The notes: generated by a model not told the origin, from the letters alone. A stretch of 35,555 nucleotides of DNA from an uncultured candidate division WWE3 bacterium (GCA_963765125.1 CAVXUZ010000004.1:258792-294346); one strand, 5' to 3'. Counted from the first letter of the stretch, positions 1-35,555 are shown. Translations and numbers: made by a program.

Positions 1-69
1 CCGCCCATCTCCAAATCTTATAACTAATTATCTTGGTCACCTTTAACAGTGGCAATATTTTTTTAAACA

Positions 70-1350
70 ATGTACTCATTTAAAGACTTTGATATAAAAC
101 AGCAAAAAACAATCCTCAAGAACGGCATGCCGTTGGTATTGTTTTATAAAAAAGGGATGCCAATTCATATTGAAACGCGTTTTGCGAGTGGCTCACGTTT
201 TGACCCATTAGGTAAAGAGGGTTTGGCACATTTTGTAGAGCACATGATTTCTGCGGGTACAGAAAAATTTCCTTCAAAAGATAAAATGGCAGTATTCATT
301 GAGCAGCTTGGAGGTGTCTTTTCTGCATCAACATCAGCCGACTCGTTGTCGGTTGTTGTAGAGATCGCTGGTAAAGAAGATTTGGATAATGCCGTTGAGC
401 TATTCAATGAAATGTTAGTGCACCCCCTAATGAACGAAAAAACAATTGAGATGGAAAGAAATGCGATTCTTAAAGAAGTTGGTGAAAAAAATTCTACCCC
501 GTCAAAATACATTAGGGATTTAAGTTCAGAGCTGTTTTACCAAAAGACAGAGGTTGGTAAATCCAATCTGGGGACGAAAGAGTCACTGTCAAACATTACA
601 AAAAAAGATCTTGAAGAGTTCCGTAGCAAAATGCTTGCCTCTGGACGTGGGGTAGTTGTTGTGTGTGGGGACACAGAGATTGATGCATTAGCACAAAAAC
701 TAAACGATAACTTACAACTCAAAAAGACAGAGAGGCCCGCATTTGGAGACGACCTGCCAATAAATAGAGATAAAAATATAATGACAAAGAAGTATGAGAA
801 ACAGGAACAAGTGTGGATAGCTTTCGGTTTTAGAACGGTATCTATAAAAAACAACGATCATATTGCTTTATCGCTGTTAGCAAATATCGTTGGGGGTGGA
901 CGTGCGTCATTACTGCAAAGAAAACTTAGATACGAAAAAGGTTTAGTCTACTCTGTCAGTGCGCTTGCCCCGGTACTTGTCGATAGGGGTATGTGGGCTG
1001 TGTTTACATCAACATCAAAAGAAAAACTTCAAGAAGTAGTCAACCTAATAGCCGAAACATTTAATGATATTTACAACGGAAAGATTGACGAAAAAGAATT
1101 AGAGTTTGCAAAAGATAAAATAATTAAGTCATCAAGAAGAAATATGCAAACCTCTTCCTCATGGGTCTCAGCTCATTCTTATTATGAAATGATTGGTGAT
1201 TCGCAGACATTACCAGATTATTTAAATTTAGTTGATAGAGTAACTGTTGATGATTTGAAGCAGGTTGGCAAGAAATACTTCCAAAAGGACTCTTGGTTTT
1301 TAGCAATGTGCGGAGATGTTGATGAGGGAAGTGTAGTTGTTAATTATTAA
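70..1350 (+). CDS. M16 family (pitrilysin/insulinase-like) zinc peptidase
   Basis: Inverted Zn motif HFVEH (HxxEH) in GLAHFVEHM; C-domain LRYEKGLVYSV (R/Y pair); 426 aa. Confidence 0.92.
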   Translation: MYSFKDFDIKQQKTILKNGMPLVLFYKKGMPIHIETRFASGSRFDPLGKEGLAHFVEHMISAGTEKFPSKDKMAVFIEQLGGVFSASTSADSLSVVVEIAGKEDLDNAVELFNEMLVHPLMNEKTIEMERNAILKEVGEKNSTPSKYIRDLSSELFYQKTEVGKSNLGTKESLSNITKKDLEEFRSKMLASGRGVVVVCGDTEIDALAQKLNDNLQLKKTERPAFGDDLPINRDKNIMTKKYEKQEQVWIAFGFRTVSIKNNDHIALSLLANIVGGGRASLLQRKLRYEKGLVYSVSALAPVLVDRGMWAVFTSTSKEKLQEVVNLIAETFNDIYNGKIDEKELEFAKDKIIKSSRRNMQTSSSWVSAHSYYEMIGDSQTLPDYLNLVDRVTVDDLKQVGKKYFQKDSWFLAMCGDVDEGSVVVNY

Positions 1351-1410
1351 AATGTTACAACGTGCCGTCAGGCATAGTTTAAAACTAGTAAATTTACCTT
1401 TCCATTACAA

Positions 1411-1467
1411 AAGAAAAAAAGAAAAAGCCACCCAAAATAATATGCGCATATTATTTTATTAGTGGCT
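1411..1467 (-). terminator. Rho-independent terminator (minus strand)
   Basis: Minus strand AGCCAC-TAAT-AAAATAATATG-CG-CATATTATTTT-GG-GTGGCT followed by TTTTCTTTTTTT. Confidence 0.75.
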
Positions 1468-1622
1468 CTCGCTATGGATTTCAACCCACGCAATTTATGC
1501 GTTATCTCAAAGTAGAACAGGCTTAGTATGCACTCATCCAACGCACCAGAAAGATGAGGAGTGACTCTCAACCCTTTATACAATGAGACGCCTTGAACCT
1601 CGGCTAAAGTATTTAACTTCTG
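1420..1622 (-). ncRNA. Candidate ~200-nt structured ncRNA (6S-like or unknown)
   Basis: Lies between a promoter and a terminator with no credible ORF; nested complementary segments (GCG-TCTCA/TGAGA-TAA-CGC, AGGGTT/AAGCCT, CTCATC/GATGAG) form a long imperfect hairpin. Confidence 0.45.
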
Positions 1623-1627
1623 GAGAG

Positions 1628-1657
1628 TTTATACCACAATTTAACGGGAATTATCAA
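1628..1657 (-). promoter_or_regulatory. Sigma70-type promoter for the candidate ncRNA
   Basis: TTGATA-18 nt-TATAAA with TG extension (TGTGGTATAAA). Confidence 0.55.
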
Positions 1658-2012
1658 CTTTGTAGAAGTTTTTTACAATTTTTATCTTAGCAAAAGGTAT
1701 ATACACACGATACACTCGTAGTCTATAAAATTCATTTTTAATATACCGATAAGCCACCCTCTAGTTCTCCACAATATGCGGAGTAAATAGGCTGTACTAA
1801 ATGAGCAAGGTAGTGAGGTAGGGAGCACTATTTAGACTGAAAGAAAGAATAGGGTCAATTTATAGTTGGTTTTTTTCTTAGCTTTAGGTTGTTGTTAAAG
1901 AAGTTGCTCTAGCTCAGCCGAAGTACGACCACTCCAATAGGTGTATCGTAGCAAAACCTGAAAAATCTACGTATATTTATTATGTTCAATAATTTTCTGA
2001 TAGAATAAAAAG

Positions 2013-3116
2013 ATGGAGCCGAATAACGATTTATTAAATGAATCTTCGCAGCCTTCTATAAAATCATCTGACTCTACTAGCATTCCTGAAGCGCCAGTAC
2101 CTATAAAAGGTAAAAAAAACAATAAAAAATTTATCTTAATTGGTATTGCGTTATGTTTGTTCATTGGGACCATCTCACTTTTAGTAAAGGTATCTTTTTT
2201 TGAAAAAGATAGTGCAGATTTTGATAAAGAAATTGGTTTTAATGACAATGAATATGTTAACAGTGAAAATGAGGATTGGAGTCAAGATCAGAGTCAAAAC
2301 GAGATCGAGAATACTTCTGATTACACAACGTACGAGTATAAGGAACCTGAATTTTTAAGAGAAAAAAAATTAACACTTGAGGAGTATCAAGAACTTGAAC
2401 CTAAACTCGCCCCATTATTTGGTGTTATAGAGGTGAACAACGCCATTTTTACACATAGTATTAACCACAATGGAATAGAAATAAAATGGACGGACAAGCA
2501 ACCGCTAAATTCGGAAAAGATAGATTGGATAAAAAGAATTTTGGATTCAGCCCCGGAGTATCTTTCAAAAAACTATCCAATTAACCAAATCTTATCCGCA
2601 AACTACCAAGAAATGGGGTTTTCTGAGATGGAGGAAACTCTTTCTACAAACACCGCTGCTTACGCCAGCGGAACAAACATATTTATTGCAGATAAACTTC
2701 TACAAGATGTTGCAAGTGCTGTGAGTGATCCTATTACGGAGGCTGAATTCAGACGTACCTTGTATCATGAATGGATGCACGTAGCCCAGTACCAGGAGCT
2801 TATTCAGACACTAACAGAAGAATACTTAAGGGAATATTCCGCATCAGGTATAAGGCACCTATTCAATATTAGTCCCTACGTCGAAAATTTTGGTTTTTCA
2901 GCTGGATGGTATTACAAAGAAAATTTTACTACGCCAGACTTAAAAGAGGATGAAGAGTCACAAAAATCCTCGTGGTATGGAAAATTCATGATGTATGAAG
3001 ATATGGCTGAAACAGCGAGTGGGGTTTTTACGTGCGATGCTTATGAATACTCTCAGGCAAGAATTAATTACATCACCAAGCTAGCAGGTAAACAGGCTAA
3101 GGACTTTTGCTTTTAG
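2013..3116 (+). CDS. Membrane-anchored putative zinc metalloprotease (HExxH)
   Basis: N-terminal basic patch plus TM helix, acidic linker, LYHEWMH and downstream EDMAET third-ligand-like motif. Confidence 0.7.
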   Translation: MEPNNDLLNESSQPSIKSSDSTSIPEAPVPIKGKKNNKKFILIGIALCLFIGTISLLVKVSFFEKDSADFDKEIGFNDNEYVNSENEDWSQDQSQNEIENTSDYTTYEYKEPEFLREKKLTLEEYQELEPKLAPLFGVIEVNNAIFTHSINHNGIEIKWTDKQPLNSEKIDWIKRILDSAPEYLSKNYPINQILSANYQEMGFSEMEETLSTNTAAYASGTNIFIADKLLQDVASAVSDPITEAEFRRTLYHEWMHVAQYQELIQTLTEEYLREYSASGIRHLFNISPYVENFGFSAGWYYKENFTTPDLKEDEESQKSSWYGKFMMYEDMAETASGVFTCDAYEYSQARINYITKLAGKQAKDFCF

Positions 3117-3171
3117 TAAACGTTTTTTAGTGTTGACGTTTTATTTAATGTTTAGAAATAAAATATCCCCA

Positions 3172-3218
3172 GAAGAAATGTATCTTAGGGGATATGCTTT
3201 AGGGTAAAAAAAGGCACC
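3172..3218 (+). repeat. Degenerate third copy of the type-A cassette arm
   Basis: TAGGGGATATGCTTTAGGGTAAAAAAAGGCACC resembles TAAGGAAATATATTTTAGAGTAAAAAACAGGCACC at about 5349-5383; TGGCT core absent. Confidence 0.55.
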
Positions 3219-3239
3219 CAGTTTTTTGATGGGTGCCTT
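3206..3239 (-). terminator. Terminator of cassette gene 3313-3570
   Basis: AAGGCACCCA/TGGGTGCCTT stem with a U-tract on the minus strand. Confidence 0.8.
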
Positions 3240-3312
3240 AAAATCTAATTGCTGTTAGTGTTTATCAGTTGGGAATAGGATGGTGAGTTAAGAGTGTCTG
3301 CATATATTTGAG

Positions 3313-3570
3313 TCAGCTTCTGTCCTTTTCGTACCACAGAGTTCCAGTCCAGGCTCTAAACACGATATCCATAGTTGCTTCAAGTCCAAAAGAACCACCA
3401 ACAATTTTTCCATTCTCATCCTTCTCAATACATTGAAACACACTGCATCTGCATATTATACCGCCGCTTGCGTTTTTCTTGTGGTGCTTTATTAAGGCAT
3501 CGCCGAACTCTTTCTTAGTCTCACCCTCGATAGTAGCGTTGCACTGAATACAAAATCCTTCATATGACAT
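3313..3570 (-). CDS. Small hypothetical protein, possible Zn-binding (cassette cargo 1), 85 aa
   Basis: Start reassigned to ATG 3570 (SD AAGGAGAGG, downstream of the promoter); CIQC...HH...CRC...C pattern. Confidence 0.75.
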   Translation of the reverse strand: MSYEGFCIQCNATIEGETKKEFGDALIKHHKKNASGGIICRCSVFQCIEKDENGKIVGGSFGLEATMDIVFRAWTGTLWYEKDRS

Positions 3571-3608
3571 GACAGCCTCTCCTTTTCTATACTCATCAAT
3601 TTGAGGGG

Positions 3609-3637
3609 ATTTTACCAGCAAAATTAAAAGTTGTCGA
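3609..3637 (-). promoter_or_regulatory. Cassette promoter 1
   Basis: TCGACA-17-TAAAAT with TG extension. Confidence 0.7.
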
Positions 3638-3720
3638 TACTACAGGGTACATGGCTCCCCGCAGTTGATGCTACACAAGTAGAGGAGTGGGTTGGGGGAT
3701 ATAATTTTGAAACAAAAAAA
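3633..3720 (+). repeat. att-like junction A1 (P arm + TGGCT core + A arm)
   Basis: GTCGATACTACAGGGTACA-TGGCT-CCCCGCAGTTGATGCTAC...; clearly homologous to 5290-5375. Confidence 0.8.
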
Positions 3721-3757
3721 GACCTTATTTGGATTTACCAAGAAAGGTCTTTTTTGT
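3712..3757 (-). terminator. Terminator of cassette gene 3791-4255 (bidirectional-looking)
   Basis: ACAAAAAAAGACCTT...AAGGTCTTTTTTGT. Confidence 0.8.
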
Positions 3758-3790
3758 AAATTTAATTTACTTTTTTTTACGACGGTTTAT

Positions 3791-4255
3791 CTAGGGTAAT
3801 AACGCGTGTATCCCCTCCGGTAGAACCTCCAAAACACTCATCCCGGTTCCCATTTCCGCAGTGATCTTTCTTGTCGTAGGTTCGAGACCATTGAAAAAGA
3901 TTATAGTATTACCTACTCTAAACGCTGCCGTAACCAGATTTTTATTCCACACCTTTATGTCGTTATTATAAAAATACCCTGCAGAGTTAGTAATTAACTC
4001 TTTGCTATCTGTTCTCCAGATAGTTATTGCATACACTAACTCGCTGTCTGATGTTGACACAAGGGACTCATAAAGGGTGAGTGGCCCTAATTCCCATAAG
4101 GAGTACCTAGAATCAGGATTGTTTATATTTATGACAGTATGTCTCTGCCCAACAGACACAAGTCCTGTTGCTAAGGCTGCAACAAACATGAGAAATACAA
4201 CAAATAATATAACAAATATTTTTGAGTAATTACCTTTTCTAGCTGAGCTTTTCAT
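3791..4255 (-). CDS. Hypothetical membrane-anchored/secreted protein (cassette cargo 2)
   Basis: 154-aa ORF, SD AGGAGGAG, N-terminal hydrophobic helix. Confidence 0.8.
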   Translation of the reverse strand: MKSSARKGNYSKIFVILFVVFLMFVAALATGLVSVGQRHTVININNPDSRYSLWELGPLTLYESLVSTSDSELVYAITIWRTDSKELITNSAGYFYNNDIKVWNKNLVTAAFRVGNTIIFFNGLEPTTRKITAEMGTGMSVLEVLPEGIHALLP

Positions 4256-4317
4256 TATCTTAACTCCTCCTGAACATTTTTGATTTGAGATTGTTGTACA
4301 AGCTTATTGTTGCTGGA

Positions 4318-4346
4318 ATTTTAGCATCAAAACAGCCTCGTGTCAA
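4318..4346 (-). promoter_or_regulatory. Cassette promoter 2
   Basis: TTGACA-17-TAAAAT with TG extension. Confidence 0.8.
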
Positions 4347-4524
4347 TACTATAGGGTGTTGGCTCCTCCGGCTGACACACGCTCATTTCATTCGCTACCA
4401 ATTTCGCTATAGTTCGCTTCGCTCTCTATAGTCTCAATTGTTGAACCTCGCTGGCTAGGTTTGACCCCACTCCAGAGAAACAAAAAACTGGCTACCATAA
4501 AAATGATATCCAGTTTTTTGGCTC
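4342..4524. repeat. Type-B element copy 1 (P arm, 120-nt tRNA-like unit 4360-4479, hairpin 4482-4519, second TGGCT core)
   Basis: Near-identical to 5821-6003; begins with an exact tRNA-Asn 3'-end match. Confidence 0.9.
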
Positions 4525-4682
4525 GGGACAGCGGACATATTACTACACCAACGACTTGACCTTGATTATAGTTTGGAAGAACTACAAATGGCGTTTTCAA
4601 GGCTTAATATACCTGTGCCTATCTTTTCTTAAATTCCAATTTGTTGGACGCCTAATCAACAAATCATTACATTTTATAAACG

Positions 4683-4733
4683 AAAAACGCCGTAAGATAG
4701 AGGGAAATTGTTAGTTTCCATACCTTACGGCGT
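4683..4733 (-). terminator. Terminator of cassette gene 4759-5196
   Basis: ACGCCGTAAG/CTTACGGCGT stem with a U-tract on the minus strand. Confidence 0.7.
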
Positions 4734-4758
4734 CTGATGCTTTGAAGCCGAGAGAGAT

Positions 4759-5196
4759 TTAGCCTCGCCAGATGACTTCCAAGCCGATACCCTGTGCTTC
4801 AACCTGTTCCTGAACGGTTGGGTAGTTGTAACTCGTGCGGTTCGCCCAATCCATCTTGCCGAGGTTAATCACAGGAAAGCCATTCTTTTTCAACAGCTTG
4901 TTCAACTTCTCGTACGTCATATTGCCCTGTGCGAGAGTGCGGAAAGTAACACGGCCTTCCTTTTGAGCCTTTTTGAGGGCGGAAACAACAGCCTTGTGAA
5001 CTTCCTCGCCTTGCTTCGGGTTGCTACTGAAAGCCATTTTCACTTCGTTTCCCTCGCCGTGTTGGCCGGGGTTCAATGCGTGGTCCTTGGTGCAACCGAA
5101 GCAGAAAAGAGCGTCATTCAAGTCGCTTGTAGTAACACGGCCTGATTTGAGGGCATACAAAAGCCCCGTGAACGATACGAACAGTTTCTTTGCCAT
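4759..5196 (-). CDS. Hypothetical protein (cassette cargo 3)
   Basis: 145-aa ORF, SD GAGGAGG, visibly GC-richer than its neighbours. Confidence 0.82.
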   Translation of the reverse strand: MAKKLFVSFTGLLYALKSGRVTTSDLNDALFCFGCTKDHALNPGQHGEGNEVKMAFSSNPKQGEEVHKAVVSALKKAQKEGRVTFRTLAQGNMTYEKLNKLLKKNGFPVINLGKMDWANRTSYNYPTVQEQVEAQGIGLEVIWRG

Positions 5197-5265
5197 TACG
5201 GCCTCCTCATAGGGTGTTTATACTGCCACGTATTTGGTGTGCAGTTTTAGAATTATTATAGGCTA

Positions 5266-5294
5266 ATTATATTATGAATGTAGGAAGGCGTCAA
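5266..5294 (-). promoter_or_regulatory. Cassette promoter 3
   Basis: TTGACG-17-TATAAT. Confidence 0.8.
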
Positions 5295-5375
5295 ATACTA
5301 TAGGATTATGGCTCCCCACAGTCGATACTACTCGAATAGAGGTGTGGGTAAGGAAATATATTTTAGAGTAAAAAA
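5290..5375 (+). repeat. att-like junction A2
   Basis: GTCAAATACTATAGGATTA-TGGCT-CCCCACAGTCGATACTAC...; homologous to 3633-3720. Confidence 0.8.
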
Positions 5376-5403
5376 CAGGCACCTATTTGTTAATAAGTGC
5401 CTG
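5370..5403 (-). terminator. Terminator of cassette gene 5471-5764
   Basis: CAGGCAC...GTGCCTG stem with a U-tract on the minus strand. Confidence 0.75.
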
Positions 5404-5470
5404 AAAGGCAGTTTTCCTCTTTAATTTGTTTGAGGCTTAATTTGAACATTGTTCTGTAATTTGGCTCAGG

Positions 5471-5764
5471 CTAATATGTTCTTATTGTCGAACCCTTGAA
5501 CCAGAAACCTGTGCAAACATATAATTCGACTTGTTTTCCGGCGGGGTTGGTGGCGATAGCGTCAAATTTTGATGCGTCTCCATGTGAGCATCCTAGAAGT
5601 CCCACTGCAAACCAGTGATGGCTCGTAATGGTAATATCTGAGTACCCCGCGGTATCCAGAGCATTGATAGCCTTTTCCTCTTTATTGAAATAGCCTACGC
5701 ATAGACAGGCAATTATACCCAACACAAGAAAAATATATACAAAACACCTTGCAATACGAGACAT
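5471..5764 (-). CDS. Small membrane-anchored protein resembling a phage-type hypothetical family (cassette cargo 4)
   Basis: TM helix then A..AL...GYSDI.IT...W......CS..D....F.A.N..G..V...VC.G..KG.TIR pattern, recalled from phage proteins and not searched; SD AAGGAG. Confidence 0.75.
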   Translation of the reverse strand: MSRIARCFVYIFLVLGIIACLCVGYFNKEEKAINALDTAGYSDITITSHHWFAVGLLGCSHGDASKFDAIATNPAGKQVELYVCTGFWFKGSTIRTY

Positions 5765-5796
5765 TTTTTTTCTCCTTATTTGATTGAATTGTGAGA

Positions 5797-5825
5797 ATTT
5801 TACCCCAAAAGCAGGAAATAGTCAA
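5797..5825 (-). promoter_or_regulatory. Cassette promoter 4
   Basis: TTGACT-17-TAAAAT. Confidence 0.75.
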
Positions 5826-6003
5826 CCTATAGTGTCTTGGCTTCTCCTGGTGACACACGCTCATTTCATTCGCTACCAATTTCGCTATAGTTCGCTTCGC
5901 TCTCTATAGTCTCAATTGTTGAACCTCACAAGTTAGGTGCAATTCCACTCCAGAGAAACAAAAAACTGGCTACCATAAAAAATGATATCCAGTTTTTTGG
6001 CTC
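5821..6003. repeat. Type-B element copy 2 (tRNA-like unit 5838-5957, hairpin 5960-5998)
   Basis: Near-identical to 4342-4524. Confidence 0.9.
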
Positions 6004-6073
6004 TACATAGCGGAGGATGTTAGAAGGTGTTTTATGTAAAATCTATATCGTTTTTATCTAGTAAGATGTATAT

Positions 6074-6622
6074 GTGAAGGAAACACTAGACGATTTTACA
6101 TTATTAAGGAAGTTTATTGACGAAAACCTGGATGAATATTTTGATGAATTATACGATCGTTACTCTAATTTGACTTATCAAAAGGCTTTTCACTATGCCC
6201 AAAACTTTCAAGATGCGGAAGATATAACTCAAAATATTTGGGTTAAAGTATACTTTTCACTTTCTAAGTTTCAATTTAAGTCTTCATTTAAGACCTGGTT
6301 ATATAGAGTATCAGTAAACGAGTCTATTAATTATTTGAAAAGTAAGGATAAAAAAGCATTTTTAGTTGAGGATATAACTGTATTTCCAGATATTAACGAA
6401 ATAGAGTTAGAAGAAAATAAAATAGATGTAACTTTTTTGTTAAAACAGTTGTCTAAATTAGATAGAGCACTACTTTTGATGAAGTATGTTGATGGTTATT
6501 CATACGAAGAAATGTCTGAATACACAGGATTTGGTGTAAGTGCTCTTAAAATAAGGATAAAAAGATTAAAAGAAAAGCTTAAAGACTATGAACTTAAAAC
6601 AAGTATCAACCCAACTAAATAA
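6074..6622 (+). CDS. ECF (sigma-24/RpoE-like) RNA polymerase sigma factor
   Basis: Region 2 DAEDITQNIWVKVY...FKSSFKTWLYRVSVN; region 4 LLMKYVDGYSYEEMSE. Confidence 0.92.
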   Translation: MKETLDDFTLLRKFIDENLDEYFDELYDRYSNLTYQKAFHYAQNFQDAEDITQNIWVKVYFSLSKFQFKSSFKTWLYRVSVNESINYLKSKDKKAFLVEDITVFPDINEIELEENKIDVTFLLKQLSKLDRALLLMKYVDGYSYEEMSEYTGFGVSALKIRIKRLKEKLKDYELKTSINPTK

Positions 6623-6785
6623 AGTTTCCACACAGCTCAAAGCCCCCAAAGAACTAAAAATTAAAATAAAAAATGAAATTGCAAGCTTTAAGTTAGTAGA
6701 AGCTTTGTTAACCGTATTTTTTGAAGTTCCTATTCACATTGTAGAAAATTTATTAAAGGAAAAAGGGGGTGATAATAATGAATAA
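6588..6785 (+). CDS. Small hypothetical protein, possible anti-sigma partner
   Basis: 65-aa ORF overlapping the sigma 3' end and the next start. Confidence 0.6.
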   Translation: MNLKQVSTQLNKVSTQLKAPKELKIKIKNEIASFKLVEALLTVFFEVPIHIVENLLKEKGGDNNE

Positions 6786-7611
6786 TGTTACAGGAGGTGT
6801 TTTCAATGAATGGTATACCATTTTGCTGAATTCAATCAATGAACTAGCTGTGCTAGTTGGTGGATTCTTGCCTAAATTATTAGGTGCTCTAGTGCTGCTT
6901 TTTGTCGGTGTTCTTGTGGCTAAATCTATAAGAAGTATCGCTGAAAAGATTCTAAAGCTAACCAAATTAGAAGCGACCTTATCTAAAGGTGCTTTTGATG
7001 AGGTGATTAAGACTGCTGGAGTAAAAGTTAATGTAGTTAGTTTTATTCTTAACTTAGTATACTGGGCGGTGGTTTTAGTTTTTGTTATGTCTGTTGCTGA
7101 TGTATTAGGATTACCCATAGTGTCAAGAACAATCTCACAATTAATAGGTTACATCCCCAATATACTGGCTGGGCTGATTGTTGCAATTATAACCTTTAGC
7201 TTTTCTAGGATTGTTAAAGATTTAATTGTGGTTAGCCTTGAAAGATTAGAGGTTACCTATAGGAATACTTTAGGTAATGTTGTCCAGATTCTGATCAATG
7301 TATTTGGGTTATTAATTGCTGTAAACCAACTTGGTCTGGATTTAAGTCTAATCTACACCAACATCACATTGATTATTGGAGCAATACTTATCACCTTGGT
7401 TATAGTATTTAGCTTGGGCTCAAAGAGTGTAGTTGCGAACATGATAGCAGGTTACTATGTTCAGAAAATGGTTAAGGTTGGCGATAACATTAATGTAGGT
7501 GGTGTAAAAGGTAGAATTAAAGAGCTTACATCTATAAACATGTTGGTTGAAGCCAACGGGGAAACTGTATTAGTTCCTTATACAAAGATACTAGATACAG
7601 GATCTTTCTGA
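6778..7611 (+). CDS. MscS-related membrane protein (conserved TM-helix/CmpX-like repeats + MscS beta domain)
   Basis: FLPKLLGALVLL and YIPNILAGLIV repeats; NMIAGYYV...KVGDNI...GRIKEL; ATG 6778 follows GGGGGTG. Confidence 0.85.
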   Translation: MNNVTGGVFNEWYTILLNSINELAVLVGGFLPKLLGALVLLFVGVLVAKSIRSIAEKILKLTKLEATLSKGAFDEVIKTAGVKVNVVSFILNLVYWAVVLVFVMSVADVLGLPIVSRTISQLIGYIPNILAGLIVAIITFSFSRIVKDLIVVSLERLEVTYRNTLGNVVQILINVFGLLIAVNQLGLDLSLIYTNITLIIGAILITLVIVFSLGSKSVVANMIAGYYVQKMVKVGDNINVGGVKGRIKELTSINMLVEANGETVLVPYTKILDTGSF

Positions 7612-7675
7612 GAAAGTATAATATTCACCATAGGGGAGTTTTTACTCCCCCGTGGGGATTCAAGAGGATTAGATT

Positions 7676-8611
7676 ATGCATAAAAGAATAACAAACCTAT
7701 TATTTTTAATATTATTGACAGTAATACTGTGGTTTTTGAACTATAACTATAGCAATTTAGACCTAAATGGGTTCTATTATTCTTCAATTACTTTAACAGT
7801 AGCTTATGCTTTCTTTTACATTGTTCTTGAGCGTTTAGTTGTAAAAAGACTTAAAGACTCAAAAACAAGATATAACGCAAGGAAGTCGTTGTCCTTTATT
7901 TATTTCATTGTTTCATTTATTGTTATTCTGAGAATTTGGATTCCAAATCCCCAGGCATTACTTGTTTCATATGGATTAATAGGTGCTGGTGTTGCTATCG
8001 CCTTGCAAGATTTTTTCAAAAATATAGTTGGGGGATTAACTATTTTATTTGGGAGTATTTATCGTGCGGGGGATAGAATTGAAATAAACAGCAAATATGG
8101 TGATGTTTTGGATGTAAGTTTGTTTTACACAACTTTACTTGAAATAAGAGAGTGGGTAGCAGGAGATCAAGCCACAGGAAGAATAATCACAGTTCCAAAT
8201 AGCTTTGTTCTATCAAGTCCTTTGCATAACTATACAAAAGACCATAGTTTTATTTGGGATGAAATCAAGTTGCCTGTTACATACGAAAGTGATTGGGAGA
8301 AGGCTATTAAACTTGTTTTGGAAATACTTAAAACTGAAACAGAAGAAGCTACTAGGCGAGCCGAAAAGGAGTTGACCTATTTTGATGAGAGATACTATTT
8401 GTCTAAAAGAAATGTAGAGCCAAGTGTTTATGTCCAGGCTACGGATAATTGGATAATGCTTAATATTAGATACATTACGGATGTGAGAGAAAGGCGTGTT
8501 ACAAACGACAAGCTAACGAGATTGATATTAAGAAGTTTTGATGAGCATAAAGACATTAAAGTTGCATCTAGCACCGTAGCAATTGTGGATTTCCCAAATC
8601 AGAATCAGTAA
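7676..8611 (+). CDS. mscS: Small-conductance mechanosensitive channel (MscS family)
   Basis: GAGVAIALQDFFKNIVGGL...YRAGDRIEI...GDV...TVPNS. Confidence 0.92.
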   Translation: MHKRITNLLFLILLTVILWFLNYNYSNLDLNGFYYSSITLTVAYAFFYIVLERLVVKRLKDSKTRYNARKSLSFIYFIVSFIVILRIWIPNPQALLVSYGLIGAGVAIALQDFFKNIVGGLTILFGSIYRAGDRIEINSKYGDVLDVSLFYTTLLEIREWVAGDQATGRIITVPNSFVLSSPLHNYTKDHSFIWDEIKLPVTYESDWEKAIKLVLEILKTETEEATRRAEKELTYFDERYYLSKRNVEPSVYVQATDNWIMLNIRYITDVRERRVTNDKLTRLILRSFDEHKDIKVASSTVAIVDFPNQNQ

Positions 8612-8622
8612 AAAATGCGTAT

Positions 8623-8934
8623 TTATTTACCGAGTTTGTTATCTAGAAATTCAATGTATTTCTGGCAGTAAGTAAATTCAGCAAAGTTACCCTCTTCTTT
8701 AAGTAGTAGTTGTTCGCATCTTACTTTTTCATTTTCCAAACCGTTTTTAAGTTGGTTATATTCATCTTTCTCGCTTTTCAATATTTCGTTTTCTCTTATA
8801 GCTGCATTTGCGGAACTTTGAAGTTTGATAAATTCGTTATACTTAAAATACACAAAACCACCTGCTGATATTGTTAGTAATACAATGAAGATGAAGAAAT
8901 ACAATTTTATTTTTGATTTTGGTTTTTCGTTCAT
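8623..8934 (-). CDS. Hypothetical membrane-anchored coiled-coil protein
   Basis: TM helix, coiled coil and two Cys; start reassigned to ATG 8934, 10 nt after TGGTAAAAT. Confidence 0.7.
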   Translation of the reverse strand: MNEKPKSKIKLYFFIFIVLLTISAGGFVYFKYNEFIKLQSSANAAIRENEILKSEKDEYNQLKNGLENEKVRCEQLLLKEEGNFAEFTYCQKYIEFLDNKLGK

Positions 8935-9036
8935 TTGCAGGTTAATTTTACCATAGTGTGTGTTTTGCATTATTGAGTATCCAAGGTGTATGAAGTCAGA
9001 ACTAATTTTATGTTGTAGTCATAGGGAAAACTTATT

Positions 9037-9111
9037 TGGCTCCTCCGGGTGGACTCGAACCACCAACCTACCGGTTAACAGCCGGGCGCTCTGCCATTGA
9101 GCTACAGAGGA
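9037..9111 (-). tRNA. tRNA-Asn (GUU)
   Basis: TCCTCTG...CTGTTAA...GGTGG-TTCGAGT-CCACC-CGGAGGA-G-CCA; full cloverleaf, 75 nt. Confidence 0.97.
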
Positions 9112-9174
9112 ATACGTCTTTTGTTAAGAACAGTGAAATCCTAGCATATTGAGTGTTTGTTGTGAACTACGTTT

Positions 9175-10080
9175 TTATTCTGTTTTTTCTACGACAGGCT
9201 GAGATTCTTCTATTTTTGCTTTTGGTTCAGTAGTACCCGTTATCTTTTTTATTACAAACCCTGCAAATGCTATATTCGCCGCTAAAAATAAGAACGGAAT
9301 TTCAAGCCTTGTTCCTATGATTGAGATTATAACTTCTGCTGTAAGTACGGGAGTCATTGTGTGAAGGGCGATTCTATAAAGTGCTTTTGAGTCTAGGTTT
9401 GTGTTTGTAGCCTTTAAAAAGATTTTAAGTAAGAACGCAACTAAGAATGCATAACCAAGCCTAAATAAGATGTAGTAAAAAGCTGTACCGACGAAGACGA
9501 AGAAGATGATTACAGCTGGAATAAATCTTGCGTAGTTTCTTAAGGAGTTCATAAATTCTACGAAATGGCCGTGGTTGATTTCTCCTTCAGGTATGGACTC
9601 AAGAGGGTACGCTTCGATTTTACCTTTCTCGTCGACGGTGATTATGTTTGTGTCGTTAACGAGTACGAGGGTATCTCTTTCTTTGAGGTCGTCGATTGTT
9701 CCGTTGTGATCAAAGACGACTAAGCTTGAAGGAAAATTCACAGGTTGGTTGTTTTCAGTTGTAGCATTCTTAAAGAATTCAGGTGTTCTTATTGCGTATG
9801 GCTCTGGTTGATTTACTTCCCATTTACCTTCTTTTGATTTGAGTACGAGTTCTTCTGGGTAAATTGCGCTTATTTCATCGAGGGCGTTGTTAACGACGAT
9901 GTTTACCTCAGGAATTAACGGTATAGCAATTGCTGTTGAGCTTATAACGGCGGCAAAGAGCCCAAGAAGTATAAAGTATTTTACCGAGAAGCTAGTTTTA
10001 GCTGCGGCAACGTCTTTATAGTAGTTAAAGTTTTTTATGCTGTTTATATATGTTCGGGCGAAGGTTTTTAGTTTTTGCAT
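9175..10080 (-). CDS. DUF1189-like membrane protein
   Basis: One N-terminal TM, a soluble domain and several C-terminal TMs with LYRIALHTMTP. Confidence 0.7.
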   Translation of the reverse strand: MQKLKTFARTYINSIKNFNYYKDVAAAKTSFSVKYFILLGLFAAVISSTAIAIPLIPEVNIVVNNALDEISAIYPEELVLKSKEGKWEVNQPEPYAIRTPEFFKNATTENNQPVNFPSSLVVFDHNGTIDDLKERDTLVLVNDTNIITVDEKGKIEAYPLESIPEGEINHGHFVEFMNSLRNYARFIPAVIIFFVFVGTAFYYILFRLGYAFLVAFLLKIFLKATNTNLDSKALYRIALHTMTPVLTAEVIISIIGTRLEIPFLFLAANIAFAGFVIKKITGTTEPKAKIEESQPVVEKTE

Positions 10081-10098
10081 CGTTAAAGTTTAGCAGAT

Positions 10099-10127
10099 TT
10101 GACAGGCGTGTACACATAGATTAGTAT
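10099..10127 (+). promoter_or_regulatory. suf operon promoter (probably leaderless transcript)
   Basis: TTGACA-17-TAGTAT, 7 nt before ATG 10135. Confidence 0.7.
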
Positions 10128-10134
10128 CAATACG

Positions 10135-10434
10135 ATGAAAAGTCAGACGTATTGTACAAACTGTTTTAAATCTCTTGGGGTTGATTCCCGTATGGAGATT
10201 TTTAGATTTTTAGCCGAAAAAAGACGCGCGTCGGTTACTGACGTTGTTGAGTTTATAGGCTTAACCCAGCCAACTGTTTCGTATCACTTAAACGAGATGA
10301 AAAAAAGTGGTCTTGTCGAGTCTTACAAAGTTGGTAAAGAGGTTTATTACAGCATAAACAGGATGTGCCCGCTTGAAGAAAGACTTTGTGTAGTTAAAAA
10401 CGTTAACGTAGAAAAAGACACTTATGCCCAATAA
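10135..10434 (+). CDS. ArsR/SmtB family regulator heading the suf operon
   Basis: FKSLGVDSRMEIF...LTQPTVSYHLNEMKKSGLV...GKEVYYSI; extra CxxC and Cx6C. Confidence 0.9.
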   Translation: MKSQTYCTNCFKSLGVDSRMEIFRFLAEKRRASVTDVVEFIGLTQPTVSYHLNEMKKSGLVESYKVGKEVYYSINRMCPLEERLCVVKNVNVEKDTYAQ

Positions 10435-11167
10435 TATTTTAGAAATTAAAGATTTAGAAGTTTCAGTTGAAAATAAAGAGATTATAAAAAAGCTTGATCT
10501 TGCGGTCGAAAGGGGCAAGGTGAGTGTGCTGATGGGGCCAAATGGATCTGGTAAAAGTACGCTCGCTCAGACTTTAATGGGGCACCCAAGTTATATTGTT
10601 ACAGCCGGTTTGGTGATGTTTGAAGGTAAAAATCTTCTCGAGATGTCACCTGATGAACGTTCACAGGCTGGATTATTCTTGTCATTTCAACATCCCAGCG
10701 AAATTACGGGAGTCACTATTTCAAGCTATTTACGAATGATCTACAACAAAAAGCATGGAACGCAGATTTCACCGGTTAAATTTAGAGAAATACTTAAACC
10801 CAAACTTGAGTTATTAAGCCTTAACGCCAGCTTTTTAAGCCGCTACCTAAACGATGGCTTTTCAGGTGGAGAGAAGAAACGAATGGAGATATTACAATTA
10901 ATGCTTCTTGAACCTAAACTCGCAATCTTAGATGAAACAGATAGTGGACTCGATATCGACGCAATTAAGACGGTTTCGAACGCAGTGGTTGAAATGACAA
11001 AGCAAAGTGGCATGACGGTGCTAATAATTACCCATTACACAAGAATTCTAAAGCATCTCAGCCCAGATAAAGTATTTATTATGCAAGACGGAAAGATTGT
11101 TGAAGAGGGCGATGAAAAATTGGCAGACCGACTTGAAGAACAAGGGTATGCACAGACGGGTGAGTAA
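10424..11167 (+). CDS. sufC: Fe-S assembly ATPase SufC
   Basis: [34 protein letters not shown]. Confidence 0.97.
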
Positions 11168-11169
11168 GT

Positions 11170-12606
11170 ATGGGAAAGAAACAAGTCAGCGATAAGGTTG
11201 TTAAGAAAGCAAAAATCAGCCTAAATAATGATTACAAATCAAAATACGGTTTTAACGTAAAAGAAAATCACGTATTCACAACAAAAAAGGGTTTAAGCGC
11301 AGATGTTGTAAAACAAATCTCAGCTCACAAAGGCGAGCCTAAATGGATGCTGGATTTCCGTTTAAGATCTTTAGAAATATTCTTGAAAAAGGCTACACCG
11401 ACTTGGGGAGGAGATCTTTCAGGAATCGATTACGACGAAATCTTTTACTATCTTCAACCAACAGAAAGTGAAAAAAGAAATTGGAATGATGTTCCTGCAG
11501 AAATGAAAGAAACCTTTGAACGCTTAGGTATTCCACAAGCTGAAAGACAGCACTTGGCAGGGGTGAAAGCCCAATTCGACAGCGAGGTTATTTACGACTC
11601 ACTCAAAAAAGAACTCGCTGCTGACGGAGTAGTATTTTTAAGCACAGACCAAGCTCTAAAGCAGTATCCCCAGTTTTTTGAGCAATACTTTGGAAAGATA
11701 ATTCCACCTGAAGATAACAAGTTTGCAGCCCTTAACAGCGCGGTTTGGAGCGGCGGTTCGTTTGTTTATATCCCCAAAGGCGTGACCGTAAAACGCCCTT
11801 TGCAGGCATATTTTAGAATAAACGCAGTTAATATGGGTCAGTTCGAAAGAACGCTAATAATAGCCGACGAGGGGAGCTACGCGCACTACGTAGAGGGGTG
11901 TACCGCCCCAGTTTACTCAAAAGACTCGCTTCACGCAGCCGTCGTTGAGGTTATAGTCAAGCCTGGCGCGAGATTCCGCTATACGACAATCCAAAACTGG
12001 TCAAACGACGTTTACAACCTTGTTACAAAGCGCGCCCACGTAGAAAAAGACGCTGTGATGGAGTGGGTTGACGGTAACCTTGGTTCAAAGCTGACTATGA
12101 AATATCCATCATGTTTTTTGGTTGGTGAAAGGGCACATGGAGAGGTTTTATCGATAGCTTACGCAGGTAAAAACCAGCATCAAGACGCCGGAGCAAAAAT
12201 GGTTCACGTTGCTCCAAACACTACTTCAACAATAATTTCTAAATCAATCAGCACAAACGGTGGAAGAACAAGTTATCGCGGAATGGTTTCAGTTTCTCCT
12301 TTTGCACATAATGTAAAAAACCGCGTGGAATGTGACGCACTAATTTTAGACAGCGAATCTGCGTCAGATACATTTCCTACCATGGATATTAAAAACAATT
12401 CCGCCCATATTGAACACGAGGCGTCTGTAAGTAAAATCGGTGAAGAAAAACTTTTTTATTTAATGAGCCGTGGACTAACCGAACCAGAAGCAATGGCATT
12501 AATCGTTTCTGGATTTATCGAACCAATTGTTAAAGAGCTTCCTTTAGAGTATGCGGTGGAGCTAAACAGGCTGATAGAGTTAGAGATGGAAGGGAGTGTT
12601 GGCTAG
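11170..12606 (+). CDS. sufB: Fe-S assembly protein SufB
   Basis: [42 protein letters not shown]-terminus. Confidence 0.98.
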
Positions 12607-12609
12607 GTT

Positions 12610-13191
12610 ATGAAAAACGAAATAATAATTCCAACCGAAGAAACAGTAATTAGTGTAAAAGAAAGTACACGATTTATTTTAGACCTTAGTGACGTACAAA
12701 AAGCTGTGGTGCATTTAAAATTCGAAACCCCCGAGGTTGAAGCAGAGATAATTGCACTTTATAAACTCGATACCACCCAAAAGCTAGATTTAACAACAAT
12801 TGCACATCACACATCTCCACGAACTAAGTGTATGACCGAAGTCCGAGGTGTTTTACTTGGCGGTAGTACTTCAAACTATGTTGGAAAAATTATCATAGAA
12901 AAAACTGCTCAACAGACCGTTTCATATTTAGATGACAAGGTACTATCGATTGGTGAAGGTACAAAAAATTCTTCGCAACCAATCTTGCAGATCGACGCCG
13001 ACGATGTGAAGGCTTCGCATGGAGCAACCACAGGAAATGTAGACCCTGAACAGCTATACTATTTGCAGTCACGAGGTTTACCTTATAGCGAAGCCCAAGA
13101 ACTTTTAGTTAGGGGATTTTTCGAAGAAGTAATCGCGCAAACAGAAGATGAAGTAATCAAAGAAATCATTTGGAGTAAATTAAAGTTATAA
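12610..13191 (+). CDS. sufD: SufD-like protein (short form)
   Basis: PILQIDADDVKASHGATTG...QLYYLQSRG; only 193 aa. Confidence 0.88.
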   Translation: MKNEIIIPTEETVISVKESTRFILDLSDVQKAVVHLKFETPEVEAEIIALYKLDTTQKLDLTTIAHHTSPRTKCMTEVRGVLLGGSTSNYVGKIIIEKTAQQTVSYLDDKVLSIGEGTKNSSQPILQIDADDVKASHGATTGNVDPEQLYYLQSRGLPYSEAQELLVRGFFEEVIAQTEDEVIKEIIWSKLKL

Positions 13192-13199
13192 TAAAAAAT

Positions 13200-14426
13200 A
13201 TGTTAGACAGCGCAAAAATAATTAAAGACTTTCCAATACTTGCCCGCGATATAAACGGTAAAAGACTTGCTTACCTTGATAATGCGGCATCGAGTCAAAA
13301 GCCGCTCAAAGTAATTGAGGCTATCAGTAATTTTTATAAAACAAACAACGCTAACGTTCACCGTGGAATACATACGCTCAGTGAAGAATCTTCAGAGCTT
13401 TATGAAAACGCAAGAAAGACTGTGTCAGAGTTTATAGGTGCAGCCCGTCCAAAAGAGGTGATTTTTACTTCAGGTACAACAGATTCTATAAACCTAGTTG
13501 CTGAAGCTTGGGCAGTTCACAATTTATCAAATGAGGACAAAATTTTGATTACTAACGCGGAACACCACAGCAATTTGGTACCTTGGCAAAGAGTTTCAAA
13601 GAAAACAGGGGCAGAATTGAAGTTTATCGACTACTCAGACGGTGAGCAAGATGGGTATATGGCGCGACTAAAGCAAGAAATGGTAAAAGGAGTAAAACTA
13701 GTGGTAACTAACCACGCGAGCAACGTCACAGGTGCAATTACGCAGATAAAAGAGGTTACAAAACTAGCAAAAACAGTTGGAGCGTTGGTCGTAGTCGACG
13801 GTGCACAGGCAGCCCCGCATTTAAAAATTAACGTTCAAAGCATGGATTGTGATTTCTACGCATTTTCTGGCCACAAAATGTTAGGACCCACCGGCGTAGG
13901 TGTCTTATGGGCAAGACAAGAACTATTAGAAAAGATGGAACCATATCGAGTAGGTGGTGGAATGATTTACAGAGTTTCTGAACAAGACGCCACTTGGGCA
14001 TACATACCAGATAAATTTGAAGCCGGTACGCCAAACATTGCAGGCGCTGTAGGGCTAGCTGCTGCGGTAGACTATCTAACCGAAATCGGTATGGATAACG
14101 TTCGAGAGCACGAGCTACATATAACCAAATATGCAATAAAGAGACTTCAAGAAATATCTGGTTTGCGTATTCTCGGCCCCCAAGATCCACGAAATCGTAC
14201 AGGCGTAATCTCATTTGTAATTGAGGGGATTCACCCACACGATTTAGCCTCAATTTTAAACACCGAGGGAGTCGCAGTTCGTTCAGGCCAGCACTGTGCG
14301 ATGCCTCTACACGACAAACTTGGTATTCCAGCTTCAACAAGAGCAAGTTTTTATATTTACAACAACGAAGCTGATGTGGACGCGCTAATTGAAGGTATTA
14401 ACAACGCGTTACAAATATTAAAATAA
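13200..14426 (+). CDS. sufS: Cysteine desulfurase SufS
   Basis: YLDNAASSQKP, SGHKMLGPTG (PLP Lys), RSGQHCA (group II). Confidence 0.97.
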   Translation: MLDSAKIIKDFPILARDINGKRLAYLDNAASSQKPLKVIEAISNFYKTNNANVHRGIHTLSEESSELYENARKTVSEFIGAARPKEVIFTSGTTDSINLVAEAWAVHNLSNEDKILITNAEHHSNLVPWQRVSKKTGAELKFIDYSDGEQDGYMARLKQEMVKGVKLVVTNHASNVTGAITQIKEVTKLAKTVGALVVVDGAQAAPHLKINVQSMDCDFYAFSGHKMLGPTGVGVLWARQELLEKMEPYRVGGGMIYRVSEQDATWAYIPDKFEAGTPNIAGAVGLAAAVDYLTEIGMDNVREHELHITKYAIKRLQEISGLRILGPQDPRNRTGVISFVIEGIHPHDLASILNTEGVAVRSGQHCAMPLHDKLGIPASTRASFYIYNNEADVDALIEGINNALQILK

Positions 14427-14430
14427 TATT

Positions 14431-14802
14431 ATGGATGATATTTATCGCGAACAATTAATGGATCATTATAAAAACCCTCAAAACAGGGGACATATGGATG
14501 GTTCAACAAAAGAGCAGACAAAAAATAATCCTTTCTGCGGGGATGTAATCAAAATGCAGATAAAAATTGCTGATGGTAAAATTGAAGACATTAAATTTGA
14601 CGGCGCTGCGTGCGCGGTAAGTGTGGCTTCAGCATCAGTGTTAACTGGGTTGGTGAAGGGCAAGTCAATAGAAGACGCCAAAAAAATCACCAAACAAAAA
14701 CTTGTCGAAACATTAGGAGTTGAACTTACAACGAGTAGAATGAAGTGCGCGGAATTGCCGCTTGAAACACTGCATAGTATGCTAGAAGGTCTTGAAGAAT
14801 AA
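14431..14802 (+). CDS. sufU: SufU/NifU-N type scaffold or sulfur acceptor
   Basis: DHYKNPQN, NPFCGD, ACAVSVAS, SRMKCA. Confidence 0.9.
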   Translation: MDDIYREQLMDHYKNPQNRGHMDGSTKEQTKNNPFCGDVIKMQIKIADGKIEDIKFDGAACAVSVASASVLTGLVKGKSIEDAKKITKQKLVETLGVELTTSRMKCAELPLETLHSMLEGLEE

Positions 14803-14803
14803 T

Positions 14804-15022
14804 ATGTCAAAAAAAATAACAAAAGACATGAATCTTGCCGAAGTAATATTTAAATACCCCGATGCAGCTGAAGTATTTACTGACTATGGTATGCACTGCG
14901 TTGGATGTTTTGCCAGTAGTTTTGACACGATAGAGGCTGGGGCAAAAGTTCACGGATTTACCGACAAAGAAATTGACGAAATGGTAGAAAGAGTAAACGA
15001 GGTCGCAGAATTTGATGAGTAA
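14804..15022 (+). CDS. DUF1858 domain protein
   Basis: ITKDM...KYPDAAEVFTDYGMHCVGC...DTIEAGAKVHG; ATG 14804. Confidence 0.85.
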   Translation: MSKKITKDMNLAEVIFKYPDAAEVFTDYGMHCVGCFASSFDTIEAGAKVHGFTDKEIDEMVERVNEVAEFDE

Positions 15023-15251
15023 CAAAAGAATACACAAAATAGTTATTGATAGAGACGGTTGCATTGGTGCCGCAACTTGTATCTTCGAAGCCCCCGAAGC
15101 ATTCAAATTAGATTCAGAAAACGTTGCAGTTTTAGTAGACGGGGCAGAAAAAGTAGATGACGACAAGCTTTTAATTGCTGCCCAATCCTGCCCAACTCAG
15201 GCCATCATTTTATATGATAAGGACGGGGTACAAATCTTTCCTCAAAGGTAA
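15015..15251 (+). CDS. Single-cluster ferredoxin, probably [3Fe-4S]
   Basis: CIGAATC...CPTQAI (second Cys replaced by Ala). Confidence 0.9.
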   Translation: MSNKRIHKIVIDRDGCIGAATCIFEAPEAFKLDSENVAVLVDGAEKVDDDKLLIAAQSCPTQAIILYDKDGVQIFPQR

Positions 15252-15273
15252 AATCATTTGTTAGAATACACAT

Positions 15274-15660
15274 ATGAAATATCAAATAACTTCAGATAAC
15301 ATAGATCTCTCTAATAGTATGAAAGTTCTCGCGACGGAGAAATTTGAGAAAATTGAACATAGGCTTACGGCCAAAGAAAAAGAAACCGCGCTCGCTAGAA
15401 TCGTACTAAATAAAAGTGGAGCAGAAGGTGAATTTGAAGTAAAAGGTGAACTTAGCTACAACGGCAAAACTTACTTTGCTACAGAGACAAACCTTCATCT
15501 CGAAACAGCACTTATAGGGGTTGTAAACGAACTTGAGAGAATGAGAAGAAAAGATGATATTTCTTATTACGATGATTGGAACGAACAGCGAGAAAAGAAA
15601 AGAGAACTCGGCGAAGCGTTAATGGAAGATGACCTAGCAGATTCTGACTTGGTAGAGTAA
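15274..15660 (+). CDS. hpf: Ribosome hibernation factor HPF/RaiA (S30EA) family
   Basis: YQITSDNIDLSNSMK...EKFEKIE...ATETNLHLETALIGVVNELER. Confidence 0.75.
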   Translation: MKYQITSDNIDLSNSMKVLATEKFEKIEHRLTAKEKETALARIVLNKSGAEGEFEVKGELSYNGKTYFATETNLHLETALIGVVNELERMRRKDDISYYDDWNEQREKKRELGEALMEDDLADSDLVE

Positions 15661-15691
15661 TATATTTTTTACTTTGGAAGTTAGCGCGGAG

Positions 15692-15922
15692 ATTTGTGGA
15701 GTGAGGGTGAATAGCTCAGTTGGTAGAACAGACGTCTTTAGATCGACGAAGTCGAGCGCAAGTGAGTTATAGTTTGAAAAGTAATTTGTGGAGTGAGGGT
15801 GAATAGCTCAGTTGGTAGAGCAGACGTCTTTAGATCGACGAAGTCGAGCGCAAGTGAGTTATAGTTTGAAAAGTAATTTGTGGAGTGAGGGTGAATAGCT
15901 CAGTTGGTAGAGCAGACGTCTT
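15692..15922 (+). repeat. 92-bp tandem repeat (2.5 units) containing tRNA-Ile 5' halves
   Basis: Units start at 15692, 15784 and 15876; tRNA nt 1-34 at 15705-15738 and 15797-15830; one substitution in copy 1. Confidence 0.95.
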
Positions 15923-15964
15923 ATACACGTCCGGTCCCTGGTTCGAGCCCAGGTTCACCCACCA
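15889..15964 (+). tRNA. tRNA-Ile (UAU)
   Basis: GGGTGAA-TA-GCTC-AGTTGGTA-GAGC-A-GACGT-CTTATAC-ACGTC-CGGTC-CCTGG-TTCGAGC-CCAGG-TTCACCC-A-CCA. Confidence 0.93.
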
Positions 15965-15971
15965 TTATAAA

Positions 15972-16529
15972 ATTGAAAGATATAATAATACGCATTCTTC
16001 AGAAGGTGCTTTTGCCGAAACCTTGCATGACGAGACCCCCAGGTTAGAACACGTCTCTATAAATAACTTCTTTAATGATGTTAATAAAGCTGCTGAGGAA
16101 GACGGTGGCAAGATTAAGGGTTCTACGAGTGAGTACACCCCAGAAAAAATAATTAGCACGATGGAAAGCTTTATTAGAACAGGGTTAAAGTTCACGGACG
16201 ACGCACCTCTACTAGAAACAATAACCCGAGCACATGGTATACGCGATAGATTTATCGAAGTTTTAGATTATCACAACGCTCTTTTAGAGGAGATGAAAAA
16301 ACCAAACCCAGATATTTTTTCTCAGTGTAATACCTTAGAGGAGGTTAAAGAGGTGATTTTTACCTTAGGTATGCCGATTGACACAGGTGAGCGCCAATAT
16401 GACTATGAGGAGCTAAAAAATAGAATTGAAGGTGTAGACAATGGGCAACTCCACATTGCTTATCTGACAAGGACCGCAGGTTTAAGACAAGCCGTAATAC
16501 GAATAAAAGGAACATCTAACGAGAATTAA
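15972..16529 (+). CDS. Hypothetical protein with two internal repeats; start uncertain (ATT 15972 or TTG 16023)
   Basis: Repeats I.G...Y..E.I...ITRAHGIR and I..G...Y..EEL...LTRTAGLR; the listed GTG start at 15885 would run through the tRNA. Confidence 0.65.
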   Translation: MERYNNTHSSEGAFAETLHDETPRLEHVSINNFFNDVNKAAEEDGGKIKGSTSEYTPEKIISTMESFIRTGLKFTDDAPLLETITRAHGIRDRFIEVLDYHNALLEEMKKPNPDIFSQCNTLEEVKEVIFTLGMPIDTGERQYDYEELKNRIEGVDNGQLHIAYLTRTAGLRQAVIRIKGTSNEN

Positions 16530-16535
16530 TCGCAC

Positions 16536-16562
16536 AAAAAATCCCCGTGGAAACGGGGATTA
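16536..16562. terminator. Terminator between convergent genes
   Basis: AAAAAATCCCCGT-GGAA-ACGGGGATT. Confidence 0.85.
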
Positions 16563-16588
16563 ATTTATTTTCAATTAAAGTAATTTTT

Positions 16589-17461
16589 TTACAAAACGCT
16601 AAGTTCTGTTTTTTCTTCTTCTGTTTCTCTTTCAATGTACTGTAAGTATCTTTCTGTGGTAGAAACTCTCATGTGCCCAGCAATTTTTGATACTTGCAAA
16701 AGGTTGGTACCTCTTTGTAAGTGCTGTGCTACGAAAGTGTGTCTTAGGTCGTTCACTTTTGCGTTTTCAACTCCTGCCAAATCGTAGAATCTTTGGATAG
16801 TTGATCTGATGTTTCTTACAAGCATAGGGTTTCCGGTTTTTGTGATGAAGACATGAACTGCTTTTTCTACTTTTGGTCTTTCTTCATTGATGTATTTTTG
16901 AATAGCTTCAATAACCGCCTCGTTCAAAGGCACTGTTCTTGTAGGTTTGCTATTTTTTGCTGGAATATGAAGAATTTTTTCAACCTCAAGTTTTAAGTGG
17001 TCTAGTTGCATTTCTGCCAATTCTGAAATTGTAATTCCTGTTTGGAGTAGCGTTTCAATAATTGCGTATGTTCTTCTGTCACCTCTGGCGGCGTCTCTTA
17101 ATGCTCTGTACTCTAGTTTTGATAATATTCTTGGAGCTTTTATAACTACTTTTGGATGTCTTAGATCATCGGCAATGTTTTTAACGATATGTGCTTTATC
17201 CATCAAAAATCTAAAAAATGTTTTTGTTGAATTAGTTTTTCTTGAGATTGATTTTGGAGTGTATTCCTCGTTTGCTAGTTTTTCCATAAAGCTTTGCAAG
17301 TGAGTAAGCTCAATTTCTTCAACAGCGTTTACACCTTTTCTTTCAAGATACTCAACTAATTGCTCGATATCTTTTCCGTAAGCAATCAAAGTTGAACCTG
17401 AACGATTCAGGCTACCTAGATGATCTATAAAATTTTTGTGGGCAACTCTTAGTTCTACCAT
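16589..17461 (-). CDS. XerC/XerD-like tyrosine recombinase family protein, atypical active site
   Basis: N-terminal core-binding domain (TLIAYGKDI, SISRK...FFRFL); TGITISE, VNDLRHTF, GH...TTERY. Confidence 0.9.
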   Translation of the reverse strand: MVELRVAHKNFIDHLGSLNRSGSTLIAYGKDIEQLVEYLERKGVNAVEEIELTHLQSFMEKLANEEYTPKSISRKTNSTKTFFRFLMDKAHIVKNIADDLRHPKVVIKAPRILSKLEYRALRDAARGDRRTYAIIETLLQTGITISELAEMQLDHLKLEVEKILHIPAKNSKPTRTVPLNEAVIEAIQKYINEERPKVEKAVHVFITKTGNPMLVRNIRSTIQRFYDLAGVENAKVNDLRHTFVAQHLQRGTNLLQVSKIAGHMRVSTTERYLQYIERETEEEKTELSVL

Positions 17462-17505
17462 ATAAATTAGTTTTTTCTTTAGGCAGTTAACTTAACAAAA
17501 TAGTA

Positions 17506-17558
17506 TATAGGATGACAATCCTATAGGGTAGAATAACACTTTGGTTGAACAAAGTCAA
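17506..17558 (-). promoter_or_regulatory. Promoter of the xer-like gene with an inverted repeat over the start site
   Basis: TTGACT-17-TATTCT; TATAGGAT-GACA-ATCCTATA at 17506-17525. Confidence 0.6.
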
Positions 17559-17580
17559 CGGGTGTTCTAGAATTCTAGTT

Positions 17581-17967
17581 ATGGCGGTTTCTGCTCAAAC
17601 AAAATACCTTGTTTTAACAGTATTATTTATACTAGCAAGCATAAACTTTACACGTACAGCACTAGAGATAATCAAGAATAGTAAGCGATTAGATGAGCTT
17701 AGTCAAGAGGTTGGGGCGTTGGAGGGCGATAAAAAAGCTCTCGAGGACGGCGTCACATACAAGAAAACTAACGATTATATTGAAGAAAAAGCAAGAAACG
17801 ACCTTAGTTTGATTAGACCTGGAGAGAAAGTATATGTTATACCGCAAGAGCTAAAGGGTATTGACTTAGAGCCAAAAGTTTTAGGTGAAAAATCAACATT
17901 TAGCGATAAGGTTGAGAAGTCTTTTGGGGGCTATATTCATCTCTGGGTTGATTTATTTGTTAGGTAA
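17581..17967 (+). CDS. Septum formation initiator (FtsB/DivIC family)
   Basis: TM, coiled coil, YIEEKARNDLSLIRPGEKVYVI; ATG 17581. Confidence 0.85.
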   Translation: MAVSAQTKYLVLTVLFILASINFTRTALEIIKNSKRLDELSQEVGALEGDKKALEDGVTYKKTNDYIEEKARNDLSLIRPGEKVYVIPQELKGIDLEPKVLGEKSTFSDKVEKSFGGYIHLWVDLFVR

Positions 17968-17969
17968 TT

Positions 17970-17998
17970 TTGACAATAGTGGCATCGTCTGTTAGATT
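17970..17998 (+). promoter_or_regulatory. tRNA-fMet promoter
   Basis: TTGACA-17-TAGATT with TG extension. Confidence 0.7.
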
Positions 17999-18011
17999 AC
18001 TGATGCATTAT

Positions 18012-18085
18012 AGCGGGGTGGAGGAATAGTACCTCGTCAGGCTCATAATCTGAAGGTCTCGGTGCAAGTCCGGGCCCCGCAACCA
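18012..18085 (+). tRNA. Initiator tRNA-fMet (CAU)
   Basis: A1:A72 mismatch, GCGGGG/CCCCGC acceptor, CTCATAA loop, CCA. Confidence 0.92.
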
Positions 18086-18098
18086 AATAATATACGAC

Positions 18099-18120
18099 AA
18101 CCCGTGAAAGCGGGTTTTTT
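18099..18120 (+). terminator. Terminator after tRNA-fMet
   Basis: AACCCGT-GAAA-GCGGGTTTTTT. Confidence 0.85.
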
Positions 18121-18125
18121 GATGC

Positions 18126-18165
18126 AAAAAGAAAACCCCGTATCAGTAAAACTGGCTACAGGGTT
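18126..18165 (-). terminator. Probable terminator of the 18174-18449 gene
   Basis: Imperfect AACCCTGTAGCCAGT/ACTGATACGGGGTT stem plus U-tract on the minus strand. Confidence 0.6.
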
Positions 18166-18173
18166 AATCGATT

Positions 18174-18449
18174 TCATACAACATGTTTTATTACTTTATC
18201 AAAGTTTCCGATCTTTGCGGTCTCAAGCGCGCTTATAAGCTCATCTGGTGTTCCATTGAAAATTCCGGATCCTCCGTCGATGACCATAGTGCCAGGTATG
18301 CTGTGTAAATCAGCAAGCATTGTGGGGCACCCATACATAAAAAGTCCGACCCTTCTTTCAAAAACAACAATGTGATTTGGCTCTAAGTCATCTAATAACT
18401 CGGAGAAGATCGGGTCTCTGGTGGCAACTAATACTGTTAAAGCTCCCAT
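18174..18449 (-). CDS. Small hypothetical protein
   Basis: 91-aa ORF with SD AAGGAG, TTGCAA-17-TAGGAT promoter and terminator. Confidence 0.7.
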   Translation of the reverse strand: MGALTVLVATRDPIFSELLDDLEPNHIVVFERRVGLFMYGCPTMLADLHSIPGTMVIDGGSGIFNGTPDELISALETAKIGNFDKVIKHVV

Positions 18450-18568
18450 TCTAGACGCTCCTTTCGTTTAGTTGCCTGAATCCTATAATATGTGTTGGAG
18501 TTTTGCAAGTCAGCTGAGCTCTGTACTTTATAGCTTAGTATTCGTTTGCTATAATCCAGAGGTTTTAT

Positions 18569-18645
18569 GCCGATGTAGCTCAGGTGGTTAGAGCGGACGT
18601 TTCATAAGCGTCAGGTCATTGGTTCAAGTCCAATCATCGGCACCA
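18569..18645 (+). tRNA. tRNA (CAU), most likely elongator Met
   Basis: GCCGATG/CATCGGC acceptor, GACGT-TTCATAA-GCGTC, ATTGG-TTCAAGT-CCAAT, A-CCA. Confidence 0.92.
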
Positions 18646-18779
18646 AGGTAAAACATGACCAAACCAGATAATACACAGAATCATACATCCTCACTTTGGC
18701 GTTTCTAACGTTTAGTATCCCTTGTTATTATGTTAAATTTATATTGAGCAACGAAAGCTCGATTTAGGAGAATAAAAAA

Positions 18780-19766
18780 ATGAGTAATAAAAAAAGAGTT
18801 TTATCAGGAATGCGCGCAACAGGACACCTTCATATAGGAAACTATTTAGGTGGAGTTAAAGGTATGATCGCGCTGCAAGAAAATGACGGCTACGAAGTAA
18901 ATTATATGGTTGCCGATGCGCACGCAATTACCACACCCTACAATGTGAAGGAGCTTCAAGAGAATCGGTATGGAGTTTTGTTAGATTACCTCGCTGCTGG
19001 GCTTGACCCAAAAAGAGCAACTATTTTCTTTCAATCGATGGTTCCACAGCATTTGGAATTTGCGTACTATCTTTCAGCCTTTGTGACAATTGCGAGAATG
19101 CAGCATTTACCGACTTTTAAAGAAAAGATAAAGCAATACCCTGAAGGTTCGACGATGGCGCTTTTAAATTACCCTATTCTGATGGCTTCGGACATTTTGC
19201 TCTATAAAGCCCACGAAGTTCCTGTTGGAGTAGATCAAGAGCCACACCTTGAGGTTACACGTGAGATTGCAAGAAAGCTTAATGAGAGATTTGGGATGGA
19301 TTTTCCCGAACCTGTTGCTTTTAAAACGCAAGGTAGCTACGTGCCGAGTTTATTAGGTGAAGGAAAAATGAGTAAAACGGTTGAGGGAAGTTACATTAAT
19401 CTCACCGACGACTTAGAAACAATTAAATCTCGACTTGCAAAAGTTCCTACCGATTCAGGTAAAGGAAAAAAAGTTCCTGAAAAAGGTTCTGTAGCAAATC
19501 TTATGTTGTTTGTAGAATTATTTATGGGAAAAGACGCGCGTAAGGAATTTGAAAAAAAGTACACTGTAGATGGAGTTAGGTATGGCGAGTTGAAATCATC
19601 TCTTGCGGAAGCGATTTATAAAGAACTTGAACCTATTCAACAAAGAAGAAAAGAGCTTGAGGCAAACCCCGCTTATGTGAAACAAGTGATTGAAGAGGGT
19701 GCAGCTGCCGCCAGACTAAAAACTCAGAAAACTATTGATGAGGTCAAAGAAAAAATGGGTTTTTGA
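18780..19766 (+). CDS. trpS: Tryptophan--tRNA ligase
   Basis: SGMRATGHLHIGNYLG, YPILMASDILLY, VPVGVDQEPHLE, KMSK. Confidence 0.97.
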   Translation: MSNKKRVLSGMRATGHLHIGNYLGGVKGMIALQENDGYEVNYMVADAHAITTPYNVKELQENRYGVLLDYLAAGLDPKRATIFFQSMVPQHLEFAYYLSAFVTIARMQHLPTFKEKIKQYPEGSTMALLNYPILMASDILLYKAHEVPVGVDQEPHLEVTREIARKLNERFGMDFPEPVAFKTQGSYVPSLLGEGKMSKTVEGSYINLTDDLETIKSRLAKVPTDSGKGKKVPEKGSVANLMLFVELFMGKDARKEFEKKYTVDGVRYGELKSSLAEAIYKELEPIQQRRKELEANPAYVKQVIEEGAAAARLKTQKTIDEVKEKMGF

Positions 19767-19799
19767 GAAGTTGGCATGTGTTGTATAATTCCATAGCTT

Positions 19800-21677
19800 A
19801 TGAATCTAAGAAACTCTAAAGAGGCAAAGAAAACTAATGGTGGCAATAAAAAACAGGTGCAAGGTCCTAAAGTGCCTAAAGCCCCCGTCAGCATTTTTGG
19901 CAACATATTCTTTTATATTATCGTAGCATTTGGAGTATTTGCCTTAATAACAGCATTTTCAGGATATACTGGAGGGGATGAAATTAAACCTTTAGGCGAA
20001 GCTATCGATTTTATTAAAAAGGGTGAAGCGCAGAACGTTACTGTTTCAGGCGATAAGATCGAGGTTTTGCTTCAGAATGGAACAAAATTTGTAACCGAAA
20101 AAGAGTCAACCCTCAGTTTTGACGAAATTCTCACAAACAACAATATAGAGAGCTCGATTATTAAAGGTGAGTACAAAGTTGAACACCGAGTAGGTTTCAA
20201 TGATGTAGTTGGTCCAATTCTTACTTTTGGTATACCCATATTGATTTTATTTCTAATCTTTCGACAGGTTCGCGGAGCCAATGGCGATATTTTTTCGTTT
20301 GGTAAATCACGCGCACGTCTTTTTAATCAAAACGCGAAACAGAAAACTACCTTTAAAGATGTAGCGGGGGTTGATGAAGCTAAAAGTGAAATGCTCGAAA
20401 TTGTCGATTTTCTAAAATACCCAGAAAAGTATCGCAAGCTTGGGGCACGAATTCCTAAAGGTATTCTATTAGTAGGACCTGCAGGTGTTGGTAAAACGTT
20501 GTTGGCAAAGGCTATTGCTGGAGAAGCAAACGTACCTTTCTTTAGCGTCGCGGGTAGTGAGTTTATGGAGATGTTAGTTGGTGTTGGTTCGGCGAGAGCG
20601 CGCGACTTATTTAATACAGCTAAGGCTAATCAGCCGAGCTTAATTTTTATCGATGAAATTGACGCCATTGGAAGACAACGCGGTATGGGAATAGGTGGCG
20701 GTCACGATGAAAGAGAACAAACACTTAACCAAATACTAATAGAGATGGATGGATTTGACCCACGCACAAACGTAATAGTTTTAGCCGCAACGAACAGACC
20801 AGACATGTTAGACCCCGCACTTGTCAGAGCAGGAAGATTCGACCGTAACGTTTCTATACCATTACCTGACTTAAAAGATAGAGAAGCAATTATGGCGATT
20901 CATATGCGAGGAAAACCATTTGAAGAAGACGTACAGGTTGAAGCTATCGCCAAAAAGACAGTTGGATTTAGCGGTGCCGACATCGAAAACATGCTTAACG
21001 AGGCTGCTATATTAGCTGCAAGAGACGGGCGAGACAAAATTACAACTAAAAATGTTGACGACGCAGCTTTGAAAGTTACGATGGGGAGCGAAAGAAAAAC
21101 GTTACAAACTGAAGAAGAAAAGAAAATGACCGCTTATCATGAAGCAGGCCACGCAATCGTTGCCTCTAAAGTACCTGATATGGATCCTGTTAACCGCGTT
21201 TCAATTGTTGCACGCGGAGGTTCGCTGGGGCATACGAGTATGGTTCCAAGTCGAGATCGTTATAACGAAACACAAACTAGACTTTTGTCTTTTATAACCA
21301 CAATGCTAGGTGGGCGCGCGGCAGAAGAAGTTGTTTATGGAGAATTAACGATTGGGGCCGCAGACGACATTAGCAAAGCAACCAAATTAGCTCGTAAGAT
21401 GGTAATGCAGTATGGAATGAGTAGCTTAGGTCCAGTTTCATACGACGGTAAAGACGAAGAATTTATGCTTGCGCGCGAGTTTGGACATCACGCTCCTGCA
21501 TACAGTAATGAAATAGCTTCAAAAATAGACAGCGAGGTTAAAAAAATAGTTGATGAATGTTACTCAGAGGCCAAGAAAATAATCAGAGAAAACCGAGAAG
21601 TATTAGATAAACTAACCCAAATGCTTGTAGAAAAAGAGACAATCTACGAAGAAGAGTTCAAATCTTTATTATCCTAA
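19800..21677 (+). CDS. ftsH: ATP-dependent zinc metalloprotease FtsH
   Basis: Two TMs, GPAGVGKT, IFIDEIDA, ATNRPDMLDPALVRAGRFDR, HEAGH. Confidence 0.98.
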   Translation: MNLRNSKEAKKTNGGNKKQVQGPKVPKAPVSIFGNIFFYIIVAFGVFALITAFSGYTGGDEIKPLGEAIDFIKKGEAQNVTVSGDKIEVLLQNGTKFVTEKESTLSFDEILTNNNIESSIIKGEYKVEHRVGFNDVVGPILTFGIPILILFLIFRQVRGANGDIFSFGKSRARLFNQNAKQKTTFKDVAGVDEAKSEMLEIVDFLKYPEKYRKLGARIPKGILLVGPAGVGKTLLAKAIAGEANVPFFSVAGSEFMEMLVGVGSARARDLFNTAKANQPSLIFIDEIDAIGRQRGMGIGGGHDEREQTLNQILIEMDGFDPRTNVIVLAATNRPDMLDPALVRAGRFDRNVSIPLPDLKDREAIMAIHMRGKPFEEDVQVEAIAKKTVGFSGADIENMLNEAAILAARDGRDKITTKNVDDAALKVTMGSERKTLQTEEEKKMTAYHEAGHAIVASKVPDMDPVNRVSIVARGGSLGHTSMVPSRDRYNETQTRLLSFITTMLGGRAAEEVVYGELTIGAADDISKATKLARKMVMQYGMSSLGPVSYDGKDEEFMLAREFGHHAPAYSNEIASKIDSEVKKIVDECYSEAKKIIRENREVLDKLTQMLVEKETIYEEEFKSLLS

Positions 21678-21738
21678 TATTTGTTGTATAATTCCAATTA
21701 AATTTGTAATCAGTCAGAAATAATATATGGAGGAGAAA

Positions 21739-22221
21739 ATGAAAAGAACCAAGATCGAAAGGTTTTTTGATGGCTTGGCTATCGCTTTTGGTAGGGTGGA
21801 GTGTAACGAGGTTGGATACCGAATCACAATTGTAAGCGCTGATTGGCAATGGAGAAAAAAAACACTTAACATTGTAAAAAGTGCTTTTCCCAGATGCCGT
21901 ATTAAACAGTGCACAATTTTCGAGCAGGTTTCCTCTGATCAGAATATTGTGGTATTTGATGGGTCGACTGACTATCCAGACAACTCACAAGCTGCTGTAG
22001 CCTGCCGGTTTAATGAATTTGTATTTTACAACGAAAAGGCTTTTTCTGAAGACGCGGTGTTTTTGTATACCGTACCTGTAGCTTGTGAATACAAGAAACA
22101 AATTAGCAAGGCAATTAATGCTATCCCCAATACGGATCAGATTAAACTGAACTTAATCGAGTGGAATGAGGTGAGACATTTTATTCAAAGCACCTGCCAT
22201 GAGTTTCACAGAACCCAGTAA
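21739..22221 (+). CDS. Hypothetical protein (stand-alone accessory gene)
   Basis: ORF 21727-22221; GGAGGAG SD favours ATG 21739; own TATAAT upstream and terminator downstream. Confidence 0.7.
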   Translation: MKRTKIERFFDGLAIAFGRVECNEVGYRITIVSADWQWRKKTLNIVKSAFPRCRIKQCTIFEQVSSDQNIVVFDGSTDYPDNSQAAVACRFNEFVFYNEKAFSEDAVFLYTVPVACEYKKQISKAINAIPNTDQIKLNLIEWNEVRHFIQSTCHEFHRTQ

Positions 22222-22233
22222 GCACAAACAACT

Positions 22234-22272
22234 TCCCCGCAAGTTTAAAAAACAAGCGGGGATTTCTTTTTT
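22234..22272 (+). terminator. Terminator
   Basis: TCCCCGC...GCGGGGA followed by TTTCTTTTTT. Confidence 0.7.
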
Positions 22273-22299
22273 CTTACCAAAACTGTTATAAAATAAGAC

Positions 22300-23230
22300 A
22301 TGAAGAAACTCCTTCTTATCGACACTTTTAATTTCTTGCATCGTGCGTACCACGCACTCCCAAACACTTTTACTGATAAAAACGGTGAGCCGACTAATGC
22401 GGTTTATGGTGTTACCAGTATGCTAATCAGTGTGTTTGAGCTGATTAAACCTGACTATGTTGTTACGGCTATGGATGATATGGCACCCACTTTAAGACAC
22501 GAGGATTTTACAGGATACAAAGCGCACAGACGCCCTATGGAAGATGATCTTTCTTCCCAGATTCCTAAAGTTTTTGAGATTATTGACGCGTTTGGTGTAA
22601 AACGAATTTCTTTGCCAGGTTACGAAGCAGACGATGTTATCGGGACTCTTTCACAAAAATTTGGTAAAGACGATATAGAGGTTGTAATTGTTTCTAACGA
22701 TCGTGATTTATGGCAGCTGGTTAATGACCATGTGTTGGTGATGAACCCAAATACAAAGGGTGAGGCAGAATGGATTGGTGTAAAAGAAGTCAAGGCGAGA
22801 TATGGGTTTACTCCAAAACAGTTAATCGACTTTAAGGGTCTACGTGGAGATCCCAGCGACAATATCCCAGGTGTGTACGGTGTAGGTGAGAAGACTGCAT
22901 TAAAGCTTATTGAAGAATACGGCTCAGTCGAAGAGATTTATAAAAACTTAGAAAAGATCCAGCCAGAGTCTTTAAAAAAGAAACTCGAAGAATGTTACGA
23001 AACAGCCAGTTATGAGTAAACAGTTAGCAACCATTGTTACAGAAGCGCCTTTTAGTATTGATATTGAGGATTGTAAATATTCCACGTTTAACAAAGGACA
23101 AGTAAAAGAAGTTTTAGAAAAATATAATTTTAAATCTCTCATCAGACGTTTAGGTTTTGAAGTTGATGGAGGTACAAAAAGTTCAAGCAAGGGTTCTGCA
23201 CTAGCAGAAAACCAGATGAGCTTATTTTAA
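22300..23230 (+). CDS. Stand-alone 5'-3' exonuclease (Pol I N-terminal/FEN-like), one apparent frameshift near 23008
   Basis: LLLID..N..HRAYHA, GYEADDVIGT, SNDRDL, GDPSDNIPGV.GVGEKTA; continues in the 23012-23230 frame (MSKQLATI...QMSLF). Confidence 0.88.
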
Positions 23231-23234
23231 CTTT

Positions 23235-23861
23235 ATGGATATCGCGCTAGATGTGGCAAAAATATTAAAAACCTCGTACCCAGAGCCTAAAACCGAGCTT
23301 GTACATGCAAACGAAATGCAGCTATTTATCTCAGTTGTGCTTTCTGCCCAAACCACTGATAAAAAAGTAAACGAAATCACCGCAAGTTTGTTCAAAAAGT
23401 ACAAATCTTGGCAGGATTTTTCAGATGCCAATCTACCCACGCTACAAGCTGACATCAGGGGAGTGAATTTTCATCTCGGAAAAGCAGACCGGCTCATAAA
23501 AGCTGCCCAAGTTATTTTGGCAAAATTTAACGGAGAACTGCCAAAAACAATTTCTGAATTAATTCAAATACCCGGTGTGGCAAGAAAAAGCGCGAATGTT
23601 ATTATGCAAGAACTGTGGGGGATAGCGGAGGGTGTTGTTGTTGATACGCATGTAACCAGAGTAAGCAATCGACTAGGCCTAACAAAGGAGCAAAACGCAG
23701 AGAAGATCGAAAAAGAGCTAATGCAAAAAATACCAAAAGAATACTGGCGAAATATTTCTGGTGCGTTAGTTTTACACGGGCGCTACGTTTGCAAAGCTAG
23801 AAAACCTGAGTGTGAAAAATGTGTGTTAAATAAAATCTGCCCCTCAGCATTTACTGCTTAG
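23235..23861 (+). CDS. nth: Endonuclease III
   Basis: LSAQTTD, HhH IPGVARKSAN, VDTHV, CKARKPECEKCVLNKIC [4Fe-4S] motif. Confidence 0.96.
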   Translation: MDIALDVAKILKTSYPEPKTELVHANEMQLFISVVLSAQTTDKKVNEITASLFKKYKSWQDFSDANLPTLQADIRGVNFHLGKADRLIKAAQVILAKFNGELPKTISELIQIPGVARKSANVIMQELWGIAEGVVVDTHVTRVSNRLGLTKEQNAEKIEKELMQKIPKEYWRNISGALVLHGRYVCKARKPECEKCVLNKICPSAFTA

Positions 23862-24916
23862 TTATAGTTTGGGAGCATCTGTGCAATATCATCTGGTAGC
23901 TTGTTAATATCTATGCTATAACTGCCGTCGTAGCCTTCGTAAGTGTATGTCCACATACCAAATTCTCTTAGTCTAAGTCTAAATTCAAACGATTCGCCCG
24001 TCTTTATAACAAAGGGCTGTTCGAGCTCTTGAAATCTTGGCATTAGTTGAACGAATGTTATATCTTTATCGGATTTATTTGACCATCTGACAAGCTGTCC
24101 TGCGGTTGCAAGTGTTTTGTCAGGTTTAAATTCACTTTCGGCAGTAAATTCAATTTCTAAAATACCAAATCTGTCATCGACTGTTTTATATATTTCTGTA
24201 GAAATCACTTCTTCTTGCTCTTGCATCTGAGCAATTTCTTCATCAGAAGGACCGGTTAGATTTACTCCTGCCTCTCTCAACGCTCTTTCAACGGCGGCTT
24301 CTAAGTCTTCAAACCTATCAAGTTTTAACTGTTTACCATTAACAAAAAATGTAGGAGTTGCGTTGACGCCGAGCTGCTTTGCGTATTTAACATCTTGATC
24401 GATAAGATCTTCAAAGGCTTTGTTTTTAATATCTTGCGAAAACCTAGTTACATCTAAACCTAACACGTCGGCATAGCTGACAAGGTCTTTATTATCAAAC
24501 TTACCTTGATTTTCAAAAAGCAATTCTGAATATTCCCAAAATCTGCCCTGTTCGCCCGCGACTTGGGCTGCCACTGCGGCTTTATCCGCGTTTTTATGCT
24601 GGGGTAAAGGAAAGTGCCTAATACCGTATCTGATTTTGTCAGAGTATTTTTTAAAAACAGCTGTAGCGTAAGGATGAAAACTTTGGCAAGCTGGACAACC
24701 ATAATCAGTAAATTCAACAAGCGTAACTTTTGCAGAAACGGGACCTTGCACATAAGAATGTGGCGCTAATAAATCTCCTTCTTGGGTTTCAATAAGTTTT
24801 GTAGATGAATTGGAGCCTCTTTGAGCTGTGGCAATAATAAATAAAAAGATTAAAACAGTAATACCGCCAATCACCAAAACAGGAGTATTTCTTTTTATTA
24901 AATCTCTAATGTTCAT
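23858..24916 (-). CDS. Membrane-anchored DsbA/thioredoxin-fold oxidoreductase with a C-terminal cupredoxin-like domain
   Basis: VEFTDYGCPAC, RHFPL, GVNATPTFFVNG; C-terminal FKP...AGQLVRWSN beta domain without evident Cu ligands. Confidence 0.88.
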   Translation of the reverse strand: MNIRDLIKRNTPVLVIGGITVLIFLFIIATAQRGSNSSTKLIETQEGDLLAPHSYVQGPVSAKVTLVEFTDYGCPACQSFHPYATAVFKKYSDKIRYGIRHFPLPQHKNADKAAVAAQVAGEQGRFWEYSELLFENQGKFDNKDLVSYADVLGLDVTRFSQDIKNKAFEDLIDQDVKYAKQLGVNATPTFFVNGKQLKLDRFEDLEAAVERALREAGVNLTGPSDEEIAQMQEQEEVISTEIYKTVDDRFGILEIEFTAESEFKPDKTLATAGQLVRWSNKSDKDITFVQLMPRFQELEQPFVIKTGESFEFRLRLREFGMWTYTYEGYDGSYSIDINKLPDDIAQMLPNYN

Positions 24917-24970
24917 ACGCGCTGGGTATATTCTATCACGAAGGACCGTGGTTAATGTTAGAATTAATTT

Positions 24971-25414
24971 ATGAGCAGACGAAAAAATATCGAGACTTTT
25001 ATGCGAAATTTTACATCGTTTGGTGATACTTTCGTCGCGTTTATTGTTGTTGCAATAGGTACGCAGGACATGGACGTTGTAATTCGCGTAGCACTTGGAT
25101 TATTGCTCATTTACCTTATCGGCGGATTTATTAAATCAATTCTTTTTAAAGAAAGCCCAGCAAAGTCTATTCTTATGGGAATATTTCGAAAAGTTGAATC
25201 GGGTAGTTTTCCGAGTTTGCACGTTGCAAGGAGTAGTTTTGCCTATGGATTCTTGCTTGAGTATTTAGATTTCCCTTTTACTGCGATTCCTGTAATTTTG
25301 GTTTTACTCGTCGCTTTTTCGAGAGTTTTTCTAAAAAAGCACTATATTGTTGATACTATCTTTGGGTTGTTTTTTGGGTTGACGATGTTTTACGTTTTTA
25401 AAATCGTTAGCTAG
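24971..25414 (+). CDS. PAP2 family phosphatase
   Basis: SFPSLH and SRVFLKKHYIVD motifs. Confidence 0.85.
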   Translation: MSRRKNIETFMRNFTSFGDTFVAFIVVAIGTQDMDVVIRVALGLLLIYLIGGFIKSILFKESPAKSILMGIFRKVESGSFPSLHVARSSFAYGFLLEYLDFPFTAIPVILVLLVAFSRVFLKKHYIVDTIFGLFFGLTMFYVFKIVS

Positions 25415-26381
25415 TGAGCATCGCCCTAGCGTCATTTTCCATCAAATCTTTTGTTTTTAAACCGTGTATCGCGCCGATTTCCGTAAGCACCGCAGATGAA
25501 TTTAAAATTCCCCAAACGAGTACCTCTTGTAGAGGTTTGTTGTAAAAAAGTGCTGAGAGGGCACCCGAAGCAAATGCGTCTCCGGCGCCTGTTCTGTCTA
25601 AAATTGGTTTACTAGGACTAAGCGCTTTTATCTCAAAATGGCTGGTACCATCACTAACCGAGGCGCCGTTAGCACCATCTGTAATTACCGTAACCTTTGG
25701 TCCTTGCTCCTGAAGTTTTTTATGTAGGTTTTCGATTGTATCTTTTCCGACTAATACTGAGGCTTCATCTTTGTTTAAAAATAGTACGTGGGTTACTTTA
25801 AGTATGTTTTTAAGCCCTTCTAAACCAGCTTTCATATGATAAGTACCAGGGCTAAAAGCTATTCCAACATCTGGGTTTTTACCTAAGTATTCAACAAGTT
25901 CAGTTTGAAAGTTTTCAAAGCCTGGAGAAACAGAAGTGTAGTAAATCCACTTTGGTTTAGGCCAATTTTGAAGTTTGTAATTACGAATTTCGTGGTGTGA
26001 AAAAATAGTTCGCTCATCACCAAACATAATAATTGGATGAATTCCTGTCTGAGCCCCTTCGTTCTTTTTTATAAAAGTAGTGTCGATGTTTAGAGAATTT
26101 AATTCTTTGATAACGCGTGCACCATTTTCATCGTCGCCAATTTCTGCGTAAATTGCTGTTGAGAGACCTAGTAAAGTAGCACCCGCAGCTACGTTTGCAG
26201 CGTTGCCAGCGACATTTTGCTTAAGCGTTTTTACTGGTATTTTACTGCCGTGAATAAAGCATATTTTCGGGCTTACTGGATCGGCAATTTCTGTGACACC
26301 GCCGCCTTCAACTGCCATAAAAAGATCAATTGAAACGTCTCCGATGGCGAGTAAATCTAGTTTAGAAATGTCATTGGGCAT
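25407..26381 (-). CDS. PfkB family carbohydrate kinase
   Basis: AGNAANVA, IGDDENG, DRTGAGDAFASG. Confidence 0.93.
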   Translation of the reverse strand: MPNDISKLDLLAIGDVSIDLFMAVEGGGVTEIADPVSPKICFIHGSKIPVKTLKQNVAGNAANVAAGATLLGLSTAIYAEIGDDENGARVIKELNSLNIDTTFIKKNEGAQTGIHPIIMFGDERTIFSHHEIRNYKLQNWPKPKWIYYTSVSPGFENFQTELVEYLGKNPDVGIAFSPGTYHMKAGLEGLKNILKVTHVLFLNKDEASVLVGKDTIENLHKKLQEQGPKVTVITDGANGASVSDGTSHFEIKALSPSKPILDRTGAGDAFASGALSALFYNKPLQEVLVWGILNSSAVLTEIGAIHGLKTKDLMENDARAMLTS

Positions 26382-27360
26382 TGTATAAAAACTCCTTAAC
26401 TTTTTTGCAGATATGTTCTGAGTTAAGCTCGTATTTTTCTAGTAGGTCTTCGTATTTTCCAGATTCACCAAACGTATCTTGTACGCCGATTCTTAGCATT
26501 TTAGTTGGTTGTTTTTCTGACAGTGTTTCTGCAATTGCACTGCCAAGACCGCCCGCAACTTGATGCTCCTCGATGGAGACAACGAGCTCTGTTTTTCTCG
26601 CGGCGTTGACAATAGTCTGTGTGTCTAGAGGTTTGATGGTGTGAATATTTATTACTTCCGCGTCGATTCGGTGTTTCATTTTAAGTTCTTGGGCTGCGAG
26701 TAAAGTTTCGTAAACAAGCGAGCCAGTTGTAAAGAGTGTTACGTCAGTTCCATCTCTCAATGTTTGAGCTTTACCAATTTCGAAGGGGGTTTTTTCGGTT
26801 GTGAATTTTGGTGTTTCGTTTTTGTAAACTCTGATGTAAACAGGGCTTTCAAGTAGTGTAGCCTCAAAGATAGCTTTTTTGGCTTGGTGATAATCTGCGG
26901 GTGCGATAACCGTAAGATTTGGGAGTGTTCTCGTGAGTGCAATATCTTCTAGAGCTTGGTGAGTTGCACCGTCTCTCGATGCAGAAAATCCTGTATGACC
27001 ACCAATTATTTTTACGTCAGCGTTGGTATAGCAGACTGCGAGTCTTAGTTGCGCCCAGTTTTGTGAGGGGCTAAAGACAGCGTATGAAGATACAAAAGGG
27101 ATTTTTCCACTAAGTGCAAGACCAGCTGCGATACCCATCATATTTTGTTCTGCAATTCCGACCTGAATAAATCTTTTTGGGAACTTTTCTGCAAATTTAT
27201 CAACTCGTGTTGATTCGGTAAGGTCGGCTGTTAAAACTACTATGTTTTCGTTTTCTTGACCTAGTTCTACTAAAGCGTCACCTACGCCGTCTCGCGTAGA
27301 TGCGATTTCAATGTTTGCGTCAAAAACATCTTCACTTAGAAAAAGGTCTTTTTTAAGCAT
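26371..27360 (-). CDS. Transketolase, C-terminal subunit
   Basis: GIAEQNM, DGATHQALED, EEHQVAGGLGS. Confidence 0.95.
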   Translation of the reverse strand: MLKKDLFLSEDVFDANIEIASTRDGVGDALVELGQENENIVVLTADLTESTRVDKFAEKFPKRFIQVGIAEQNMMGIAAGLALSGKIPFVSSYAVFSPSQNWAQLRLAVCYTNADVKIIGGHTGFSASRDGATHQALEDIALTRTLPNLTVIAPADYHQAKKAIFEATLLESPVYIRVYKNETPKFTTEKTPFEIGKAQTLRDGTDVTLFTTGSLVYETLLAAQELKMKHRIDAEVINIHTIKPLDTQTIVNAARKTELVVSIEEHQVAGGLGSAIAETLSEKQPTKMLRIGVQDTFGESGKYEDLLEKYELNSEHICKKVKEFLYNAQ

Positions 27361-27376
27361 AGGCAGTTTAGCTTTG

Positions 27377-27892
27377 TTATTGGCACTCTGTAATTTCTTT
27401 TACTCTCTCAAACTCAATTTCTCTGGCTGTGGTGCTTATTGCAACCAGGTCTAAAGCAACGTTTTTATTCATAATCTTTTCGCAAGTTTCACCTGGTTCG
27501 GCTTCTCTTACCGAAACGAGTAGTTTGTTGGCATCTTTATCTTCATAGAGTTTTTTAATCTTGATCTCATGGCCTTCAAACTCATTTGTTGAGGTTGTAA
27601 CTGCCAAAACCATCTCTTTATTAAAGTCTATCTTTTCTCGCATAATCAGATATCCTGATTCGTCGACAGTGTTTAAGAAGTTTGTAAGCTCTTCTTCTGT
27701 GGTGATGATTTCTCTAATTTTTTCCATTTCTTTTTGTGTATAGACTGTAGTTGGAAATCCATTAATTCTTCTTACTTCGGGGGATTTATCAATCTTTAGA
27801 AAATTACTATCTTTAAGGAAAAAGAAGTAAACAGCTCCTAAAGCTACTACCAGCACAAAAATTGGAATTATTGTCATTTTTGCTTTATTCAT
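27377..27892 (-). CDS. Membrane-anchored protein with PrcB C-terminal-like domain
   Basis: TM then IDFNKEMVLAV...GHEIKIKKL...EPGETC. Confidence 0.6.
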   Translation of the reverse strand: MNKAKMTIIPIFVLVVALGAVYFFFLKDSNFLKIDKSPEVRRINGFPTTVYTQKEMEKIREIITTEEELTNFLNTVDESGYLIMREKIDFNKEMVLAVTTSTNEFEGHEIKIKKLYEDKDANKLLVSVREAEPGETCEKIMNKNVALDLVAISTTAREIEFERVKEITECQ

Positions 27893-28757
27893 TTTTTATT
27901 CTTCCAGCAAGCGATCTTAGTTGTTTCAGCGCTTGCTTGGCCTCCTTTTTGGTTGGCGGTTTTCCGTGCCATTCAAATTTATACTCCATATAATCTACAC
28001 CTTTTCCAGGAATTGTGTGAGCAATAATTGCGGTTGGACGTTGAGATACAGCCTTAGCCATATTTGTCGCCTTGATTATTTCTTCGTGATTATGCCCATC
28101 AATTTCGATAACGAACCAATTAAATGCTTCAAGTTTTTCTCTTAAGTTTTCAAGCGGCATTACGTGTTCTGTGTAACCGTCAATCTGAATATTATTGCGA
28201 TCGATAATCCAGATTAGATTATTGAGGTTGTGGTTTGGTGCAAACATTGCTGCTTCCCAAATCTGCCCTTCATTGAGCTCCCCATCTCCAGTTATACAGT
28301 AAACCCAGTATTTTTTTTGATCAAGTTTTGCAGCCAGTGCCATTCCGATGGCTTGTGATAAACCCTGCCCGAGTGGTCCACCAGAGTTTTCTATGCCTGG
28401 TAGAGAGTTGTAGTGCGGATGCCCTTGGAGGAGCGTATTGATGTCCCTAAACGTCCACAGCTCTTTTTTTGAGAAATAACCACGTTTGTACAGTGCTGCA
28501 TACCAAATGGGGCATATATGGCCGTTTGAAAGCACAAGGCGGTCTCTGTCGGGGTCGTGCGGCTTGTTTGGGTCGATGTTTAGTATATGAAAGTACAGCG
28601 CAGCAAATATATCAGCCATTCCAAGTGAGCCTGCAGAATGCCCTGATTGAGCATTTAATAAAATTTGAATTGCTAATTCACGCAACTCAACTGCAACTTT
28701 TTCAAGTTCAACAATATTTTTATCGTGCGCATTACCGCCAATTATTTTCTTGGGCAT
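27885..28757 (-). CDS. Transketolase, N-terminal (TPP-binding) subunit
   Basis: SGHSAGSLG, DRLVLSNGH, GDGELNEGQIWEA...N, WHGK. Confidence 0.95.
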   Translation of the reverse strand: MPKKIIGGNAHDKNIVELEKVAVELRELAIQILLNAQSGHSAGSLGMADIFAALYFHILNIDPNKPHDPDRDRLVLSNGHICPIWYAALYKRGYFSKKELWTFRDINTLLQGHPHYNSLPGIENSGGPLGQGLSQAIGMALAAKLDQKKYWVYCITGDGELNEGQIWEAAMFAPNHNLNNLIWIIDRNNIQIDGYTEHVMPLENLREKLEAFNWFVIEIDGHNHEEIIKATNMAKAVSQRPTAIIAHTIPGKGVDYMEYKFEWHGKPPTKKEAKQALKQLRSLAGRIKNE

Positions 28758-28808
28758 TAAATTTAGTATAGCAGAAATGTGTGGTGCCTTAACTCAAAAA
28801 CAGAGTAC

Positions 28809-29384
28809 TTATTTATCAAAACTTTTTAAATACGCTAGTACCTCTTCTGCGGAATGACATATTTTCATCATATTTTCTTCGCCACGGTCGAGGAGCATGT
28901 AAGTCTTAATAAATTTAATGTATTCGTTCCAAAAATCACCAAATAATACAATTGGCCTGCTGTTAGGGTAGTGTATCCAAGAGCTAACCCACGTCATACC
29001 GAGCTCACTAAGTGTGCCAATACTGCCGTTAAAGATGATGTGCGCGTCTGATGTTTGAAGCATGACCTTTGTTCGATCAAAGTAATCTAGAGTAACAACC
29101 TCGAAATCAAATTTATTTTGCTTATCGATTCCTTCGTAGTGTCTTTTTTGCTCACTGGGTTTGTACGTTACTGCGTAGGCGTCTTTACCTGCTGCGTGCG
29201 CTCCCTCGGTTGCTGCCCTCATAACCCCTGGTCCGCCGCCGTTAATAATTTCGTAACCATTTTCAGCTAATAATTTTGCAGTATCGAAAGCTCCTTTATA
29301 CGGCAACTCTTCTACTTTCCACCCTGCACCGCCTAAAAAGGCGATTTTTTTAATATTTGAACTTCTTGGACTTGCTTGAAACAT
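28809..29384 (-). CDS. LOG family (Rossmann-fold nucleotide-binding) protein
   Basis: NGGGPGVMRAATEGA, GSIGTLSEL. Confidence 0.88.
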   Translation of the reverse strand: MFQASPRSSNIKKIAFLGGAGWKVEELPYKGAFDTAKLLAENGYEIINGGGPGVMRAATEGAHAAGKDAYAVTYKPSEQKRHYEGIDKQNKFDFEVVTLDYFDRTKVMLQTSDAHIIFNGSIGTLSELGMTWVSSWIHYPNSRPIVLFGDFWNEYIKFIKTYMLLDRGEENMMKICHSAEEVLAYLKSFDK

Positions 29385-29998
29385 TATTTTTCTAATTCCT
29401 TTAACTTGTTAACTGGATCAGCATTTTTAACTATAGCAGATCCGACAACAAAATTTTCAACACCTAGTAATCGTACTATTTTAATTGTTTCTTCATCCAT
29501 ATGGCCGTCAGTTTGTATTGGAAAATCCGGATGAAGCTCTTTAAATTCTTTGATTTTTTCAAGAACCTTTGGTTCAAAAGGTCTTCCTTGACCGCCGGCT
29601 GTAATGCTTCGAAACTGGACAAAATCAAGGTTAGAGATGTAGTTTTCTAGATCAGCAACTGGCGTGTCGAGATTAATCGTCAGACCTACTTCAAAGCCTT
29701 TAATTTTTGCTTCTTCGATAAACTTTTGAATATCATTTGCACCAATTTCTGCAATTACCCGCGTAAAAGGCTTGTCTAGTTTTACAAGATAATCTGTGGG
29801 GTTGAAAACCATTAAATCAGCTTCAAGCGGTATTTTTGATTTTAGTTTGGTGAGGTTGGTAGCGTCACAGTAGCTTCTTCCGTCTACTTGTATTCCATCT
29901 GCAATGTCAATTTGCAGCAACTTGGCGTCGTTTTCAAGCAAGTTAATTTTCTGTTGGATATCGTCTAGTGTGTTTTCAAGTATTCCTGGGATTATCAT
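29384..29998 (-). CDS. rpe: Ribulose-phosphate 3-epimerase family protein
   Basis: QIDIADG, LMV.NP, GGQGRPF, IQTDG, VVGSAI. Confidence 0.85.
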   Translation of the reverse strand: MIIPGILENTLDDIQQKINLLENDAKLLQIDIADGIQVDGRSYCDATNLTKLKSKIPLEADLMVFNPTDYLVKLDKPFTRVIAEIGANDIQKFIEEAKIKGFEVGLTINLDTPVADLENYISNLDFVQFRSITAGGQGRPFEPKVLEKIKEFKELHPDFPIQTDGHMDEETIKIVRLLGVENFVVGSAIVKNADPVNKLKELEK

Positions 29999-29999
29999 T

Positions 30000-30446
30000 T
30001 TATTTAAAATTGTTATTTTCTATGTTTTCTACCTTTTTAAGTCTGCGTATATGCCTTTCATCGTTGCTAAAGCTTGTTTCAACAAACGTTTTTACGCATT
30101 GTAATGCTGTTTGCTCGTCAATGAAATCTGCGGGGAGTGCAATAATATTCGCATTATCATCTGTTCTTGCAGTTTTTGCCTGTTCCGGAGTGTTTACTAG
30201 CGCGGCTCTTACCCCTCTATATTTATTAGCGAGCATGCTTACGCCTACACCATTTTTGCAAATCACCACACCAAAACCATTATTTATTGTCTCTGCAAGC
30301 AAAGGTACGTAGTCAGGATAATCGTCTGCTATATTGTACTCAAAAGGACCTAAATCATTGATATCAAGACCATCACGGTTAAGGGAGTCTGCTAAATATT
30401 TCTTTAAATTGAAGCCTCCGTGGTCAGATATGATGTAAATTTTCAT
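30000..30446 (-). CDS. rpiB: Ribose-5-phosphate isomerase B
   Basis: SDHGGFNLK, DDYPDY, ICKNGVG, ANK..GVRAA, RHIRRL. Confidence 0.93.
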   Translation of the reverse strand: MKIYIISDHGGFNLKKYLADSLNRDGLDINDLGPFEYNIADDYPDYVPLLAETINNGFGVVICKNGVGVSMLANKYRGVRAALVNTPEQAKTARTDDNANIIALPADFIDEQTALQCVKTFVETSFSNDERHIRRLKKVENIENNNFK

Positions 30447-30471
30447 ATGTACATAGGATACACAAAAATAA

Positions 30472-30876
30472 CTACTCTGTAATCTTGCTTTTTCGTAAAA
30501 AATTTACACAGGCAATTAGAACAGAGACAGCTGCGCTTCCAAGACACCAGTAGCAAAAAGCGTGAATTACAAAAATTTCTATCAACGTGAGATATATTGA
30601 AAAGGCTACACCCCACAAGACCGCAATAGACGCCGTAGTTTTAGCGAATTTAACAGCGTCGTTAGAAAAAAGTATAACAAGTGCAAAGTAGTAAATAAGC
30701 CCCCAAAAACCCAGCGGTATGCCAAATAGGGTAGAGTAGGAGCTTTGTTGAACGATGTCACAACCGCGGTCTAATCCGCAAATTAATGGGTTAGAAGTAA
30801 CCTTTGCGTATGTGAGATACGCTGAAATTAAAATTCCAATAAAACTTAAGGCTAAAAGAAGATTTTTTCTCGTCAT
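30472..30876 (-). CDS. Vitamin K epoxide reductase (VKOR) family protein
   Basis: C....GC..V..S.YS.LFGIP, IHAFCYWC. Confidence 0.92.
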   Translation of the reverse strand: MTRKNLLLALSFIGILISAYLTYAKVTSNPLICGLDRGCDIVQQSSYSTLFGIPLGFWGLIYYFALVILFSNDAVKFAKTTASIAVLWGVAFSIYLTLIEIFVIHAFCYWCLGSAAVSVLIACVNFLRKSKITE

Positions 30877-30918
30877 TCGGGTATTTTACAGTTACCGATG
30901 GGGGAGGAGCAAGAGACG

Positions 30919-31680
30919 CTATTTTGATAATGCTTTTTTAATTCCAAACAGACCAGCAATTATAAAGATGAGAGATATCATCTGAGATACGTTTATTCCA
31001 TGAAATGTCCACGGGTTAATGCGAAAAAAGTCGACAGTAAACCTGGCAGTCCCATAGCCGACAATATACAAGCAAGTAAAAAAGCCGTTTTTGTAGCCGG
31101 TGTGAGGCGTGTGTCCGGTATCGGCTCCTGGGGATGCCTGCCTCACGAAAAGGCGCCAAAGTAGGCTAAAAAGGACTAGGTTAAGCAATGATTCGTACAT
31201 AAATAAAGGATGATAGTAGTCGTTATTTAAATAGGGTGTTACACGCAGGGAGTCGGGGATAAATATACCCCAAGGTAGGTTTGTTGGGAGTCCATAGAGT
31301 TCGTGATTAAAGTAATTAGCCCACCTACCAATAGACTGCCCCAGCGGAGTAACCACGAGAAGAAGGTCCGCCCACTCTAGAAAGGAGCGTTCTCTTTTGT
31401 GAACTTTGAGATACGTATAAAGACCTACAACTCCCCCTATAAGAGCCCCGTAGATGCCCAAACCGCCTTTGTAGACCTGAAAGACCGTTAAAGGGTGTGC
31501 GCTGTATGTTTCAAAATAGTCTATGATATGGTAAAGTCTTGCACCCACAATACCCCCAATAATCACCCACAAAATAATATTCCAATAGGTATTTAATTCA
31601 TATTTTTTTCTAATTACTAATTTTTCAGCTAAAAATAGGGAAATGAGAATTGAAAAAGAGACTATTAATCCGTATGTCAC
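30919..31680 (-). CDS. lgt: Prolipoprotein diacylglyceryl transferase
   Basis: GARLYH, GGLGIYGA, GQSIGRWANYFNHELYG, HPLFMYES. Confidence 0.94.
   Translation of the reverse strand: MTYGLIVSFSILISLFLAEKLVIRKKYELNTYWNIILWVIIGGIVGARLYHIIDYFETYSAHPLTVFQVYKGGLGIYGALIGGVVGLYTYLKVHKRERSFLEWADLLLVVTPLGQSIGRWANYFNHELYGLPTNLPWGIFIPDSLRVTPYLNNDYYHPLFMYESLLNLVLFSLLWRLFVRQASPGADTGHTPHTGYKNGFFTCLYIVGYGTARFTVDFFRINPWTFHGINVSQMISLIFIIAGLFGIKKALSK
31102..31146. repeat. 45-bp GC-rich imperfect palindrome inside lgt
   Basis: GTGAGGC...GCCTCAC termini; encodes a non-Lgt-like loop. Confidence 0.5.
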
Positions 31681-31686
31681 AAAAAC

Positions 31687-32232
31687 CTAAAATAAGGAAA
31701 TACTGTAAACCAAAACAGAAACCATCAAGATTCCGTATAAAATAACTCTGTTTGATGTAGGTGTGCTTTTTAATGCCCAAAACCATTCGGCAATTTTTCC
31801 ATCGTAGTAGAAATCAGTGAATCTAAAGATTGAGTTAGCAAATGTAGAAATAATAAACGCTTTTACTGCAAAGCTTGCTGTTGAAGACATGGCAAATATA
31901 GTTATACCGGCTAAAAGAATTTGAAACAGGGCACTGTTAAGCGTCTTGTCTTCCACTTCATTTTTATTATGCTTGATGTGATCGAGCACGCCTGTTATAT
32001 CTCTATGTGCTAAGTACCCTCTTAGATTTCGTGAGAAATCTTTATCGGGTTCAATGAAATATGCGTAGAGAATGTAATCGAGGTCGAGAGTAAACATTCC
32101 AAGTAAGGTGGCTACTGATATGAAGGCAATGTCTGTGGGGGTTTTAAAAAGTCCTACTGCGAGAAGAACAATAGTAAGCGCGATAACTACCAAAAGCTGA
32201 ATTTTATAGATTTCAAAGAATTTCTTAATCAT
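31687..32232 (-). CDS. Hypothetical multi-pass membrane protein
   Basis: 181-aa ORF with several hydrophobic segments. Confidence 0.8.
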   Translation of the reverse strand: MIKKFFEIYKIQLLVVIALTIVLLAVGLFKTPTDIAFISVATLLGMFTLDLDYILYAYFIEPDKDFSRNLRGYLAHRDITGVLDHIKHNKNEVEDKTLNSALFQILLAGITIFAMSSTASFAVKAFIISTFANSIFRFTDFYYDGKIAEWFWALKSTPTSNRVILYGILMVSVLVYSISLF

Positions 32233-32251
32233 GGGCTATCTTAATGATATT

Positions 32252-32533
32252 TTAATTGTCGTCGTTCTTCAACTCTTTCTCTTTTTTAAGCTCGGCAAGT
32301 TTCCACATAAATAGTTTGCCTTTTTGAGATATTTTTTCAGCGCTTACCGCAAACACCCTAGCAACTTCTAAAAGATTGCGGTTTTCATTCTTTGCAAGTT
32401 TGAGGTATAGCGATCGGTGGCTGCTGTCGTTTAAGTCGTCGGCAAGTTTGTTGCCATACGCTTGAAACTCGTATTTGTTACGGTAATCCCCTTTGATGGA
32501 TTTGTTTTTGATTATATCTTTGATGTTTTCCAT
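32252..32533 (-). CDS. Hypothetical protein
   Basis: 93-aa ORF in operon-like spacing (YEFQAYG..LADDLND..HRSLY.KLAK). Confidence 0.8.
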   Translation of the reverse strand: MENIKDIIKNKSIKGDYRNKYEFQAYGNKLADDLNDSSHRSLYLKLAKNENRNLLEVARVFAVSAEKISQKGKLFMWKLAELKKEKELKNDDN

Positions 32534-32537
32534 AAAC

Positions 32538-32795
32538 CTACTCTTTTTTTGGCAGTGGTGGGAGTGGTGGCATCGGTGGGAGTGCCTGGTGTGAATCCGG
32601 CGCTTCGATTTGTGTTTCAGTATTCATCGCTGGATCTTGTTTAGGTTGTTCGATCACTGGGTTGGCTGGCTGGGTGTTTTCTGGCTCCTCGCCGAAGTTT
32701 TCAATTTCTTCCATTGTTTCATCTACTTCTTGCTCAAGCTCAGGATATTCGTCTATAGGGTCAACTATATCGTTTGCATCATTTGTTTGGTCCAT
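32538..32795 (-). CDS. Acidic, proline-rich low-complexity hypothetical protein
   Basis: 85-aa ORF, SD AAGGAG, C-terminal LPPMPPLPPLP. Confidence 0.7.
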   Translation of the reverse strand: MDQTNDANDIVDPIDEYPELEQEVDETMEEIENFGEEPENTQPANPVIEQPKQDPAMNTETQIEAPDSHQALPPMPPLPPLPKKE

Positions 32796-32813
32796 TTTTG
32801 CTCCTTTAAAAAC

Positions 32814-33170
32814 TTATTTATTTATGTGTTCTTTTGCAAATTTACCAATAACGGGTAGTTCATACTCTTGGTGATTGTATGCTTTCCACATTAAAAATAG
32901 GTAAGCTGCGAAAAGTCCCAAAGATACAAAAGGCATAAGTACTGCACCAATTATTAACACAACTAATGATGTGGTAATCATCCAGATAACTGTTGATGCA
33001 ATACCAAATAGTATTGACTGAAATGCATGAAATCTAACAAACTTATCTTCTTTTTCAATGATATAGAAAGCTATACCTGTGAAAGGAGTAAGTATGTAAG
33101 AAAGTGCTGCAGCCATATTTGGCTCTAAATTTGTATACTTTGAGGAAGTTGAATTTGTGTTTTCGCTCAT
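32814..33170 (-). CDS. DUF4870-like membrane protein
   Basis: NMAAALSY...FVRFHAFQS...KAY...YELPVIG; start at ATG 33170. Confidence 0.85.
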   Translation of the reverse strand: MSENTNSTSSKYTNLEPNMAAALSYILTPFTGIAFYIIEKEDKFVRFHAFQSILFGIASTVIWMITTSLVVLIIGAVLMPFVSLGLFAAYLFLMWKAYNHQEYELPVIGKFAKEHINK

Positions 33171-33209
33171 AAACTTAGTATACACTCCCACATTACCCGG
33201 TAATCATTT

Positions 33210-34998
33210 CTATGTTCCCCGTTGCTGCGTAGGGAGAAGCTTAGCGACACTCTTCTGAGTGGTAGCTTGCTCGGCTTTTTTATCAGTTCTAAAGTAGAGC
33301 AGTCTTGGAAATCTGATAGCGTATCCCGCCGAATGTGATTTTGAAATCGTGATTTCATCACCACCCACTTCTACAACAATAGTTGGTCTTGTAATTACGT
33401 CTGGGGTGTATGCTTTCGGAATATCTACATTTATGGGTGCGGTTTTTACTGCTACTTTATCTGCCTGTTCTTTTAGATAGACCAAATCTTCTTCTTTTAG
33501 ACCTGTTCCCACCTTAGAGACTGTTAAGAATTTCTCTTGTTTTTCATCGTAACTCCTCTGAAAATTTACCGATACCAAACTTTGAACGTTCGCCCCTTCC
33601 CCCGTAATACCCCAGCACAACAGCGTCAATTGAGTCGTCGAGAAGTTTTTCGTCAGCCCTTTTTAACTTAACCCAAGAAAAAGACCTCGCTCCAGCTTTA
33701 TAGGGATCTTGAGGTTTTTTTACAATTAATCCTTCAAGATTCATTTCTTTTGCTTTTTCATAGTATTCAAAAAGAGTGTCGAGATCGTTTTTGTTCTGAT
33801 GTGCTGGGCGGGTTCAATTACTTGCCCGGGCCTAATCACTTTTTGCAGAAGTTCGTTCCTTTTTTCTAGTGGAAGATCCACAAGCGGTTTTCCGTTTAAA
33901 TATAAAATATCAAAAACAAAGTATTTAATGGAATTTCTTCAGACATTTCTTTTCAGCGTGCTTTCTTTTTCTCTGCATAATTTGCTGAAAGGGAAGAAAT
34001 TCACCTGTTTTTTTATCAAGACCAATCACTTCCCCATCGAGAATCACAGAGTCTGCATCGATCTGTGACATCGCCGCGTCGACAATATCTGGAAACTGAT
34101 GTGTTGAATCCTCGAGGTTTCTAGTAAACGTTTTTACTAGATAATCTTCTTTGGTGATTGAGGCAAAAAGCTCTTGTTGCTGTGTATCTACAGTAAATTT
34201 TTTACTTTTATCTATATGAAGTTGCGCCCTCGTACCGTCAAATTTGTATTCTGCCCAGCATTCGCCTATTTTTTGCATTGTTTCTTCGAGCCCTCCGATC
34301 CTCTGTGCTTTTTGTGCTTCTATTGGTATGCCCGTTTCCATAACGATTTTATCAACACCACTAATTCCTTCACTTTTAATTTGTTTTGCGATTAAACCTA
34401 TATTTGGATGAACAAAGTAGCTCGATTCAATTCTTGTCTTAAGCTCCTTGGAGTCAGAAATAAAATTTGATAGCGCGTCAATAATTGTGAGTTCAGTAAA
34501 ACCCAGTCTTGTAGTTCCTAGAATTATTCTCACAATAAACTTTGCTGAGAGTGCGTCTAGCTACGATGTAATAAATCTGCTTACCCCGTAAATCTTTTTA
34601 TCTTGAGAACCTGAACCCTCCGTCTCGGCAATTTTCATCAACCTTTCATGTATGCTAATAACGCTTATATTTGCTAGATCAGAAGTTTTAGCTCTGTTAT
34701 GAAGAATTTCGGCAACGTTACCGAGGTCACCCTCTTTTGGTTCAGTTTAATAACTATGTCTTCGTCGCATTCATAGGCTTTTGCTAATGCTTTTATCATC
34801 ATTTTATCTGCCATATTGAACTTTTGGCTTTCGTACTGGGCTTTTAGGTAACCTAGAGAAAGGTATATGGCTTTATCTATTTCGGTGTGGCTGAGTTTTT
34901 TAATAAGTTCAGAAGAAGTGTTAGCGGTTGTATTTCCAACCTTTTTTGTGGTTGTATTCTAGCCGTTGTAGATAAAGGGAAAATTCTGAAATATTCAT
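33210..34998 (-). pseudogene. ATP-dependent DNA ligase, multiply frameshifted (pseudogene or sequence error)
   Basis: Fragments carry EYKFDG (motif I), ILDGE, EGLIVK...Y.AGAR...WVKLK and IRFPR...R.DK; ATG at 34998. Confidence 0.85.
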
Positions 34999-35021
34999 GA
35001 TGCTATTCTAACACTACATTA

Positions 35022-35555
35022 TTATCTGAGCTCATAGCTAGAGGACTTTGTTTTTCCTTTTTTGACAACGAGACCGAGGTCAATGAGTCTTTTCAAATCG
35101 CGTAGAACTGAGTCCTCAGAGATGTCAGGAAAAAGTTTTTCAAACTGTTGATTGTTAAGCATTCCGTAATCTTGGAGATATTCGAGGAGTTTGTTCTGTC
35201 TTTCTGTGAGACCAATCCGACCGTTAACCTTTGCGAGTTTAGTGTCTTTAGCATACCCCCTAACTTTTTCAGCGGTCAAGATCGTTTGGGTATCAAAAAC
35301 TCCGGTATAGAATTCTAACCAGGTTGTAAAATCACCATCCTCATATGCAATAGACTCTAGAGCATCTTCATAGTCTTTTTTTACAGTGTTGTATTGAATT
35401 TCAGGAACTAAATATCTGTCTAGTCTGATTCCGCGAGTACGCATAACAATTCTTGCTACAAGGTTTGCAATCACAGAGTTGTATTTTTCGAATGGATAGA
35501 CTGTTTCAAGCTGCCCTTTCAATAACCCGCAAATGATGATTGGATTTGTATCTTT
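35022..35555 (-). CDS. Fic-like protein with C-terminal DeoR-type HTH, 5'-truncated by the window edge
   Basis: Frame open to 35555; degenerate Fic motif YPFEKYNSVIAN; LTERQ...SEDSVLRDLKRL...KKG.TK...Y. Confidence 0.8.
   Translation of the reverse strand, partial: KDTNPIIICGLLKGQLETVYPFEKYNSVIANLVARIVMRTRGIRLDRYLVPEIQYNTVKKDYEDALESIAYEDGDFTTWLEFYTGVFDTQTILTAEKVRGYAKDTKLAKVNGRIGLTERQNKLLEYLQDYGMLNNQQFEKLFPDISEDSVLRDLKRLIDLGLVVKKGKTKSSSYELR

Follow-up and report, generated by a model that had tools for sequence, protein, structure and literature searches.

Tyrosine integrases classically target the 3' ends of tRNA genes, and the islands at enterobacterial asparagine tDNAs are tens of kb long and use integrases of this type. 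The tRNA-Asn genes concerned are described as repeatedly targeted, giving tandem islands (PMC4891358). In the CIMEs of the ICESt1 family, as PMC5704250 presents them, att sites are kept in tandem at a tRNA 3' end whilst the integration and transfer genes are gone, with tandem accretion occurring where a newcomer integrates beside a resident element. The locus considered here, at 3150-9111 of a 35,555-nt window (the whole stretch of DNA analysed), belongs to an uncultured candidate division WWE3 bacterium whose tiny genome (G000; other G-numbers denote relatives' genomes) is a metagenome-type assembly of 6 contigs, 92.5% complete. It resembles the enterobacterial hotspots in the apparent use of tRNA-Asn as a repeated integration target, although these lie in another phylum and hold the large tyrosine-integrase islands mentioned above. 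Like CIMEs, it consists of putatively att-bounded tandem units at a tRNA 3' end with no integration or transfer genes; however, CIMEs are described as decayed ICEs and IMEs of Firmicutes with tyrosine or serine recombinases (PMC5704250), whereas the units here have the look of single-gene cassettes of purpose-made size, and their junction is conserved between Patescibacteria genera.

Also close are the integrative elements of large serine recombinases (LSRs; A118/LI, Bxb1 and phiC31 types), with an LSR gene adjoining the attachment site in relatives, short sites with a small common centre that are imperfectly palindromic in the relatives' LSR elements, and a distal motif that element-type half-sites place 5 bp more outward than host-type ones. 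In contrast to those elements, most units here lack a recombinase, are as small as ~0.5–0.8 kb and form a serial stack at a tRNA gene whose T-loop would supply the distal motif, their activity being putative. We consider the array to be the probable product (probability roughly 0.7) of serial site-specific integration at the tRNA-Asn 3' end, most likely by an LSR acting in trans.

Anatomy of the array

The array is read on the minus strand throughout, in the orientation of tRNA-Asn(GTT), and is split into units by six cores resembling the tRNA-Asn 3' end (Table 1), with a convergent 367-aa gene ending at 3116, beyond the last cassette. GAGCCA occurs on the minus strand at 3652, 4360, 4519, 5309, 5998 and 9037, and AAGCCA at 5838, in agreement with the core positions and the unit lengths (708, 159, 790, 529, 160 and 3039 bp) given by an earlier sequence-only reading. 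On its own the hexamer is weak evidence, because its count in the window (19, with 10.8 expected) was reached in 3 of 100 shuffles; two further minus-strand copies (5462 and 5619), absent from that reading, fall within an ORF. The context of the cores, unlike the hexamer alone, exceeds chance, as seen in the 155-nt and 71-nt repeats detailed below and in the 13 nt at 4359-4371 that are identical to the tRNA-Asn 3' end. The cores derive from tRNA-Asn, with the last ~25 nt of the gene, GGTTCGAGTCCACCCGGAGGAGCCA, as their source. Cores 1, 3 and 6 are ~30-nt variants with a T-loop motif at the start and GAGCCA at the end, whilst before cores 2 and 5 stands a different scaffold, type A, which lacks the 5-nt offset described below.

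Table 1. Features of the tRNA-Asn array, in window coordinates.
Feature	Coordinates	Strand	Basis or remark
tRNA-Asn(GTT), anchor, putative attB-type site	9037..9111	-	ARAGORN; Rfam tRNA 66.3 bits
tRNA-proximal 3-kb unit, five ORFs	6028..9036	mixed	ORF calls, Pfam, GC
115-aa ORF, tRNA-proximal unit	8623-8970	-	ORF call
Two MscS-like channel genes, tRNA-proximal unit	7676-8611 and 6769-7611	+	Pfam
65-aa ORF, tRNA-proximal unit	6588-6785	+	ORF call
ECF-type sigma factor, tRNA-proximal unit	6074-6622	+	Pfam
Core 1, 30-nt pseudo-T-arm core CTTCTAACATCCTCCGCTATGTAGAGCCA	5998..6027	-	Identical sequence behind tRNA-Asn in G093
Mini-element copy D1b: bidirectional terminator hairpin (arms 5954-5976 / 5982-6004), type-A scaffold	5851..5997	-	Repeat, fold comparison
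Core 2, degenerate tRNA-Asn 3' end copy CCAGGAGAAGCCA	5838..5850	-	Repeat family D8
Arm and promoter of 97-aa cassette, CTATAG-G-TTGACT, 17 nt, TAAAAT	5797..5837	-	Promoter scan
97-aa ORF (5471-5764; PHROG 902, function unknown), terminator (5376-5403)	5376..5764	-	ORF, promoter, PHROG searches
Core 3 (repeat D2b), pseudo-T-arm core ATTCGAGTAGTATCGACTGTGGGGAGCCA	5309..5338	-	G028 cassette DNA homology begins at 5322
145-aa cassette: arm and promoter 5266-5308, ORF 4759-5196 (GC 0.50), terminator 4683-4732	4683..5308	-	ORF, promoter, GC, G028 comparison
Core 4, degenerate core GTAGTAATATGTCCGCTGTCCCGAGCCA	4519..4546	-	Homologous to core 1; repeat family D7
Mini-element copy D1a: hairpin arms 4481-4498 / 4503-4520, type-A scaffold	4372..4518	-	Repeat, fold comparison
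Core 5, exact 13-nt tRNA-Asn 3' end copy CCGGAGGAGCCAA	4359..4371	-	Repeat and tRNA-end comparison
154-aa cassette: arm and promoter 4318-4358 (TTGACA, 17 nt, TAAAAT), ORF 3791-4255, terminator 3715-3755	3715..4358	-	ORF, promoter, repeat scans
Core 6 (repeat D2a), pseudo-T-arm core ACTTGTGTAGCATCAACTGCGGGGAGCCA	3652..3680	-	Repeat and junction comparison
85-aa cassette, end of stack: degenerate arm and promoter 3609-3651 (CTGTAG-TA-TCGACA), ORF 3313-3570, terminator 3203-3239	3203..3651	-	ORF, promoter scans

Four units consist of a promoter, SD, small ORF and terminator with unrelated cargo. The minus-strand promoter-like sites that follow four cores (TTGACA, TTGACG, TTGACT or TCGACA, 17 nt, TAAAAT or TATAAT) score 10–11 of 12, with no excess of such sites over the region as a whole (18, vs 20.1 in shuffles), and downstream of each lie an SD, a single ORF of 85, 154, 145 or 97 aa and a T-run hairpin. 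None of the four ORFs has a Pfam family or a paralogue within G000; that of 154 aa has a hydrophobic stretch at its N-terminus. The proposal of one small unrelated gene per promoter, co-oriented with the tRNA and with its own SD and terminator, is borne out in these four units, as are the degenerate arm of the 85-aa unit and the lack of a recombinase gene in 3150-9111 (searches including Pfam). The 3039-bp unit has the length proposed, but its content is one ORF co-oriented with the tRNA and four that run the other way, five in all, in place of a single co-oriented gene; GC drops to 0.29 across its ECF-type sigma factor gene, and no homologue of the unit was found in the tRNA-Asn flanks retrieved from relatives.

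Whilst integrase-less cassettes between tRNA-Asn-derived sites were correctly recognised by the sequence-only reading, parts of its scheme need correction. The 159- and 160-nt units, taken for cassettes, are copies of a structured element (type-A scaffold form: CAATT..CTATAG hairpin..AATTGGTAGCGAATGAAATGAGCG) found behind tRNA and tmRNA genes across Patescibacteria, with 12 of the 45 tRNA genes in G000 having their own 3' end repeated behind them; in an Rfam search the gathering score was reached by the tRNA alone, the scaffolds having no match even at E up to 1–10. Correction also applies to the arm, CCTATAG-N-TTGAC, which heads promoters with no core as well: its 13 sites in G000 comprise four in the array, one after a tRNA-His copy and eight without a core, showing a promoter motif at least, with its role as a recombination arm not supported. 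The anatomy of the array is otherwise established.

Site geometry and the candidate recombinase

LSR genes lie directly behind tRNA-Asn, reading into its 3' end, at 5 of 18 tRNA-Asn loci of relatives, which establishes the association. These genes encode Resolvase, Recombinase and Zn_ribbon_recom domains, with LSRs at tRNA-Asn elements in G005, G007, G008, G012, G017 and G028, in the last at the far end of the array. As to a possible origin by decay of an autonomous ICE or IME, no LSR or transfer-function remnants were seen in the units, nor were conjugation genes. The only LSR of G000, an ORF truncated at a contig end (PF07508 above cut-off; PHROG 95 integrase, E 1.8e-26), is found on another contig, at tRNA-Gln, and shares no more than 30% identity with any tRNA-Asn-linked LSR; its location at another tRNA and the recombinase-free array count against the LSR reading. 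So do the type-A scaffolds before cores 2 and 5, the arm motifs that have no core, the unclear inverted pairing of the small cassettes' arms, the off-core right break of the cassette shared with G028, the joint-free public-run contigs and the metagenome-type assembly.

At their distal ends, the elements with an LSR in G008, G007 and G005 show A-CTTCG-...-ATGGGGAGCCA, a core of ~30 nt that also bounds integrase-less cassettes in G093, G025, G036, G119 and G028. Measured between the initial T of TTC and the final A of GCCA, the span is 23 nt in all three intact tRNA-Asn genes, whilst among 25 internal junctions it is 28 nt in 15 (12 belonging to cassettes and three being LSR-element ends) and 27 nt in one, with no motif found in the other nine; window cores 1 and 3 also give 28 nt, read by eye. 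The GTTCG motif stands 5 nt further from GCCA in internal-junction cores than in tRNA-Asn, which is the offset published for serine integrases, in whose attB the motif for the zinc-ribbon domain is 5 bp nearer the centre than in attP (PMC3783163). Furthermore, in LSR elements the arm that precedes the core (CTTCGTATA) forms an inverted repeat with the one that follows the tRNA (TATACGAAC), ~47 nt apart and centred in GGGGAGCCA, with 10–13 of 21 positions identical at the best register vs 4–8 at others. These half-sites are clear in the LSR elements of G005, G007 and G008; in the small cassettes the post-core arm, as read from the sequences, is not clearly an inverted partner of the pre-core arm.

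LSRs are a plausible recombinase class for the array. DNA units would have been inserted successively into the tRNA-Asn 3' end by site-specific recombination, each insertion restoring the tRNA and pushing earlier units outward together with a copy of the tRNA tail, either displaced or brought in by the element. The enzyme, most likely an LSR, would be supplied in trans, with the T-loop-to-CCA segment of the tRNA serving as the attB left half-site and the ~30-nt pseudo-T-arm cores as attP-type left half-sites. We infer that LSRs made this particular array, with crossover probably falling within the common ...GGAGCCA, and the cassettes may be mobile at present. Four units would now be minimal integrase-less cassettes of foreign, unrelated origin (sigma-70-type promoter, SD, small ORF, terminator), and the other two copies of the structured element, normally found directly behind tRNA genes in the phylum, that were presumably carried along.

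Comparison with relatives

Other genera (G036, G093, G025 and G028) have arrays of the same kind at tRNA-Asn, with other cargo; a further one stands in G119, in whose fetched sequence no tRNA was seen. The junction GCCA-N4-7-CTRTAG-N1-3-TTGAC is present in 26 of 86 family genomes, at 37 places vs one for a reversed control, including arrays of three on two G093 contigs, and its conservation across genera is established by these sequences. DUF1189 and ArsR are kept upstream of tRNA-Asn in 16 loci of relatives, none of which holds a homologue of the G000 sequence downstream of the tRNA.

Of 134 genomes of the class, two carry the 145-aa gene, G000 and G028, with 89% protein identity and 86% DNA identity over 573 nt (window 5322 to 4754), showing a cassette common to two genera at the sequence level. 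In G028 it lies between two near-identical 37-nt cores, in a tRNA-Asn array beside an LSR, with different neighbours and at a different array position. The homology breaks on the core at its left and, at its right, 5 nt past the stop codon, where there is no core; modules are therefore likely to be reshuffled by other means as well. Excised circles had been proposed as a check, and contigs of two public runs contain no joints, neither a circle nor a deletion form.

Alternative readings and their implications

The cassettes might instead form an active integron-like platform, individually excised and re-inserted by a trans-acting LSR, with tRNA-Asn akin to attI, the 30-nt cores akin to attC, and CCTATAG-TTGAC both right half-site and promoter. 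This is possible but doubtful. Internal junctions contain P arm, core and arm in full, as attP sites do, the GCCA-to-CTATAG spacing is almost constant, and TTGAC at nt 14–18 after GCCA, read from sequences, matches the distance of CGAAC in LSR elements; the series of ~460–550 bp cassettes in G093 and the cassette common to two genera agree with such a platform. Against it, serine integrases normally do not recombine attP with attP, according to PMC3783163, the arm motif occurs without cores, and neither the public-run contigs nor the off-core right break of the shared cassette fits. An integron proper, to which the sequence-only reading likened the array, is rejected. The array shares with integrons an ordered, one-orientation stack of small, unrelated, mostly ORFan cassettes behind a fixed site and a conserved junction form, but lacks an IntI-type tyrosine recombinase, attI and promoterless attC-ended cassettes, each cassette having its own promoter and terminator between tRNA-derived sites.

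A tyrosine recombinase in place of an LSR, whether an integrase from a phage or island or the Xer-like gene (16589-17461), is unlikely, despite the classic preference of such enzymes for tRNA 3' ends and the position of that gene 7.5 kb from the array (3.1 kb from tRNA-Asn in G028). Both PF00589 matches in G000 are Xer-like and outside the array, this gene stays by tRNA-Met/tRNA-Ile in G019, G004 and G028 in a housekeeping-like manner, the fetched arrays include LSRs and no tyrosine integrase, and the 5-nt offset agrees with LSR sites. Promoter/terminator modules that duplicated and diverged locally, without site-specific integration, would explain the repeats within the locus (155 nt, 91% identity, 4349-4503 / 5827-5981, D1a/D1b; 71 nt, 76%, 3651-3721 / 5308-5378, D2a/D2b), but such an origin is very improbable given unrelated cargo, differing GC (units of 0.50 and 0.29 vs ~0.37), a junction recurring in so many genomes, and a cassette 86% identical to that of another genus beside a DUF1189 only 28–39% identical to relatives (G028 excepted). 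An equally improbable chimeric or collapsed contig at a repeat-rich, strain-variable locus, suggested by the 155-nt repeats, the near-duplicate small contigs C1 and C2 with alternative continuations, and related-strain contigs that match only piecewise, is countered by comparable arrays in independent genomes, one on a 460-kb contig, and by run X1 pieces with 0 differences over 5998-6125, 6351-6590 and 8791-9043.

With serial LSR-mediated integration as the preferred reading, a broader and tentative view is that Patescibacteria may possess an LSR-driven analogue of integrons, in which tRNA landing pads and ~30-nt pseudo-T-arm sites would allow single-gene, self-expressing cassettes to be traded between genera. 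Alongside it, a separate phylum-wide structured element of ~100–150 nt behind tRNA and tmRNA genes, with four covarying helices, hardly any G-U pairs and a 3' tail that repeats the host tRNA from C56 onwards, might be no ordinary RNA gene but a module for recombination or targeting that acts as a folded single strand.

The tRNA-Asn array and its counterparts in related genomes

The source WWE3 genome (844 kb in 6 contigs, ~37% GC, 92.5% complete) carries a cassette array that reads wholly on the strand of tRNA-Asn(GTT) and is divided by six copies or variants of the tRNA 3' end, here called cores 1–6. The array is real, with the coordinates, unit lengths, arms, Shine-Dalgarno sequences and terminators described in the sequence-only reading all correct, and with extended repeats of 155 nt (91% identical) and 71 nt (76% identical). 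The count of GAGCCA hexamers alone is not significant, and promoter-like sites as a class are not enriched in the array region. None of the four small cassette proteins has a Pfam match above cut-off, six cargo proteins have no match in PADLOC, and the sole PHROGs match among the cargo is that of the 97-aa protein to family 902 (function unknown). Within the tRNA-proximal unit, the ECF sigma factor gene overlaps the 65-aa ORF, possibly an anti-sigma factor, and is followed by the two MscS-like genes, all four lying on the strand opposite to the cassettes.

Features of the tRNA-Asn array, of structured elements and of neighbouring or related loci (positions without a prefix are those of the window; C4 and C5 are contigs of the source genome, G028 a relative's genome)
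Feature	Position	Strand	Content or context
tRNA-Asn(GTT)	9111->9037	minus	
tRNA-proximal unit, 3 kb			115-aa ORF, two MscS-like genes, 65-aa ORF, ECF sigma factor
65-aa ORF and overlapping sigma factor gene	6588-6785 (65-aa ORF)		within 6074-6785
Core 1	5998-6027	minus	after the 3-kb unit, moving away from the tRNA
Structured unit D1b, ~148 nt	5851-5997	minus	between cores 1 and 2
Core 2	5838-5850	minus	then promoter, 97-aa ORF, terminator
Core 3	5309-5338	minus	then promoter, 145-aa ORF, terminator
Core 4	4519-4546	minus	then structured unit D1a
Structured unit D1a	4372-4518		
Core 5	4359-4371	minus	13 nt identical to tRNA end; then promoter, 154-aa ORF, terminator
Core 6	3652-3680	minus	then promoter, 85-aa ORF, terminator
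Partial tRNA-Ile(TAT) tandem copies	15692-15922		2.5 copies, period 92, 99% matches
Intact tRNA-Ile	15889-15964		
Tyrosine recombinase, 290 aa	16589-17461	minus	between tRNA-Ile(TAT) and two tRNA-Met genes
Structured element, tRNA-Ser	C4:217592-217757		
Structured element, tRNA-His	C5:231545-231715		
Structured element, tmRNA	C4:208311-208560		
Second array (L055), tRNA-Leu(TAA)	C5:129500-134430		four tail copies
Recombinase ORF (L311) at tRNA-Gln(CTG)	C5:480769-482252		interrupted by end of contig C5
Recombinase frame (L349) of G028	G028:C3, ~14510-14590		in-frame TAA

The DUF1189 and ArsR genes upstream of tRNA-Asn are conserved across 16 relatives' loci, and the genes downstream of it in the source genome have no homologue in the compared DNA from relatives. 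Arrays of the same build are found at tRNA-Asn in the relatives G036 (five core and arm junctions, with small ORFs of 99–172 aa), G093 (four junctions spaced 460–480 bp, and three more on a second contig) and G025, with two such junctions in G119, where the tRNA lies outside the stretch examined. The relatives' cores are ~30 nt long, for example AGTTCGGATAAAGTTCTGTATGGGGAGCCA, starting T-loop-like and ending tRNA-like, with cores 1, 3 and 6 of the window belonging to the same class and core 1 letter-for-letter identical to the core that follows tRNA-Asn in G093. The array of G028, a relative of a different genus, runs from tRNA-Asn through a 277-aa unit, a core, a DUF6922 and AbiEii unit, a core, a 145-aa cassette and a further core to a large serine recombinase (LSR) and the contig end.

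The 145-aa protein is present in two of 134 class genomes, the source genome and G028, at 89% identity, with the cassette DNA 86% identical over 573 nt, from 5322 (inside core 3) to 4754, 5 nt beyond the stop of the ORF. Two near-identical 37-nt cores enclose the G028 copy, whose neighbours differ from those in the source genome; by sequence comparison, this cassette has demonstrably been exchanged between genera. For the other three small proteins, the 134 genomes hold a weak homologue at 22% identity (G010), one at 35% (G088), and none. Comparison of the tRNA-Asn locus, as called for in the sequence-only reading, shows cassette gain and reordering. One of the two breakpoints lies at a core and the second just past the ORF, which shows that terminator/core modules are exchanged separately. 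Two public metagenome runs contain 25% and 10% of the sampled words from the region, their contigs having low depth, patchy cover and zero joints, and so speaking neither for circles nor against them. Of the four places in the array where partly fitting contigs cease to fit, three (5998, 9043, 4518) coincide with cores and one (4733) does not, a weak hint only.

The CCTATAG-TTGAC arm that follows the cores is also present away from them: among the 13 sites of the form CT(A/G)TAG-N1-3-T(C/T)GAC in the source genome, four lie within the array, one follows the tail copy of tRNA-His, and eight have no tRNA-like core. Seven of these eight come with a fitting -10 box and an ORF downstream, and the arm is therefore a promoter-proximal motif belonging to the small accessory genes of this lineage. 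Intact tRNA-Asn is followed by the arm after 5 nt in three other genomes (G036, G085 and G024), and the junction GCCA-N4-7-CTRTAG-N1-3-TTGAC occurs in 26 of 86 family genomes, at 37 places compared with 1 when the control, the reversed pattern, is used. Contigs C1 (6.4 kb) and C2 (9.1 kb) of the source genome are near-identical with alternative continuations, carry two CCTATAG-TTGAC promoters each, and are probably strain variants of another cassette region.

Serine recombinases and the geometry of their probable attachment sites

The array is best explained by LSR-type integration events that, occurring in series at tRNA-Asn, would have built it and left minimal, promoter-bearing, integrase-less cassettes. 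A tblastn search with the LSR from a Saccharibacteria contig (L220; Pfam Resolvase, Recombinase and Zn_ribbon_recom) gave matches at five of 18 relatives' tRNA-Asn loci, with each ORF converging on and running into the tRNA 3' end. Pairwise identity among these proteins is 20–53%, indicating that several LSR lineages use the tRNA-Asn site. The 30-nt core of the arrays is also found at the far ends of LSR elements in G008 (~11 kb), G007 (~10 kb) and G005 (~8 kb), the last of which is followed by a second LSR element.

Measured from the first T of TTC to the final A of GCCA, the distance is 23 nt in all three intact tRNA-Asn genes of the junction set and 28 nt in 15 of 25 internal junctions, three LSR-element ends included. 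As shown by Rutherford et al. (PMC3783163), the zinc-ribbon-domain motif of serine integrases lies 5 bp nearer the centre in attB, the host-type attachment site, than in the element-type attP. In the LSR elements, the pre-core arm CTTCGTATA and the post-tRNA arm TATACGAAC are inverted repeats centred in GGGGAGCCA, which would place the motif at ~positions 15–23 on the element side and 10–18 on the tRNA side. This geometry yields directly testable attB/attP pairs for integrases of uncultured lineages, which are also interesting as genome-engineering tools.

No Resolvase domain is found in the source genome, where an LSR ORF (L311) converging on tRNA-Gln(CTG) lacks its N-terminus at the contig end; the genome therefore has an LSR element, incompletely assembled. 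A reverse transcriptase search of the same genome gave a sub-threshold match only. In G028, the LSR frame carries an in-frame TAA in place of the Q in the relatives' S-x-E-A-Q motif, either a nonsense mutation or a sequencing error, with the longest ORF beginning after it. The LSR genes of L220 and L248, whose MAGs bear the titles Saccharibacteria and Berkelbacteria, share 92% identity over 206 aa, a sign either of recent transfer or of an error in binning or labelling. The tyrosine recombinase in the window (Phage_integrase and SAM-like N domain) occurs in the same neighbourhood in G019, G004 and G028, and is thus probably a Xer-type housekeeping gene.

The comparison with integrons made in the sequence-only reading stands as regards the outline of how the array works, but the array is not a member of the integron family. 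It falls within CIME-type accretion as defined in PMC5704250. Our literature search found no account of integrase-less cassette stacks at tRNA genes via serine recombinases in CPR, Patescibacteria or Saccharibacteria.

A structured element behind tRNA and tmRNA genes

Of the 45 tRNA genes of the source genome, 12 have behind them a same-strand copy of the gene's own 3' end (12 to 20 or more nt), which in 11 cases ends 140–190 nt downstream. Within 6 kb, no copies were found upstream or on the opposite strand. The tmRNA gene also has a tail copy, and a structured element of ~100–150 nt lies behind 11 tRNA genes and the tmRNA gene. Each unit consists of a terminator hairpin, followed by a conserved scaffold and then by the tRNA sequence from C56 onward to the end, with the type A scaffold (D1a and D1b, 159- and 160-nt units between cores, tRNA-Ser and tRNA-Glu) containing a CTATAG-stem hairpin and type B reading ...GAA-G-N-C-GGAG-hairpin-GAG-N'-C-GGGGTCGA-hairpin-GTGAC.

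Type B occurs in 29 of 134 class genomes, at 84 places compared with 1 in the control, and at no fewer than 93 loci, that is at least 93, in titled Patescibacteria MAGs of many lineages. Among the matches listed, 77 of 95 type B instances lie <400 nt downstream of the end of a tRNA or tmRNA gene on the same strand, 52 of these 77 with an exact tail copy over 12 nt or more; C56 is the exact starting point of the identity in 51 of 54 cases, and the identity stops where the tRNA does, CCA present or absent. No Rfam family matches either scaffold, and a strict scaffold pattern has 0 matches in IMG/VR; a loose pattern gave 120 loci there, high-GC chance matches only.

A structure of four covarying helices, supported on 46 sequences and including a helix of the 5' box with the copied T-loop/T-stem, has 91.3% of cells paired, compared with 65.1% in shuffles (observed value reached in 0 of 500) and 32–47% in slid controls, with 325 double-change cells against 106. 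Watson-Crick pairing accounts for 875 of the 950 positions in the main hairpin, G-T for only 14 and A-C for only 7, and the AGCA loop and bulged A are kept in 87 and 88 of 95 instances respectively. This scarcity of wobble pairs suggests either a DNA strand that folds or an RNA with very strict pairing. We tentatively favour, at short of even odds, a recombination or targeting module acting as a single strand; only slightly less likely is a structured RNA associated with tRNA loci, and something else again accounts for the remaining probability.

The element travels together with its tail, as in G131, whose tRNA-Gln(ctg) has behind it the unit of tRNA-Gln(ttg), ttg-type tail included. Fixed-length target duplication is disfavoured by this case and by the length of the repeat, 21 nt with encoded CCA and 19–20 nt without. 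An origin as retro-copies of mature tRNA is rejected, as CCA-less genes mostly have CCA-less copies (23 cases). In L220 and G008, an LSR element is inserted between the tRNA and the resident unit, with a degenerate old tail left before the hairpin, which explains cores 1 and 4.

The second array of the source genome, at tRNA-Leu(TAA), has a 492-aa radical-SAM/SPASM-like ORF (motif by eye), a 280-aa ORF, a histidine-phosphatase-like ORF and a 129-aa ORF between its tail copies, with no recombinase seen. The relative G047 has seven copies (L003, L017, L020 and four more places) of a short motif akin to the type A scaffold, CAATT..AATTGGTAGCGAGTGAAACGAGCGT, with no adjoining tRNA gene in the stretches seen. 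In the window, tandem copies of the tRNA-Ile(TAT) 5' half with a 58-nt spacer extend up to the anticodon loop and run into the intact gene, and may be a relic of events at that loop.

Implications for Patescibacteria

In Patescibacteria (CPR), genomes are tiny and recognised mobile elements few, and to our knowledge the acquisition of accessory genes is poorly understood. The structured element, phylum-wide and absent from Rfam, would have to be accounted for in any description of how tRNA genes are organised, or of mobile DNA, in Patescibacteria. Together with the arrays in other genera, the present one points to a compact acquisition route, in which self-expressing minimal cassettes are stacked at tRNA-Asn through serine-recombinase-type sites.
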